Assembly: GCF_947495075.1 (NCBI RefSeq)
Contig: NZ_CANLXH010000004.1
DNA from: an uncultured Croceitalea sp.
GTDB lineage: Bacteria > Bacteroidota > Bacteroidia > Flavobacteriales > Flavobacteriaceae
Length of the DNA stretch: 64,000 nt
Strand: one strand, 5' to 3'
Shown: one piece after another, positions 1 to 64,000 of the stretch
How positions within the stretch are numbered: the stretch's first letter is position 1
Layout of the letters: each line of letters opens with the position of its first letter
Notes under the pieces: generated by a model
Database searches by the model: none
Seen by the model: only the letters and a program-made list of their open reading frames with translations
Told to the model about the DNA's origin: nothing
Position numbers and translations under genes: made by a program

Positions 1-355
1 TCGTATCTGGAATATCGCCATCTTCGGTCATATGCATCTCTACTTTCTCAAGACCATATTTTTCAACCTCTTCGTATTTACCTCTAACAACATTAATAGC
101 TAAAGGAAATTTTAAGATGTTTGGAAATTTAAAATAAATTGTAAAAAAAGTGGCTCCCAAAACTAGGAGAATTAGAACTATTGGTATATTGTATTCTCCA
201 ACTGGTATTGTGGTCAAGACAAACCCTTCCCACCATGAAGCAAAAGGCATAAATTTGTCATTTACTATTTCATCAAGACCTTTCTCTTCGGCTTCTTGTG
301 CAAATGTAAATAGTGGTAATAGAAAAGATAAAATTGAGAGAAGTTTATACTTCAT
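1..355 (-). CDS. Alanine/glycine:cation symporter (AGCS) family protein, N-terminal part (runs off window start)
   Basis: Not in ORF track. Hand translation from ATG at 355: MKYKLLSILSFLLPLFTFAQEAEEKGLDEIVNDKFMPFASWWEGFVL...LLVLGATFFTIYFKF...VVRGKY...EDGDIPDT, typical of flavobacterial AGCS N-termini. Confidence 0.75.
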   Translation of the reverse strand, partial: MKYKLLSILSFLLPLFTFAQEAEEKGLDEIVNDKFMPFASWWEGFVLTTIPVGEYNIPIVLILLVLGATFFTIYFKFPNILKFPLAINVVRGKYEEVEKYGLEKVEMHMTEDGDIPDT

Positions 356-440
356 AATATGTATTTGGTTATGTTAATTTGATGTAAGGTCGACAATATC
401 TTAAAAAAAACTAACTGAATCAAATTTATTGCTTGTTAAA

Positions 441-1448
441 CTAATCTAATTGAAACATTAAATTAAGCTTATTTATCTGTTCTGGTCTTCCAAGAACTAT
501 GACTTTACCCTTTGGTTCTAGCTCTAAATCTGCTTCTGGATTTATAATATAGTTTCCCTTTGGAGTAATATACCCAATAATTGTGCACCCTGTCTTACGT
601 CTAAGGTCTAAATCTCTAATGGAGCTACAATCTAATTGTCCTTGAAAATCCTCAATCTCAACTTCTTCTAAATTTGTGGTGTGTTCTCCTTCTACAGATA
701 ATTTATCCATAAAAGTGATTAAATCTGGCATTACAACCAAAGAAGCCATGTGATCTCCTCCAATTTTATCTGGCATTATTACTTTATTGGCTCCTGCAAA
801 TTGTAATTTCTTAATTGAAGTAACCTGAGAGGCTCTGCTTATTATAAAAAGATTATCATTCATTTGTCTAGCAGAAAGAACAACAAAGAGGTTTATTGCA
901 TCATCAGGCAATGCAGTTACCAAATATTGCGCCCTATCAATACCTGCTTCAAGTAAAACTTCATCTTCATTAACATCTCCCTCCACAAAAAGCACATCAT
1001 CTTCATTAGCTTCTATAACCTTTTCATCCTTCTCTACAACCACAAAAGGTTTATTGTAAGCTCTGAGTTTTTCTGCAGCTTGTTTTCCATTTCGTCCATA
1101 TCCACAGACAACAACATGATTGGACAACCGGTTTATTTTATTCTTCACACGCTTTTTCTTTAAAAGTTGTAACGAGTTTCTACTTAAAATATATTCTGTT
1201 ATCACCGAAATGGCAAAACCAAAAATAAAAACGCTCGATACGATTAAAAATACAGTAAAAATTTTAGCACTATCATCTAGCGGTCTTACTTCTGAAAAAC
1301 CAACCGTAGTAACAGTAATTACCGTCATATAGAAGGCATTTACCCACGTAAAACCATAGAAAAAATGATAGCCACAAATACCAACCAAAAGTATGATGGT
1401 CATTAAAGATAAAGCCCAAACTATTCGTGATTTAAAAAGTTTAATCAT
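441..1448 (-). CDS. Two-TM potassium channel with RCK (TrkA-N/TrkA-C) domains
   Basis: TM-pore-TM with TVITVTTVGFSEV, then Rossmann VVCGYGRNG and C-terminal TrkA-C. Confidence 0.9.
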   Translation of the reverse strand: MIKLFKSRIVWALSLMTIILLVGICGYHFFYGFTWVNAFYMTVITVTTVGFSEVRPLDDSAKIFTVFLIVSSVFIFGFAISVITEYILSRNSLQLLKKKRVKNKINRLSNHVVVCGYGRNGKQAAEKLRAYNKPFVVVEKDEKVIEANEDDVLFVEGDVNEDEVLLEAGIDRAQYLVTALPDDAINLFVVLSARQMNDNLFIISRASQVTSIKKLQFAGANKVIMPDKIGGDHMASLVVMPDLITFMDKLSVEGEHTTNLEEVEIEDFQGQLDCSSIRDLDLRRKTGCTIIGYITPKGNYIINPEADLELEPKGKVIVLGRPEQINKLNLMFQLD

Positions 1449-1450
1449 AG

Positions 1451-1678
1451 CTATAAGTCAAAAACTGAAGTACGTTTAGTATAAACCAAATCTTTAATTT
1501 TTAACCAAAAAGCGATGAATAGATACAAAGCAAAACCAAAACCTAAAGTTGCAAATGTGAGATATATAAATGTAGTACGTACTACTCTTGCCCTAATACC
1601 ACAGCGTTCTGCTATTCTACGGCAAACTTCAAAACCTCGTTTTTGAAAATAATATAATATATCATATATCCAACGCAT
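1451..1678 (-). CDS. PspC-domain small membrane protein
   Basis: 75 aa; VC..IAE..GI...VR..FI + TM helix; no gap on either side larger than 8 nt. Confidence 0.7.
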   Translation of the reverse strand: MRWIYDILYYFQKRGFEVCRRIAERCGIRARVVRTTFIYLTFATLGFGFALYLFIAFWLKIKDLVYTKRTSVFDL

Positions 1679-1686
1679 GTTTAAAA

Positions 1687-2970
1687 TTAGCTATTTCTAT
1701 TTAAAAGTGAATTACCCACAGTACACTTTAAACAATGATTTAATGAACAATACTTATTGTAAAGTTGCAATTTTGCTTGACTTTGAAAAGCATTATTAGA
1801 TTTCTTACTCAAATCACTGAACTTTTTAATAACACTATTTTTCTCTGCGCCTAGACCGGACATTAATGTTATTAATTCTGAACTAATATCTTTTCCCAGT
1901 TTTTTACTATAGGCAAACTTTAACGGTATTAGTGTATTAATTAGAATTAAATCGATAGTATTTCTAGTTAACGATTTCTTGAAAGGTTTAGACTCTTTAC
2001 CAAAAGTGTAATGGTTATCCCAATAATTACTTGCTTTGGCACTAAATAAACTATAGAAATCTTCCAACTTACTTATCTCCATAACCTTACTGAACAAATT
2101 TATGTTTTGGGCATACAAATTTGAAAATTGAGACAATCTTATTGTTGGAAAATTATTTGGTCTTAAGCCAAAAAAATCAGGTTTTTGAACTCCTGATTCA
2201 TCTAGGTTAAACTTGTTTTTCTGAAAAGTAAATTCTTCTTGTAATTTTCTGTAATAATCACCAAGGTCTTCCTTGCGGTCTAACAACTTGGCCATTCCCA
2301 ACAAAACGCTCTCTAAAACAGTAGAATTGTTTTGTAACTTTCTTACAATAGAAAAGTTTATAGATTTTGAAATACTCAAAAACGATTCTCCATTTACTTT
2401 GGAGCCAAAGTTTTTTAATAGCATAGAAAAAAGAACGTGCTCCCAGTTATTATTAGAAACATTTAATAAATCGAAAATTAGTTTCGATTTTTCTTCTAAC
2501 CGTTCTATATATAATCTTTCTAAAAAGTTGTCAAATAAGAAATCATCAATAGTATTAATATCGCTTTCACAATTAATAAATTTCTTTTTGGAGTTTTCTA
2601 ATAAATTCTCATAGCCTGATAAAAATGAATTCGGGACAATATTTTTTAACTCAAGTGTAGGTATTTCTGTATTATCTTTTCTGAATACAGAAATATCATC
2701 TTCCCAAACTACATGGAGAATAACATTATCATAGTTTGAATCTGTTTCATGACCATGCGCATACCAATCTGATGCTTTTAAATGCATTTCTACATTACCA
2801 GCCCATACTTGCCCATTAATTTCAAATTTGGCATTAAAAAAATCAGGTCCAGAATTAAGGTTGTGTTGACCAAAATTAAGAATTAACAACTCTTCACCCT
2901 TGGCTGTTTTAAGTTGTTTTAGTGGCAACTTATTGGTTTTCCATATAAAATGCAGTAAATCTTCTCGCAT
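1687..2970 (-). CDS. DUF2851 family protein
   Basis: MREDLLHFIW, N.GPDFFNA, W.GNVE.H..ASDW..HGH..D..Y..VILHVVW, NNFPTIRL, C-terminal C..C. Confidence 0.85.
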   Translation of the reverse strand: MREDLLHFIWKTNKLPLKQLKTAKGEELLILNFGQHNLNSGPDFFNAKFEINGQVWAGNVEMHLKASDWYAHGHETDSNYDNVILHVVWEDDISVFRKDNTEIPTLELKNIVPNSFLSGYENLLENSKKKFINCESDINTIDDFLFDNFLERLYIERLEEKSKLIFDLLNVSNNNWEHVLFSMLLKNFGSKVNGESFLSISKSINFSIVRKLQNNSTVLESVLLGMAKLLDRKEDLGDYYRKLQEEFTFQKNKFNLDESGVQKPDFFGLRPNNFPTIRLSQFSNLYAQNINLFSKVMEISKLEDFYSLFSAKASNYWDNHYTFGKESKPFKKSLTRNTIDLILINTLIPLKFAYSKKLGKDISSELITLMSGLGAEKNSVIKKFSDLSKKSNNAFQSQAKLQLYNKYCSLNHCLKCTVGNSLLNRNS

Positions 2971-2985
2971 ATGAAGGCTACAAAG

Positions 2986-3294
2986 CTATTCAGCAACTTC
3001 ACCTTCCCAGTTCATAAAACCGCCTTCTAGGTTATAAGCATTTTCTATTCCAATGCTATTCATTATTGCACAGGCTTGTCCACTTCTATTGCCAGAGCGG
3101 CAGTACACATAAAAGTTTTTTGATTTATCCAATTCTTCAATCTTATCCAAAAATTCCTGCCCTAAATAAATGTCAATATTTGTTGAATTAGGAATAAATC
3201 CTTCTGCTACTTCTTCTGGAGTGCGAACATCTAAAATGTAAGCATTGTCATCATTCTTAAGTTGTTCTGACCACTCTTCCTGTGTTAAATCCAT
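2986..3294 (-). CDS. Rhodanese-like domain protein
   Basis: ILDVRTPEE and active-site YCRSGNRS; start moved to ATG 3294 (MDLTQEEW) because the longer ORF overlaps the upstream gene. Confidence 0.85.
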   Translation of the reverse strand: MDLTQEEWSEQLKNDDNAYILDVRTPEEVAEGFIPNSTNIDIYLGQEFLDKIEELDKSKNFYVYCRSGNRSGQACAIMNSIGIENAYNLEGGFMNWEGEVAE

Positions 3295-3371
3295 CCTGTT
3301 AATTAAATTAAGTTTGGTAAAAATAAAAGTCCGAAGCATAACTCCAGACTTAAAACTAGCTATTTTTCTTA

Positions 3372-3986
3372 TTATACTTTTATAGAGCATCCTATTGCTC
3401 GAGTTTTTGTTACCTCAATTTCTTCACCTGCCAACATAGCATCAACAGCATTCTCTACATATTTATCCTCAACTTTACTTTCATCCTGATAATTATCGTC
3501 TATTGCACCGATATATTTTACAATATTCCCTTTTTTGGTTTTCTCTAAAAGATAAATATGAGGTGTTTTACTTGCTCCATATTGCGGGTAGATTTTTTGA
3601 CCTTCATCCAATAAATAAGGAAAAGTAAATCTTTTTTCTTTTGCTCTAATCTTCATTTTATCAAAGCTGTCTCCTGGTTTTACATCAGGATTATTTGGGT
3701 TTATTGCAATCACAGGAACTCCCATTTCTTTATACTTTTTATCTAATAAAATTATTCTATCTTCATAAGCCACAGCATAAGGACAGGTATTACAGGTGAA
3801 AATAATTAAAAAACCTTTTGCGTCTTTATAGTTAGAAAGAGAAACCATTTCTCCATCTACATTTTTCAATGAAAAATCGGTAGCTATATCTCCGATGTCA
3901 TAACCTGACGCCAGTTCATTATTCTTTATGGATGCCATTGTGATAAAAACTATGGCAAATAATCCAATTGTCTTAATTATTTTCAT
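3372..3986 (-). CDS. Exported thioredoxin-fold (AhpC/TSA-like) protein
   Basis: Signal peptide, DFSLKNVDG, CNTCPY (CxxC), C-terminal AIGCSIK. Confidence 0.85.
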   Translation of the reverse strand: MKIIKTIGLFAIVFITMASIKNNELASGYDIGDIATDFSLKNVDGEMVSLSNYKDAKGFLIIFTCNTCPYAVAYEDRIILLDKKYKEMGVPVIAINPNNPDVKPGDSFDKMKIRAKEKRFTFPYLLDEGQKIYPQYGASKTPHIYLLEKTKKGNIVKYIGAIDDNYQDESKVEDKYVENAVDAMLAGEEIEVTKTRAIGCSIKV

Positions 3987-3988
3987 TT

Positions 3989-4534
3989 CTATTTATTTAA
4001 AAATTTATCTAATTCTGCATTCAACTCCTCATATGTAAAACCATGAGAATAAAAAATTCGTTTCTCCTTATTGTATATTAGAGTAGCTGGAATGCCTCCT
4101 TCCCAGTTTGCATCAATCTTTGGTATCCATTCATTCATTTTTGGGTCATCTAAAATAACCACTTCTCCTTTTAAATTCTTTTCTTTTACAAAGGGCACTA
4201 ATCTTTTCTCCCACATGGATGGCATATCTAAACTCACCAAAAACATCTCAACATTGTTATCCTTTTGCTCTGCATAAGTCTTTTCAAAATCAGGAACTTC
4301 TTCAATACAAGGTTTACACCAAGTGGCCCAAAAATTTACGATATAGGTTTTATCATCCTTTTTATTTAAAAGTGGTTCTAATCCAGAGAAATCATAAATT
4401 GGAAAATCAACTGAGATATCCTTTGCAACTTTAGTGTTCATAGATTCTCCCAAAGGAACTTCTTTTGTGTTTTTTGAAATACAAGAAGTCAAAAAAAGAG
4501 CTACTAAAAAAATCAATACTACTAATTGTCTCAT
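3989..4534 (-). CDS. TlpA-family disulfide reductase lipoprotein
   Basis: Lipobox LTSC; NFWATWCKPC. Confidence 0.85.
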   Translation of the reverse strand: MRQLVVLIFLVALFLTSCISKNTKEVPLGESMNTKVAKDISVDFPIYDFSGLEPLLNKKDDKTYIVNFWATWCKPCIEEVPDFEKTYAEQKDNNVEMFLVSLDMPSMWEKRLVPFVKEKNLKGEVVILDDPKMNEWIPKIDANWEGGIPATLIYNKEKRIFYSHGFTYEELNAELDKFLNK

Positions 4535-4613
4535 TAGTTGTTATTTACTCGTTAAAATTAACCAAACTCAATATCTGTCTTAAAGGTTTAACATAAAATT
4601 AGCTACACGAGGT

Positions 4614-4645
4614 TTTGAACCAAGAAAGAAATTTAATTACATTTG
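4614..4645 (+). promoter_or_regulatory. Bacteroidota primary-sigma promoter of the marR-like gene
   Basis: TTTG 4614-4617, 20-nt spacer, TACATTTG 4638-4645. Confidence 0.7.
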
Positions 4646-4662
4646 TATATACAATTATTGTA
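4643..4662. promoter_or_regulatory. Putative MarR operator (two overlapping palindromes)
   Basis: TTGTATATACAA 4643-4654 (perfect) and TACAAT-T-ATTGTA 4650-4662, over the predicted transcription start. Confidence 0.6.
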
Positions 4663-4667
4663 ATGAC

Positions 4668-5114
4668 ATGAATGTTGAGAAAATTATAAAGACTAAGAAG
4701 GAAATGTCTATTGAAACTAGAACTATAATTCATTTATCCCTGGTGAATTCAAAGTTAAATGAGGCTATGACTAATGCTCTTAAACCTTTTGATGTTTCAT
4801 TACAACAATTTAATGTCCTACGAATTTTAAGAGGACAAAATGGTTTGCCTGCAAATTTATCTACTTTAAATGAGCGTATGGTTACTAAAATGAGTAACAC
4901 GACAAGGTTAGTAGATAAGCTTTTACTGAAAGGTTTTGCAAATAGAAAAATATGTCCTACTAATAGAAGAAAAATTGAAATTAGTATTACACAAAAAGGA
5001 CACGAATCACTCAAAGAAATGGACAAAGCAATGGAGTTAGCAGAAGCTGAGGTTTTAGTGGGCTTTACGCATCAAGATTTAGAGGAATTAAATACTTTAT
5101 TAGATAAATTTTAA
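4668..5114 (+). CDS. MarR family transcriptional regulator
   Basis: LQQFNVLRILRG, SNTTRLVDKL, NRRKIEISITQKG winged helix. Confidence 0.9.
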   Translation: MNVEKIIKTKKEMSIETRTIIHLSLVNSKLNEAMTNALKPFDVSLQQFNVLRILRGQNGLPANLSTLNERMVTKMSNTTRLVDKLLLKGFANRKICPTNRRKIEISITQKGHESLKEMDKAMELAEAEVLVGFTHQDLEELNTLLDKF

Positions 5115-5115
5115 A

Positions 5116-5748
5116 ATGAAAAACATCTTAGAAAATAGAACTTGGCGTTATGCCACAAAAAAATTTGATAGCACTAAAAAAATATCAGATAAAGATTTTG
5201 AACTCTTATTGGAGTCTGTTCGCTTAAGTGCTTCATCCTATGGCTTGCAACCGTATAAAATATTCGTGATTTCAAATACTGAAATTAGAGAAAAATTAAA
5301 GCCTGTTTCTTGGGGGCAATCTCAAATAACAGATGCTTCACATCTTATTGTTTTTGCAAACCAAACCACATTTGGTGAAGAACTTGTAAACAATTATCTA
5401 AACAATGTCTCGGAAACAAGAGATATTCCTGCAGAGGGTCTTAAAGACTATGGTAGTTTTATGAAGTCTAAATTAATGGACTTACCAAATGAAACTAAAA
5501 AAGTATGGACAGCGAAACAGGTTTATATTGCCTTAGGAAATTTAATGCAAGCTGCTGCAGAACTCAAAATAGATACTTGCCCTATGGAAGGTTTTGAAGT
5601 TGAAAAGTATGATGAGATTCTAGGACTAACAGAAAAAGGTTTAACAACCAGTGTTGTATTACCAATCGGATACCGTTCCAAGGAAGACCAAACTCAACAC
5701 CTAGCCAAAGTTCGTAAATCAAAAGAAGAATTATTTACCCATATATAA
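5116..5748 (+). CDS. Nitroreductase-family NAD(P)H-dependent oxidoreductase
   Basis: WRYATKKFD, SASSYGLQP, DTCPMEGF, IGYRS. Confidence 0.9.
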   Translation: MKNILENRTWRYATKKFDSTKKISDKDFELLLESVRLSASSYGLQPYKIFVISNTEIREKLKPVSWGQSQITDASHLIVFANQTTFGEELVNNYLNNVSETRDIPAEGLKDYGSFMKSKLMDLPNETKKVWTAKQVYIALGNLMQAAAELKIDTCPMEGFEVEKYDEILGLTEKGLTTSVVLPIGYRSKEDQTQHLAKVRKSKEELFTHI

Positions 5749-5788
5749 ATATTAAAAACAATTATCAACAAAGATTAATTTTTAAAAC

Positions 5789-6364
5789 ATGAAAAAGAAC
5801 ATTTTAAGTTTAGCCTTAACACTAGTATTTGGAGCCACAGTTATTGCTGGTCCAATTGATGGAGAAAAGAAAACTGTAAATACAGAAACCAGCAAAGTAG
5901 CCTGGAAAGCCTATAAAGTTACCGGTTCACATACAGGAACAATTACACTAAAATCTGGTGCTTTAGAATTTGATGGTGATAAGCTTACCGGAGGGGAATT
6001 TGTTGTAGACATGACTACTATAAACACAACAGATTTAGAAGGCGAATACAAAGGAAAATTAGATGGTCACTTACATTCAGATGATTTTTTCTCAACTGCA
6101 ACAAACCCAACTTCGTCTATCGTATTTACAAGTGTAGAAGCTTCGGGTAAAAATTCTTACAACGTAACTGGTGATTTAACCATTAAAGGAATCACTAAGC
6201 CTGTAAGTTTTGACATTTCTGTATATGGAAGCAAAGCAACCGCAACTTTAAAAGTCGACAGAGCAAAGTATAATGTAAAATACGGTTCTGGTAGTTTCTT
6301 TGATAACCTAGGCGACAAAACAATCTATGATGAGTTTGATTTAGTGGTTGATTTAGAATTCTAG
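5789..6364 (+). CDS. YceI family protein (exported)
   Basis: Signal peptide; W.A.KVTG.H.G, LDGHL.S.DFF, GDLTIKGITK. Confidence 0.9.
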   Translation: MKKNILSLALTLVFGATVIAGPIDGEKKTVNTETSKVAWKAYKVTGSHTGTITLKSGALEFDGDKLTGGEFVVDMTTINTTDLEGEYKGKLDGHLHSDDFFSTATNPTSSIVFTSVEASGKNSYNVTGDLTIKGITKPVSFDISVYGSKATATLKVDRAKYNVKYGSGSFFDNLGDKTIYDEFDLVVDLEF

Positions 6365-6440
6365 TTAATACTAATTATTGAAAAAAAAATTAAAATATCC
6401 TGTCAAATACGGTGATATATTTATTTATAACACGTGTTTG

Positions 6441-6471
6441 TTTGATAGTTTAAAATTGATTTCTATATTTG
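6441..6471 (+). promoter_or_regulatory. trp operon promoter
   Basis: TTTG 6441-6444, 19-nt spacer, TATATTTG 6464-6471. Confidence 0.75.
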
Positions 6472-6476
6472 ACCTA

Positions 6477-6530
6477 ATGAAAACAATAAACAAAAATTGG
6501 TGGTGGATTAATTTACGACGTATTTCGTGA
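6477..6530 (+). CDS. trpL: trp operon leader peptide MKTINKNWWWINLRRIS
   Basis: Not in ORF track. Three tandem TGG codons (6498-6506), directly upstream of a terminator and trpE. Confidence 0.9.
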   Translation: MKTINKNWWWINLRRIS

Positions 6531-6554
6531 ACCAGTCCCTATTAAAAAAAAATA

Positions 6555-6585
6555 AAGGCTTGTCATCACGACAAGCCTTTTTTAA
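6555..6585 (+). terminator. trp attenuator terminator
   Basis: AAAGGCTTGTC-ATCAC-GACAAGCCTTT followed by a T-rich tail. Confidence 0.9.
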
Positions 6586-6601
6586 TTTATAGCATATTGA
6601 A

Positions 6602-7999
6602 ATGAAATTTAATTTAAAGACCTTCCATAAAAAAATACTTGCAGACACAATTACTCCTGTAAGTATTTATCTAAAAATAAGGGATAAATTTCCAAACAGC
6701 ATTCTATTGGAAAGTAGCGACTACAGGGCAAACGACAACAACTTTTCTTATATCTGTTGTAACCCTATTGCATCTATTAAAGTTGAAAACGAAGTCATTT
6801 CTAAAGAATATCCAGATGGCTCAAAAGAAGATATTAAAGTTACTAGCGATATTGACATCACTCAAGAACTTAATGCTTTTAGCCAGCAATTTTCAACTAC
6901 AAATCAAGACTTTAAGTTTATTACTAATGGGCTTTTTGGTTTTATGGCCTATGATGCCGTTCGTTATTTTGAAGATGTCAAAATATCAAAAAAGGATAAC
7001 TCCATAGCTATCCCAGATTTATACTACGCAGTTTATCAAAATGTAATTGCCATAAATCATTTTAAAAACGAAGCATATCTTTTTGCTCACTGTTTTAATT
7101 CGGAGAATAATATTCCTCAATTAGAACAAGTATTAAAAGTGAGAAGTTTTGCTTCCTATAATTTCTCTAAAGATGGTGATGTTAAAACCAACCTAGAAGA
7201 TCAAGCTTTTAAAGAACATGTAGCCCTTGCAAAAAAACATTGTCAACGTGGCGATGTTTTTCAATTAGTACTATCTAGAAGGTTCTCTCAAGGGTTCAAA
7301 GGAGATGAGTTTAACGTGTACCGTGCGCTACGCTCTATTAATCCATCACCATATCTTTTCTTTTTTGATTATGGTAATTTTAAAATATTTGGAAGCTCAC
7401 CAGAGGCTCAGCTTATCGTAAAAGAAGGTAAAGCCGAGATTCATCCTATTGCAGGCACCTATAAACGTACCGGTAATGATGAACAAGACGCAGCGTTAGC
7501 AAAACAATTAGCTGAAGATGATAAGGAAAATAGTGAGCATGTCATGTTAGTGGATTTAGCAAGGAACGACTTAAGTAGAAATGGTAATCTTGTAAATGTG
7601 GAAACCTACCGTGAGGTTCAGTACTTCTCTCATGTAATTCATTTAGTATCAAAAGTAACTGGGATAAAAAAGCCCAATATTTCTACCTTAAAAATTGTTG
7701 CTGATACTTTTCCGGCAGGCACTTTAAGTGGAGCACCTAAACACATGGCTATGCAACTTATCGAAAAATATGAAAAAACCAGTAGAGGGTATTACGGAGG
7801 TGCTATAGGCTTTATGGATTTCAATGGTAATTTTAACCATGCTATTATGATTAGAACATTTTTAAGCAAAAACCATGAGTTACATTTTCAAGCTGGAGCA
7901 GGTATAGTAGCAGCTTCAGATGCAGAAGACGAATTACAAGAAACATATAACAAATTAGGAGCCCTAAATAAAGCGCTTGAAATTGCTGAAACCATCTAG
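6602..7999 (+). CDS. trpE: Anthranilate synthase component I
   Basis: ILLES, GDVFQLVLS, SINPSPY, PIAGT, EHVMLVDLARND, FPAGTLSGAPK. Confidence 0.95.
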   Translation: MKFNLKTFHKKILADTITPVSIYLKIRDKFPNSILLESSDYRANDNNFSYICCNPIASIKVENEVISKEYPDGSKEDIKVTSDIDITQELNAFSQQFSTTNQDFKFITNGLFGFMAYDAVRYFEDVKISKKDNSIAIPDLYYAVYQNVIAINHFKNEAYLFAHCFNSENNIPQLEQVLKVRSFASYNFSKDGDVKTNLEDQAFKEHVALAKKHCQRGDVFQLVLSRRFSQGFKGDEFNVYRALRSINPSPYLFFFDYGNFKIFGSSPEAQLIVKEGKAEIHPIAGTYKRTGNDEQDAALAKQLAEDDKENSEHVMLVDLARNDLSRNGNLVNVETYREVQYFSHVIHLVSKVTGIKKPNISTLKIVADTFPAGTLSGAPKHMAMQLIEKYEKTSRGYYGGAIGFMDFNGNFNHAIMIRTFLSKNHELHFQAGAGIVAASDAEDELQETYNKLGALNKALEIAETI

Positions 8000-8566
8000 A
8001 TGAAAAGAAAGATATTAATGATAGATAATTACGACAGTTTTACCTACAATTTGGTCCACTATCTTGAAGATTTAGATTGCGAGGTTATTGTAAAAAGAAA
8101 TGACCAATTAACACTTGAAGAAGTGGATGCTTTTAAAGAAATTGTACTCTCTCCTGGACCTGGTATTCCAGATGAAGCTGGACTACTAAAAGAAATCATT
8201 TCAACATATTCCGGCAAAAAACGTATTCTAGGTGTTTGTCTAGGGCAACAAGCTATTGGCGAAGTTTTTGGAGGTAGTTTAATAAATCTAGACCAAGTAT
8301 ATCATGGGGTAGCTACAAATATCGAAATTATAAAAGAAGATTATATTTTTAAAGGTCTTCCTAAACAAATAGAAGTTGGTAGGTATCATTCATGGGTAGT
8401 AAACTCAGATTTACCAGATAATTTAGAAGCTACTTCTTTTGATGAAAACGGGCAGGTAATGTCTTTAAGGCATAAAGAATTTGATATTAGAGCTGTACAG
8501 TTTCATCCAGAATCGGTTCTAACACCACAAGGGAAGCAAATATTGAAAAATTGGATTATGGGCTAA
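8000..8566 (+). CDS. trpG: Anthranilate synthase component II (glutamine amidotransferase)
   Basis: IDNYDSFTYN, SPGPG, GVCLG, RYHS, QFHPES. Confidence 0.95.
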   Translation: MKRKILMIDNYDSFTYNLVHYLEDLDCEVIVKRNDQLTLEEVDAFKEIVLSPGPGIPDEAGLLKEIISTYSGKKRILGVCLGQQAIGEVFGGSLINLDQVYHGVATNIEIIKEDYIFKGLPKQIEVGRYHSWVVNSDLPDNLEATSFDENGQVMSLRHKEFDIRAVQFHPESVLTPQGKQILKNWIMG

Positions 8567-8570
8567 AACC

Positions 8571-8637
8571 CAGATATCAGTAGCCAGTATTTAGTACTGA
8601 GTGTATGCTAAATACTCAATACTAATATCTAAATACA
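8571..8637. repeat. Inverted array of degenerate 7-mers (trpG-trpD spacer)
   Basis: cagatat|cagtagc|cagtatt|tagtact|gagtgta-tgct-aaatact|caatact|aatatct|aaataca. Confidence 0.7.
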
Positions 8638-8644
8638 ACAAAAA

Positions 8645-9640
8645 ATGAAAGAAACACTAAATAGACTTATTAATCACGAAATTCTTGAAAAAGAAGATGC
8701 TAAACAAATTTTGGTAAACATTGCCAAAGGTGATTATAATACAAGCCAGATAGCCGCATTTTTAACGGTTTATATGATGCGTAGCATTACTATTGAAGAA
8801 TTAGAAGGCTTCCGAGATGCATTGTTAGAATTATGCTTAGCCATAGATTTATCTAAGTATAACCCAATTGATTTATGTGGTACTGGTGGTGATGGTAAAG
8901 ACACTTTTAATATTTCTACATTATCTTCTTTTGTAACCGCAGGAGCTGGTATAAAAGTTACTAAACATGGAAATTATGGAGTTTCCTCAAAATGTGGTAG
9001 TAGTAATGTGATGGAGTTTCTAGGCATCAAATTTAGTAATGAGGCAGGCTTTCTAAAAAAATCTATTGAGGAGGCTGGGATTTGTGTACTACATGCTCCT
9101 TTATTTCACCCAGCCATGAAAAACGTTGCGCCTATAAGAAGAGAATTAGCCGTAAAGACTTTCTTTAACATGCTAGGACCAATGGTGAATCCTGCTTTTC
9201 CAAAAAACCAAATGGTAGGTGTTTTTAATTTAGAATTGGCTAGAATGTACGGGTATCTGTATCAGAATACGGATAAGAATTTTACCATTCTACATGCACT
9301 TGATGGTTACGATGAGATAAGTTTAACAGGAGATACAAAAACAATTTCTAATGGTACAGAGGCAATTATAAAACCTTCGGACTTTAATATTAAACCGGTA
9401 CGTGCAAATGAAATTACTGGAGGTGATGATGTTGCAGATTCTGCCCAAATTTTTATTGATGTATTAAGCGGTAAAGGCACCGAAGCTCAAAACAATGTAG
9501 TTTGTGCAAATGCAGGTATTGCTATTTCTACAGTTGAAGGTATCAGTCCAATACAGGGATTTGAGAAAGCAAAAGAATCGTTATTAAGTGGTAAGGGTTT
9601 AAAAGCATTAAAGAAATTACAGGAACTGAGTAAGAAATGA
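8645..9640 (+). CDS. trpD: Anthranilate phosphoribosyltransferase
   Basis: DLCGTGGDG..TFNIST, KHGN..VSSKCGS. Confidence 0.95.
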   Translation: MKETLNRLINHEILEKEDAKQILVNIAKGDYNTSQIAAFLTVYMMRSITIEELEGFRDALLELCLAIDLSKYNPIDLCGTGGDGKDTFNISTLSSFVTAGAGIKVTKHGNYGVSSKCGSSNVMEFLGIKFSNEAGFLKKSIEEAGICVLHAPLFHPAMKNVAPIRRELAVKTFFNMLGPMVNPAFPKNQMVGVFNLELARMYGYLYQNTDKNFTILHALDGYDEISLTGDTKTISNGTEAIIKPSDFNIKPVRANEITGGDDVADSAQIFIDVLSGKGTEAQNNVVCANAGIAISTVEGISPIQGFEKAKESLLSGKGLKALKKLQELSKK

Positions 9641-9715
9641 TATCATGTCGAACGCATGTGAGACATCTCAATCAAAATTGGATTTCTCAATCGCTTCGCT
9701 CATGTCGAAATGACA
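9638..9715. repeat. REP-like imperfect palindrome (trpD-trpC spacer)
   Basis: Left TATCATGTCGAACGCATGTGAGACATC, right GATTTCTC...GTCGAAATGACA. Confidence 0.65.
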
Positions 9716-9725
9716 TTTATAACAA

Positions 9726-10511
9726 ATGAATATATTAGATAAAATAATAGCCGATAAGTACAAGGAAGTTAATCTAAAAAAATCACTTATCCCCATTTCA
9801 CAATTGGAGCAGTCTAAATTGTTCGGTAGAGATGTAAAATCATTAGCTACAGCACTTAGGAGCAGTAGTACCGGAATAATAGCAGAGCATAAAAGACGTT
9901 CCCCATCTAAAGGCACTATAAACCAGAATACGAATGTAGGGCAAGTTGCGATTGGATATCAAAATGCTGGTGTTTGTGGCATGAGTGTCTTGACAGATAT
10001 CAAGTATTTTGGTGGTTCACTAGAAGATTTACAATTGGCACGAGCATCTGCTGAGATGCCATTATTACGCAAAGAATTTATCATAGATGAATACCAAATT
10101 TTAGAGGCCAAGTCAAACGGGGCAGATGTAATTTTACTAATAGCCGCAGTTTTATCCAAAGAAGAAATAAAAGTCTTTTCTGAGCTTGCAAAAAGTTTAC
10201 ATTTAGATGTTTTGTTAGAAGTTCATAACGAAGAGGAATTGCAGAAATCCATAATGCCAAGTTTAGATATGCTTGGTGTAAATAATCGAGATTTAAAAAC
10301 CTTTGAAGTTAGTCTGAATACTAGTAAAGAATTATCAAAACAGATTCCTGATGATTTTGTAAAAGTTTCTGAAAGTGGAATTAGCTCTATTGAAGCCATC
10401 CAAGATTTAAAACAGTTTGGGTACCAAGGTTTTCTGATTGGTGAAAACTTTATGAAAACGGAAAATCCTGGAAAAAGTGCACTAGATTTTATTAATGAAT
10501 TAAAAAAATAA
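9726..10511 (+). CDS. trpC: Indole-3-glycerol-phosphate synthase
   Basis: IAEHKRRSPSKG, SVLTD, LLRKEFI, GVNNRDL, VSESGI. Confidence 0.95.
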   Translation: MNILDKIIADKYKEVNLKKSLIPISQLEQSKLFGRDVKSLATALRSSSTGIIAEHKRRSPSKGTINQNTNVGQVAIGYQNAGVCGMSVLTDIKYFGGSLEDLQLARASAEMPLLRKEFIIDEYQILEAKSNGADVILLIAAVLSKEEIKVFSELAKSLHLDVLLEVHNEEELQKSIMPSLDMLGVNNRDLKTFEVSLNTSKELSKQIPDDFVKVSESGISSIEAIQDLKQFGYQGFLIGENFMKTENPGKSALDFINELKK

Positions 10512-10603
10512 CATCATTTCGAGTGATTTGTGATAGTAAATCGTATCGAGAAAAGCGAGCCTCGATACATTCTAAAATAATTTCCAAAACACTCGACCTA
10601 ACA
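10511..10603. repeat. Multi-arm palindromic element, copy 1 (trpC-trpF spacer)
   Basis: Outer TCGAGTG 10519-10525 / CACTCGA 10590-10596; inner GTATCGAG 10543-10550 / CTCGATAC 10561-10568. Confidence 0.7.
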
Positions 10604-10623
10604 TAATAAAATTAAAATAATTA

Positions 10624-11307
10624 ATGGAGTATTATTATACCAATAAAGACAAAAAATCAATAATAAAGGGAGCTAAATCTCTTAAGTTAAAAGTCTGTGG
10701 TATGAATAAAAATATCTCAGCGGTGGCAACATTAAAGCCAGATTACTTAGGTTTTATTTTTTGGAAACCATCAAAACGCTATTTTAATAATGAAATACCA
10801 GCTATCCCGCATAGCATTAAAAAAGTAGGTGTTTTTGTCGATGCAAAAATATCAGAAATCAAGCATTTGGCCGAGCAATTTGAGCTGCTCTATGTTCAGC
10901 TGCATGGGAAGGAAAGTCCTGCTTTTTGCGATGAACTAAAAAAGCAAGTTCCACAACTAAAAATTATTAAGGTTTTTTCAATCAAAGACGACTTCAACTT
11001 TGAACAATTAAGACATTTTGAAGATGTATGTGATTTCTATTTATTTGATACCAAAGGAAAATTACCTGGCGGCAATGGCTATGTTTTTAATTGGTCTGTC
11101 TTAAAAAACTATCCATCTACCAAACCCTACTTTTTAAGTGGAGGAATTGGGTTAAACGAATTAGAATCAATACGTGAATTTCTAAAAAGACCAGAATCTC
11201 AATACTGTCACGCTATAGATGTAAATAGCAAATTTGAAATAGAGCCTGGATTGAAGGATATTGAAAAACTAAAAGAATTTAAACGAGCATTGTTAAGTAC
11301 TGATTAA
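10624..11307 (+). CDS. trpF: Phosphoribosylanthranilate isomerase (with about 20-aa N-terminal extension)
   Basis: KLKVCG, VGVFV, VQLHG.ES, LFDT, LSGG, DVNSKFE. Confidence 0.92.
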
Positions 11308-11308
11308 T

Positions 11309-12490
11309 ATGAATTATCACGCAGACGAAAAAGGATATTATGGAGAATTTGGGGGAGCATTTATTCCAGAGATGCTTTACCCAAATGTAGAAGAGTTACG
11401 CCAAAAATATTTGGACATCATGTATGAAGAATCTTTTCAAGAAGAGTTTCATCAGCTATTAAAAGATTATGTGGGTAGACCTTCTCCTTTATATTTTGCT
11501 AACAGGCTTTCGAAAAAACATAATTGCAGAATTTATTTAAAACGAGAAGACTTAAACCATACGGGAGCCCATAAAGTCAACAATACTATTGGCCAGATTT
11601 TAATGGCTCAAAAACTAGGTAAAAAACGAATCATAGCAGAAACTGGTGCCGGGCAGCACGGCGTAGCTACAGCCACTGTTTGTGCTTTAATGGGTATGGA
11701 ATGTATTGTATATATGGGCGAAATCGATATTGCTCGCCAAGCTCCCAACGTTGCTCGTATGAAAATGTTAGGAGCAGAAGTGAGACCAGCGCTATCTGGG
11801 AGTAGAACTTTAAAAGATGCCACTAATGAGGCTATTCGCGATTGGATTAATAACCCTGTAGACACCCACTATATTATTGGCTCTGCTATTGGTCCTCACC
11901 CTTATCCAGATATGGTAACGCGTTTTCAATCAGTGATTTCAGAAGAGATAAAATGGCAACTAAAAGAAAAAGAAGGACGTGAAAATCCTGATTATGTGGT
12001 AGCCTGTATTGGTGGTGGCAGTAATGCTGCTGGCACCTACTATCATTTTCTTGATGAACCGGAAGTAGGCATTATAGCTGTTGAGGCAGCTGGAAAAGGT
12101 GTAGAAACAGGCGAAAGTGCTGCTACTTCGGCATTAGGTAAAGTAGGTATTATTCACGGTTGTAAAACTATGCTGATGCAAACAACCGACGGACAAATAA
12201 CCGAACCGTATTCCATCTCAGCAGGGCTGGATTACCCTGGTGTAGGCCCTATGCATTCGCATTTACATAAATCTGGTCGAGCGGAATTTTACTCTGCAAC
12301 GGATGATGAAGCCATGACAGCAGGATTAGAACTCTCACAATTGGAAGGTATTATTCCAGCTATAGAAACAGGACATGCCTTTGCGATTTTCGACCATAAA
12401 AAATTTCAACCGGAAGATGTAGTTGTTATTAGTTTATCTGGGCGAGGAGATAAAGATTTACAAACCTATATTGATTACTTTAAATTATAG
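11309..12490 (+). CDS. trpB: Tryptophan synthase beta chain
   Basis: [39 protein letters not shown]. Confidence 0.97.
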
Positions 12491-12538
12491 ATTTTAGTAT
12501 TGAGAATTCTAAATACTAATATCTCAAATCTTATTACT
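12488..12538. repeat. Inverted array of degenerate 7-mers (trpB-trpA spacer)
   Basis: tagattt|tagtatt|gagaatt-ct-aaatact|aatatct|caaatct|tattact; same units as 8571-8637. Confidence 0.65.
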
Positions 12539-12544
12539 TAACAA

Positions 12545-13306
12545 ATGAATAGAATTCATCAAAAATTACAAGAGGATAAAAAACTCCTCTCTATATATTT
12601 CACAGCAGGTTATCCAAGTTTAAACGACACCGTCCATATTATCCAGAAATTAGAAAAAAACGGTGTAGACATGATAGAGATTGGATTACCTTTTAGTGAT
12701 CCTTTAGCAGATGGGCCGACTATCCAAGATAGCTCTACCTCCGCCTTGAAAAATGGGATGACTACTGAAAAACTTTTTGAACAATTAAAAGACATTCGTA
12801 AGTCAGTTTCCGTTCCACTTATTGTCATGGGCTATTTTAATCCGATGCTTCAATACGGAGTGGAAGCCTTTTGTAAAAAATGTGCCGAAATTGGTATCGA
12901 CGGAATTATCATGCCAGATTTACCTTTAGATGTATATCAGTCAGATTATGAAGCAACCTTTAAAAAATACGGTCTCATCAATGTATTCTTGATTACGCCG
13001 CAGACCAGTGATGAACGCATTCGTAAAATTGATGAAGCCTCAGATGGTTTTATTTATATGGTAAGTTCCGCAAGTGTTACCGGCTCAAAATCAGGCTTTG
13101 GAAATGAGCAAACCGACTACTTTGAGCGTATTGCAAAAATGAACTTAAAAAATCCACAGATTGTAGGTTTTGGTATTAAAGATGCAGAAACCTTTCGGCA
13201 GGCGACAAAAACAGCCAAAGGTGCAATTATAGGGTCAGCTTTTATTAAATATCTAACTTCCAAAGGAGTGGAAGCTATAGCTAGTTTTGTTAAGACCATC
13301 AGATAA
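12545..13306 (+). CDS. trpA: Tryptophan synthase alpha chain
   Basis: EIGLPFSDPLADGPTIQ, MGYFNP, VSSASVTG, VGFGI. Confidence 0.97.
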   Translation: MNRIHQKLQEDKKLLSIYFTAGYPSLNDTVHIIQKLEKNGVDMIEIGLPFSDPLADGPTIQDSSTSALKNGMTTEKLFEQLKDIRKSVSVPLIVMGYFNPMLQYGVEAFCKKCAEIGIDGIIMPDLPLDVYQSDYEATFKKYGLINVFLITPQTSDERIRKIDEASDGFIYMVSSASVTGSKSGFGNEQTDYFERIAKMNLKNPQIVGFGIKDAETFRQATKTAKGAIIGSAFIKYLTSKGVEAIASFVKTIR

Positions 13307-13390
13307 AATTATTTTAAAGAAAATCTAGAAAAAAGGAAGGGCTTTTTCTTTTTCAAATGTTAGTATTGTTAAAATATAAAAAACACTACT

Positions 13391-13894
13391 ATGAGAAAGT
13401 ACTTCTTTTTAATCTTAATCTGCCTATTTGCTATAAATTCCTATTCACAAGAAAATGCTACCATCAAACCGGAAAAAAATGTGGTACATGGCTCATTTGG
13501 CACTTTTATTCTTTTCTTTCAAGGGCAGATTACCTACGATAGGCTTCTTGTATCAAAGCCAGAAGATTTTTTTAAATCGTACTATCTTACTGCGAAAGGT
13601 GGTAGACATGCTTATTTAGATTTTAGTGGTAGTAGAAGTGGGTCTGGCTATTTGACCAGCCTTGGACTTACAGCTTTAACAGGGTCTGGGAAAAATCATT
13701 TCGAAATTGGATTTGGATTAGGCTATTTTTCAGAAACAAATGATGAGAACCCCGATGAAGATTTCTCAGATGACAGTCGGTTCTTTCCTCAAATTTCTAT
13801 TGGCTATAGAAAACAAAGCGCTAATGGTTTTATGTTTAGAACTGGAATCGGCGTTGCAGAATGGGCATATGTAGGGTTTGGTTATAGTTTTTAA
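13391..13894 (+). CDS. Hypothetical outer-membrane beta-barrel-like protein
   Basis: Signal peptide, alternating aromatic strands, C-terminal GFGYSF. Confidence 0.6.
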   Translation: MRKYFFLILICLFAINSYSQENATIKPEKNVVHGSFGTFILFFQGQITYDRLLVSKPEDFFKSYYLTAKGGRHAYLDFSGSRSGSGYLTSLGLTALTGSGKNHFEIGFGLGYFSETNDENPDEDFSDDSRFFPQISIGYRKQSANGFMFRTGIGVAEWAYVGFGYSF

Positions 13895-13939
13895 GTCTTA
13901 TACCGCACTTTTTTTGATATCTTAGAACAAACTTTTTAC

Positions 13940-15436
13940 ATGAAGCAGTATTTATTGATTTTACTGGTATTTTGTTCAATATTCTCGTATTCTCAAAATT
14001 CCTTAAAGCTTAAAACACAAGTAGTAAATTCCATAAATGAATTACGCAATTTTGTAGCTATACCAAACGATGCCTTAAATGCAAATGATATTCAGAGGAA
14101 TATTTTTTGGTTAAAGAAAAAATTCAATCAGCGTGGCTTTAACACCACGGAATTGGAAACCGAAAATCATCCTTTATTTTTTGCAACACTTCCTATGGAA
14201 GAAAGTAAACCAACCATACTCATTTATATGCATTTTGATGGGCAATCTGTTGACTCAAATAAATGGAATCAACCAAACCCTTATACTGCTGTTCTAAAAA
14301 AACCAAATGAGAATGGTTTTGAGACTGTTCCATTTGATGCTATGGGTGAGGATATCAATTACGATTGGCGCTTGTTCGGTCGTTCTACATCAGATGATAA
14401 GGGACCAATTGTGATGTTATTAAATGCTATAGACTTATTAAAAGAAGAAAATAAAGTCTTGCCATTTAACGTAAAGGTAATCTTGGATGGCGAAGAGGAA
14501 AAAAGTAGCAAACCTTTACCCAAAGCGGTAAAAGAATATCGTGAACTATTAGAAGCAGATTTTTTACTAATTGCGGATGGTCCTGTACATTCTTCTGGTA
14601 AACCAACAGTTGTTTATGGCTGTCGTGGTATAACCACCTTATCATTAACTACTTATGGCCCTGTAAAACCACAACATAGCGGACATTATGGAAACTATGC
14701 TCCTAATCCTGGATTTCAACTAGCACAGCTATTAGCAACTATGAAAGATGAGTATGGTCGAGTTACAATTCCTGGATATTATGATGGGATAACTCTTGAT
14801 GAAACCGCCCAAAATGTTTTAAAAAATGTTCCCGACAGCAAAGAAGCTATAGCAGAAAAGCTACAATTTAAAACAGCAGAAAAAGTAGGTGATTTTTATC
14901 AAGAAGCCCTGCAATACCCTAGTTTAAATATTCGCGGTTTAGGTTCTGGATGGATTGGTAAAGAAGCTAGAACTATTGTACCAGCGACTGCAACGGCTGA
15001 ATTGGATTTACGATTGGTGCCAGAGTCTGATGGTACTAGATTAAAAAAACTAGTAAAAGACCATATAAAAAAACAAGGTTACCAGATTATAGATCATATT
15101 CCCAGTAAAGAAGAACGAATGGCTCATGATAAAATAGTAAGCTTTTCAGAAGGTTCGGTAACAGATGCTTTTAGAACAGATTTAGACAATAACTATGGTG
15201 ACTTTTTAGTAAACACAATGCAACAGGCTTTTAGTGAGGATATTGTCCAAATACGAATTATGGGTGGCACGGTACCTATTGCCCCATTTATAAATGAGTT
15301 ACAGATACCTGCTTTTATTGTTCCCATGGTAAACCCAGATAACAACCAATATAGCCCCAATGAAAATTTGAAGATTGGTCAGTTAGCGTATGGGATACTG
15401 GCATTTTATAGTATATTAAGTACTTCACATAATTAA
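13940..15436 (+). CDS. Exported M20/M25/M40 family metallopeptidase
   Basis: YMHFDGQ, GRSTSDDKG, DGEEE, HSGHYGN; C-terminal QYSPNEN where QH is expected. Confidence 0.88.
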   Translation: MKQYLLILLVFCSIFSYSQNSLKLKTQVVNSINELRNFVAIPNDALNANDIQRNIFWLKKKFNQRGFNTTELETENHPLFFATLPMEESKPTILIYMHFDGQSVDSNKWNQPNPYTAVLKKPNENGFETVPFDAMGEDINYDWRLFGRSTSDDKGPIVMLLNAIDLLKEENKVLPFNVKVILDGEEEKSSKPLPKAVKEYRELLEADFLLIADGPVHSSGKPTVVYGCRGITTLSLTTYGPVKPQHSGHYGNYAPNPGFQLAQLLATMKDEYGRVTIPGYYDGITLDETAQNVLKNVPDSKEAIAEKLQFKTAEKVGDFYQEALQYPSLNIRGLGSGWIGKEARTIVPATATAELDLRLVPESDGTRLKKLVKDHIKKQGYQIIDHIPSKEERMAHDKIVSFSEGSVTDAFRTDLDNNYGDFLVNTMQQAFSEDIVQIRIMGGTVPIAPFINELQIPAFIVPMVNPDNNQYSPNENLKIGQLAYGILAFYSILSTSHN

Positions 15437-15536
15437 TCAACGTAATCTATTCCAGCATTTTGTCAGGTAGTTTATAGCACATCGTCTTATATAGCAATCA
15501 AAAAGAAATTAGTGTATACTTTAGAGCTTATTTAAA

Positions 15537-17390
15537 ATGAGGCATATGGAGACAAATAGGATATTGGGTTATTTAAAAGATGTGTTAAAAAATATGCCAG
15601 TAGATTGGTTGAACTTAACAACGCATCGGCTAGATATTTACAATGAAAAGTTGGCAAAAACTCAGTTCCTAGACCAGTTAGAAGTTTTATATAATACCAA
15701 TAATGCCAAATCATCAGCACTCAGTGAACTACCAACTGCTTTTGACTATATACGATTAGGTCATCCATTGTCCTGCGTGTTGGAATGGGGCATTGCAAAA
15801 ATCCATGACCTTAAACCAGACAATATTGTTAGTTTTTCGTCAAGAACAACGCCAATATTGGCAATTCTTAGAAAAAATAAATTAGACAAAAAAAATACCC
15901 GGATTCTTTACACCCATAGCCTCCCCGATTTTTTTGATGTTGAAATATTAAGGGATATTTATGGATATACGTTTAATGTAAATAAAATTGAAAATACAGC
16001 TGCCATTTCTGAGTTTGACGGTACCACCGTTCTATTCTCTGAACAGGTCAATATTCATGAATTTAATCTTTCTGCAGCTATTGATTTCTATATTAACACA
16101 CATAATGATTATGGAAGTATTTTAGTCGTAAATGGGGAACAAAACGAAAACTATATTTCAGAAATTCAACATGTTCGAAGAAGAGAGACTATTGCCATGA
16201 CACCTGCAAATTGTCACAAAGTCATAAAAAATATGATAACACCATTCTCGCATAACGTGGATAAAAGTGAGTTTGAGTCAAATAAATCTAAAGTCTTAGG
16301 TTCCATTTCAAAAATTACAAGAACATCTACAAAGGCACTAGTTGGTTCTAGTGGTTTATCTATTCAGTATGCGATTATGATGGGGTTTGTCCATGATGCA
16401 ATAGAAAATCACAAAGGAAAAGCCATCAAGTTCATAGTACCTCCTAATTGTTACGGAGGCACCAACGATCAAGCAAGACGTGTGGCTGCATGTATCGAAA
16501 ATGTGGAAATCGTGGATTTACCTGTAGATGATGGTAACGATATGGCAATAGGGATTGATACTGTTTTAACTAATATTGCCCTAGAAGATGCTATTCCCTA
16601 TATCATTGCTGAAATTCCAACCAATCCTAGAGTTGAAGTTCCGGATCTAGAAAAATTAAAAGAAGTATTAAGTAGAAAACGTACAACAGCAAAGGGTAGT
16701 GCTGCGGTCGAACCTGTTTTTATTTTAGATCAAACTTTTTGTCCTAATGTTCACTTTCTAGGTGAAGGCGATATACTCGCAACAGCCAATGCTATTTCAT
16801 ATGCTAGTGGGTCCAAATTTCCAAGTGGTGGAAGATGTACGGCGGGTTATTGCGTTAGTAATGAAAAAGCAAAAGATTTAATGAAAAAAGTGGAATTACA
16901 CCTTAATCTGTGCGATAATGAAGCAACACAACTTCAGTATCAAATTTTAGCGGAGCAATTGCCATCAATGAATCAGAGAATTCACGATGCATATGAGAAA
17001 ACACATGAATTTGTAAGCTTTATCAATATGTCCTTACCAGAGGCAAAAATCAACTTTGTTTCTAAAGAAATAGCGGAAATGGGATTTACGCCTTCAGTAT
17101 TTTCATTAGACCTCCCTACTAAAGGAACTACTGCTAAAGAAAAAGAGATATACAAAAGAGAATTAAATCATAAGTTAATTAACTTAATGATTACAAAAAT
17201 CCCTAATGAAAGTAAATATTGTGTGAGTTATGGGCAGTTAAAAGGCTGTTATTGGACTATCCCGGCTACCTCCACACAAGGAACAACAAAAGAAGGGGAT
17301 AAAGATTATATTGCCCGGGTAGCTCTTTCTCCTGACATGGATTTAGAACTCCATAAGAAAGTCTTTTTAGATTTTGTTAAAAGCATATAA
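15537..17390 (+). CDS. Large Cys/Met-metabolism-type PLP-dependent enzyme
   Basis: SSG, PPNCYGGT, EIPTNP, LDQTF, SGSKFPSG (PLP Lys); extra N-terminal part with DYIRLGHP; start may be 15546. Confidence 0.7.
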   Translation: MRHMETNRILGYLKDVLKNMPVDWLNLTTHRLDIYNEKLAKTQFLDQLEVLYNTNNAKSSALSELPTAFDYIRLGHPLSCVLEWGIAKIHDLKPDNIVSFSSRTTPILAILRKNKLDKKNTRILYTHSLPDFFDVEILRDIYGYTFNVNKIENTAAISEFDGTTVLFSEQVNIHEFNLSAAIDFYINTHNDYGSILVVNGEQNENYISEIQHVRRRETIAMTPANCHKVIKNMITPFSHNVDKSEFESNKSKVLGSISKITRTSTKALVGSSGLSIQYAIMMGFVHDAIENHKGKAIKFIVPPNCYGGTNDQARRVAACIENVEIVDLPVDDGNDMAIGIDTVLTNIALEDAIPYIIAEIPTNPRVEVPDLEKLKEVLSRKRTTAKGSAAVEPVFILDQTFCPNVHFLGEGDILATANAISYASGSKFPSGGRCTAGYCVSNEKAKDLMKKVELHLNLCDNEATQLQYQILAEQLPSMNQRIHDAYEKTHEFVSFINMSLPEAKINFVSKEIAEMGFTPSVFSLDLPTKGTTAKEKEIYKRELNHKLINLMITKIPNESKYCVSYGQLKGCYWTIPATSTQGTTKEGDKDYIARVALSPDMDLELHKKVFLDFVKSI

Positions 17391-17430
17391 ATAGCTCCAT
17401 TATATATTTTGAAATACTATAAAAGTTGAA

Positions 17431-17545
17431 TGTTAGTTCGAATGATTCAGAAGTACGAAAAATTACATCGAGAATAGTTTTTTTTAACTCTTATTCTCGA
17501 TACAAATTTCACTTTCTTTATAAGTAAAATTCACTCAAATTGACA
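17431..17545. repeat. Multi-arm palindromic element, copy 2
   Basis: Outer TGTTAGTTCGAATGA / TCACTCAAATTGACA; inner ATCGAGAATA 17467-17476 / TATTCTCGAT 17492-17501. Confidence 0.7.
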
Positions 17546-17584
17546 GAATTTCATCAAAATACATAACTGGTTAAAAAAACACAA

Positions 17585-18478
17585 GTGCACAAAAAAAGCG
17601 CTAATACAGCCATAGAAACCCATGTTGTCCCTAAACTATCTGCTCCTATGCGTCTACAAGATTATGGCGTAGGTATTTTTAGTAGAGTTCCAACTAAATC
17701 TGCTTTAAAAAAAGCACTTAAAAAACAACAAATTACGGTTAACAATAGTATTGCTAGTACTGCAACTTTTATTTCTGGCGGTGAGACTATCCGCTTAACT
17801 ATGTTAGATGATAAGGTAATTTCTAAGAAAAAATTAATTTTTAAGCTAAAAGTACTTTTTGAAGATGACTACTTAGCAGTGGTGCGTAAACCTGCAGGTG
17901 TATTAGTTAGTGGAAACAAGTTTAAAACAATTGCCAATGCATTATCTCAAAACTTAAAACCAAGTATCCTAACAACTATAACCGCACCTCAACCAGTACA
18001 TCGATTAGATTATGCTACTACAGGCGTTTTATTAGTTGGAAAAACAAGTAATAGCATTTATGCTCTTAACAAATTATTCGAAAATAAAGAAATAAAAAAA
18101 ACATACTATGCAGTCACTATTGGCAATATGAAACCTGGTCGAACAATCAGCACTACTATCGATGGTAAAGCATCGCAATCAGATTATCAGATACTAGAAT
18201 CTGTTCCTTCAAAACGTTTTAACATACTTAATTTGGTGAAATTGGAACCCAAAACTGGCAGAAGGCATCAATTACGGAAACATTTATCGAGTATTGGAAA
18301 CCCTATACTAGGTGATATGATGTATGGAAAAGAAAACTTAATTTTAAAAGGTAAAGGTTTGTATTTACATGCTTATTCACTAAAATTTATACATCCATTT
18401 ACAAATGAAAAAATTTATGTAAAAGCCGAACTTCCTAAAAGATTCACTAAAATATTTGTTTCTAATATTATTGAATAA
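17585..18478 (+). CDS. RluA family pseudouridine synthase
   Basis: GTG start; VRKPAG, VHRLDYATTG, TGRRHQLR.H...IG.PILGD. Confidence 0.9.
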   Translation: MHKKSANTAIETHVVPKLSAPMRLQDYGVGIFSRVPTKSALKKALKKQQITVNNSIASTATFISGGETIRLTMLDDKVISKKKLIFKLKVLFEDDYLAVVRKPAGVLVSGNKFKTIANALSQNLKPSILTTITAPQPVHRLDYATTGVLLVGKTSNSIYALNKLFENKEIKKTYYAVTIGNMKPGRTISTTIDGKASQSDYQILESVPSKRFNILNLVKLEPKTGRRHQLRKHLSSIGNPILGDMMYGKENLILKGKGLYLHAYSLKFIHPFTNEKIYVKAELPKRFTKIFVSNIIE

Positions 18479-18501
18479 TGATATTTCTAGTTTTTATTCT
18501 T

Positions 18502-21057
18502 TTAAGCTGAATTACGACTCGCATTAATATTCCCATAAAGAGACCGCGTTACAATCTTTTCATACAATTCTTTAAACTTAGAGTTTTGAGTAATATGATA
18601 CAACGCATTCTGTTGTATTACCAATAAAGGCAACACAATCTTTTCTCTAATTTTGACTGACTCCCTAGAAACAGCTTCTTTTTCCATTAAAATTTTCTGT
18701 CCCGAAATCTGCAGCAGCATTTTTTCAGAAAGCATGCATTCATCATGAAGAATATTCCAAAACTCTCCAAATTCGGTATCATCCTTCATATAATTGGTTA
18801 GTCCAAAATTAGTTTTGGCCAACGACATCATACTATTATACATTAGAGCCCTAAAGAATGGCACTTCTTTAAACAGAGTCTTAATCTCTTTTAACCTTCC
18901 TTGATCTGTTAGCGTTTTGATTGCCGTACCTAGACCAAAATAACCGGGAACGTTTTGTTTTAATTGACTCCAAGAACCTACAAAAGAAATAGCCCTTAGA
19001 TCTGAAAGTTCTAGTTGTTTTTTGTTTCCTCTCTTACCCGGTCTACTTCCTATATTAGCATTAGAGTAATATTTTAGTGTACTGCGGTGTTCCAGATAAG
19101 GAATAAATTTATCGTGCTGCTTTAAAGCATCATATTTAGCAAAACTTAATTCCGATAATTCTTCAATGAGCTTTCTTTGTGGAGCAGATATCGTATGTTC
19201 TTTCCCAAACAAATTGTTACTTAACCCAGCTGTTAGTAGTTGTTCCGAATTATGAATGAACTGCTCTTTTGTTCCGTAAGTACTGGTAATGGTCTGGCCC
19301 TGTATTGTAAGTTGAATCTCATGATTTGCTACATCTTTGGTTTGTGACGCATAAAAACGATGTGTTTTACCACCACCGCGAGCTGGTGGTCCTCCCCTGC
19401 CATCAAAAAACATCACCTTTATTCCATTCTTTTTACAAACTCTACTTAAAGTCTCCTTAGTTTTAAGGATAGACCAGTTTGCTTTTAAATACCCCCCATC
19501 TTTTGTGCCATCAGAAAAGCCTAACATTATCGTATGTTCTTCGTCCCGGCGTTCTAAATGTTTTCTATAGTTTGGAGTATTAAACAAAGTTTCCATTACC
19601 TCTTCAGCAGCGTCCATACCTTTCATGGTTTCAAAAAGTGGGATAATATCAAAAGTAATTTCTTCTTCTGCCCATCCACACCATCTAAATAATCCAAATA
19701 CAAAAAGTACCGAAAAAATATCTTCAGAATTACTTATAATGTACCTGTTACAGCCTTCCTCACCATTCCTAGATTGAATAACTTTTAATTGTTTTATATT
19801 CTTAATGGTGTCTTTTACAATATCTTCCTTAAAATCAGATGCCTTAAGTTTTAAGTCCTTCTTCAATAACCATTTCACTAATTCAGCTTCTTTTAACTCA
19901 CTTAAGTCTTCTTTAATAGCTCCTTCTTTCTTCAGTACAGATTCTACTACTAAATAATGCTTACTATGATCTTGACGAATATCTAATGTTGCAAAATGCG
20001 TTTTAAAAATATGGACCTTATCAAGCAATTCATCTAATTTATCTAGGTATAGACTATGATAATTAGTTATTAGGTTTTCGCGAATTTCACTGAGCGAATC
20101 TACCAATTCTTGATATTTTAGGACTATACTAGCATCAAACATAGATTTATACAACTTATCACTAAGCGTATTTAACCCTTCTTGCAATCCTTTAAAGGTT
20201 AATTTTTTGCGTAGTGCTTTAAGCTCATTATAATAGCATTTCATTAAAGTCACTCTTAGTTCATTTGCTACCTGTTTGGTCATAGCTGCGGTAACAAATG
20301 GATTTCCATCACGATCACCTCCAGGCCAAAAGCCTAATTTCATTATATCATAGTTGTCAAAACCTTGATCTCTAACATTACTTTTTACATATTGGAATAA
20401 TTCTCCAATAGCATCATAATAGGTATTTCTTAAAATATAGATGATGTTTTTGGCTTCATCTAAAGGCGTAGGCTTCTTAGCATTAACTAATGATGTAAGC
20501 CCTAATTGTTGCAAGGTAACATCAATATCATTTATTTGATCACTATCTATAAGTGCCCGTAATTCTGCTATAATATCTAGAACGGCCGGCGTATAAAACT
20601 GAGTAGGATGAGCTGTAAGTACTATTCTTGCACTAAACGTAGATAGTTTTTTAGCTACCTTATCCCAATTTTTATTCTGATTTACCAATCCAAAGTAATC
20701 CTTTATAGATTGTGAATTGGTATACTCTTGCAATTTTGGAAATGCAGAATCTTCTACACTATCATAAAGTACCACTTGCCGTTCCACATATTGTATAATG
20801 CGGAACATAAAATCTAGTTGGTCTCTTTCGTCTTTTATATCAGCAAAATTTGCAAAAAAAGTTTCTAAAATCTCTTGTGGCTTTTTTCCTTTATCTAGTC
20901 CCTTTTCACATTGATCAAATAATACTGGAATGAGCATACCTACATTTTCAATATTTCTGTACGGTAAGCTTAGAAAAAGACTATTATAAATATTGAACTT
21001 ATTTGTAACAGATTTCTTAAATTCTTCTAATCTTTTAGCCTGCTGCATCTGGTTCAT
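18502..21057 (-). CDS. ppc: Phosphoenolpyruvate carboxylase
   Basis: VLTAHPTQ, WPGGDRDGNP, IIPLFET, MLGFSDGTKDGG, GRGG..ARGG, LRAI. Confidence 0.95.
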   Translation of the reverse strand: MNQMQQAKRLEEFKKSVTNKFNIYNSLFLSLPYRNIENVGMLIPVLFDQCEKGLDKGKKPQEILETFFANFADIKDERDQLDFMFRIIQYVERQVVLYDSVEDSAFPKLQEYTNSQSIKDYFGLVNQNKNWDKVAKKLSTFSARIVLTAHPTQFYTPAVLDIIAELRALIDSDQINDIDVTLQQLGLTSLVNAKKPTPLDEAKNIIYILRNTYYDAIGELFQYVKSNVRDQGFDNYDIMKLGFWPGGDRDGNPFVTAAMTKQVANELRVTLMKCYYNELKALRKKLTFKGLQEGLNTLSDKLYKSMFDASIVLKYQELVDSLSEIRENLITNYHSLYLDKLDELLDKVHIFKTHFATLDIRQDHSKHYLVVESVLKKEGAIKEDLSELKEAELVKWLLKKDLKLKASDFKEDIVKDTIKNIKQLKVIQSRNGEEGCNRYIISNSEDIFSVLFVFGLFRWCGWAEEEITFDIIPLFETMKGMDAAEEVMETLFNTPNYRKHLERRDEEHTIMLGFSDGTKDGGYLKANWSILKTKETLSRVCKKNGIKVMFFDGRGGPPARGGGKTHRFYASQTKDVANHEIQLTIQGQTITSTYGTKEQFIHNSEQLLTAGLSNNLFGKEHTISAPQRKLIEELSELSFAKYDALKQHDKFIPYLEHRSTLKYYSNANIGSRPGKRGNKKQLELSDLRAISFVGSWSQLKQNVPGYFGLGTAIKTLTDQGRLKEIKTLFKEVPFFRALMYNSMMSLAKTNFGLTNYMKDDTEFGEFWNILHDECMLSEKMLLQISGQKILMEKEAVSRESVKIREKIVLPLLVIQQNALYHITQNSKFKELYEKIVTRSLYGNINASRNSA

Positions 21058-21181
21058 CTACTGAAATTTTTAATTAATAGCGTATTACCAAAGGTCGTCA
21101 TAAAAGGTAAAAATTAGTATAAAATTATGGTCAAATAACAGATTTACAAGTAGTTTAGGCAAATCCTAACAAGCGAAATCG

Positions 21182-21856
21182 TTATCGTAGAAAATGTTCT
21201 TTGTATTGTAGCACTCTAAAATCAAACGTATTAAAATTTGGATTGGCACTTTTCAAGTCCTTATACGTTTGCAAACTACCTATTGCTCTATTTGCAGCTC
21301 CAGATGGTGCAGTAAGAGAAACAGTTTTTATCTGTTTTTTAGTTATTGGGTGTATAAACTGGTGTATTCTTGGTACTATATCTGATATTACATCAAGTTT
21401 TAGATTATGTTCTTTTAAATACCTTCTAAAATAATATTCGGGACCATTTTTACTATTACCCCCAGTAAATAGTATTGTTTCGATTGTATCATATTCTTTA
21501 AGATATACTAGCATATCTCTAAGTTTGGCATTTTGCATACCTAAATCTGATGCATCTATTTTATCACGCTCCGCACTATCCACAATATCGCAAACACCTA
21601 TCTCATGCGTTCTTAAAAAGCGTTTTCTTTCTTCAATAGCATTTTTAGTGTTTGCATAAGTAAGATTAAGCTTAAATATCTCATTTAAGATTGGCCATAA
21701 TTGTCCATTTCTACTTCCATAACAAAAGTCTATATCTCCTTTTTTAAATTCTCTTGTTGTAAATCTTGGTGGCGGTAAAGTTCCAACAATTAGTTTTTTA
21801 ACTCCTGTAAAAAGGAATGGAGGATATGGGTGTTTATGGAAAAACTTAGAAGGCAT
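21182..21856 (-). CDS. Uracil-DNA glycosylase superfamily (MUG-like) protein
   Basis: LIVGTLPP, FCYGS..GQLW, DIVDS..R...DASD, APSG. Confidence 0.75.
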   Translation of the reverse strand: MPSKFFHKHPYPPFLFTGVKKLIVGTLPPPRFTTREFKKGDIDFCYGSRNGQLWPILNEIFKLNLTYANTKNAIEERKRFLRTHEIGVCDIVDSAERDKIDASDLGMQNAKLRDMLVYLKEYDTIETILFTGGNSKNGPEYYFRRYLKEHNLKLDVISDIVPRIHQFIHPITKKQIKTVSLTAPSGAANRAIGSLQTYKDLKSANPNFNTFDFRVLQYKEHFLR

Positions 21857-21912
21857 ATTACTTGTAAAAGTCGGTCTTTTTTTCTATTTTATAAAGTAAA
21901 GAATTAAGCTTT

Positions 21913-22041
21913 ATGGGAAAAGGAGATATAAAAACTAAAAGAGGAAAAATCGCAAATAAGAGCTATGGTGCTAGGCGTAAAAGAAAAATAAAAAAGAGAA
22001 CTTCAATCGAGACTAAAATAAATGTTGAAAAAGCAAAATAG
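21913..22041 (+). CDS. thx: 30S ribosomal protein THX (bTHX/bS31-like), 42 aa
   Basis: Not in ORF track. MGKGDIKTKRGKIANKSYGARRKRKIKKRTSIETKINVEKAK; the MGKGD.KT.RGKI...SYG..R signature matches THX. Confidence 0.85.
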   Translation: MGKGDIKTKRGKIANKSYGARRKRKIKKRTSIETKINVEKAK

Positions 22042-22434
22042 TTATTCGTCCTTAAAGTAATTAATATTTATTCTATTATTTGTGTCAACATCAACCGTCA
22101 ATGTATAAAACCCACTTTCTATTGAAGCACCAGATGCGTAATCATATACAATCGATGTTTTTATATTTTCATCGCTTGTAGAGATTGTAAAATAACTAGG
22201 TGGGAAGTTTTTAGGCGGACCAGCATTTGCAAATACCTTGTAAGAGGAGACTGTTTGCGGTGGAACATCAATAAATTCTGTGTTGTCTATTAAGACTTCT
22301 TCTAAAAGGTAACTGCTCTTGTTATCTACTCTAAAAAATACTTCTTGTGAAACTAGATTTGCATCATCATCACTATTACATGAAGTTACCGCAAAACAAA
22401 GTATGATGAAAATACCTTTTTTAATAAAGTTCAT
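22042..22434 (-). CDS. Hypothetical lipoprotein (paralog A)
   Basis: Lipobox VTSC; start set to second Met (22434, MNFIKKG). Confidence 0.65.
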   Translation of the reverse strand: MNFIKKGIFIILCFAVTSCNSDDDANLVSQEVFFRVDNKSSYLLEEVLIDNTEFIDVPPQTVSSYKVFANAGPPKNFPPSYFTISTSDENIKTSIVYDYASGASIESGFYTLTVDVDTNNRININYFKDE

Positions 22435-22484
22435 CTTATCTTTTCTATAAGGATTCACATAAACTAAAAAGGTTGCTTTTTTGA

Positions 22485-22850
22485 TTAATCTACTCTAAAA
22501 TTGAAAATAATTTCACCTTTATCATCAAAACTTAACTCATAAGTATAAAGGCCTATTGGAAGTGGCTCACCAATTATACTATCTGCTGGTACAAATCTAA
22601 ATTGTATAGAATCTGTTTCTATAGTTATTGTATCTGCAGCGTAGGCAGTTTCAAAAGGCAAATAATTAGAAAAACCAGCAGCAGGAACGTTTTCAAAAAG
22701 TAATGTATCTACCCGAACTTGAACAGTGGTAAAATCAATACTACTTTTATTATTAATTCTAATGCTTGCCCCTAATAATTTATCATCTCTATCTGTACAA
22801 GCAAATGTGATTAAAGCTATTAATAAGACGGAAAGAAGAATCTTTTTCAT
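22485..22850 (-). CDS. Hypothetical lipoprotein (paralog B)
   Basis: Lipobox TFAC; shares R.NNKSS and G.YT motifs with its neighbour. Confidence 0.7.
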   Translation of the reverse strand: MKKILLSVLLIALITFACTDRDDKLLGASIRINNKSSIDFTTVQVRVDTLLFENVPAAGFSNYLPFETAYAADTITIETDSIQFRFVPADSIIGEPLPIGLYTYELSFDDKGEIIFNFRVD

Positions 22851-22895
22851 TGTATTTGCTCTTTAATTAAAGAACGTTAAGAAAAAGAATTTATT

Positions 22896-23657
22896 CTATC
22901 TAATAAAGACAGGTTGGTTTTCCTTTAGCGTATGAGCCCTGCTAAACTCATAGTCATCATAATTAAAGGACCTAATATCTTCAAGAGTTTTAGCATCTGT
23001 ATCAAGAATGTAGCGGACCATAGAACCTCTTGCTTTTTTGGCAAAAAAGCTAATCACCTTTAATTTATCGTTCTTCCAATCTTTAAAAATTGGAGTAATA
23101 ACTGGTACTTTGAGCTTCTTTTCATCTATTGCTCCAAAATATTCATTACTGGCTAAGTTTATAAAAAGTTTGTCGTTCTCCAATTCTAAATTTAAGTGAT
23201 TAGTCAAACTCTCTTTCCAAAATTCATATAGATTTTTTTTGCGACCAACTTTTAGTTTTGTTCCCATTTCTAAACGGTAAGGTTGTATTAAATCTAAGGG
23301 TTTCAATATTCCGTAAAGTCCTGATAAAATTCTTAGCGTATCTTGAAGTTTGTCTAATTTGTCTTCTCCAATTGAAAAAGCATCTAAACCTTGATAAACA
23401 TCCCCATTAAAAGAAAAGACAGCTGGTCTTGCATTATCGATTGTAAAAGGGGTCGAAAATTGTTGATTACGTTCCCAATTTAATTGTGCTAAATTATCCG
23501 AAATTGACATTAATTCTGATAGTGCCTTTGGTTTCTTCTTTACCAGTACTTTATTTAATTGTTCAGATTCCTTAATAAACTGAGGAACACTAAACTTTTT
23601 AGAGGGTAATTTAGTTTCAAAATCAAGTGACTTTGCAGGAGAGATAACAATTTTCAT
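22896..23657 (-). CDS. yaaA: Peroxide stress protein YaaA
   Basis: [48 protein letters not shown]. Confidence 0.93.
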
Positions 23658-23751
23658 TTTCCATTCATTTTACTCAAAAATAAAACCTAATTCTTAAATA
23701 ACTTAATAGGAACAAAAAGACTTATTTATTTAGGGATTGAAAGAACCTATT

Positions 23752-24777
23752 CTAATTTGAATGTTTAGAGTAATGTCTCCATTTTTCTATACATTTTTGC
23801 ATATCCTCAGGAAGCTCAGAATTAAATTGCATTTTCTTTCCTGTTATTGGATGGTTAAAACCTAACGTTTTTGCATGCAAGGCTTGACGAGGTAAAATCT
23901 TAAAAGCATTTTCTACAAACTGCTTGTATTTGGTAAATGTAGTTCCTTTAAGAATTTTATCTCCACCATAACGCTCATCGTTGAACAAGGTATGTCCAAC
24001 ATATTTCATATGTACGCGAATTTGATGAGTCCTACCAGTTTCTAATCTACAAGAAACTAAAGTAACATAGCCTAAACGTTCCAAAACCTTATAGTGCGTA
24101 ACCGCTTCTTTACCTTCATCACCTTCTGGAAAAACTGTCATTTGCAATCTATTCTTAGGATTGCGAGCTAAATTACCTTCAATAGTACCTTCTTCATCAT
24201 CTACATTACCCCAGACCAATGCTATATATTCACGTTCACTAGTTTTTTGAAAAAATTGTTTTGACAAATAGGTCATTGCAGTTTCTGTCTTTGCTACTAC
24301 TAGTAAACCTGAAGTATCTTTATCAATACGATGTACTAAACCGGGCCTTTCAGAACTATTATTTGGTAAGTTTTCAAAATGGTATACCAAGGCATTTATT
24401 AAAGTACCTGAATAATTACCATGACCAGGATGTACCACCATCCCTGCAGGCTTATTTACTACTAACAACACCTCATCTTCATAAACAATATCTAAAGGAA
24501 TGTTTTCTGGAGTTAGCAGAAACTCGTATGGCGGATGCTCAAATAAAACTCGGACCTCATCGCCAGCTTTAACTTTGTAATTTTGCTTTACAATAGTATT
24601 ATTAACCCAAATATTACCGTCCTTTGCTGCTTTCTGAATTTTATTTCGCGTAGCATTCTCAATAAAATTCATGAGAAACTTATCAACTCTAAGTGGTTCT
24701 TGCCCTTTTGTAGCTTTAAACCTATGATGCTCAAAAAGTTCTTCCTGTGGTTCTTCTAAATTTTGGTCAGCTGCCAT
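23752..24777 (-). CDS. rluD: 23S rRNA pseudouridine synthase RluD-type
   Basis: S4 domain, NKPAGMVVHPG, VHRIDKDTSG, TGRTHQIRVH. Confidence 0.9.
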   Translation of the reverse strand: MAADQNLEEPQEELFEHHRFKATKGQEPLRVDKFLMNFIENATRNKIQKAAKDGNIWVNNTIVKQNYKVKAGDEVRVLFEHPPYEFLLTPENIPLDIVYEDEVLLVVNKPAGMVVHPGHGNYSGTLINALVYHFENLPNNSSERPGLVHRIDKDTSGLLVVAKTETAMTYLSKQFFQKTSEREYIALVWGNVDDEEGTIEGNLARNPKNRLQMTVFPEGDEGKEAVTHYKVLERLGYVTLVSCRLETGRTHQIRVHMKYVGHTLFNDERYGGDKILKGTTFTKYKQFVENAFKILPRQALHAKTLGFNHPITGKKMQFNSELPEDMQKCIEKWRHYSKHSN

Positions 24778-24778
24778 G

Positions 24779-25366
24779 CTATTGCGAGTCTGCTTGAATT
24801 CTGGCCTTGGCTGTTATAGTACCATTACCGCATATTAACTCTACTTTCGAAGTTTTAGGCAACTTATCTCCTGGTTTTACATATTTACCTTTGTACTTCA
24901 TATTGTAAACCATATCCTTACCTAATTCATCTATATAGGTAACTCTTTGTACCTCTAAACCAACTGCCCTTAATCTAGATGTAGCATTTCTTTTTGTGAC
25001 TTGTATAATATCTGGAATAGTAACTTTTTTATAACCTGAAGGATTTACGGTAAAATATATTTTTCGATTGTCTTTTACCTTACTTCCTGCCAAAGGACTT
25101 TGTTCTAAAATAGAGAAACGAGGATATTCTGGATTATAATTTGTAGAATCCAAAACTTCATATCTTAATCCTGATTCTTCAGCTTTTTTTCGCATTTCTT
25201 GGACAGACATTTTAGAAAAGTCTGGCACCTCAACAAACTCCCCATGATTAGTCTCATTCTTAAGCCATTGTAAGGTTAAGAATATCAAAATAATCACTAC
25301 AAGTAAAGCCAACCCTAATTGAATTAAAAAGGTTCTACTCTTTAAAAATTGAAAAAAGTGTTTCAT
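24779..25366 (-). CDS. PASTA domain membrane protein
   Basis: N-terminal TM, VPDF..M, IPDI repeats. Confidence 0.85.
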   Translation of the reverse strand: MKHFFQFLKSRTFLIQLGLALLVVIILIFLTLQWLKNETNHGEFVEVPDFSKMSVQEMRKKAEESGLRYEVLDSTNYNPEYPRFSILEQSPLAGSKVKDNRKIYFTVNPSGYKKVTIPDIIQVTKRNATSRLRAVGLEVQRVTYIDELGKDMVYNMKYKGKYVKPGDKLPKTSKVELICGNGTITAKARIQADSQ

Positions 25367-25384
25367 GAAAAACTGTTATCCAAA

Positions 25385-25392
25385 CAAATATA
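25385..25392 (-). promoter_or_regulatory. -7 promoter box for the PASTA-rluD operon
   Basis: TATATTTG on minus strand, 19 nt upstream of the ATG. Confidence 0.5.
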
Positions 25393-25440
25393 GAAAAACG
25401 ACTCATTTTTCTTTACTTTGGACTCAGTATATTTAGACTT

Positions 25441-26415
25441 ATGAAAAATGTAGCCATAATAATGGGCGGCTTCTCCAGTGAGTATGACATTTCTGTAAAA
25501 AGTGCGAGTGTTGTTTTTAAATACTTAAATACCAAAAAGTATAAAGCATATCGTATTTATATAACAAAAAACTCTTGGTATTATCTTGATGAAAACAAGA
25601 TAGAACACCATGTAAATAAAAATGATTTTAGCATTCAGTTAAATGATGAAAAAATTAAATTCGATGTGGTATTTAATGCTGTTCATGGCACACCTGGTGA
25701 AGATGGTATTTTACAAGCTTATTTTGAACTTCTGAACATTCCACATACTTCGTGTGACTCCTACCAATCGGCTTTAACCTTCAATAAAAGAGATTTATTG
25801 AGCGTCTTAAAGCCTTATGGAATTAAATGTGCTACTTCATATTTTTTAAATCAAGGGGATAAAATAGACACCAATAGTATTGTAAAAAAAGTAGGTCTAC
25901 CCTGCTTTGTGAAAGCAAATAAGGCAGGGAGTAGTTTTGGTATTTCTAAAGTATATGAAGAGAACAAGCTTAAAACTGCAATAGAAAAGGCTTTTTATGA
26001 AGATGATGAAATTATTATTGAATCCTTTCTAGACGGTACCGAAGTATCTGTAGGTGTCATAACCTACAAAGGAGAAATAGTTGTATTACCCATTACAGAA
26101 ATAGTATCAGAAAATGATTTCTTTGATTATGAAGCTAAATATGAAGGAAAGTCACAGGAAATAACACCTGCAAGAATTTCTGATGTAAAACTCAAGAGAG
26201 TAATTGAAGTAGCGAGTAATATATATAGTACTTTAAAGTTGAAAGGTTTTTCTAGAAGTGAATTTATTTTCATTGAGGATGAGCCTTATTTAATAGAAGT
26301 GAATACAACACCAGGACTAACAGAAGAGAGTATTCTACCGCAACAGGCAAATGCTTATGGTATTAGTCTGCCAGATCTTTTTGAAAACGCTATTGAAGAA
26401 GTCCTGAAAAAATAA
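25441..26415 (+). CDS. ddl: D-alanine--D-alanine ligase
   Basis: GGFSSEY..S, HGTPGEDG, GSSFG, FDYEAKY, EVNTTPG. Confidence 0.95.
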   Translation: MKNVAIIMGGFSSEYDISVKSASVVFKYLNTKKYKAYRIYITKNSWYYLDENKIEHHVNKNDFSIQLNDEKIKFDVVFNAVHGTPGEDGILQAYFELLNIPHTSCDSYQSALTFNKRDLLSVLKPYGIKCATSYFLNQGDKIDTNSIVKKVGLPCFVKANKAGSSFGISKVYEENKLKTAIEKAFYEDDEIIIESFLDGTEVSVGVITYKGEIVVLPITEIVSENDFFDYEAKYEGKSQEITPARISDVKLKRVIEVASNIYSTLKLKGFSRSEFIFIEDEPYLIEVNTTPGLTEESILPQQANAYGISLPDLFENAIEEVLKK

Positions 26416-26443
26416 TATGTAACTTTATTTTAAATACATTTAA

Positions 26444-26908
26444 ATGAGGCGAGCAATTTTTCCTGGTTCTTTTGATCCTCTAACATTAGGACATTACGAT
26501 ATCATCCAAAGAGGCATAACCCTTTTTGATGAGCTTTATATAGCAATAGGAATAAATGCTGATAAAAAATATATGTTTTCTTTAGAGGAACGTAAAAAGT
26601 TTATAGAGGAAGCTTTTAAAAATGAACCAAAAATAAAAGTAGTTACATATAAAGGTTTAACGGTAGACTTTTGTAAAGAGATTAATGCTGGTTTTATTTT
26701 AAGAGGACTTCGTAATCCAGGAGATTTTGAATTTGAAAAAGCAATTGCCCATACAAACAGGCATCTTTCAGAGATAGAAACTGTTTTCTTATTAACTTCC
26801 TCAGGCAAATCATATATAAGTTCTTCCATTGTCCGCGATGTGATAAGAAATGGTGGGAACTATTCAGTGCTTGTACCTGATACAGTAATTGCGAACAACA
26901 AGCCATAG
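26444..26908 (+). CDS. coaD: Pantetheine-phosphate adenylyltransferase
   Basis: FPGSFDPLTLGH, RGLR...DFEFE, ISSSIVRD. Confidence 0.96.
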   Translation: MRRAIFPGSFDPLTLGHYDIIQRGITLFDELYIAIGINADKKYMFSLEERKKFIEEAFKNEPKIKVVTYKGLTVDFCKEINAGFILRGLRNPGDFEFEKAIAHTNRHLSEIETVFLLTSSGKSYISSSIVRDVIRNGGNYSVLVPDTVIANNKP

Positions 26909-27086
26909 CATATTTTTAAAGTATTTTCCTACATTGACAACAAAATGTAGCTTCTTCACAACATAATCTATTGTATTTCTACTTCAGCACATACTTTAGT
27001 AAGAAATTACTTATACTATTATCGAAGCCTACGTCCCAAATACAACAAAAAAACAAGTAAGTTCATATTTTAATCTAATAAAGCAA

Positions 27087-28880
27087 TTGCCAAATGCTAC
27101 CGCTTTAGTAGATAAGAATTTAAATTTAGCGTGTTCATCTAAAGGATGGTATACCGTGTTTTCTTTTCTAGAAAAACCCATAAAAAATCAACTAGAGTAT
27201 TTTAAGTCCAACAACAATGAGTGGTTTACTATACTTGAAAAAAGCTTAAATAACGGTAAAGAAATACAATTCCGTTGTACCATTGGCAATACGGAAATTA
27301 CTAAACATATTCTCTGGACATTTAAACCTTTTCTTACTGAAGAGAATTTAATCACTGGCGTCATTGTTACTGCTAAAGATGTAAGTACCGTAGTAGAAAA
27401 AGAAATCCAGATAGATAAACTAAATGCATTATTAGAAACAAAATCAGAAATTTCTAAAGTAGGAACATGGGAATATAATTTAGAAAATAACAAACTTTCT
27501 TGGTCAAAAATGACAAAGAAAATACATGAAGTCTCCGAAGAATACAATCCAGATGTCGAAACAGCAATTAAATTCTATAAACAAGGGCATAGCCAGAATA
27601 GAATATCAATGTTGGTTCATAAGGCTTTAGAAAATGGAGAAACATTTCAAGAAAGACTTCAAATCATTACTGCAAAAGGAAACGAACGTTGGATACTTTC
27701 TTCGGGAAAGCCTTTTTTTAAAGATGGGAAGATTACTAAGCTTTTAGGAACTTTCCAAGATGTTGATGAACAGGTAAAAACAGAATTAAAAGTAACAGAG
27801 AGTGAACAACTTTTACATACACTGGTAGATAATTTACCCTTGAATATATTCATAAAGGATGAAGGTTCTCGAAAAATTCTGGTCAACAAGGCAGAATGTG
27901 AGTATTTAGGGGTTAAAAATCCAAAAGAGCTTATTGGAAAATCAGACTTTGATTTGTATGATGCCGATGTTGCTCAAATCTCTAGGGATGAAGATTTACA
28001 GGTTTTAAAAACTTTACAGCCAATTTTAGGGAAAGAAACGGTGAGTACCAGAAAAGATGGCAAAAAGACCACTTTCATGACCTCTAAAATTCCACTTTTA
28101 GATGTATACGGAAAAGCTTATGCGTTAATTGGTATTAGTATAGACATCTCTAATCTTAAGCAAAAAGAAGATGAATTAAGAAGACTAATTGGTATTACTT
28201 CTATCCAGAATAAAAAGCTGGTAAATTTTGCTCATATCGTCTCGCATAATTTAAGATCACATACGGCAAACTTTTCTATGCTTTTAGAATTTCTAATTAA
28301 CGAAAAAGAACAAGAGGAAAAAGATAGAATTCTAGGTATGCTCTCAAAGGCATCAGACAATCTTTTGAACACATTAGATAATCTAAACGAAGTAGTAAAA
28401 ATTAATACTAATACTAATGTAACTAGAGAAAGTATTAATCTTAAAAAAACATTTGAGTCTGTCCATGAGAACCTAATTGCTTTGTTCGAAAGAAACAAAG
28501 TGGAATTTAAAAATGTTATTCCTAGTAAGCTAAATATTTACGGAATACCAGCATATTTAGACAGTATTGTACTTAATCTTTTAACTAATGCAGTAAAATA
28601 TAGACATCCTAAAAGAACTCCTAAGATTACAGTCACAGCAGAAAAAGAAGGAGATAGAGTTGTATTTAGTATTGAAGATAACGGTATAGGGATTGACTTA
28701 AATAAAAACGGAGATAAGCTTTTTGGAATGTATAAAACATTTCATTCCAATGATGATGCCAGAGGGATAGGCTTATACATAACTAAAAACCAAATTGAAG
28801 CTATGGGAGGAAATATTATTACCTGTAGTGAACTTAATAAAGGAACAACATTTAAAGTATATTTTAATGAGGGATATTAA
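27087..28880 (+). CDS. Cytoplasmic multi-PAS sensor histidine kinase
   Basis: PAS/PAC repeats, SHNLRSH H-box, NLLTNAVKY, DNGIGID, GIGLY; no TM; true start may lie up to about 27018. Confidence 0.9.
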   Translation: MPNATALVDKNLNLACSSKGWYTVFSFLEKPIKNQLEYFKSNNNEWFTILEKSLNNGKEIQFRCTIGNTEITKHILWTFKPFLTEENLITGVIVTAKDVSTVVEKEIQIDKLNALLETKSEISKVGTWEYNLENNKLSWSKMTKKIHEVSEEYNPDVETAIKFYKQGHSQNRISMLVHKALENGETFQERLQIITAKGNERWILSSGKPFFKDGKITKLLGTFQDVDEQVKTELKVTESEQLLHTLVDNLPLNIFIKDEGSRKILVNKAECEYLGVKNPKELIGKSDFDLYDADVAQISRDEDLQVLKTLQPILGKETVSTRKDGKKTTFMTSKIPLLDVYGKAYALIGISIDISNLKQKEDELRRLIGITSIQNKKLVNFAHIVSHNLRSHTANFSMLLEFLINEKEQEEKDRILGMLSKASDNLLNTLDNLNEVVKINTNTNVTRESINLKKTFESVHENLIALFERNKVEFKNVIPSKLNIYGIPAYLDSIVLNLLTNAVKYRHPKRTPKITVTAEKEGDRVVFSIEDNGIGIDLNKNGDKLFGMYKTFHSNDDARGIGLYITKNQIEAMGGNIITCSELNKGTTFKVYFNEGY

Positions 28881-29280
28881 AAATATTTTCGTGATAGATG
28901 ATGACTCTATAACATTATTTGGTGTAAGAAAAATGTTATCTAGAATAACTACTACTAGTAATGTTTTTGAGTTTAAAAATGGTCAAATGGCTATTGAAAC
29001 TATAAAAGAGCGTATTCTAAATAGCAATGCTTTACCAGAAGTGATTTTTCTAGATATAAACATGCCTATTTTAGATGGTTGGGGATTTTTAGAAGAATTT
29101 ATTCAGTTAAAAATAGAGCAAGGAATTTTAATAAATATCATCACTTCTTCTATTGATCCTAATGATAGAGAGAGATGGCTAAGTTTTAAGGATAAAACAC
29201 ATCATTATATAGATTTCGTGAATAAGCCTATTTATAAAATAGAACTAAAAGATTTACATAAAATGGACTTGGCTTCATAG
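28867..29280 (+). CDS. Single-domain response regulator
   Basis: IDDD, FLDINMP..DGW, NKP; start ATG 28867 overlaps the kinase stop. Confidence 0.88.
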   Translation: MRDIKNIFVIDDDSITLFGVRKMLSRITTTSNVFEFKNGQMAIETIKERILNSNALPEVIFLDINMPILDGWGFLEEFIQLKIEQGILINIITSSIDPNDRERWLSFKDKTHHYIDFVNKPIYKIELKDLHKMDLAS

Positions 29281-29339
29281 AAAGAAGTTTTACTTATTTT
29301 TGATTTGAAGTTTAGTAGTATTCAAATTAAAAAGCAGTA

Positions 29340-31112
29340 ATGAAAAATTACCTTTTCCTTATCCTATCTTTTATATTTATCGCTTGCGAAACTAAAGAAG
29401 AAGAAGAAAATATCTCCTTTAAAACTACATTTGAGCTCTCTAAAGGTAAAGAGACTGCAACGTATCACGAAACAATAGAGTTTTACCGCAGTTTAGCTAA
29501 AGAATATCCAGAAATTAATATACAATCTATTGGTGACACAGATAGCGGACTTCCACTCCATATTGTTACTTTTAATAAGGACGGTAATTTTAGTTTTGAA
29601 AGATTAAGGAAAGATAAAATATTAGTTCTCGTAAACAATGGTATTCATCCCGGTGAGAGTGATGGGATTGACGCTACAATGCTTCTGTTTCGGGATTTAG
29701 CACAAAATAAAATTGAAAACCCAAAAGATGTAATACTACTAACTATTCCAATTTATAATATTGGAGGTGCTTTAAATAGAAATTCTACCACCAGAGCTAA
29801 CCAGAACGGACCTGTTTCTTATGGCTTTAGAGGAAATGCTCAGAATTATGATTTAAATAGAGACTTTATTAAAGCAGATACTAAAAATGCTAAATCGTTT
29901 GCAGAAATTTTTCACCTTATAAAACCAGATATTTTTATCGATAATCATGTAAGTAACGGGGCCGATTATCAATATACGCTAACCCATCTTTTTACCCAAC
30001 ACAATAAATTAGGTGGTAAACTAGGAGATTACCTTAAGCAAGAGTTTCAACCAAAACTAGAGAATGCTTTAAAAAAAGAAAATTGGGATATTACTCCTTA
30101 TGTAAATGTTTTTAATAGACCGCCAGAAACTGGGTTTTCTCAATTCTTGGACTCCCCAAGGTATTCAACAGGTTATACTACACTATGGAATACAGTTGGT
30201 ATGATGGTAGAAACGCATATGCTTAAACCCTACAAAAAAAGAGTTGAAGGAACTTATGAATTAATGGTCCAAGCCATTAACCTTGCAAGCCAAGAAAAAG
30301 AAAAAATTAAAAAGCTTCGTAGTCAACAGTTTGAAAATATCTCCCAGTCCAAATATTACCATTTAAATTGGCAAATAGACACTACAAAAGCTAGTTCATT
30401 AAATTTTAAAGGTTATCAAGCAGATACTTTAACAAGTGAGGTTACCGGTTTATCCAGATTAAAATATAATCGCGATAAGCCTTTTACAAAAGAGGTGATG
30501 TATCAGAATTATTTTAAACCAAAGGATACTATAAAAATTCCTGCTGCTTACATTTTTAAGAAAGGATGGCATAAAGTGATAGAAAATCTAAAACATAATA
30601 AAATTGAATTTTTTGAATTAGAAAATGACACTACGCTTACTATAGAGACCTATAGAATTAACTCTTATCAGACAAGAAACAATGCTTACGAAGGACATTA
30701 TTCGCATTACAACACTAAAGTAGATAGCTACAAAAAGAATGTACATTTTTCAAAAGGAGATTTGATGGTACCTACCAATCAGTATGGAATTCGTTATCTC
30801 TTAGAGACTTTGGAACCACAGGCACCAGATTCTTTTTTTAATTGGAATTTCTTCGACACTGTATTACAACAAAAAGAAGGTTTTTCGCCCTATGTTTTTG
30901 AAGATGAAGTACTTAAAATACTTCAAAAAAATGAAGAATTAAGAACCAGCTTTCTCTTAAAGAAAGAAAAAGACGAACAATTTGCTGTAAATTGGTATGC
31001 GCAGTTAGATTGGATCTTTAAACAATCCAAACATTATGAAGACGTACATATGCAGTACCCTATTTATCGAATCTTGAAAGAAAGTGAAGCTGAAAAACTA
31101 TTATTGGATTAA
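29340..31112 (+). CDS. M14 family metallopeptidase lipoprotein
   Basis: Lipobox FIAC; GIHPGE, LNRDF, IDNH. Confidence 0.85.
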   Translation: MKNYLFLILSFIFIACETKEEEENISFKTTFELSKGKETATYHETIEFYRSLAKEYPEINIQSIGDTDSGLPLHIVTFNKDGNFSFERLRKDKILVLVNNGIHPGESDGIDATMLLFRDLAQNKIENPKDVILLTIPIYNIGGALNRNSTTRANQNGPVSYGFRGNAQNYDLNRDFIKADTKNAKSFAEIFHLIKPDIFIDNHVSNGADYQYTLTHLFTQHNKLGGKLGDYLKQEFQPKLENALKKENWDITPYVNVFNRPPETGFSQFLDSPRYSTGYTTLWNTVGMMVETHMLKPYKKRVEGTYELMVQAINLASQEKEKIKKLRSQQFENISQSKYYHLNWQIDTTKASSLNFKGYQADTLTSEVTGLSRLKYNRDKPFTKEVMYQNYFKPKDTIKIPAAYIFKKGWHKVIENLKHNKIEFFELENDTTLTIETYRINSYQTRNNAYEGHYSHYNTKVDSYKKNVHFSKGDLMVPTNQYGIRYLLETLEPQAPDSFFNWNFFDTVLQQKEGFSPYVFEDEVLKILQKNEELRTSFLLKKEKDEQFAVNWYAQLDWIFKQSKHYEDVHMQYPIYRILKESEAEKLLLD

Positions 31113-31697
31113 ATCATCTTTAAAAAGAAGTTTGATATTTAAGTAGGAGTTTTTTAGAGCTTTTTCAATCTTTTTAGAACCCTTCCATTTTACTTTAGTG
31201 ATTCCCTCTTCTTTTTGAGGGATTAATTCACCAGAAAAAGAGGTAGTCATATCAAACCAAACTACTTTTTTAAGACGATATTCTCCATTTCTTTTAAAAA
31301 TATGATAGGTGGTTTTAAGATAGTTTTTAATGACCAAATCTTGAACTCCAGTCTCTTCTTCAACCTCTCTAATTGCAGCTTTTTCAATAGACTCACCTTT
31401 GTCCAATTTACCTTTTGGCAAATCCCATTTATCATTTCTATAAATAAACAGCACTTTTCCTTTTTTATTCCTAACCATCCCTCCTGCTGCCACCACAATA
31501 GGGATTTTCATACTAAACTTCTCTAAAATTTCTTCAGAAGAGTCGTATATATAAGCAACTTTCAGTATTTTTTTTGATAAGGCAGTTATTGCATAATTAA
31601 TGTCATCATCTTCCATAAGGAAAACATTTCCAGTAATATTATCAGGTCTTTTATTTGTTAAAATCAGTGGAGATTCATTAACAAAAACTTTATACAT
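31101..31697 (-). CDS. NUDIX hydrolase
   Basis: WDLPKGKLDKGESIEKAAIREVEEETG Nudix box. Confidence 0.92.
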   Translation of the reverse strand: MYKVFVNESPLILTNKRPDNITGNVFLMEDDDINYAITALSKKILKVAYIYDSSEEILEKFSMKIPIVVAAGGMVRNKKGKVLFIYRNDKWDLPKGKLDKGESIEKAAIREVEEETGVQDLVIKNYLKTTYHIFKRNGEYRLKKVVWFDMTTSFSGELIPQKEEGITKVKWKGSKKIEKALKNSYLNIKLLFKDDLIQ

Positions 31698-31704
31698 TTG
31701 CGCA

Positions 31705-32346
31705 ATGATTTTAGATAAGAACAGTGCTAAAAAGACAGCTGAGCTATTGCTACAAATTAATGCAATTAAGTTGAAACCTGAAAATCCATTTACATGGGCA
31801 TCTGGTTGGAAGTCTCCAATTTATTGTGATAATAGAATAATATTATCGTATCCCCAAATCAGAAACTTTATTCGTGAGGAAATGGCCAAACAAGTAGAAA
31901 CTTTGTATGGCAAGCCAGACGTAATAGCTGGTGTAGCTACCGGCGCAATAGGTATAGGGATTCTAGTCGCAGAGGCATTAGGACTTCCGTTTATATATGT
32001 GAGACCAGAACCTAAATCTCATGGTAGACAAAATCAAGTGGAAGGTCATTTAGAATCCGGACAAAACATTGTTGTCATAGAGGATTTAATTAGTACGGGA
32101 AAAAGTAGTCTTAATGCGGTAAATGCTCTTAGAGATGCTGGTGCAAATGTGAAAGGTATGGTTGCTATTTTCACTTATGGATTTGATATTTCTACAGAAA
32201 ATTTTAAAAAAGAAAATATAGCATTGCATACTTTAAGCGATTACGATCATTTAATCCACCAAGCTTCTGAGACTAGTTATATTAAAGAAGAAAATTTACA
32301 AACCTTATTGCAATGGAAAATAAATCCAGAGCAATGGAAATCCTAA
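31705..32346 (+). CDS. pyrE: Orotate phosphoribosyltransferase
   Basis: WASGWKSPIYCDNR, VVIEDLISTGKS; start set to ATG 31705 (track start 31600 overlaps the NUDIX gene). Confidence 0.95.
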   Translation: MILDKNSAKKTAELLLQINAIKLKPENPFTWASGWKSPIYCDNRIILSYPQIRNFIREEMAKQVETLYGKPDVIAGVATGAIGIGILVAEALGLPFIYVRPEPKSHGRQNQVEGHLESGQNIVVIEDLISTGKSSLNAVNALRDAGANVKGMVAIFTYGFDISTENFKKENIALHTLSDYDHLIHQASETSYIKEENLQTLLQWKINPEQWKS

Positions 32347-32350
32347 TTCA

Positions 32351-32743
32351 ATGCATATAGAAGCAAATAAAAAAGTTGTTAAGAAAAGTGATAAAGAGGT
32401 ATTTGACTTTTTAATTGATGTTAAAAACTTCAAGGTTTTAATGCCGGAAAACATCGATAAGTTTGAAATCTTAGATGAAAATACTTTTAAATTTGCCCTA
32501 AGCGGAATGCCAGAAATAGTATTGCGTTTAAAAGAGCAATACTCAAATAAAAAGGTTGTTTTAGGTGCCGCAAGTGATAAATTACCGTTTACACTTACTG
32601 CAGACATCAAATCTTTAGAAGAAAATGAAAGCGAAGTTAGTCTTAGCTTCGAGGGAGAGTTTAATGCGATGATGGCGATGATGATAAAAAGTCCAATAAC
32701 AAAGTTTATGGAAACTTTGTCTGGCAATATGGATAAGATTTAA
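32351..32743 (+). CDS. SRPBCC/START-like fold small protein
   Basis: VFDFL.D..NF..LMP; FNAMMAMMIK.P. Confidence 0.65.
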   Translation: MHIEANKKVVKKSDKEVFDFLIDVKNFKVLMPENIDKFEILDENTFKFALSGMPEIVLRLKEQYSNKKVVLGAASDKLPFTLTADIKSLEENESEVSLSFEGEFNAMMAMMIKSPITKFMETLSGNMDKI

Positions 32744-33463
32744 TTAGTAGAGAAGTTTAATCTCTTTTAAATCATATTTACTTATCATTTTATCTTCAAG
32801 TTCAACCAATAATCTTCCAGCAGCATCAACACCGCGTATAATTCCAACAAATTTTTCACGCTTAGTGTCGCTAAAAGTAGACGGCTTATCTATTCTAAAT
32901 AATATTTTTAAATATTTACTTTTTAAGTCATCAGCTGATAATCTAAAGTAATATTTAAGTTTTTCTAAGATTTTATTGGTGAGGTCGTTTAATTCTAAAT
33001 TTTGTCCTAATAAAAGCTTTAATGAACTTACTTTTTCCAAAGTACCAAAATTGGTTTGGTTAACATTTAAACCTATTCCTAAAATAGTGGAGCGGATTAA
33101 GTTACCTTTTAAAATATTTTCAATAAGAATTCCACATATTTTATGGTTTCCTGACAGAATGTCGTTAGGCCATTTTACACTTAAATTTGGTATTGCCATT
33201 TCATACAAAACGTCATATATAGCCAAGGAAACAACACAGTTTAAATTAAACTGGTTTTGAATATGAAAATCAGTTAAGTTTTTTAAAATACTGATGGTTA
33301 AGTTTTTACCTTTTTCAGAGTGCCAATTAGAACCCATCTGCCCTCTACCTTTTAACTGCAGTTCTGTAGATACAATAGTAAAGTCTTCTATGCTTTGTGA
33401 CAATGCCAACTCTTTTAAATAAAGATTGGTAGAATCCGTGGCATTAAGTTTGATTATAGACAT
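32744..33463 (-). CDS. birA: Biotin--acetyl-CoA-carboxylase ligase (no HTH)
   Basis: DSTN, Q.KGRGQ, VKWPNDI, KICGILIE. Confidence 0.93.
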   Translation of the reverse strand: MSIIKLNATDSTNLYLKELALSQSIEDFTIVSTELQLKGRGQMGSNWHSEKGKNLTISILKNLTDFHIQNQFNLNCVVSLAIYDVLYEMAIPNLSVKWPNDILSGNHKICGILIENILKGNLIRSTILGIGLNVNQTNFGTLEKVSSLKLLLGQNLELNDLTNKILEKLKYYFRLSADDLKSKYLKILFRIDKPSTFSDTKREKFVGIIRGVDAAGRLLVELEDKMISKYDLKEIKLLY

Positions 33464-33529
33464 ATGACAAGAGTAAACTTAATATTCAATGTAATGTTAA
33501 ATACTCAGGGCGACAAAACAAAAAAACAA

Positions 33530-33537
33530 TAACTTTG
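33530..33537 (+). promoter_or_regulatory. -7 promoter box for the rsfS-ftsH operon
   Basis: TAACTTTG 20 nt upstream of the rsfS ATG. Confidence 0.5.
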
Positions 33538-33557
33538 TAGAAACCTAAAATTACTGA

Positions 33558-33935
33558 ATGCAGAAAAACAAAGCTAGCGCAGATGAACTAATATCCTTAA
33601 TTATACATGGTATAGAAGAAGTTAAAGGCGTAGATATAAATCTACTTGACTTAAGGGAAATAGAAAATACAGTTTGCGACTACTTTATTATCTGCAATGG
33701 TACATCTAACACTCACGTTAACGCTATTACATCTTCGATACAAAAAACAGTAAGCAAAGCAATAAAAGATAAGCCTTGGCATGTAGAAGGTTCTGAAAAT
33801 GCGGAATGGGTTTTAATGGATTATGTTAATGTGGTAGTACATGTATTTCAAAAACAAATTAGGGACTTTTACGACATTGAAGGACTCTGGGGAGACGCTA
33901 AAGTTACCATAGTAGAGAGTAGTTATAATCAATAA
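33558..33935 (+). CDS. rsfS: Ribosome silencing factor
   Basis: DYFIICNG.S..HV, W.LMDY..VVVHVF...R.FYDIE.LW. Confidence 0.95.
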   Translation: MQKNKASADELISLIIHGIEEVKGVDINLLDLREIENTVCDYFIICNGTSNTHVNAITSSIQKTVSKAIKDKPWHVEGSENAEWVLMDYVNVVVHVFQKQIRDFYDIEGLWGDAKVTIVESSYNQ

Positions 33936-33940
33936 AAAAA

Positions 33941-35914
33941 ATGGCAAAAGACAATAATACAAATAACCCAAAGAAACCTCGTTTTAGTTCATGGTGGATA
34001 TACGGCGTAGTGCTGGCACTAATCATTGGTTTTCAATTTTTGGGTAGCAGTGCATTTTCAAGTACTGAGAAAACCACGACTTCTGAGCTTCGTGTATTTT
34101 TAAGAAATGGTGATATCAAAAAGATAATTGTCATTAAAAATCTTGGACAGGCAAAAGTTTTCTTAACAGAAGCTGCGCTTTCTAAACAAGTACATGCAAA
34201 GGTTAATGAAAAACCTTTAATTCCATATACTGGCGTAGTACCTCAATATATTTTGGAGTATGGTGATTTACAAATCTTCCAAAATGAAATTGATGAAATA
34301 AAAGCCGAGAATAGTTTAGAAACTATCGTTGAGTTTGATACAGAACAAAACTATTTTGGTGATGTAATATCTTTTGTACTTCCATTTGTGCTAATTATCG
34401 GAATATGGATATACTTAATGCGCAGAATGTCTGGCGGCGCTGGAGGCGGTGCCGGAGGGCAGATTTTTAACATTGGAAAATCAAAAGCTAAACTTTTTGA
34501 TGAAAAAACAGATACAAGAACATCTTTTAAAGATGTAGCTGGCTTGGAAGGTGCTAAAGAAGAAGTACAGGAAATTGTAGAATTCTTAAAAAATCCTGAC
34601 AAGTACACTTCTTTAGGAGGTAAAATACCCAAAGGAGCCCTTCTAGTAGGTCCTCCAGGAACTGGTAAAACACTTCTAGCTAAGGCGGTAGCAGGTGAAG
34701 CTAAAGTACCTTTCTTTTCACTTTCAGGTTCTGACTTTGTAGAGATGTTTGTTGGTGTAGGAGCTTCTAGAGTTCGTGACTTATTCAAACAGGCAAAAGA
34801 TAAATCTCCTGCAATCATTTTTATAGATGAAATAGATGCTATAGGTCGTGCAAGAGGTAAAAATAATTTTACCGGGTCAAATGATGAACGTGAAAATACA
34901 TTAAATCAGTTATTAACTGAAATGGATGGTTTTGGTACTAATACAAATGTAATCGTACTAGCTGCAACAAACAGAGCAGACGTTTTAGATAAAGCTTTAA
35001 TGCGCGCTGGACGTTTTGATAGGCAGATTTATGTTGATTTACCAGACATAAGGGAACGTAAAGAAATTTTCGAAGTACATCTACGTCCAATTAAAACAGC
35101 TGAAACTTTAGATTTAGAGTTTTTAGCTAAACAAACTCCAGGGTTCTCTGGTGCAGATATTGCTAATGTTTGTAATGAAGCAGCCTTAATCGCAGCAAGA
35201 AAAGAGAAAAAAGCTGTTAATAAACAAGACTTCTTAGATGCTGTAGATAGGATTGTTGGTGGGCTAGAGAAAAAGAATAAAATTATTACTCAAGAAGAGA
35301 AGAAAACTATTGCTTTCCATGAAGCTGGCCATGCAACTGTTAGTTGGATGTTAGAACATGCAGCACCACTAGTTAAGGTAACTATTGTGCCTCGAGGTCA
35401 ATCTCTAGGTGCAGCTTGGTATTTACCTGAAGAACGCTTAATTGTTAGGCCAGACCAGATGTTAGACGAAATGTGTGCCACTATGGGTGGTCGTGCTGCA
35501 GAGAAAGTTATGTTTAATAAGATTTCTACTGGAGCATTAAGTGATTTAGAAAAAGTTACCAAGCAGGCTCGTGCTATGGTTACTATTTATGGTCTTAACG
35601 AAGAATTAGGTAATATCACTTATTATGATTCTTCTGGTCAAAATGAATATGGTTTCACCAAGCCATATAGTGAAGAGACAGCACAAAAAATCGACGAAGA
35701 AATTTCTAAGATTATTGAAGAACAATATAAGCGCGCTATTAATTTGTTAGACAAAAACAAAGACAAGTTAACAGAGCTTGCAGAACGCCTTCTAGAGAAA
35801 GAAGTCATTTTTAAAGATGATTTGGAGAAGATATTTGGAAAAAGGCCTTTTGAAAAAGCAGCTTTAGTAGAAGAACCAGTAGTAGAAGCTACTACTGAAG
35901 AAGAAAGTAAATAA
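33941..35914 (+). CDS. ftsH: ATP-dependent zinc metalloprotease FtsH
   Basis: Two [29 protein letters not shown]. Confidence 0.97.
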
Positions 35915-35938
35915 AAATATATATTTTCTGCTACGATA

Positions 35939-36547
35939 ATGGGAGTTTTTGGTAAGCTTTTTGGAGGAGGAAAAAAGGTTTCTAAAGAAACTACAGAAAC
36001 CAGAGGAGAGCATATGCCTGATCTTAAAATTCCTGTGGATGAAAAATTTACTATCTATTTTAAAAAGAATGGAGGTAAATTTATTTACTGTGAAAATTTT
36101 TCTGAAATACAAGGAGCACTTGCGAACATCATCTCAGAAAATAACTGGAAGAACAAATTCTTTTATTGTATTGACGAAAGACTAGAAAAACGTTTTTCTA
36201 AAGAAAAAATGTTATTCACCAACAAAAGAAAAGACAGTGATGTTTTTTTTACTACTTGTGAGCATTTAATAGCACATAATGGCTCTATTCTAGTTTGTTC
36301 TAACCAGATTGAAGAAAAAAAGCTAAATGAACTACCCTCTAATCTTATTGTATTTGCTACAACCAGTCAACTTGTAGATTCTATTAGTGAAGCACTAAAA
36401 ATTATCAAAAAGAAATACGCCAAGAAAATTCCCGATAATATTACAACGCTAAAACACTTTCAATTAACAGCAGAAAACAAAAATGATTTTCTTTCTTACG
36501 GAAGTGCCTCAAAAAATGTATATCTTTTGCTTTTAGAAGACTATTAG
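35939..36547 (+). CDS. LUD (LutC-like) domain protein
   Basis: F.T.CE.LIA..GSI, LP...IV.A..SQ. Confidence 0.6.
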   Translation: MGVFGKLFGGGKKVSKETTETRGEHMPDLKIPVDEKFTIYFKKNGGKFIYCENFSEIQGALANIISENNWKNKFFYCIDERLEKRFSKEKMLFTNKRKDSDVFFTTCEHLIAHNGSILVCSNQIEEKKLNELPSNLIVFATTSQLVDSISEALKIIKKKYAKKIPDNITTLKHFQLTAENKNDFLSYGSASKNVYLLLLEDY

Positions 36548-36550
36548 TAA

Positions 36551-37354
36551 ATGAAAGAAATTTTAAGAAGAGCTCTAACTGGCGTTCTCTATGTTATCTT
36601 ATTACTTTCTGCAATTTTTTTAAATTCAGACGCCTTTGATTTTTTGTTTATGGTGTTTGGTTTAGCTTGTCTTTATGAATTTAAGAGGCTTACCCATTTA
36701 AAAGGATATTATATATTCATTGCTTATTTGGGGTTATGGTGGGCTTATATTTATTTAGTTTCAGATAAAGCACTAATAACCCTATTAATGCTCTTCACAA
36801 TAACTATAAACCTTGCTTTACTAGCCTTTCTATTTTCAAAAAAAGAAAAGTCTTTTAACACACTGCAAAAGTTTGTTATTGCACTTTTTTATATTGGAGG
36901 TGGTTGTATTTTTTTAACGATGATACCCTATAAAAATAATGATTTCGCCCAGTTTTTAATTATGGGAATTTTCATTTTAATCTGGGTAAGTGATACTTTT
37001 GCATATCTGGTAGGTAAAAGTATAGGCAGAACAAAGTTATATCCGTCAATATCCCCAAAGAAAACAGTTGAAGGTGCTCTTGGCGGGTTGATTTTTGCAT
37101 TAGTAGCTGCTTACTTTTTAGCGCAATATGAAACTACTTTAACTCTAAACCAATGGTTTATTTTAGCAACAGTCATTGTTATAACTGGTGGTTTAGGAGA
37201 TTTATTAGAGTCTAAATTTAAACGTATGGCAGGTGTAAAAGATAGTGGCGCAATTTTACCAGGACATGGCGGTATATTAGATAGATTAGATAGTTTAGTA
37301 TTTGCAGCACCATTTGCGTATTTGACGTTAAACTTATTTTCTTATGTTTCATAA
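36551..37354 (+). CDS. cdsA: Phosphatidate cytidylyltransferase
   Basis: DTFAYLVG, ISPKKTVEG, GDL.ES.FKR..GVKDSG..LPGHGG.LDR.DS. Confidence 0.95.
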   Translation: MKEILRRALTGVLYVILLLSAIFLNSDAFDFLFMVFGLACLYEFKRLTHLKGYYIFIAYLGLWWAYIYLVSDKALITLLMLFTITINLALLAFLFSKKEKSFNTLQKFVIALFYIGGGCIFLTMIPYKNNDFAQFLIMGIFILIWVSDTFAYLVGKSIGRTKLYPSISPKKTVEGALGGLIFALVAAYFLAQYETTLTLNQWFILATVIVITGGLGDLLESKFKRMAGVKDSGAILPGHGGILDRLDSLVFAAPFAYLTLNLFSYVS

Positions 37355-38009
37355 AGAAGGACAGACAATTATTCTTGTTACATTTTTTATTACTGTTGGC
37401 ATTATCTTGGCTTCACAATTTTATGTAGGGGTTGAATGGCTAAAAGTCTTATTACAAATAACCGCGCTATTAATTCTTATATTAATTCTACAGTTCTTTA
37501 GAAATCCAAAACGTTTAGTTACTCCAGATTTTGATGAGATTCTGGCCCCTGTAGACGGTAAAGTTGTTGTAATTGAAGAAGTTGAAGAAAACGAGTATTT
37601 TAGAGAAAAGAGGAAGCAAGTTTCCATTTTTATGTCTCCTTTAAACGTACATGTAACTAGATATGCTTCAAGTGGCACTATTACATATTCTAAATATCAT
37701 CCTGGTAAATATTTAGTTGCTTGGCATCCAAAATCTAGTACCGAAAATGAACGTACTACCGTAGTTATTCATACTCCTAAATTTGGAGAAATATTATACC
37801 GTCAAATTGCTGGAGCTTTAGCTAGGAGAATAGTAAATTATGCCGAAGAAGGTGAGCAGGTTACTCAAGGCGAAGATGCTGGTTTCATAAAGTTTGGGTC
37901 TAGAGTTGATTTATTTCTTCCTCTAAATGCTGAAATAACAGTAGATTTAAACCAAAAAGTCATAGGAGCTAAAACTTGTATTGCAACCCTTAAAAACGAA
38001 GATGGGTAG
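37344..38009 (+). CDS. psd: Phosphatidylserine decarboxylase proenzyme
   Basis: FFRNP, APVDGKV, IFMSPLNVH, RQIAG, KFGSRVD cleavage motif. Confidence 0.93.
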   Translation: MFHKEGQTIILVTFFITVGIILASQFYVGVEWLKVLLQITALLILILILQFFRNPKRLVTPDFDEILAPVDGKVVVIEEVEENEYFREKRKQVSIFMSPLNVHVTRYASSGTITYSKYHPGKYLVAWHPKSSTENERTTVVIHTPKFGEILYRQIAGALARRIVNYAEEGEQVTQGEDAGFIKFGSRVDLFLPLNAEITVDLNQKVIGAKTCIATLKNEDG

Positions 38010-38268
38010 CGAAAAAGTAAATAGAAAATTTGAGGAAGCTGTTGAATTCGTGAATAGCTACTCAGAACCTTTGCCTGCGGATTTACTTCTAAAATTATAC
38101 GCTTACTATAAAATTGCAAAAAAGAATTTTGACAACCCAGGTAGTAAGACACCATTAATTAATGCATTTAAAGCAAACGCACTTATACAAGCTAAAAACA
38201 TTAGCCGCAAAGAAGCTATGAAAAAGTATATTGAATTGGTAGATAACTCAATAAGGAAAGCCAAATAA
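38002..38268 (+). CDS. Acyl-CoA-binding protein (ACBP-like)
   Basis: FEEAV.FV, LLKLYAYYK.A, A.KKYIELV; start ATG 38002 overlaps the psd stop. Confidence 0.8.
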   Translation: MGSEKVNRKFEEAVEFVNSYSEPLPADLLLKLYAYYKIAKKNFDNPGSKTPLINAFKANALIQAKNISRKEAMKKYIELVDNSIRKAK

Positions 38269-38277
38269 GCTTTATGT

Positions 38278-39528
38278 TCATAAGTCTTCTTTTTCAAAAT
38301 AGGTAAAGTACACACTAAAAAGAATAGTGATTAAAAAATATAGACCTACAACATAGCTCCCTAAAGCAAAATAATTATTTAACCCAAACCAATCTTCAGT
38401 TAAATATAAAACCATAAAACCACATATTCCTCTGGTGATTTCTACCCAAACGGCATATAATTTTCTATCCATTAAACTGGTGTATCCAAAGATTCCAATA
38501 AATACAAAAGCGCTATATAGAAGTAAACTATCAAAATTATTTTCTGAATAATTATAAAGCATAAACAATAAGAAAGAAGTATTCGCTAGAAGTTGAAATA
38601 TGGCATAACCTTTAAGAAAAATTGAACTCTTGGGCTTATATCTATTAAAATTATACACGTCTTTGACAACAGCGATTGGGAATTTTTCTTTAACATCTGC
38701 AGGTCGCCAACCGGTGGGCATAAACCAAATACGTAATTTATCCCATAAGCTTTTTGTTCTCCATGCATCCTTAAGTAACCTCCAAAAGTGTTGAAAATTA
38801 ATAAGGATAGGATTCCATGTAGCTGCAGGTTTTAAAACTCCATATTGTGGGGGCACAGTTTTAAGTTCTTCTTGAAAAGTCCCAAATAGCCTATCCCAAA
38901 TGCTTAAAATCTGACCAAGATTTTTATCAATATATTCTGGATTAATTGCATGATGTACTCTGTGTTGCGATGGCGTTACAATAATATACTCTAACCATCC
39001 CATCTTACCAATATGTTGTGTATGATACCAAAATTGAGCAAATAAGTGAATTGGAGCTAAAATTGCAATAACCTTATTGGGAACTCCCAATATAGCCGCA
39101 GGAAGTAATAAAAGTGCAAAATAACCAATCAGATTAGAAATAGATTGTCTTAGTGCACATGCTAGATTAAATTCTTCGCTACTATGATGGATTACATGTT
39201 GATTCCAAAAAATATTAACATGATGACTTAAACGATGATTCCAATAACCAGCAAAATCGATTGTTATGAAAGCAACTAACCAAACCAACCAAGTTGTATT
39301 AATTTTAAAAAGTGCAAGGTTTTCTACTAAGTAAGGATAACTAATTAATACTAAAACTAGACCTAAGGAATCCTTAATAATATTAGTAAGCCCAGAACTA
39401 AGACTACTAACAGTATCCATAACATTATGCTTTTGCTTCTTCACTAAAGCTCCATAGAATACTTCAACAAGAACTAAACCTGTAAAGAAAGGGATTGCAT
39501 AAAGCAGAGCATTAGTATAAGTTTCCAT
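38278..39528 (-). CDS. Sterol desaturase/fatty-acid hydroxylase family, alkylglycerol monooxygenase-like
   Basis: His boxes NHRLSH, HVIHHSSEE, WYHT, HRVHH; C-terminal TM extension. Confidence 0.8.
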   Translation of the reverse strand: METYTNALLYAIPFFTGLVLVEVFYGALVKKQKHNVMDTVSSLSSGLTNIIKDSLGLVLVLISYPYLVENLALFKINTTWLVWLVAFITIDFAGYWNHRLSHHVNIFWNQHVIHHSSEEFNLACALRQSISNLIGYFALLLLPAAILGVPNKVIAILAPIHLFAQFWYHTQHIGKMGWLEYIIVTPSQHRVHHAINPEYIDKNLGQILSIWDRLFGTFQEELKTVPPQYGVLKPAATWNPILINFQHFWRLLKDAWRTKSLWDKLRIWFMPTGWRPADVKEKFPIAVVKDVYNFNRYKPKSSIFLKGYAIFQLLANTSFLLFMLYNYSENNFDSLLLYSAFVFIGIFGYTSLMDRKLYAVWVEITRGICGFMVLYLTEDWFGLNNYFALGSYVVGLYFLITILFSVYFTYFEKEDL

Positions 39529-39578
39529 TTCCTAAAGATAAAAAATCAACTAAAACGGTATTTTAACAAGGACTAATC

Positions 39579-48940: not shown

Positions 48941-49825
48941 TTAATCCGCAGATTTATAAATAAATTCCATAATACGGTCCGCATTAATGAACCCTTGCCC
49001 ATGAGTTGCATCCCATTCTTTTGAAAGGCCTAATTTTTGCACTTGCTCTAATGAGTTTCCAGCTGCTCTAGCCTTAACTACACGTTTACGTAATTTTAAA
49101 ATAACCTCTTTATAATTTTGTAGGTCACTCTTATTGGCAACTCTGCCATGACCAGGAATTATTTTAGTTTCATCATCGATAATACCTAGGGCCATAGTTA
49201 CATTACTTATTAAACCGTCTATATCACCACCAGAATTTAAATCTATGTATGGATAACGACCAACGAAAAAATTGTCTCCCATATGCAATACATTATCTTC
49301 TGGAAAATAGTAGTAAGAATCACCATCTGTATGAGCATCATTTACATGCATAGCATGCATACTATTACCATTACCTAAGAAGAGTGTCATTTTATCATTA
49401 AATGTAATAACAGGTAAAGCTATATCTGGCGAAGGTTCTACAATACGACCTCCTCCTCTATCTTGTTTAGTGGACATTCTTTTCCTAACATTCTCATGGG
49501 CTATTATTATTGCCCCTTGATTTGCCATATTCTCATTACCTCCCGCATGGTCCCCATGCCAATGGGTATTTAGCACCCATTTTACAGGCTTATCGGTTAA
49601 AGTCTTGACATGTGCCAATATTTTACCTGACAATGGGTCAAATTGATCATCAATTAAATATGCATTTTCTTCACCGATTGCTAGTCCAATATTTCCTCCT
49701 GAACCAAACAATACATAAATATTATCTGAAAGTTTTTCTGAAGTAATTTTAATACTACTCCAGTCTCTTTGCCCGTAGGACATTAGACCAATAAATGTTA
49801 ATATTAATAGGGTAGTGTTTTTCAT
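48941..49825 (-). CDS. Exported MBL-fold metallo-hydrolase
   Basis: Signal peptide; NTHWHGDH, AHTDGD, HMGD, IIPGHG. Confidence 0.88.
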   Translation of the reverse strand: MKNTTLLILTFIGLMSYGQRDWSSIKITSEKLSDNIYVLFGSGGNIGLAIGEENAYLIDDQFDPLSGKILAHVKTLTDKPVKWVLNTHWHGDHAGGNENMANQGAIIIAHENVRKRMSTKQDRGGGRIVEPSPDIALPVITFNDKMTLFLGNGNSMHAMHVNDAHTDGDSYYYFPEDNVLHMGDNFFVGRYPYIDLNSGGDIDGLISNVTMALGIIDDETKIIPGHGRVANKSDLQNYKEVILKLRKRVVKARAAGNSLEQVQKLGLSKEWDATHGQGFINADRIMEFIYKSAD

Positions 49826-49876
49826 TTTTAAGTTTAAAAGGTTTTACCTTAATAAATCGCAGATTTTACTTAAACC

Positions 49877-50392
49877 TTACACCCAAAGCAAAATAAATGT
49901 TAATATTACACCACCTGCAGCAAAATAAAGCCCTTTTTTAAAAATAGTACTTCCTGGTAAAAACATCCAAAAAGCAGAAACCACAAAGAATAATAAAGCT
50001 ACCCCAAAAAATATATTTAAGATATACAGAGGATCTGCAGATTTAGCTTTATGCATATGTGTCATTCTGTCTAATACCAATGGTAATTTCTTTGTAACAT
50101 AAGTTACTTTACCTGTTTTTGTATTGTAAGAGCCCTGTTTAAAACTGGCTACATCTTCATTTACGTTAGTAAATTCTAATCTTTTTATTTTAATCTCCTT
50201 GCCTAATTGTTCGGCGCTTAGGTTAGAAGTAAGTTGTTTTTCATGTAGTTTTTCAACTTTTAGGAAATCGGTATCCCTAAAAATTAAGACTATTCCGCTA
50301 ATTGCATAAACACCCATTATTCCTGCTAAAAAAAAGCCTAGATACCTATGATAAATACGCATTTTATTAGAACGCTCTCGCTGTTTCAACAT
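49877..50392 (-). CDS. PepSY-associated TM helix family protein
   Basis: HRYLGFF...Y..SG, HK, terminal TM hairpin. Confidence 0.6.
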   Translation of the reverse strand: MLKQRERSNKMRIYHRYLGFFLAGIMGVYAISGIVLIFRDTDFLKVEKLHEKQLTSNLSAEQLGKEIKIKRLEFTNVNEDVASFKQGSYNTKTGKVTYVTKKLPLVLDRMTHMHKAKSADPLYILNIFFGVALLFFVVSAFWMFLPGSTIFKKGLYFAAGGVILTFILLWV

Positions 50393-50510
50393 TATTTAGA
50401 ATGGTTTTAAACAAAGAAAAGTCTTTTGTAACATATTTACAAGAGAATGGTAAAATACATTTCGTAATTACACTTGATAAAACTGTAGTTTTGTCCACTT
50501 ATTTCTATCT

Positions 50511-51341
50511 GTGAAAAAAGCCATTCTTTTTATGCTTATTAGTACTGCATCATTTTCATTAATGAATGCTTTTATAAAATACCTAGAGCATATCCCAGGA
50601 TTTCAGTTAGTATTCTTTAGGGCGGTCACCTCTTTTATTTTTGCAACTACTTATTTATTAAAAAACAACATATCTATCCTTGGAAACCAAAGAAAGTTAC
50701 TATCTATAAGGGCAATATTTGGACTTATATCTATGAGTTTGTTCTTTTTTTCGTTTAAATATTTACCTATTGGCACTGCGGTTTCTTTACGATATGTAGC
50801 CCCAATCTTTGCTGCAATTTTTGCTGTTTTTCTTCTAAAAGAGAAACTAAAACCAATTCAGTTCTTATTTTTCTTCATAGCATTTGCTGGAGTTATCATA
50901 TTAAAAGGGTTTAATGGAAATATAAGTAATACAGGTATGCTACTGGTAATTACAGCATCTGTTTTTACTGGTTTGGTTTACGTTTTTATCCGAAAAATTG
51001 GAATGAGAGACCACCCAGTAGTCGTAGTAAACTATTTTATGTTTTTATCCACGGTTATAGGCGGCATCATAAGTCTATTTATATGGATCCAGCCTCAAGG
51101 ATGGGATTGGGTTCTTTTGGGTAGTTTAGGTGTATTCGGATATTTTGGGCAAGTGTATATGACAAAAGCTTTCCAAGCAGCAGCCACTAATAGAGTTGCA
51201 CCTATAAAATATACCGAAGTTATCTTCACCATTAGTATTGGTGTATTCTGGTTTCAAGATGATTATTCTATTTGGAGTTTTATTGGACTTTTTTTAATCG
51301 TTGGAGCTCTAATTGCGAATACTTTGGTTAAAAAGACCTAG
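50511..51341 (+). CDS. EamA/DMT family transporter
   Basis: GTG start; 10 hydrophobic helices, VFFR, LLKEK. Confidence 0.88.
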   Translation: MKKAILFMLISTASFSLMNAFIKYLEHIPGFQLVFFRAVTSFIFATTYLLKNNISILGNQRKLLSIRAIFGLISMSLFFFSFKYLPIGTAVSLRYVAPIFAAIFAVFLLKEKLKPIQFLFFFIAFAGVIILKGFNGNISNTGMLLVITASVFTGLVYVFIRKIGMRDHPVVVVNYFMFLSTVIGGIISLFIWIQPQGWDWVLLGSLGVFGYFGQVYMTKAFQAAATNRVAPIKYTEVIFTISIGVFWFQDDYSIWSFIGLFLIVGALIANTLVKKT

Positions 51342-51350
51342 TACAATTGA

Positions 51351-53993
51351 TTAACTTAAACTAGCCAAACTCTTCTCTAAAGTCTCAATTTTAGCTTCTG
51401 CATCTGCTACTTTTTTACGCTCCATCTCCACTACTTTTTCTGGGGCATTATTCACAAAACGCTCATTAGATAATTTCTTTTGAACGGATAGTAAAAAGCC
51501 TTTGGTATATTTTAGCTCTTCATTGAGTTTTTTAATTTCCTCTTCTATATCTATAGCACCAGCAATAGGTATAAAATATTCATTACTGCCAACTCTAAAA
51601 CTCAATGCACCATCAACTGCTTTATCAACCTCACTAATATCAGAAATATTACTTAACTTGACTATAATAGCATTCATATTAGAAGCTTTTTTCTCAGTAG
51701 GAAGTTCTAATAATTCCAATACTTCTTTGTTTGGTATGTTTTTCTCTTTTCTAATATTACGAACTCCAGAAATCACCTCAGCAGCAAAATCAAAATCTGT
51801 TATTAAATCGCTGTTTGTCTCGCTAGCTTTTGGCCAATCAGCAATGCACAATGCTTCTTCTGGATTACGTTTAGACATATGCTGCCATACCTCTTCGCTT
51901 AAAAAGGGCATAAAAGGATGTAATAGTTTTAGATTTTCTTCAAACAAATGAATTACCTGAGCTAGTGTTTTTTTATCAATTGGCTGCTGATACGCAGGTT
52001 TCACTATCTCTAAGAACCAAGAACAGAAATCATCCCAAACTAACTTATAAATAGCCATTAATGCATCTGAAATACGATATTTACTGTAATGGTCTTCTAT
52101 TTCTGTTAAAGTCTTATTAAACTTAGCCGTATACCACTCAATACCCATTTTCGCAGCTTCGGGTTGCTCTATATCAGCTACTTCCCATCCTTTTACTAAT
52201 CTAAAGGCATTCCAGATTTTGTTAGCAAAATTCTTTCCTTGTTGGCATAAAGCTTCATCGAACATTAAATCGTTTCCCGCAGCAGAACTTAATAACAATC
52301 CAACACGAACACCATCAGCACCGTATTCTTCTATTAATTTTAAAGCATCAGGTGAATTTCCTAAAGATTTAGACATCTTACGACGCTGTTTATCTCTTAC
52401 CAACCCTGTTAAATACACATTCTCATATGGTCTTTCATCACGGAATTCATACCCAGCCACAATCATACGGGCCACCCAGAAAAACAGAATATCTGGTCCT
52501 GTCACCAAATCATTTGTAGGATAATAATAGTTTACTTCTTCATTATCCGGTTCTAAAATTCCTCCAAAAACACTTATTGGCCATAACCATGAAGAAAACC
52601 AGGTATCCAGAACATCATTGTCCTGGCGTAAATCATTAGCTGTCAGAGATCTCTCGACTCCGTTTGCAGAGACAGCCTGCTGCGCTAATTTTAAAGCTTC
52701 TTCAGGCGATTCTGCAACTACAAAATCTTCTTTTCCATCGCCATAATAGTACGCTGGAATTTGCTGTCCCCACCATAACTGCCGCGAGATATTCCAATCG
52801 CGAATATTCTCCATCCAATGACGGTAGGTATTTTCATACTTTTTGGGAAACAACTTTACATCACCATCTTTTAAAACAGCATCTATAGCTGGTTTGGCTA
52901 AATCTTCCATTTTAAGAAACCACTGATCAGACAGTCTAGGTTCAATAACAGCTTTTGTACGTTCAGAAGTTCCAACTTTATTGGTGTGCTGCTCCGTTTT
53001 TACTAAAAAACCTTTTTCTTCTAGCTCTTGGGCAATTTCTTTACGTACCACAAAACGGTCTCTACCTTCGTAATGAAGACCAAAAGAGTTTAAACTAGCA
53101 TCTTCATTAAAAATATCTATAACCTCTAGATTGTGTTTTTCTCCAAGGTTTTTATCATTTTCATCATGAGCGGGTGTTACTTTTAAGCATCCTGTTCCAA
53201 ACTCTACATCTACATATTCATCTTCAATAATAGGAATTACACGTCCACAAATAGGAACAATCGCTTTTTTACCCCTAAGATGTGTATAACGTTCATCATT
53301 AGGATTAATACAAATAGCAGTATCACCAAGAATTGTTTCAGGTCTAGTGGTAGCAATTGTTACTTTTTCATCTGAGCCTTCAATTTCATAGGATAAATAG
53401 TATAACAATCCTTGTCTTTCCTCGTAATTTACTTCCTCATCCGATAGTGTTGTTTTGGCTTCTGGGTCCCAGTTTACCATTCTAAAACCTCTGTAAATCA
53501 ACTCTTTGTTATATAAATCGATAAATACTTTTATAACAGAAGCAGACATATCGTCATCCATGGTAAACTTAGTACGGTTCCAATCACAGGAACAACCTAA
53601 TTTTTTTAATTGCTCTAAGATTACACCTCCGTACTCATCTGTCCAGTCCCAAGCATGCTTCAAAAACTCCTCACGAGTTAAATCTTTTTTATTTATGCCT
53701 TCATCTTTTAATTTAGCCACAACTTTGGCCTCAGTCGCTATGGATGCGTGGTCCATACCTGGCACCCAACATGCATTTTTACCCTGTAAACGTGCTTTTC
53801 GGATAAGTACATCTTGTATTGTATTATTTAACATATGCCCCATATGCAATACACCTGTTACGTTTGGCGGTGGTATTACTATCGTATAAGGCTCTCTATT
53901 ATCAGGTTTTGAAGAGAAAAAGTCATGCTTCATCCAGTAGTCATACCAGTGTCCTTCAACCTTTTTTGAGTCATATTTAGAGGGAATCTCCAT
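51351..53993 (-). CDS. valS: Valine--tRNA ligase
   Basis: [29 protein letters not shown]-terminal coiled coil. Confidence 0.98.
52639..52676. repeat. REP-like palindrome embedded in frame in valS
   Basis: GCTGTC-AGAGATCTCTCGACTCCGTTTGCAGA-GACAGC, encoding [13 protein letters not shown]. Confidence 0.5.
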
Positions 53994-54102
53994 ATTTTCG
54001 GTATAGTTTTTGTCTTATCAAGTTTGAATTGAAATTTTATTGAGAATTGTAATGTTAAATTTTACAATTCTTCGACCAAATGCCAATTCTAGAAATACGA
54101 AA

Positions 54103-54168
54103 CAAAAGTAAGTAACGTTATTAGATGACAAAAGAATTTTGGATGTAGGTTTTAATCACCTAAATTTG
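54103..54168. promoter_or_regulatory. Back-to-back promoters for valS (-) and the DUF1573 gene (+)
   Basis: Minus: TTTG 54132-54129, TACTTTTG 54110-54103. Plus: TTTG 54138-54141, 19 nt, TAAATTTG 54161-54168. Confidence 0.6.
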
Positions 54169-54192
54169 GAGTTCCTCAAAAAAATTAAAAAG

Positions 54193-54579
54193 ATGAAAAA
54201 AGTAGTACTTTTATTATTTGTAGGTCTTATGGCCTTAAGCGTAAAAGCACAGGACAAGACTGCTAAAATCGAGTTTAAAACTGAAACCATTGATTATGGT
54301 AAAGTACAGCGCGGTGGTGATGGTGTAAGAACTTTTGAATTTACAAACACTGGTGATGCACCACTAGTTATTAGCAATGTTAAATCTAGCTGCGGTTGTA
54401 CCATTCCTAAGAAACCTGAAGCTCCTATTGCTCCTGGTGAAACAGGGAAAATAGAAGTAAAATATGACACTAAAAGACCTGTTGGTCCTTTTAGAAAAGC
54501 AATTACAGTAACTTCTAATGCAGATACACCAACTAAAGTCATCAAAATTAAAGGTGAATTAGTTGAAGGTGCTAAATAG
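54193..54579 (+). CDS. DUF1573 domain exported protein
   Basis: F.F.NTG.APL.I.NV.SSCGCT.P, I.PGE.G.I.V.YD; start set to ATG 54193. Confidence 0.9.
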   Translation: MKKVVLLLFVGLMALSVKAQDKTAKIEFKTETIDYGKVQRGGDGVRTFEFTNTGDAPLVISNVKSSCGCTIPKKPEAPIAPGETGKIEVKYDTKRPVGPFRKAITVTSNADTPTKVIKIKGELVEGAK

Positions 54580-54599
54580 ACAGTTGTAAAATTTATACA

Positions 54600-54631
54600 A
54601 AAAAAGCCTTGACAATTGTCAAGGCTTTTTT
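54600..54631. terminator. Bidirectional terminator (perfect 32-bp palindrome)
   Basis: AAAAAAGCCTTGACAATTGTCAAGGCTTTTTT between convergent genes. Confidence 0.85.
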
Positions 54632-55968
54632 GATTTAAAAATATCTTCAACTACAAAAGAAAATAATAAATCTTTGTTGTAACGTTCAATTAACAATCGC
54701 ACCTTTTTTCCTTCCTTCTGATTAATCATCGAAAGTATCTCTTGTAATTTATATTGATGCACTCTTTTACCATTGACTGCCAAAATAACATCTCCTTCTT
54801 TAAGACCAGCTTCTTCCGCTGGACTACCAGCTCTTATTCCAGAGACCACAATTTCTGGAACAAGACTTAATCTGGTTGTACCATCAAGTAAAATCTGAAC
54901 ATTACCAAAAGTATCTTTTCCATTTCCTGGTTTTACAATACCTTGAGCATTGGTAATACGTTCAGAAATGTAACGTAAACCGTTGTGTTGAAGTGCTATG
55001 CCCGCTAGATTATAATGAAAAGATGTTTTAAAGTTAGTATTCTTTTTGAGGTAAATTAGTTTCTTATTATAGTCAAAAACCATATTAAAGCGCTTTAAAA
55101 CCTCTCCTCCCAAACTACCATTTCTATCTCCAAAATTTTTAACTGCACCAAAAGATTCTTTGAATGGAAAAGCCGCTTTAGCATCTTTTAAAAAAAAATC
55201 TCCTATTCGTACGCCCTTTAGTTTTGTTCGTTTGCCAAAAATATCTCCACTTAATCCCCGACCTAAAAAATCATCATAATTTTTATCTGGAATTCTAACT
55301 CCTTTTTCTGGGTCATGAAAAAGCCATAATGCGTCGCTGCTACCTGTATCGATTAACAACTTTACAGGGATATCAGAGTCATCTTCCAAAAGAATAGCAC
55401 CAGTTAGGTAAGCCTTCTTTTTATAAATAGCCAATGGTAATACTTGATGTTTTTTCAATTTTTTTGTGTTGTACTCTCCTTGTTTATATAACCTTATATA
55501 TTTTTTTGAGTAATTAACATCAACTATAAAACTTTCAAAAACATCATAACCAATAATACCATGTACAGGCACACCCAAGGAAGTGGAAAAGTTTAAATCT
55601 TTATCTAAAACCACATATAAAGACTGATTAAAACTAGCTGCATTTCCTATTTTAAAAATATTATTTGTGGATTTTAGTGCCTCCATAGGTTCCCCTTCAC
55701 CTAAACCTTGCAATGTTATTTTTGAAACATTATTAATCTGAATTGAATCCTGGTTTGATAAATTGAATAAAATAGGGCTACTTACTCCAGAATCTAATAT
55801 AAAGGATAGCTTTGCCCCATTAACTTCCACAGGAACAACCATTAAATTATTTATAAGTTGAAAATTTATTTTTTCAAACTTCTTTCCAGGAGGAAGCTGA
55901 AATTTCTGAGCATTCGCAGATAAGCAAACACAAAGAACAAAACATACTATGTAGAATATTCTTAGCAA
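54619..55968 (-). CDS. Exported aspartyl protease (two retropepsin-like domains) with PDZ
   Basis: TTG start; ILDSG and LIDTG motifs; GSPAEEAGLKEGD.I..VNG PDZ. Confidence 0.85.
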   Translation of the reverse strand: MLRIFYIVCFVLCVCLSANAQKFQLPPGKKFEKINFQLINNLMVVPVEVNGAKLSFILDSGVSSPILFNLSNQDSIQINNVSKITLQGLGEGEPMEALKSTNNIFKIGNAASFNQSLYVVLDKDLNFSTSLGVPVHGIIGYDVFESFIVDVNYSKKYIRLYKQGEYNTKKLKKHQVLPLAIYKKKAYLTGAILLEDDSDIPVKLLIDTGSSDALWLFHDPEKGVRIPDKNYDDFLGRGLSGDIFGKRTKLKGVRIGDFFLKDAKAAFPFKESFGAVKNFGDRNGSLGGEVLKRFNMVFDYNKKLIYLKKNTNFKTSFHYNLAGIALQHNGLRYISERITNAQGIVKPGNGKDTFGNVQILLDGTTRLSLVPEIVVSGIRAGSPAEEAGLKEGDVILAVNGKRVHQYKLQEILSMINQKEGKKVRLLIERYNKDLLFSFVVEDIFKSKKP

Positions 55969-56122
55969 AAAATATGTTGTTTTATTGATTGTTACTTTTA
56001 AAGATAGGAAATAATTGAATTGGCTTATATTAATTTAACATTATAGAAGTATAGAAATAAAACCTCCGTTAAATTGTTTACTTAAGGCACATTAGCGATT
56101 TTTGTGAAAAATAAAGTTCGTA

Positions 56123-57316
56123 ATGCCAACAATTTCATTGAAAGGAAGTAAAATGCCTTCCTCTCCTATTCGAAAACTAGTTCCTTTTGCTGAAACAGCT
56201 AAAAAAAGAGGTATCCATGTAATACATTTAAATATTGGGCAACCAGATATTAAAACTCCCAAAATTGCCTTAGATGCTGTAAGGAATAGTAAAATAGAAG
56301 TTTTAGCATATAGCAGAACTGAGGGGTCTGAAGAATACCGAAATAAAATAGCTGGTTATTATGGTAAACATAATCTAAATATAGAATCTAGTGATATTAT
56401 CGTAACTACAGGTGGGTCAGAAGCACTGTCATTTGCAATGGGCAGTATTTTAGATGAAGGTGACGAAGTTATTATTCCGGAACCTTTCTATGCTAATTAC
56501 AATGGTTTTGCGACTGCAAATGGCGTTAATGTTGTTCCCATAGTTTCTAAAATAGAAGAAAATTTTGCGCTTCCATCAATAGCTGAATTCGAAAAATTAA
56601 TTTCGCCAAAGACAAAAGCAGTACTAATCTGTAACCCTGGCAACCCAACAGGTTATCTGTATACAAAAGAAGAAATTAACCAATTAGCTAAATTGGTTAA
56701 AAAACATAATCTTTTTCTTATCGCAGACGAGGTTTACCGCGAGTTTGCATATGATGATAAAGAGCATCATTCACTATTAAGTGTTTCTGGCTTAGAAGAC
56801 AATGCCATAGTAATCGATTCTGTATCCAAAAGATACAGCATGTGCGGGGCTCGAATAGGTTGCTTGGTTTCAAAAAATAAGGAAGTCATACAAACCACAT
56901 TAAAATTTGCACAGGCAAGGTTATCACCGCCAACTTTAGCTCAAATAGCTAGTGAAGCCGCTTTAGAAACACCACAAAGTTATTTTGATGATGTAATTAA
57001 AGAATATGTTTCTAGGCGAAATTTATTGATTGAAGAACTTCAAAAAATTGAAGGTGTAAAAGTCGCTCAACCAAATGGAGCTTTTTATTGTGTGGTAGAG
57101 CTTCCTGTTAAAGATTCAGATGATTTTGCCCAGTGGTTGTTAGAATACTTTAATATTGATGGAGAAACCGTGATGGTTGCTCCTGCAGCCGGTTTCTATG
57201 CTTCAGAAGGTCTTGGAAACAACCAAATACGTATAGCATATGTACTCAAGAAGGATCAACTAAAAAAAGCAGTGCAAATTCTGTCTGAAGGTTTAAAACA
57301 ATATCACAATTCGTGA
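56123..57316 (+). CDS. Class I/II PLP-dependent aminotransferase (AspC-like)
   Basis: LNIGQPD, TTGGSEA, NPGNPTG, DEVY.EF, SKRYSMCGARIG. Confidence 0.9.
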   Translation: MPTISLKGSKMPSSPIRKLVPFAETAKKRGIHVIHLNIGQPDIKTPKIALDAVRNSKIEVLAYSRTEGSEEYRNKIAGYYGKHNLNIESSDIIVTTGGSEALSFAMGSILDEGDEVIIPEPFYANYNGFATANGVNVVPIVSKIEENFALPSIAEFEKLISPKTKAVLICNPGNPTGYLYTKEEINQLAKLVKKHNLFLIADEVYREFAYDDKEHHSLLSVSGLEDNAIVIDSVSKRYSMCGARIGCLVSKNKEVIQTTLKFAQARLSPPTLAQIASEAALETPQSYFDDVIKEYVSRRNLLIEELQKIEGVKVAQPNGAFYCVVELPVKDSDDFAQWLLEYFNIDGETVMVAPAAGFYASEGLGNNQIRIAYVLKKDQLKKAVQILSEGLKQYHNS

Positions 57317-58329
57317 ATATTCAAGAAAACATTTCTCTTAAGGCATACAATACTTTTGGTATTGCAGCTAATGCTAAATTCTTTTTAGAAGTTAATAGCC
57401 TACTACAATTACAAAAGGCTTTACAATTGTCCGCATATCCAGAAAAGTTTATCATTAGTGGTGGTAGTAATATGCTACTAACAAAAGATATTAATGCGCT
57501 GGTACTACACATTAACCTAAAAGGAGTTTCAGTCTTTGAAGAGGAGGAGAATTCTGTTATAATTAAAGTTATGGCTGGTGAAAACTGGCATAAATTGGTA
57601 TTATGGACTTTATATTATGACTATGGTGGTTTAGAGAACCTCTCTTACATTCCTGGTAATACGGGAACTGCTCCTATACAAAATATTGGGGCTTATGGGG
57701 TTGAATTAAAAGATGTGTTTGTTAGTTGCGAGGCCATGGACATACAAACACAGGAGCTCAAAGAATTTACTAAGGAAGATTGCAAATTTGGTTATAGGGA
57801 TTCAATATTCAAAAACGAAGCAAAAGGAAAATATATTATTACATCAGTCAAACTAAAGTTAACGAAGAACAACCATAAATTACATACTTTTTATGGAGCT
57901 ATTGAACAAGAATTAGCAAAAAATAGTATTATTCATCCAACAATTAAAGACGTGTCAAACGCAGTAATAGCCATCAGGAAAAGTAAATTACCAAACCCTA
58001 AAGAAATTGGGAATAGTGGAAGTTTCTTTAAAAATCCTGTTGTATCTAAAAAAGTCTTTGAAGCTCTTAAGAATAAAAATTCTGATGTGCCTTTCTATGA
58101 AATTGAAAATAAAACTTTTAAAATACCTGCTGGTTGGCTTATTGAGCAATGCGGCTTTAAAGGCAAACGCTTTGGGGATGCTGGAGTTCACCAAAAGCAA
58201 GCATTAGTTCTAGTAAACTATGATAATGCATCTGGAGAGGAAATTTTAAACTTATCAGAAAAGATTCAGGAAGCTGTGTTTGATAAATTTAAAATTAGAA
58301 TTATCCCGGAAGTAAATATAATAAAATAA
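57313..58329 (+). CDS. murB: UDP-N-acetylenolpyruvoylglucosamine reductase
   Basis: GTG start; GGSN.L, GLENL..IPG..G.APIQNIGAYG, GNSGSFFKNP, QALVLVN. Confidence 0.96.
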   Translation: MNIQENISLKAYNTFGIAANAKFFLEVNSLLQLQKALQLSAYPEKFIISGGSNMLLTKDINALVLHINLKGVSVFEEEENSVIIKVMAGENWHKLVLWTLYYDYGGLENLSYIPGNTGTAPIQNIGAYGVELKDVFVSCEAMDIQTQELKEFTKEDCKFGYRDSIFKNEAKGKYIITSVKLKLTKNNHKLHTFYGAIEQELAKNSIIHPTIKDVSNAVIAIRKSKLPNPKEIGNSGSFFKNPVVSKKVFEALKNKNSDVPFYEIENKTFKIPAGWLIEQCGFKGKRFGDAGVHQKQALVLVNYDNASGEEILNLSEKIQEAVFDKFKIRIIPEVNIIK

Positions 58330-58463
58330 CCCCCGATTTCTTGAGAGAAAAACGAGGGTTATACCAAACCAAACTAACCAAAAATTTATATACGTTTTAA
58401 CTATTATTCTTTTAAAAAACTAAAACACACCGTAATAATCAATTTCTTACTTTAGCGTTTGTA
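58321..58463 (-). ncRNA. Candidate ECF-dependent small RNA (about 140 nt)
   Basis: No ORF; AATCC-N16-CGTA upstream, terminator downstream, UUUUGGUUAGUUUGGUUUGG just before the hairpin. Confidence 0.4.
58325..58362 (-). terminator. Hairpin with U-rich tail on the minus strand, at the murB stop
   Basis: TAACCC...TTTCT/AGAAA...GGGTTA; the minus strand continues TTATTTTAT. Confidence 0.55.
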
Positions 58464-58467
58464 TATA

Positions 58468-58492
58468 TACGGTAAGAATCATTTTTTGGATT
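58468..58492 (-). promoter_or_regulatory. ECF-type promoter pointing away from the sigma gene
   Basis: AATCC (58492-58488), 16 nt, CGTA (58471-58468). Confidence 0.45.
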
Positions 58493-58525
58493 TTTTTTAA
58501 ATCATTTTTTACCAACGCCCTATAA

Positions 58526-59089
58526 ATGAGCACACTACTTGAAAAACACATTGTAGAATTATTACAAGATCGTGACGAAAAAGCAATTTCATTACTTTAT
58601 GACAATTATGGAGACACCTTATATGGGGTAGCATATAAAGTTGTAAAAGACGAGAATTTAGCTCAAGATGTTGTACAAGAAAGTTTTATTAAAATTTGGA
58701 AGAAATCTGATTCTTATGATGCAACCAAAGCAAAATTATTTACATGGTTATTTAGAATAACTAGAAATACAGCAATAGACAAATTAAGAAGTGTAAACAC
58801 AAAAGCGGATAAGGAAATCCAAATAGACGTTTCAGACGTATATAATTTAGGTGAGCGAGGCATTATGCCAGAATTAATGGATGTTAAGGAAAACCTTGAT
58901 AAAATTGAATCTAAATACAAAATTGTCCTCGAAGCCTTGTTTTTTGAAGGAATGACCCAGCAAGAAGCCAGCGATGAGCTAGATATTCCTCTGGGTACCA
59001 TCAAGTCACGATTAAAAATTGGACTTCGTGAATTACGTAAAATATATGGCACCTCTATGGTGTTAGCAATAGCAATAAGTGTTTTGTAA
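58526..59089 (+). CDS. ECF RNA polymerase sigma factor (SigK-like)
   Basis: AQDVVQESFIKIW, FTWLFRITRN.AID.LR, IPLGTIKSRLK. Confidence 0.93.
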   Translation: MSTLLEKHIVELLQDRDEKAISLLYDNYGDTLYGVAYKVVKDENLAQDVVQESFIKIWKKSDSYDATKAKLFTWLFRITRNTAIDKLRSVNTKADKEIQIDVSDVYNLGERGIMPELMDVKENLDKIESKYKIVLEALFFEGMTQQEASDELDIPLGTIKSRLKIGLRELRKIYGTSMVLAIAISVL

Positions 59090-59847
59090 TGAAAGAAAAG
59101 ATTAAAATATTTTTAGACTCGGACCTACTAGAAAAATATCTTTTAGGGTCAACTTCTACTGAAGAATCACTCCAAGTAGAGCGCTATATCGCTATGCATC
59201 CAGAAGTAAGAGAAGCTTATAATGAGCTACAGGAAAACTTGGAAACTTTTGCCAAAATGCATGCTTTAAAAACCCCCGAAGGTTTAAAAGAGCAAATTCT
59301 ATTCAGAATAAAGCAAGAAAAACGTAGTAGAAGTAAATTCTACAAATTTGCTGTAGCTGCAAGTATCGCTGCTTTAATTTTTGCAGGTGCAAGTTATTTC
59401 TTCTATAATCAAAACCAGAGTTTACAACAAGAAAACTCAATAGTTACTAACAAAATAAAAGATCTTGAGATGGATATGAAAATTCAACTCGAAGATATTA
59501 GAAACCAATATATAGTCCTTAATAACCCAAATACAAGAAAATATAATGTAAATGGTAATAAAAAAGCAGAGGACTTAAAAGCAGTAGCTTACATAAATCC
59601 AGTAAAAAAATTGTCTTACATAAATGTAAGCAATCTTCCTCAACTTCCTGAGGATAAGTGTTTCCAAATGTGGTCAGAGGTAAATGGCAAAATGGTAAAC
59701 CTTGGTGTTATCAAACAATTCGATAATAAAGAACAGTTATTAGCTTTACCATATGCTGATAATGCCGTTGGTTACATTACCATAGAACCTCAAGGTGGTA
59801 ATGAAACCCCCACAGTTAAGAACATAGTCGCCAACATCAATTATTAA
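59089..59847 (+). CDS. Anti-sigma factor (RskA-like)
   Basis: 1-nt overlap with the sigma gene; LLEKYLLG, single TM, LP.LP..K.FQMW, ITIEP.GG...PT. Confidence 0.88.
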   Translation: MKEKIKIFLDSDLLEKYLLGSTSTEESLQVERYIAMHPEVREAYNELQENLETFAKMHALKTPEGLKEQILFRIKQEKRSRSKFYKFAVAASIAALIFAGASYFFYNQNQSLQQENSIVTNKIKDLEMDMKIQLEDIRNQYIVLNNPNTRKYNVNGNKKAEDLKAVAYINPVKKLSYINVSNLPQLPEDKCFQMWSEVNGKMVNLGVIKQFDNKEQLLALPYADNAVGYITIEPQGGNETPTVKNIVANINY

Positions 59848-59920
59848 ACTTAACATAAAGTGGTATAGACTAACTAGTTCGTCCAAGTCATATTTTGTAT
59901 TTTTACACAAAATATGATTT

Positions 59921-60121
59921 ATGAAATTGATTCTTCTAACAATAGGCCTACTTGGATTAGCTTTTGCTGGAATCGCGATTAAGATTTGGTCGAAAAAAGA
60001 TGGTAAGTTTGCTGGCACTTGTGCAAGTCAAAATCCTTTTTTAAATAAAGATGGAGAAGCTTGTGGGTTTTGCGGTAAATTACCAGACGAGCAAGACTGT
60101 AAAAAAGATGCAATTGTATAA
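59921..60121 (+). CDS. Small membrane protein with four cysteines
   Basis: 66 aa, one TM, C34-x13-C48-x2-C51-x8-C60. Confidence 0.75.
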   Translation: MKLILLTIGLLGLAFAGIAIKIWSKKDGKFAGTCASQNPFLNKDGEACGFCGKLPDEQDCKKDAIV

Positions 60122-60159
60122 TTGTTCTTATATTCCTAGTTAAATATTAAATTACTTTT

Positions 60160-60723
60160 TTGAATAAACTCAAAGAGGACTTACAAGAAAATATTGGTAA
60201 AGCAAAAGCAGGCAGCCAAATTGCTTTTAGCTTGTTACTAAATACTTTTTGGAATGAAGTCTATCACTTTCAATTGGCGAGAACCAAAAATGAAAATGAT
60301 GCTGAGGATATTACAATACAAACTTTTTCAAAAGCATTTGACAAAATAAAAACCTATGATGATTCTTATGAGTTTAAAACATGGCTAATCACCATCTCAA
60401 AGAACTTACATGTTGATCTTATTAGAAAAAGAAAACGAAATATTTTAGATGGTTTTGAAAATAGTTCATCAGAAGCGGTTAAAAAAGTTGTAGACGAATC
60501 TCCCACTGTTGAAGATCAGCTAATTATAGAACAAAACTTAGCCTCTTTACTATCGCATATAAAAAAGCTGAAACCGCATTATCAAAAAGTTATAAACCTG
60601 CGTTATTTTAATGAGTTAACTTATGCTGCCATAGCAAAAGAGTTAGATGAGCCTGTAAATAATGTAAAAGTTAAATTACTAAGGGCAAAAAAACTTCTCG
60701 CCGAAATCATTAAGGGTAAGTAA
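60160..60723 (+). CDS. ECF RNA polymerase sigma factor (orphan)
   Basis: TTG start; AEDITIQTFSKAF, FKTWL.TI..N..VD..RK, VKVKLLRAKK. Confidence 0.9.
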   Translation: MNKLKEDLQENIGKAKAGSQIAFSLLLNTFWNEVYHFQLARTKNENDAEDITIQTFSKAFDKIKTYDDSYEFKTWLITISKNLHVDLIRKRKRNILDGFENSSSEAVKKVVDESPTVEDQLIIEQNLASLLSHIKKLKPHYQKVINLRYFNELTYAAIAKELDEPVNNVKVKLLRAKKLLAEIIKGK

Positions 60724-60754
60724 ATCTTCTAAAATAGTTGACCCCTACAATTCG

Positions 60755-60762
60755 TATATTTG
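60755..60762 (+). promoter_or_regulatory. -7 promoter box for lipA
   Basis: TATATTTG 18 nt upstream of the ATG. Confidence 0.55.
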
Positions 60763-60780
60763 CAATAAAGAATTTTTGTT

Positions 60781-61656
60781 ATGAGTGTTGAAGTAGCTGA
60801 ACATGTTATTCCACCCAAAGGAAAACCAAAATGGTTGAGGGTAAAATTACCAACGGGTAAAAAATACACTCAGCTTAGAGGATTAGTAGAAAAGTATGAT
60901 TTGCATACTATTTGTACCTCCGGAAGCTGCCCAAATATGGGAGAATGCTGGGGGGAAGGTACTGCTACTTTTATGATTTTAGGTAATGTTTGTACACGTT
61001 CATGCGGATTTTGCGGAGTAAAAACTGGCAGACCAGAAAGTGTAGATTGGGCCGAACCTGAAAAAGTTGCACGCTCTATCAAAATTATGGGTATTAAACA
61101 TGCCGTAATTACTTCTGTAGACAGGGACGATTTAAAAGATATGGGTTCTATAATTTGGGCAGAGACCGTAAAGTCCATTAGAAGAATGAATCCCAAAACT
61201 ACTTTAGAAACCTTAATTCCAGACTTTCAAGGTTTAGAAAATCACTTAGATAGAATTCTAAAAGTAGCTCCAGAAGTTATTTCTCATAATATGGAAACGG
61301 TGAGGCGACTTACAAGAGAAGTTAGGATTCAAGCTAAATATGATAGAAGTCTAGAAGTTCTAAATTATCTAAAAAAGAATGGCGCTAATAGAACCAAATC
61401 TGGTATAATGCTAGGCTTAGGGGAATTAGAGGAAGAAGTTATACAGACAATGAGAGATCTTAGAGATGCAGATGTTGATGTTGTCACCATAGGCCAATAT
61501 CTTCAACCTTCAAAAAAGCACTTACCTGTAAAGCAATTTATTCTCCCAGAGCAATTTAAAAAATATGAAGAAATTGGTTTAGAAATGGGCTTTAGACATG
61601 TGGAAAGTGGCGCTTTAGTTCGCTCTTCGTATAAAGCTCACAAACACATTCACTAA
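60781..61656 (+). CDS. lipA: Lipoyl synthase
   Basis: [30 protein letters not shown]. Confidence 0.97.
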
Positions 61657-61695
61657 AATTTCTTAAAACTTATTTTCAAAATCTTGTAATATCAA

Positions 61696-62706
61696 ATGAA
61701 AAAAATTACCGTTGGTATTAATGGTTTTGGTCGAATAGGAAGAACGCTATTTAGACTTCTAGCTAATCATAGCAACTTTTCCGTGGTTGTCATAAATGAT
61801 TTAGCAAACGCCGAAACACTATCACATTTGGTGAAATACGATAGTATTCATGGTAGATTTCAAGAAGACATTGAATATGAGGATAATTACTTACTTTTTA
61901 GAGGTAGTAAAATACCTGTTATAAATTATGAACTTCCAGAGCAAATTAAATGGCGTAACTATGATGTTGATATTGTTATTGAAGCTACTGGAAAATTCAA
62001 AACTAAGGAAGATTTAAGTTATCATATAAAGAATGGAGCTAAAAAAGTTATTCTGTCTGTTCCTCCGGTAGATGATGATATAAAAATGATTGTTTTTGGA
62101 GTTAACGAGGGTATTTTAAAAGCTTCTGACAATATCATTTCCAATGCCTCGTGCACCACAAATAATGCTGCTCCTATGATAAAAGTCATACAAGAGCTTT
62201 GTGGTATAGAGCAGGCATATATAACCACAATACATTCTTTTACATCTGATCAAAGCTTGCATGATAGAGCACATCGAGATTTAAGAAGAGCTAGAGCGGC
62301 GTCACAATCCATAATTCCTACCACAACAGGGGCAGCCAAGGCTTTGACCAAAATTTTTCCAGATTTGGCTAATGCAATTGGAGGTTGTGGTATTCGTGTA
62401 CCAGTACCTAATGGGTCTTTAACAGACATTACTTTTAATGTAAAAAAAGAGACTTCGATTAATGAAATTAATAGTACTTTTAAAAGGAGGGCTAAAAAAG
62501 ACTTAAAAAATGTACTTTTTTATACGAAAGACCCTATAGTTTCTATAGATATAAACAATAGTTATTATTCTTGTACGTTTGATTCTCAGATGACATCGGT
62601 TATTGGAAAAATGGTAAAAATCATTGGATGGTACGATAATGAAACTGGTTATTGTTCCAGATTGATTGATTTAATGAACTTACTTGTAAATAAAAACTAC
62701 GTTTGA
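61696..62706 (+). CDS. gap: Type I glyceraldehyde-3-phosphate dehydrogenase (possibly a secondary paralog)
   Basis: GINGFGRIGR, SNASCTTN, TTGAAKA, GWYDNE. Confidence 0.9.
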   Translation: MKKITVGINGFGRIGRTLFRLLANHSNFSVVVINDLANAETLSHLVKYDSIHGRFQEDIEYEDNYLLFRGSKIPVINYELPEQIKWRNYDVDIVIEATGKFKTKEDLSYHIKNGAKKVILSVPPVDDDIKMIVFGVNEGILKASDNIISNASCTTNNAAPMIKVIQELCGIEQAYITTIHSFTSDQSLHDRAHRDLRRARAASQSIIPTTTGAAKALTKIFPDLANAIGGCGIRVPVPNGSLTDITFNVKKETSINEINSTFKRRAKKDLKNVLFYTKDPIVSIDINNSYYSCTFDSQMTSVIGKMVKIIGWYDNETGYCSRLIDLMNLLVNKNYV

Positions 62707-64000
62707 CGCATAAAGGCTCATATAAATTACTGTTACTAGCGATAGTAACTTTTGCTTTTATACTACAGTCTTTTGATGTAAAAGCTCAAGATTTCACATC
62801 TACTAAACAAAACTTGGAATCCTATTATCAAGAAGCATTAACATTAAAACATCAAAATAAAATTTCAACTGCAATAGAAGTCTTAAATAAGGCTACAGTT
62901 CTAGCTGAACAAAATGAAAGTCCTAGAGCACTGGTAGATATCTACCAAAAAATTGCACTACTCCATATTGAATTGGATGACCACGATACTGCCTCTTTTT
63001 ATAGAGAAAGAGCCGGAGCATTTCTTAAAAGTAGTGAGTATCGCTTAGGAGATGCAATTCAAAAATTTATTGATGCAACTATTTTATATCGAGAAAAAAA
63101 TAATTTTCAAGCTATAAAATTACTTGATGAAGCAAAACTCTTAAGTAATGATAAAAACCTTATAAACAACATTGAGCTAACAGAAGCCTACATATATATC
63201 AACTTAGAGAAATTTGAGGATGCTGAAACTAAATTAAATGCACTGCTCGTAAATTCTGATGTAAGTGAGCGTGTATATCTAGCTACCAAAGCAAATCTTG
63301 GATTAGCCGAACTTAATCTTAAGCAAGAAAATTTAGAAAAAAGCACTAAACATGGAGAGGCTGCTCTTGAACTTGCAACTAAAAATAACTTTTTTAAAGA
63401 AATATTAATTGCAAACCAATTTCTAGCTAAGCTTTATGAGGATTTAAAAATTTATGATAAATCTTTAATTTTCAATAAAAATCTATTAAAAATACAGGAT
63501 TCCCTCTTTAATTTCGAAAGGCTTAAACTCGAAACAAAAACTGCAGACAAGCTTACCGATAAATTTAAAAGTGATGAGATTAAGCGTCTAAGTGAAGAAA
63601 ATGAAACTCTTAGCGAGTCCAAAAACAGGTCAGAGATAACTGCCATATTAGCTTCTGCTTTTTTAGTTATAATATCTTTATTAGCAGTTTCTTTATTCAG
63701 AAACAATCAGATTAAGTTAAAAACAAATGATTTACTGCAAACCAAAAATAGTGAGTTAGAAACAGCTAGAGATTCTGCCGTATTAGCGATGAAAGCTAAA
63801 ACTAATTTCCTATCTACGGTAACACACGAGCTTAGAACCCCATTATATGCAGTTACAGGACTAACACACCTTTTGTTGGATGAAAACCCTGCAGAACACC
63901 AAAAAGAACATTTAAAATCTTTAAAATTTTCTGGAGAGTATTTGTTAAATTTTATTAATGATATACTTCAAATTAACAAAATTGATGCAGACAAACTTGA
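62703..64000 (+). CDS. TPR-repeat transmembrane sensor histidine kinase, N-terminal part (runs off window end)
   Basis: Not in ORF track. Open frame from TTG 62703 (TTGA overlap with gap stop): signal peptide, helical TPR-like region, TM, then FLSTVTHELRTPL H-box. Confidence 0.85.
   Translation, partial: MTHKGSYKLLLLAIVTFAFILQSFDVKAQDFTSTKQNLESYYQEALTLKHQNKISTAIEVLNKATVLAEQNESPRALVDIYQKIALLHIELDDHDTASFYRERAGAFLKSSEYRLGDAIQKFIDATILYREKNNFQAIKLLDEAKLLSNDKNLINNIELTEAYIYINLEKFEDAETKLNALLVNSDVSERVYLATKANLGLAELNLKQENLEKSTKHGEAALELATKNNFFKEILIANQFLAKLYEDLKIYDKSLIFNKNLLKIQDSLFNFERLKLETKTADKLTDKFKSDEIKRLSEENETLSESKNRSEITAILASAFLVIISLLAVSLFRNNQIKLKTNDLLQTKNSELETARDSAVLAMKAKTNFLSTVTHELRTPLYAVTGLTHLLLDENPAEHQKEHLKSLKFSGEYLLNFINDILQINKIDADKL

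What the first reader, a model, noticed from the sequence alone, without database searches (positions are those of the whole stretch)
6441..6585. Unannotated trp attenuator whose leader peptide is probably translated from a leaderless mRNA
Seen: MKTINKNWWWINLRRIS starts only 5 nt after the TATATTTG -7 box, so transcription should begin at or near the ATG. Mutually exclusive pairings are visible: TTACGA 6513-6518 with TCGTGA 6525-6530; TCGTGA with TCACGA 6567-6572 (anti-terminator); and terminator 6555-6585. Known: ribosome-mediated trp attenuation, and Bacteroidota largely not using Shine-Dalgarno sites. Inference: this is a compact attenuator driven by leaderless initiation.
Basis: partly seen in the sequence, partly recalled or inferred. 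Interest (0 to 1): 0.65.

Follow-up and report, generated by a model that had tools for sequence, protein, structure and literature searches.

The report
Trp attenuator with a probably leaderless leader peptide
This is the already catalogued Bacteroidota tryptophan leader-peptide switch in front of trpEGDCFBA; its promoter sits so close to the leader start codon, with the same spacing in over 100 species, that the mini-gene is very probably read from an mRNA with almost no 5' leader, which has not been measured.

Summary
A 17-codon ORF (6477-6530, MKTINKNWWWINLRRIS) begins 5 nt after a canonical -7 box (TATATTTG, 6464-6471). A -33 TTTG lies 19 nt upstream of the box. An intrinsic terminator (6554-6585) and trpEGDCFBA follow.

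The attenuator is not new. It matches Rfam RF01692 (Bacteroid-trp) at 49.8 bits, just over the cut-off of 49.

In 67 relatives the terminator shows compensatory changes. The Trp codons sit inside a protector hairpin.

The leaderless idea has strong indirect support only:
- All 16 genomes of the genus have exactly 5 nt between box and ATG.
- In a family sample of 117 trp leaders, spacing 5 occurs 30 times, against 2 at 4 and 1 at 6. The rest spread over 7-21 nt.
- At least 118 species across three families share the layout.
- The 5-nt spacer has the same start-site profile (pyrimidine, then A) as the first 5 nt after the box in leadered homologues.
- It lacks their A-rich upstream region.

Published Flavobacterium maps place the box at -12 to -5. 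That predicts a start at A6476 or A6477, a 0-1 nt leader. Leaderless trp leaders are known in other phyla.

The parts
6395..6428 (+). Weakened remnant of the intrinsic terminator of the upstream YceI-family gene (ATATCCTG...CGGTGATAT plus an interrupted T-run)
   Evidence: Relatives in the genus carry a clean hairpin plus a T7 run at the aligned position, about 10 nt upstream of the -33 element. In the window it does not fold convincingly.
6441..6444 (+). -33 promoter element TTTG
   Evidence: It lies 19 nt upstream of the -7 box. It is conserved in the genus alignment and in other genera with the 5-nt spacing. The consensus is as quoted in PMC6847099.
6464..6471 (+). -7 promoter element TATATTTG (Bacteroidota primary sigma factor, consensus TAnnTTTG)
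   Evidence: Invariant in 13 of 13 aligned genus members. Present as TATATTTG or TATCTTTG in all fetched loci with the 5-nt spacing.
6472..6477 (+). Spacer ACCTA and predicted transcription start (A6476, or A6477, the A of the ATG)
   Evidence: Published maps place the box at -12 to -5 (PMC6847099, PMC9723704). The spacer profile is pyrimidine at -2 and A at -1 in 118 species. The first 5 nt after the box in leadered homologues show the same profile. This is an inference, not a measurement.
6477..6530 (+). Leader peptide ORF MKTINKNWWWINLRRIS with stop codon
   Evidence: Homologous ORFs with 7-8 codons before WWW occur in 67 relatives.
6498..6506 (+). Three consecutive Trp codons TGGTGGTGG (the sensor)
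   Evidence: Invariant columns in the 67-sequence alignment A1.
6497..6545 (+). Protector (anti-antiterminator) hairpin: outer helix 6497-6509 with 6534-6545, inner helix 6512-6518 with 6525-6531
   Evidence: Minimum-energy fold. Inner helix: 75% of cells paired, 24 cells with changes on both sides, 0 of 500 shuffles as good. Trp codons pair with bases at or after the stop codon in 56 of 67 homologues.
6525..6571 (+). Antiterminator: UCGUGAAC 6525-6532 and AGUC 6534-6537 pair with GGCU.GU 6557-6563 and UCACGA 6566-6571. It takes up the terminator's 5' arm, its loop and the first two bases of its 3' arm.
   Evidence: Fold with a ribosome masked at the Trp codons and the RNA cut at 6575: -11 kcal/mol. 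Six core pairs are kept in 62-65 of 67 sequences. A second helix is 72% paired with compensatory changes. It forms in 65 of 65 homologues under the same mask.
6554..6585 (+). Intrinsic terminator (11-bp stem, 5-nt loop, T-run)
   Evidence: 97.4% of cells paired, 25 cells with changes on both sides, 0 of 500 shuffles as good.
6602..13306 (+). Regulated operon: trpE 6602-7999, trpG 8000-8566, trpD 8645-9640, trpC 9726-10511, trpF 10624-11307, trpB 11309-12490, trpA 12545-13306
   Evidence: ORF list and NCBIfam matches.

Best explanation
This is a ribosome-mediated transcription attenuator of the trpEGDCFBA operon and a member of the Bacteroid-trp family. RNA polymerase starts at a canonical Bacteroidota promoter (-33 TTTG, 19 nt, -7 TATATTTG). 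The predicted start is A6476 or A6477, so the transcript begins with, or one base before, the AUG of a 17-codon leader ORF. A ribosome must therefore load on the 5'-terminal AUG, which is leaderless-type initiation. When Trp-tRNA is plentiful, the ribosome runs to the UGA. That stop codon lies inside the antiterminator strand UCGUGA and covers it. If no ribosome is present, the protector hairpin (Trp codons with 6534-6545, UUACGA with UCGUGA) holds the same strand. Either way the terminator 6554-6585 forms and transcription stops. When Trp-tRNA is scarce, the ribosome stalls on the three UGG codons. The stall opens the protector hairpin and frees UCGUGA and the following bases. These pair with the terminator's 5' arm and loop (UCACGA), and transcription reads into trpE. 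Shown here: the sequence elements, their conservation and pairing statistics, and the exact conserved promoter-to-AUG spacing. Inferred: the start-site position, leaderless initiation and the Trp response.
For: Family and context: RF01692 scores 49.8 bits against a cut-off of 49, E = 3.8e-5, and the trp genes lie downstream.

Structure: the fold has z = -6.5. The terminator has 25 compensatory cells. The antiterminator core pairs in 62-65 of 67 sequences, including a G-C to A-U double change, against 49% or less when the partner is slid. A second antiterminator helix and the inner hairpin also covary. With a stalled ribosome masked, the antiterminator forms in 65 of 65 homologues.

Leaderless start:
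- The box-to-ATG spacing is 5 nt in all 16 genomes of the genus and in two further genera. The codon count before WWW stays at 7-8 whatever the spacing.
- In a family sample of 117 leaders the spacing is 5 in 30, 4 in 2 and 6 in 1, with the rest spread over 7-21.
- All fetched loci with spacing 5 carry a proper -7 box and a -33 element.
- At least 118 species have an in-frame TATATTTG-N5-ATG...WWW, among them Weeksellaceae and Chitinophagaceae with quite different terminators. They use 64 different spacer sequences of one constant length.
- The spacer profile A-N-S-Y-A matches the first 5 nt after the box in 55 leadered homologues (A-M-C-Y-A). Those leadered homologues have about 70% A at each of positions -1 to -8, whereas the spacing-5 class has 12-13% A at -2 and -3.
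- Published start-site maps place the box at -12 to -5.
- Relatives have the upstream gene's terminator about 10 nt before the -33 element, which leaves room for this promoter only.
- In this genome, first ATGs of long ORFs peak sharply 4-6 nt after a box (26, 9 and 11), against 1-3 at spacings of 8-12. Six of these genes align from residues 1-8 to profile positions 1-5: DapF, RsmI, DinB, TatD, Map and LpxD.
- There is no other in-frame ATG, GTG or TTG between 6477 and the Trp codons.
Against: No transcription start or RNA-seq data were available for this organism or for any species with the 5-nt spacing. In the window itself the upstream terminator is degenerate, so read-through from the YceI-family gene could add leadered transcripts. 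The antiterminator core is almost invariant, so covariation support for it is thin, with 2 double changes. The Rfam score is only just above threshold, with several non-canonical pairs in the model's helix. The genome-wide leaderless peak is at spacing 4 and not 5, so the trp leader may carry one extra 5' base; its effect on initiation in this phylum is unknown. The hisG and pheA leader ORFs of the same genome show no such promoter adjacency.
Confidence: 0.72

Rival explanations
1. The attenuator is real, but the working transcripts are leadered. They would start at an unrecognised upstream promoter or read through from the YceI-family gene. The leader AUG would then be used as an internal start without a Shine-Dalgarno site, as for ordinary Bacteroidota genes.
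For: The upstream gene's terminator is degenerate in this species. Bacteroidota need no Shine-Dalgarno site, and most of their mRNAs are leadered (PMC6847099, PMC9723704). No start site has been measured.
Against: The exact 5-nt spacing across at least 118 species, with 64 different spacer sequences, would be unexplained. The bases before the AUG lack the A-rich context of leadered homologues. Relatives terminate the upstream gene cleanly just before the -33 element. No other canonical TAnnTTTG box lies in the 112-nt intergenic region.
Confidence: 0.15
2. Transcription starts at or after the AUG, so the ORF is not translated. The element would then be a constitutive or protein/RNA-controlled terminator, or a small RNA, and the WWW codons would be incidental.
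For: Start-site choice can vary by a base or two. The attenuated transcript could also act as a small RNA, as rnTrpL does in S. meliloti (PMC7298713).
Against: TGGTGGTGG, the in-frame ATG 7-8 codons upstream and a stop codon inside UCGUGA are kept in 67 of 67 homologues, while synonymous and neighbouring positions vary. The ORF frame is kept across three families. A pyrimidine-then-A start-site profile lies just before the ATG.
Confidence: 0.05
3. The constant 5-nt spacing is only shared ancestry, a frozen arrangement in one clade, and says nothing about where transcription starts or about function.
For: Many of the genera with spacing 5 share MK...(V/Q)(N/H)TWWW-type peptides and so are probably related.
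Against: The spacer sequence has diverged to 64 variants while its length has not changed, whereas the leadered class varies freely from 13 to 21 nt. The same spacing occurs in Weeksellaceae and Chitinophagaceae, whose peptides and terminators are unrelated.
Confidence: 0.08

Closest known systems
Rfam RF01692 Bacteroid-trp (Bacteroidete tryptophan peptide leader RNA; Weinberg et al. 2010, PMC2864571). Also mapped upstream of trpE in Flavobacterium psychrophilum (PMC9723704, PMC6414381).
   Same: The location before trp genes in Bacteroidota, the short ORF with three Trp codons, the hairpin over the Trp codons and the terminator beginning AAAGGCUUGUC. The score is above the family cut-off.
   Different: Here the first ~20 model positions are the untranscribed -7 box and spacer, not RNA. 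In F. psychrophilum 16 nt separate the box from the ATG, against 5 nt here. I found no family description or paper that discusses the start site or leaderless initiation.
Escherichia coli trpL attenuator (Yanofsky model; described from my own knowledge and as summarised in PMC4007540)
   Same: A leader ORF with consecutive Trp codons. A protector (1:2), an antiterminator (2:3) and a terminator (3:4) that exclude one another. The stop codon is placed so that a terminating ribosome blocks segment 2.
   Different: No sequence or Rfam relationship (RF00513 did not match). Three Trp codons rather than two. No Shine-Dalgarno site and essentially no 5' leader. The promoter is of the Bacteroidota -33/-7 type.
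Leaderless leader-peptide attenuators in other phyla: Sinorhizobium meliloti trpL/rnTrpL (5' end is the ATG; PMC7298713); Deinococcus deserti trpEGD leader (start at -1) and 13 others (PMC4007540); mycobacterial polycysteine leaderless sORFs (bioRxiv 10.1101/834739)
   Same: The regulatory mini-ORF starts at, or one base from, the 5' end of the transcript. Ribosome loading on a 5'-terminal AUG drives the attenuation decision.
   Different: Those cases have mapped start sites; this one does not. They come from phyla in which leaderless mRNAs are common or Shine-Dalgarno use is normal. In Bacteroidota leaderless mRNAs are reported as a small minority: 5.5% in F. psychrophilum, and 3.7% of 5'UTRs shorter than 10 nt in B. 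thetaiotaomicron. I found no report of a leaderless leader peptide in this phylum.

Membership tests
Rfam RF01692 Bacteroid-trp | Covariance-model score at or above the curated gathering score of 49 bits | tested here: met
   49.8 bits, E = 3.8e-5, model positions 1-131, window 6457-6564. The whole-genome search gave the same hit. The margin is small.
Rfam RF01692 Bacteroid-trp | Lies directly upstream of tryptophan biosynthesis genes in a member of Bacteroidota | tested here: met
   trpE starts 17 nt after the terminator's T-run and trpGDCFBA follow. Relatives are Flavobacteriaceae.
Rfam RF01692 Bacteroid-trp | Short ORF with consecutive Trp codons overlapping the conserved hairpin | tested here: met
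   WWW at 6498-6506 sits inside the 6497-6545 hairpin. TGGTGGTGG is invariant in 67 homologues.
Ribosome-mediated (leader-peptide) transcription attenuator | Intrinsic terminator between the leader ORF and the first structural gene | tested here: met
   An 11-bp G+C-rich stem plus T-run at 6554-6585. Compensatory changes in 25 cells, 0 of 500 shuffles as good.
Ribosome-mediated (leader-peptide) transcription attenuator | An antiterminator that excludes the terminator and is itself blocked by a protector helix or a terminating ribosome | tested here: met
   UCGUGA pairs either with UUACGA or with UCACGA in the terminator loop and 3' arm. Masked-ribosome folds give the antiterminator in 65 of 65 homologues. 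Covariation in the core helix is sparse because both strands are nearly invariant.
Ribosome-mediated (leader-peptide) transcription attenuator | Read-through rises when charged tRNA-Trp is scarce | not testable with these tools
   Needs Term-seq, northern blots or a reporter with and without Trp. In F. psychrophilum the trpE operon is highest in minimal media (supplement of PMC9723704).
Leaderless mRNA | Transcription start at, or within about one base of, the start codon | not testable with these tools
Indirect evidence: the box sits at -12 to -5 in two Flavobacterium maps, which puts +1 at 6476; the spacing and the pyrimidine-A profile are conserved.
Leaderless mRNA | AUG start codon with no alternative in-frame start before the functional codons | tested here: met
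   ATG at 6477, and no in-frame ATG, GTG or TTG before the Trp codons. ATG is present in all 16 genus members, which were found by the Rfam search and not by an ATG-containing pattern.
Leaderless mRNA | The organism shows other evidence of leaderless genes | tested here: met
   First ATGs of ORFs of 80 aa or more peak 4-6 nt after TAHHTTTG (46 genes) and dip at 8-12 nt. Six of them match family profiles from their first residues. This is a prediction from sequence, not transcript data.

The most novel reading that the evidence does not exclude
A large share of Bacteroidota use 5'-end-dependent (leaderless, 0-1 nt leader) initiation for the trp leader peptide. This covers about a quarter of sampled Flavobacteriaceae trp leaders, plus Weeksellaceae and Chitinophagaceae. 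The promoter-to-AUG distance would be fixed to the nucleotide by selection. In that case transcription start and ribosome loading are physically coupled as part of the attenuation timing, and ribosomes of this phylum without Shine-Dalgarno use translate leaderless mRNAs efficiently. I found no report of either point for this phylum.
Probability: 0.6. Interest if true: 0.5.

Novelty: new member of a known kind. Interest (0 to 1): 0.38.

Why it matters
The attenuator itself is ordinary and already in Rfam. The added value is a clean, testable natural case of leaderless translation in Bacteroidota, where initiation works without Shine-Dalgarno pairing and leaderless mRNAs are reported as rare. 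The single-nucleotide conservation of promoter-to-AUG spacing across three families implies that the initiation mode is under selection. It also gives a compact regulatory module of about 110 nt for genetic tools in flavobacteria. For annotation, the 5' part of Rfam hits in these species is promoter DNA and not RNA. The same genome is predicted to express about 46 ordinary genes, dapF, map, dinB and lpxD among them, from leaderless transcripts.

Tried and rejected
2. The held supplements of the F. psychrophilum transcriptome paper list the trp leader only by its Rfam coordinates, with no start site. That species has 16 nt between box and ATG in any case.
3. Literature searches for start-site maps of Zobellia or other Flavobacteriaceae with the 5-nt spacing found nothing usable.
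4. A genome-wide scan for other amino-acid-rich mini-ORFs next to -7 boxes was too noisy to interpret.
5. The hisG and pheA leaders of this genome (MRKQNIHHHIVTHA, MTKTYFWNGYYFYFFFKRDTGLL) have no canonical box 4-6 nt upstream, so I dropped the idea that all leader peptides here are leaderless.
6. The sigma-70 consensus scan is irrelevant for this phylum and I ignored it.
7. The other weak Rfam hits (STnc370, RsaE and others) lie far below their cut-offs and merely reflect the terminator hairpin.
8. A T-box or protein-mediated mechanism was considered and rejected. No such motifs scored, and the coding frame with invariant WWW is conserved.

Full report
**What is there**

- An ORF at 6477-6530 encodes MKTINKNWWWINLRRIS.
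- It starts 5 nt (ACCTA) after TATATTTG at 6464-6471.
- A TTTG at 6441-6444 lies 19 nt upstream of that box. This is the canonical Bacteroidota -33/-7 promoter layout quoted in PMC6847099.
- A strong intrinsic terminator follows: stem 6554-6564 with 6570-6580, then T's.
- Downstream lie trpE, trpG, trpD, trpC, trpF, trpB and trpA.
- The 114-nt region folds at -33 kcal/mol, z = -6.5 against shuffles.

Only one coordinate was off: TCACGA is at 6566-6571, not 6567-6572.

**It is a known family**

The region matches Rfam RF01692, 'Bacteroid-trp' (Bacteroidete tryptophan peptide leader RNA), at 49.8 bits. The gathering score is 49 and E = 3.8e-5. The family comes from Weinberg et al. 2010 (PMC2864571). 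It has also been noted upstream of trpE in Flavobacterium psychrophilum (PMC6414381, PMC9723704). The model hits 41 of 61 related genomes. So the attenuator as such is not new.

**Mechanism**

I aligned the leader, from ATG to T-run, of 67 homologues from the genus, the family and beyond (A1).
- TGGTGGTGG is invariant.
- The terminator is 97.4% paired, with 25 cells changed on both sides. None of 500 shuffles did as well.
Its six core pairs are standard in 62-65 of 67 sequences, against 49% or less when the partner is slid. There is one clean G-C to A-U double change. The conservation of a terminator loop sequence is itself telling.
- A second antiterminator helix pairs the bases after the stop codon with the terminator's 5' arm. 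It is 72% paired and shows compensatory changes.
- UCGUGA can alternatively pair with UUACGA upstream. That helix is 75% paired, with 24 double-change cells and 0 of 500 shuffles as good.
In 56 of 67 homologues the Trp codons pair with bases at or after the stop codon.
- I masked a ribosome stalled on the Trp codons and cut the RNA before the terminator's 3' arm is complete. The antiterminator then forms in the window (-11 kcal/mol) and in 65 of 65 homologues (mean -13.5 kcal/mol).
- The UGA stop lies inside UCGUGA, so a terminating ribosome covers the antiterminator strand.

This is the classical three-state attenuator logic. The Trp response itself is inferred.

**The leaderless question**

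I could not get transcript data. The indirect evidence is strong.

1. Within the genus, all 16 genomes have exactly 5 nt between the box and the ATG. The leader keeps 7-8 codons before WWW whatever the spacing.
2. A pattern scan covered 401 genomes of the family. In a sample of 117 trp leaders from it, the spacing is sharply multimodal:

| Spacing, box to ATG (nt) | Leaders |
|---|---|
| 4 | 2 |
| 5 | 30 |
| 6 | 1 |
| 7-11 | 27 |
| 12-13 | 4 |
| 14-21 | 53 |

3. Every fetched locus with spacing 5, from about 25 genera, has a proper TATATTTG or TATCTTTG box and a -33 TTG(TTTG) element.
   - Hits include Flagellimonas, Maribacter, Zobellia, Cellulophaga, Eudoraea, Gillisia, Psychroflexus and Zunongwangia.
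   - Outside the family they include Chryseobacterium, Kaistella, Bergeyella and Cloacibacterium, and also Niabella and Chitinophaga. These have unrelated peptides and terminators but trpE downstream.
5. The spacer has 64 different sequences but one length. Its profile is A, N, C/G, pyrimidine (86%), A (80%).
   - The first five bases after the box in 55 leadered homologues have the same profile: A, A/C, C, pyrimidine (75%), A (69%).
   - This is what a discriminator plus a pyrimidine/purine start site would look like. It places +1 on the A just before the ATG.
6. The leadered homologues have about 70% A at each of positions -1 to -8, the A-rich context that promotes initiation in this phylum (PMC6847099). 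The spacing-5 class has 12-13% A at -2 and -3, so it has lost the ordinary initiation region.
7. Two independent Flavobacterium maps place the box at -12 to -5: F. johnsoniae (4 or 5 nt between element and start, G at -5) and F. psychrophilum. That predicts +1 at A6476, or A6477 with 5-nt spacing.
8. In most genus members the upstream YceI-family gene ends in a clean hairpin plus T-run about 10 nt before the -33 element, which leaves room for this promoter only.
9. In this genome, first ATGs of ORFs of 80 aa or more peak at 4-6 nt after a TAHHTTTG box (26, 9 and 11). They drop to 1-3 at 8-12 nt and rise again at 14-24 nt. Six of the short-spacing genes (dapF, rsmI, dinB, tatD, map, lpxD) align with family profiles from their first residues. 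The organism therefore appears to use leaderless genes.

**Caveats**

- In the window itself the upstream terminator is degenerate, so some leadered read-through transcripts are possible.
- The genome-wide peak is at spacing 4 while the trp leaders prefer 5. The trp mRNA probably carries one extra 5' A, as does the Deinococcus deserti trp leader, whose start is at -1.
- The hisG and pheA leader ORFs of this genome do not show the arrangement.
- The Rfam score is marginal.

**Comparison and novelty**

Leaderless leader peptides are established elsewhere:
- Sinorhizobium meliloti trpL, where the 5' end of rnTrpL is the ATG (PMC7298713);
- D. deserti, with 14 leader peptides including trpEGD (PMC4007540);
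- mycobacterial polycysteine sORFs (bioRxiv 10.1101/834739).

For Bacteroidota, the papers I could search report leaderless mRNAs as a small minority, and none mentions a leaderless leader peptide. I therefore class this as a new member of a known kind. It is a known attenuator family with a probable, phylum-new but mechanistically familiar, leaderless start.

An earlier agent's note names the genome Croceitalea; I did not verify that.

**Verdict**

The attenuator is a known family. Leaderless (0-1 nt leader) initiation is likely, at about 0.7, but unmeasured. Interest is modest.

Noticed in passing
L029:60-400 (G039, another family of the same order); also G056:C116:2070-2331: Two tandem Trp leader ORFs lie before trpE (385), each with WWW and its own terminator. 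The first is MQKINTIWWWQSKL at 102 with a terminator at 182-214. The second is MLNNKINNWWWPVLTQYAGQSCYNII at 235 with a terminator at 322-357. This looks like a doubled attenuator.
   Followed up: partly
whole genome G000 (e.g. C1:875072+, C2:749067+, C2:530350-, C2:1204547-, C3:28550+, C1:721562-): About 46 long ORFs have their first ATG 4-6 nt after a TAHHTTTG box, with a trough at 8-12 nt. They include dapF, rsmI, dinB, tatD, map and lpxD, whose products match family profiles from residue 1-8. These are predicted leaderless housekeeping genes.
   Followed up: partly
window 6395-6428: The intrinsic terminator of the upstream YceI-family gene is clean in most genus relatives (ATCCTGC...GCGGGAT plus T7). 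In this genome it has decayed to a mismatched stem and an interrupted T-run.
   Followed up: partly
window 6457-6476: The first ~20 positions of the Rfam Bacteroid-trp model align to the -7 box and spacer. In species with the 5-nt spacing that part of an Rfam annotation is promoter DNA and not transcribed RNA.
   Followed up: no
G000 C1, 162 nt upstream of hisG (C1:1207913-1208455, minus strand), and C3, 143 nt upstream of pheA (C3:131593-132129, minus strand): Candidate His leader (MRKQNIHHHIVTHA, followed by a terminator-like hairpin) and Phe/Tyr leader (MTKTYFWNGYYFYFFFKRDTGLL, followed by a hairpin plus T-run). Neither has a canonical -7 box 4-6 nt upstream.
   Followed up: partly
family scan, (e.g. 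L062-L069): A second discrete class of trp leaders has exactly 8 nt between box and ATG (10 genomes), which implies 5'UTRs of only 3-4 nt. In this genome such lengths are rare among ordinary genes.
   Followed up: no
L071 and L144 (Niabella hibiscisoli, N. defluvii): Read from the ATG, these leaders give ...LFGGG... instead of ...LFWWW... as in the neighbouring Niabella species (L078, L137). This suggests a one-base shift in the leader ORF.
   Followed up: no
L024:1482-1603 (minus strand; G033): The leader ORF appears to begin with TTG where ATG stands in its homologues: (M)NTNLNITWWW, 18 nt after the box.
   Followed up: no

What the first reader, a model, noticed from the sequence alone, without database searches (positions are those of the whole stretch)
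58321..58492. Candidate ECF-sigma-driven small RNA with a UUGG-repeat seed, divergent from the sigma/anti-sigma pair
Seen: the 196-nt murB-sigma spacer has no ORF. The minus strand reads AATCC-N16-CGTA, about 100 nt of U-rich sequence containing UUUUGGUUAGUUUGGUUUGG (58384-58364), then a hairpin with a UUAUUUUAU tail. The tail is better on the minus strand than for murB. AATCATTTTTT also repeats at 58477 and 58500. Known: ECF promoters have this -35/16-17 nt/CGT-type -10 layout, and enterobacterial sigma-E acts through sRNAs (MicA, RybB). Inference: the adjacent ECF transcribes an sRNA that pairs with A/C-rich (AACCAAAC/AACUAACC) translation-initiation regions. That would suit a phylum that relies on A-rich leaders rather than Shine-Dalgarno sites.
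Basis: partly seen in the sequence, partly recalled or inferred. Interest (0 to 1): 0.75.

Follow-up and report, generated by a model that had tools for sequence, protein, structure and literature searches.

The report
ECF-sigma-driven small RNA beside murB
The gap between murB and a SigK-like stress sigma factor gene holds an undescribed ~140-nt small RNA gene, conserved across many marine Flavobacteriaceae genera and sitting behind a promoter that recurs inside the sigma gene itself, so it is very probably the RNA arm of that sigma factor's small regulon.

Summary
The 196-nt murB–sigma spacer has no ORF. Its minus strand reads ATCCAA-N14-CGTATATA, then about 140 nt ending in UUUUUGGUUAGUUUGGUUUGGUAUA, a hairpin and a U-run.

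- **Conservation.** The 20-mer seed is exact in 58 of 401 family genomes and in 78 of 80 named relatives (Croceitalea, Maribacter, Zobellia, Arenibacter, Flagellimonas, Cellulophaga and others). It always lies between murB and the same ECF sigma.
- **Structure and strand.** Three stem-loops covary (95.8% paired, 11 compensatory pairs). G·U pairs (41, against 3 A·C) put the RNA on the minus strand.
- **Link to the sigma.** The same promoter sits inside the sigma ORF, held at synonymous sites in every ortholog, where it would drive the RskA-type anti-sigma. It also precedes a conserved 295-aa membrane protein. A TGTA variant precedes a fasciclin gene, which parallels mycobacterial SigK→mpt70/83.
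- **Targets.** None is proven. Seed-complementary words (AACUAACC, AACCAAAC) peak 1–40 nt upstream of start codons, but the candidate sites tested were not clearly conserved.
- **Limits.** The tool that finds RNA-seq runs was closed, so there is no expression evidence. The RNA matches nothing in Rfam.

Verdict: a new ECF-dependent sRNA family.

The parts
58318..58460 (-). Predicted sRNA transcript, about 140 nt. The 5' end is inferred 6-8 nt downstream of the CGTATA box. The 3' end is inferred in the U-run after the terminator, overlapping the last codons of murB in antisense.
   Evidence: Conserved promoter and terminator bracket it. Window MFE is -29.3 kcal/mol, z = -2.3. Ends are not mapped experimentally.
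58486..58491 (-). -35 box ATCCAA of the sRNA promoter
   Evidence: ATCCAA (or ATCTAA / GTCCAA) in 36/36 loci, 14-15 nt from CGTA; present in 78/80 named relatives.
58464..58471 (-). -10 box CGTATATA of the sRNA promoter (ECF-type CGT box)
   Evidence: CGTA invariant in 36/36. The spacer sequence varies but keeps a TT 6-7 nt upstream.
58427..58458 (-). Stem-loop 1: ACGCU/GGUGU outer stem (two G·U pairs in this genome), with the conserved loop AAAUUGAUUAUUA
   Evidence: Per-sequence folds; RNAalifold and pair counts on 14 genera.
58361..58384 (-). Single-stranded seed UUUUUGGUUAGUUUGGUUUGGUAU. The core GGUUAGUU survives even in diverged versions.
   Evidence: Invariant in 16/16. Exact in 58/401 family genomes and 78/80 named relatives. 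Variant seeds in G366, G078, G131 and G108 keep GGUUAGUU. Unpaired in the consensus structure.
58328..58360 (-). Intrinsic terminator hairpin; the U-run 58327-58318 overlaps the murB stop codon
   Evidence: Compensatory changes and U·G wobbles. More stable on the minus strand in 35/36 loci. Scan hit only on the minus strand.
58817..58844 (+). Second copy of the same promoter (ATCCAA-N14-CGTATATA), embedded in codons 98-106 of the sigma ORF and pointing at the anti-sigma gene
   Evidence: One of only 3 strict genome-wide hits and the top PWM score, 39.8. Codons ATC, CAA, GAC, GTA and TAT have zero synonymous variation in 36 orthologs, while the spacer codons vary. Present in 19/20 distant orthologs and 79/80 named relatives.
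58526..59089 (+). ECF sigma factor, SigK-like, 187 aa
   Evidence: Pfam Sigma70_r2 and r4. Best NCBIfam hits include SigK but fall below the cut-off. Ortholog in 228/401 family genomes.
59089..59847 (+). Anti-sigma factor with an RskA C-terminal domain
   Evidence: Pfam PF10099 RskA_C, 2.7e-13.
57313..58329 (+). murB, convergent with the sRNA. Its last codons supply the sRNA's U-tail in antisense.
   Evidence: ORF list; synteny in 36/36 distinct loci.

Best explanation
The spacer encodes a trans-acting small RNA of about 140 nt on the minus strand. It is transcribed from an ECF-type promoter (ATCCAA-N14/15-CGTATATA) that the adjacent SigK-like sigma factor recognises once it is released from its RskA-type anti-sigma.

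The RNA has a 5' stem-loop with a conserved AAUUGAUU loop. In most genera it has a second stem-loop with a CUGGUNA loop. Then come an unpaired, invariant 3' seed (UUGGUUAGUUUGGUUUGG, core GGUUAGUU) and an intrinsic terminator.

The same promoter inside the sigma ORF would raise anti-sigma synthesis, which is negative feedback. It also drives a conserved 295-aa membrane protein and, in a TGTA variant, a fasciclin protein. The regulon is therefore tiny, and the sRNA is its post-transcriptional arm.

The seed most likely pairs with A/C-rich leaders (AACUAACC, AACCAAAC) just upstream of start codons and blocks initiation.

Shown here by comparative evidence:
- the conserved RNA structure and its strand;
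- the promoter motif and its recurrence at the sigma locus and at the other conserved genes.

Inferred:
- that this sigma reads the motif;
- the exact transcript ends;
- the mode of action and the targets.
For: - **Conservation and synteny.** The spacer is found in 14/15 same-genus genomes. The seed is invariant. It is exact in 58/401 family genomes spread over dozens of genera and in 78/80 named relatives. The order murB–element–sigma holds in 36/36 distinct loci.
- **RNA and strand.** The terminator covaries. Three helices are 95.8% paired with 11 compensatory pairs, 0/500 shuffles reach the observed values, and slid controls give 35-50%. There are 41 G·U cells against 3 A·C cells. The minus strand folds better in 35/36 loci. 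Paralogous seed-plus-terminator modules on the UUGG strand occur in the 3'UTR of a small secreted-protein gene in two other genera, and at two further loci in other genera.
- **Promoter.** Both boxes are conserved with variable spacer sequence. The motif is unlike the Bacteroidetes sigma-A TAnnTTTG box. Only 3 strict hits exist in 3.7 Mb, with PWM scores of 39.8, 32.2 and 27.0 and the next at 15.6.
- **Link to this sigma.** The internal copy is fixed at synonymous sites. Five codons have zero codon entropy, against a mean of 0.76 over 130 codons. It is also present in distant orthologs that lack the sRNA. In G050 and G310 the divergent promoter drives a fasciclin gene (Pfam 2.8e-35; G310 read by eye only). 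The genome's own fasciclin gene and its orthologs carry ATCCAA-N14-TGTAnnTA. M. tuberculosis SigK controls the fasciclin genes mpt70/mpt83 (PMC4105308, PMC9861118).
- **Targets.** AACTAACC/ACTAACCA gives 15 occurrences in the -40..-21 bin, against 2.4 expected from composition (p = 9e-9 against a uniform spread over the 20 bins). AACCAAAC/CCAAACCA gives 16 in the -20..-1 bin. Seed-sense controls are flat. ACTAACCA ranks 3rd of 280 same-composition words.
Against: - The TSS and 3' end are predictions.
- Attribution of the promoter to this sigma rests on location and on the regulon analogy, not on an assay. A second ECF sigma lies 1 kb downstream.
- Duplex-energy screening of 3248 crude start regions exceeded controls only mildly.
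- The tested candidates did not hold up. The MurA site is not conserved. The ABC-2 site lies in an upstream ORF's conserved C-terminus. The POT gene has no orthologs. The Amt site is conserved in only about a third of the orthologs whose start could be located.
- The G/U-rich strand would fold somewhat better than its complement regardless of function.
- Gene starts used for the enrichment test came from a crude ORF caller.
Confidence: 0.7

Rival explanations
1. The RNA acts mainly in cis as an antisense regulator. murB transcripts that read through the poor plus-strand terminator into the sigma gene would be perfectly complementary to the sRNA. Sigma-dependent sRNA synthesis would then trigger cleavage or termination of the read-through mRNA and feed back on sigma expression.
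For: The hairpin has no U-run on the plus strand. In relatives without the sRNA, murB and sigma are only 54-67 nt apart and are probably co-transcribed. The sRNA overlaps the murB 3' end.
Against: A cis role does not need an invariant 20-nt block while the rest of the RNA drifts. It also does not explain copies of the same seed plus terminator at unrelated loci, such as the 3'UTR of a small secreted-protein gene. The two roles are not mutually exclusive.
Confidence: 0.12
2. The UUUGG/UUAG repeats are a protein-binding platform rather than a base-pairing seed. The RNA would then be a sponge or cofactor for an RNA-binding protein.
For: Four tandem U-rich pentamers ending in G(G), with extreme invariance across a whole clade. 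No conserved mRNA target was found. Bacteroidetes lack obvious Hfq/ProQ (PMC7366714).
Against: Complementary words show a sharp, strand-specific peak just upstream of start codons. Diverged seeds keep GGUUAGUU but not the repeat pattern. No candidate protein was identified.
Confidence: 0.08
3. A real sRNA, but its promoter is read by a different alternative sigma, for example the second ECF at 60160-60723 or one encoded elsewhere, and not by the adjacent SigK-like factor.
For: No biochemical assignment exists. Flavobacteria carry many ECFs with overlapping CGT-type -10 boxes (PMC9723704).
Against: The motif is embedded in this sigma's own ORF in every ortholog, including lineages without the sRNA. 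It sits divergently next to it. In some genera it drives a fasciclin gene, matching the known SigK regulon.
Confidence: 0.08
4. Not an RNA gene. The conserved blocks are DNA-level signals: the murB terminator plus operator or promoter elements for the sigma operon.
For: The spacer lies upstream of a regulated operon. A Bacteroidetes sigma-A type -7 box for the sigma gene overlaps the region in some genera.
Against: Helices covary with G·U pairs that fit only one strand. The seed is always followed by a hairpin and U-run, including at paralogous loci with no sigma gene nearby.
Confidence: 0.02

Closest known systems
Sigma-E/ECF-dependent sRNAs: MicA, RybB and MicL of enterobacteria (background knowledge), and Pos19 of Rhodobacter sphaeroides
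   Same: A small RNA with its own ECF-type promoter, a conserved unpaired seed and an intrinsic terminator, forming the repressor arm of an envelope or stress sigma regulon.
   Different: No sequence relation. The phylum has no Shine-Dalgarno use and no Hfq. The sigma is SigK/RskA-like. The seed is at the 3' side just before the terminator. Targets are unknown. The gene sits next to its sigma gene.
Rfp18 of Flavobacterium psychrophilum (PMC9723704)
   Same: A flavobacterial sRNA whose predicted seed UUUUGGUUGG pairs with AACCAACC(AAAA) around start codons. Its seed word is nearly identical to UUUUGGUUAG here.
   Different: Rfp18 is driven by a sigma-A promoter, lies at another locus and has a different architecture. 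A profile of the present family scores Rfp18 at -3.4 bits, rank 132 among 2000 shuffled copies, so it is not a detectable homolog.
Rfp31 and Rfp74 of F. psychrophilum (PMC9723704 supplement)
   Same: Small transcripts assigned to an ECF-type (CGT -10) promoter class in a flavobacterium.
   Different: Their -35 is GTAAC/ACAAC-like (motif SM6). They have no UUGG seed, are not next to a sigma gene, and no function is known.
Mycobacterial SigK–RskA system and its mpt70/mpt83 regulon (PMC7509140, PMC4105308)
   Same: An ECF sigma with an adjacent RskA-type anti-sigma, a very small regulon, fasciclin-domain proteins as targets, and a sigma-dependent promoter at the sigma locus.
   Different: The sigma here has no cysteines, whereas the SigK redox pair is a family hallmark. 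It scores below NCBIfam's SigK cut-off. The autoregulatory promoter lies inside the sigma ORF. An sRNA is part of the regulon.
GibS of Bacteroides thetaiotaomicron (PMC7366714)
   Same: A Bacteroidetes trans-acting sRNA that pairs through a conserved single-stranded region with translation-initiation regions, without Hfq.
   Different: GibS has a 5' seed, a different sequence, regulation and phylogenetic range, and is not ECF-linked.

Membership tests
ECF-sigma-dependent trans-acting sRNA (MicA/RybB/Pos19 kind) | Promoter matches the cognate ECF's recognition motif | tested here: met
   ATCCAA-N14/15-CGTATATA is conserved. The same motif occurs inside the sigma ORF, before a 295-aa gene and, as a TGTA variant, before a fasciclin gene. 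The cognate motif is itself inferred, not assayed.
ECF-sigma-dependent trans-acting sRNA (MicA/RybB/Pos19 kind) | Transcript exists and depends on the sigma factor | not testable with these tools
ECF-sigma-dependent trans-acting sRNA (MicA/RybB/Pos19 kind) | Defined non-coding transcript with an intrinsic terminator and conserved structure | tested here: met
   No ORF. The terminator is on the minus strand only. Covariation is shown.
ECF-sigma-dependent trans-acting sRNA (MicA/RybB/Pos19 kind) | Conserved unpaired seed that base-pairs with target mRNAs | tested here: inconclusive
   The seed is invariant and unpaired. Complementary words peak upstream of start codons. No conserved target was confirmed.
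Any Rfam 15 family | Covariance-model match at or near the gathering score | tested here: not met
   Best hits were PyrR at 20.3 bits (gathering score 54) and SpR20 at 17 bits (gathering score 45), with E-values above 1.
Rfp18 family (F. psychrophilum) | Detectable sequence homology over the RNA | tested here: not met
   nhmmer profile of alignment A2 against Rfp18 gives -3.4 bits, rank 132 among 2000 shuffles. Only an 11-nt seed word aligns.
SigK/RskA ECF system (ECF18/19 type) | ECF sigma with an adjacent RskA_C-domain anti-sigma | tested here: met
   Pfam Sigma70_r2/r4 and PF10099 RskA_C.
SigK/RskA ECF system (ECF18/19 type) | Score above NCBIfam's SigK model cut-off | tested here: not met
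   NF007228 scores 105 bits against a cut-off of 226.
SigK/RskA ECF system (ECF18/19 type) | Conserved cysteine pair in the sigma (94% of ECF18 and 56% of ECF19 per PMC7509140) | tested here: not met
   The 187-aa sigma sequence contains no cysteine.
SigK/RskA ECF system (ECF18/19 type) | Fasciclin-domain proteins in the regulon | tested here: met
   The divergent promoter drives a fasciclin gene in G050 (Pfam 2.8e-35) and apparently in G310 (read by eye). The genome's own fasciclin ortholog and four relatives carry ATCCAA-N14-TGTAnnTA. This is promoter prediction only.

The most novel reading that the evidence does not exclude
The sRNA arose from the promoter and 5' leader of a SigK-regulon fasciclin gene that once lay divergent to the sigma gene, an arrangement still seen in G050 and G310. 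It now acts as a broad translational brake. Its invariant seed would recognise A/C-rich leader words (AACUAACC at about -40 to -21, AACCAAAC at about -20 to -1) that serve many Flavobacteriaceae mRNAs as start-site context in place of a Shine-Dalgarno sequence. One ECF signal could then damp a whole class of mostly secreted and outer-membrane protein mRNAs. The same seed module has been copied into 3'UTRs of other genes.
Probability: 0.15. Interest if true: 0.85.

Novelty: new member of a known kind. Interest (0 to 1): 0.7.

Why it matters
RNA regulation in Bacteroidota is poorly charted. Few sRNAs have known regulators, and I know of none tied to a defined ECF regulon.

This work gives a family-wide sRNA with a precise predicted promoter. 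It also gives a three- to four-member regulon for a SigK-like sigma and an unusual autoregulatory promoter written into the sigma's own coding sequence.

All of this can be tested directly in culturable marine model strains of Zobellia, Maribacter and Cellulophaga.

The invariant seed, and the positional peak of its complement upstream of start codons, offer a handle on how mRNAs are selected for translation control in a phylum that does not use Shine-Dalgarno pairing.

Tried and rejected
- **Rfam.** No family matched.
- **Literature.** No paper in the library contains the seed sequence. Veyrier 2008, which describes the SigK binding site, is not held. The ECF-classification supplements are not held.
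- **Genome-wide duplex scan.** A k-mer prefiltered scan timed out. A duplexfold screen of 3248 crude start regions gave only mild excess over reversed and shuffled seeds, so its top list was not trusted.
- **Candidate targets.**
  - POT transporter: no orthologs in relatives.
  - ABC-2 permease: the site is the LTKN C-terminus of the upstream ORF.
  - MurA: the site is not conserved.
  - Amt: a partial, weak lead.
- **False pattern hits.** The recurring 2-mismatch hit AACCAAACCAACCTAACCAA is the antisense of the amt codons for LGWFGFNGG, not an sRNA or a target.
- **Plus-strand ECF reading.** AATCAA...GCGTT as an autoregulatory promoter was rejected. Its spacing is 2 nt shorter, and those bases are the two arms and loop of stem-loop 1.
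- **AATCATTTTTT repeat.** Not conserved.
- **Rfp18 homology.** Rejected.
- **Covariance-model search.** Not run, because pattern and protein searches already defined the distribution.

Full report
**Observation.**
murB ends at 58329 and an ECF sigma ORF starts at 58526. The 196-nt spacer has no credible ORF.

On the minus strand I read, in order:
- ATCCAA at 58491-58486;
- 14 nt of spacer;
- CGTATATA at 58471-58464;
- about 80 nt of A/U-rich sequence;
- UUUUUGGUUAGUUUGGUUUGGUAU at 58384-58361;
- a hairpin at 58360-58328;
- AUUUUAUUAUAUUU, which overlaps the murB stop codon.

The terminator scan reports the hairpin only for the minus strand. Rfam finds nothing: the best hit scores 20 bits against a gathering score of 54. 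The AATCATTTTTT repeat is real but not conserved.

**Conservation.**
- The spacer is recovered in 14 of 15 same-genus genomes and in one other genus.
- Its length is held at 183-202 nt, and TTATACCAAACCAAACTAACCAA is invariant in 16/16 while the flanks drift.
- The 20-mer is unique in this genome.
- It is exact in 58 of 401 sampled family genomes from dozens of genera. The reversed-pattern control never gave more than one ≤2-mismatch hit per strand in any genome.
- In all 36 distinct loci examined the order is murB, element, then the same sigma, whose protein starts MSTLLEKHIVELL.
- A scan of named genomes puts the window in Croceitalea.
- The clade comprises Croceivirga, Maribacter, Arenibacter, Kriegella, Flagellimonas/Muricauda, Zobellia, Cellulophaga, Aurantibacter, Poritiphilus, Eudoraea and others.
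- Of the 80 best sigma loci, all 80 have the seed (78 exact), 78 have the divergent promoter and 79 have the internal promoter.

**It is an RNA, and it is on the minus strand.**
- The terminator stem shows compensatory changes: C-G, U-A, A-U, G-C, plus U·G.
- On 14 genera, RNAalifold gives three stem-loops and leaves the seed unpaired.
- Pair counting gives 95.8% paired cells and 11 of 29 pairs with changes on both sides. No shuffle out of 500 reaches any measure, and slid controls give 35-50%.
- The pair table holds 41 G·U/U·G cells but only 3 A·C/C·A cells. The helices therefore work only on the UUGG strand.
- The minus strand folds better in 35/36 loci, with mean -37.5 against -28.3 kcal/mol. 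Part of that gap is expected from G/U richness alone.
- Independent support comes from other genera. The same seed followed by an unrelated hairpin and U-run occurs at other loci. Twice it lies directly after the stop codon of a ~106-aa secreted protein gene, that is, in a 3'UTR.

**Promoter and its sigma.**
Across 36 loci the boxes (G)CATCCAA and CGTATATA are conserved, 14-15 nt apart. The spacer varies apart from a TT 6-7 nt before CGTA. This is an ECF-type layout, not the Bacteroidetes TAnnTTTG box.

A strict pattern has only three hits in the 3.7-Mb genome. A weight-matrix scan scores them 39.8, 32.2 and 27.0, with the next site at 15.6.

- **Inside the sigma ORF (58817-58844, + strand).** Among 130 codon columns with a conserved amino acid (mean normalised codon entropy 0.76), the only columns with zero entropy are:
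  - Ile98, ATC in 35/35;
  - Gln99, CAA in 36/36;
  - Asp104, GAC in 34/34;
  - Val105, GTA in 36/36;
  - Tyr106, TAT in 34/34.

  The spacer codons Asp101 and Ser103 vary freely. This is the signature of a DNA signal written into coding sequence. The site would transcribe the anti-sigma gene. It is present in 19 of 20 more distant orthologs, including genomes with a 54-67-nt murB–sigma gap and no sRNA.
- **Before a 295-aa protein.** The third site lies about 63 nt upstream of a conserved membrane/coiled-coil protein of 295 aa. The site is conserved in 20 of 22 orthologous loci from 18 genera.
- **Fasciclin link.**
  - In G050 the divergent promoter drives a fasciclin gene instead of an sRNA (Pfam 2.8e-35).
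  - In G310 it apparently does the same, although I read that ORF only by eye.
  - This genome's best fasciclin homolog carries CATCCAA-N14-TGTAAATA.
  - Close orthologs in four other genomes, one of them of the same genus, carry the same variant.
  - M. tuberculosis SigK, which has an RskA anti-sigma, controls the fasciclin genes mpt70/mpt83 (PMC4105308, PMC7509140, PMC9861118).

The sigma here has σ2/σ4 domains and an RskA_C anti-sigma partner. It lacks the SigK cysteines and scores below NCBIfam's SigK cut-off. I therefore call it SigK-like, not SigK.

Taken together, the motif is most economically this sigma's own. That assignment remains an inference.

**Distribution and evolution.**
- The sigma ortholog is in 228/401 family genomes.
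- The roughly 72 with 73-86% identity are almost exactly the genomes that carry the canonical seed.
- Intermediate lineages (G366, G078, G131, G108) have diverged sRNAs. Their seeds keep only GGUUAGUU.
- In G240, G048 and G342 the promoter and a terminator bracket a different short sequence.
- Other lineages have no divergent promoter at all.

murB–sigma synteny and the internal promoter are therefore older than the sRNA.

**Mode of action (inferred).**
- A duplex screen of crude start regions was only mildly above controls.
- Word counts are more telling.
  - AACTAACC/ACTAACCA occur 15 times in the -40..-21 bin, against 0-6 in the other bins and 2.4 expected from local composition. The p-value is 9e-9 against a uniform spread over the 20 bins.
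  - AACCAAAC/CCAAACCA occur 16 times in the -20..-1 bin.
  - Seed-sense controls are flat.
  - ACTAACCA ranks 3rd of 280 same-composition words.
- Carriers of these words include SusC-like receptors, very large secreted proteins, Amt and NupC.
- Conservation tests did not confirm a target.
- F. psychrophilum Rfp18 has a near-identical seed word predicted to pair with AACCAACC at start codons (PMC9723704). It is not a detectable homolog.
- A cis-antisense effect on murB→sigma read-through, and a protein-binding role, remain possible.

**Limits.**
No expression data were available. Transcript ends, sigma dependence and targets are all predictions. It is not independent evidence, and I re-derived its claims here.

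**Verdict.**
This is a well-supported, undescribed sRNA family. It very probably belongs to a compact SigK-like ECF regulon, and it has an unusual promoter embedded in the sigma coding sequence. It is a new member of a known kind.

Noticed in passing
window 58817-58844 (+), inside the sigma ORF: A promoter motif identical to the sRNA's is embedded in codons 98-106 of the sigma gene and fixed at synonymous sites in all orthologs. The first in-frame ATG downstream (MPELMDVK..., 74 aa) would encode a sigma-4-only polypeptide ahead of the anti-sigma gene.
   Followed up: yes
outside the window: G000 C1:1303807-1303833 (-), gene about 63 nt downstream: A 295-aa protein with an N-terminal TM segment and a coiled coil, 71-94% identical across 18 genera, with no Pfam or NCBIfam family. 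It carries the same conserved promoter. One ~27%-identical paralog exists per genome.
   Followed up: partly
outside the window: G000 C5:46879 onward (173-aa fasciclin protein): CATCCAA-N14-TGTAAATA lies 85 nt upstream, conserved as a TGTA -10 variant in four related genomes. It is probably a fourth, weaker regulon member.
   Followed up: partly
L087 (G212:C1) and L094 (G304:C14); also L086 (G248:C14) and L089 (G213:C2): Extra copies of the seed (UUUUUGGUUAGUUUGGUUUGAAA) with their own terminators. Two sit in the 3'UTR right after a ~106-aa secreted protein ending ...DAEGNWLEM.
   Followed up: partly
window 59921-60121 (+) and 60160-60723 (+): A 66-aa membrane protein with a Cys-rich tail (C..C..C..C), followed by a second ECF sigma whose NCBIfam hits include the GFO_1088/PG0214 family (below cut-off), directly downstream of the anti-sigma gene.
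   Followed up: no
amt genes of many family genomes (e.g. L038); G000 C1:318817-320118 (-): The amt codons for LGWFGFNGG read UUAGGUUGGUUUGGUUU, almost the sRNA seed in sense. This produced recurrent 2-mismatch pattern hits. The glnK–amt spacer also carries AACUAACCAA or CCAACCAAC words about 20-30 nt before the amt start in several genera.
   Followed up: partly
L148 (G240), L152 (G048), L153 (G342): At the same murB–sigma position, the conserved divergent promoter and a terminator bracket a different short sequence (UGAUUAAUAGCnUUUUC) with no GGUUAG seed. This may be another sRNA or a relic of a gene leader.
   Followed up: no
L137, L139, L141, L154, L136, L155 (plus strand upstream of sigma): A conserved TTAATTAATAnnTTTG, a Bacteroidetes sigma-A -7 box, faces the divergent ECF promoter. 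The sigma mRNA and the divergent transcript would then overlap at their 5' ends.
   Followed up: no
window 59051-59089 (sigma C-terminus): The sigma ends in a hydrophobic tail (GTSMVLAIAISVL) whose last codons overlap the anti-sigma start codon. This is unusual for a soluble ECF sigma.
   Followed up: no
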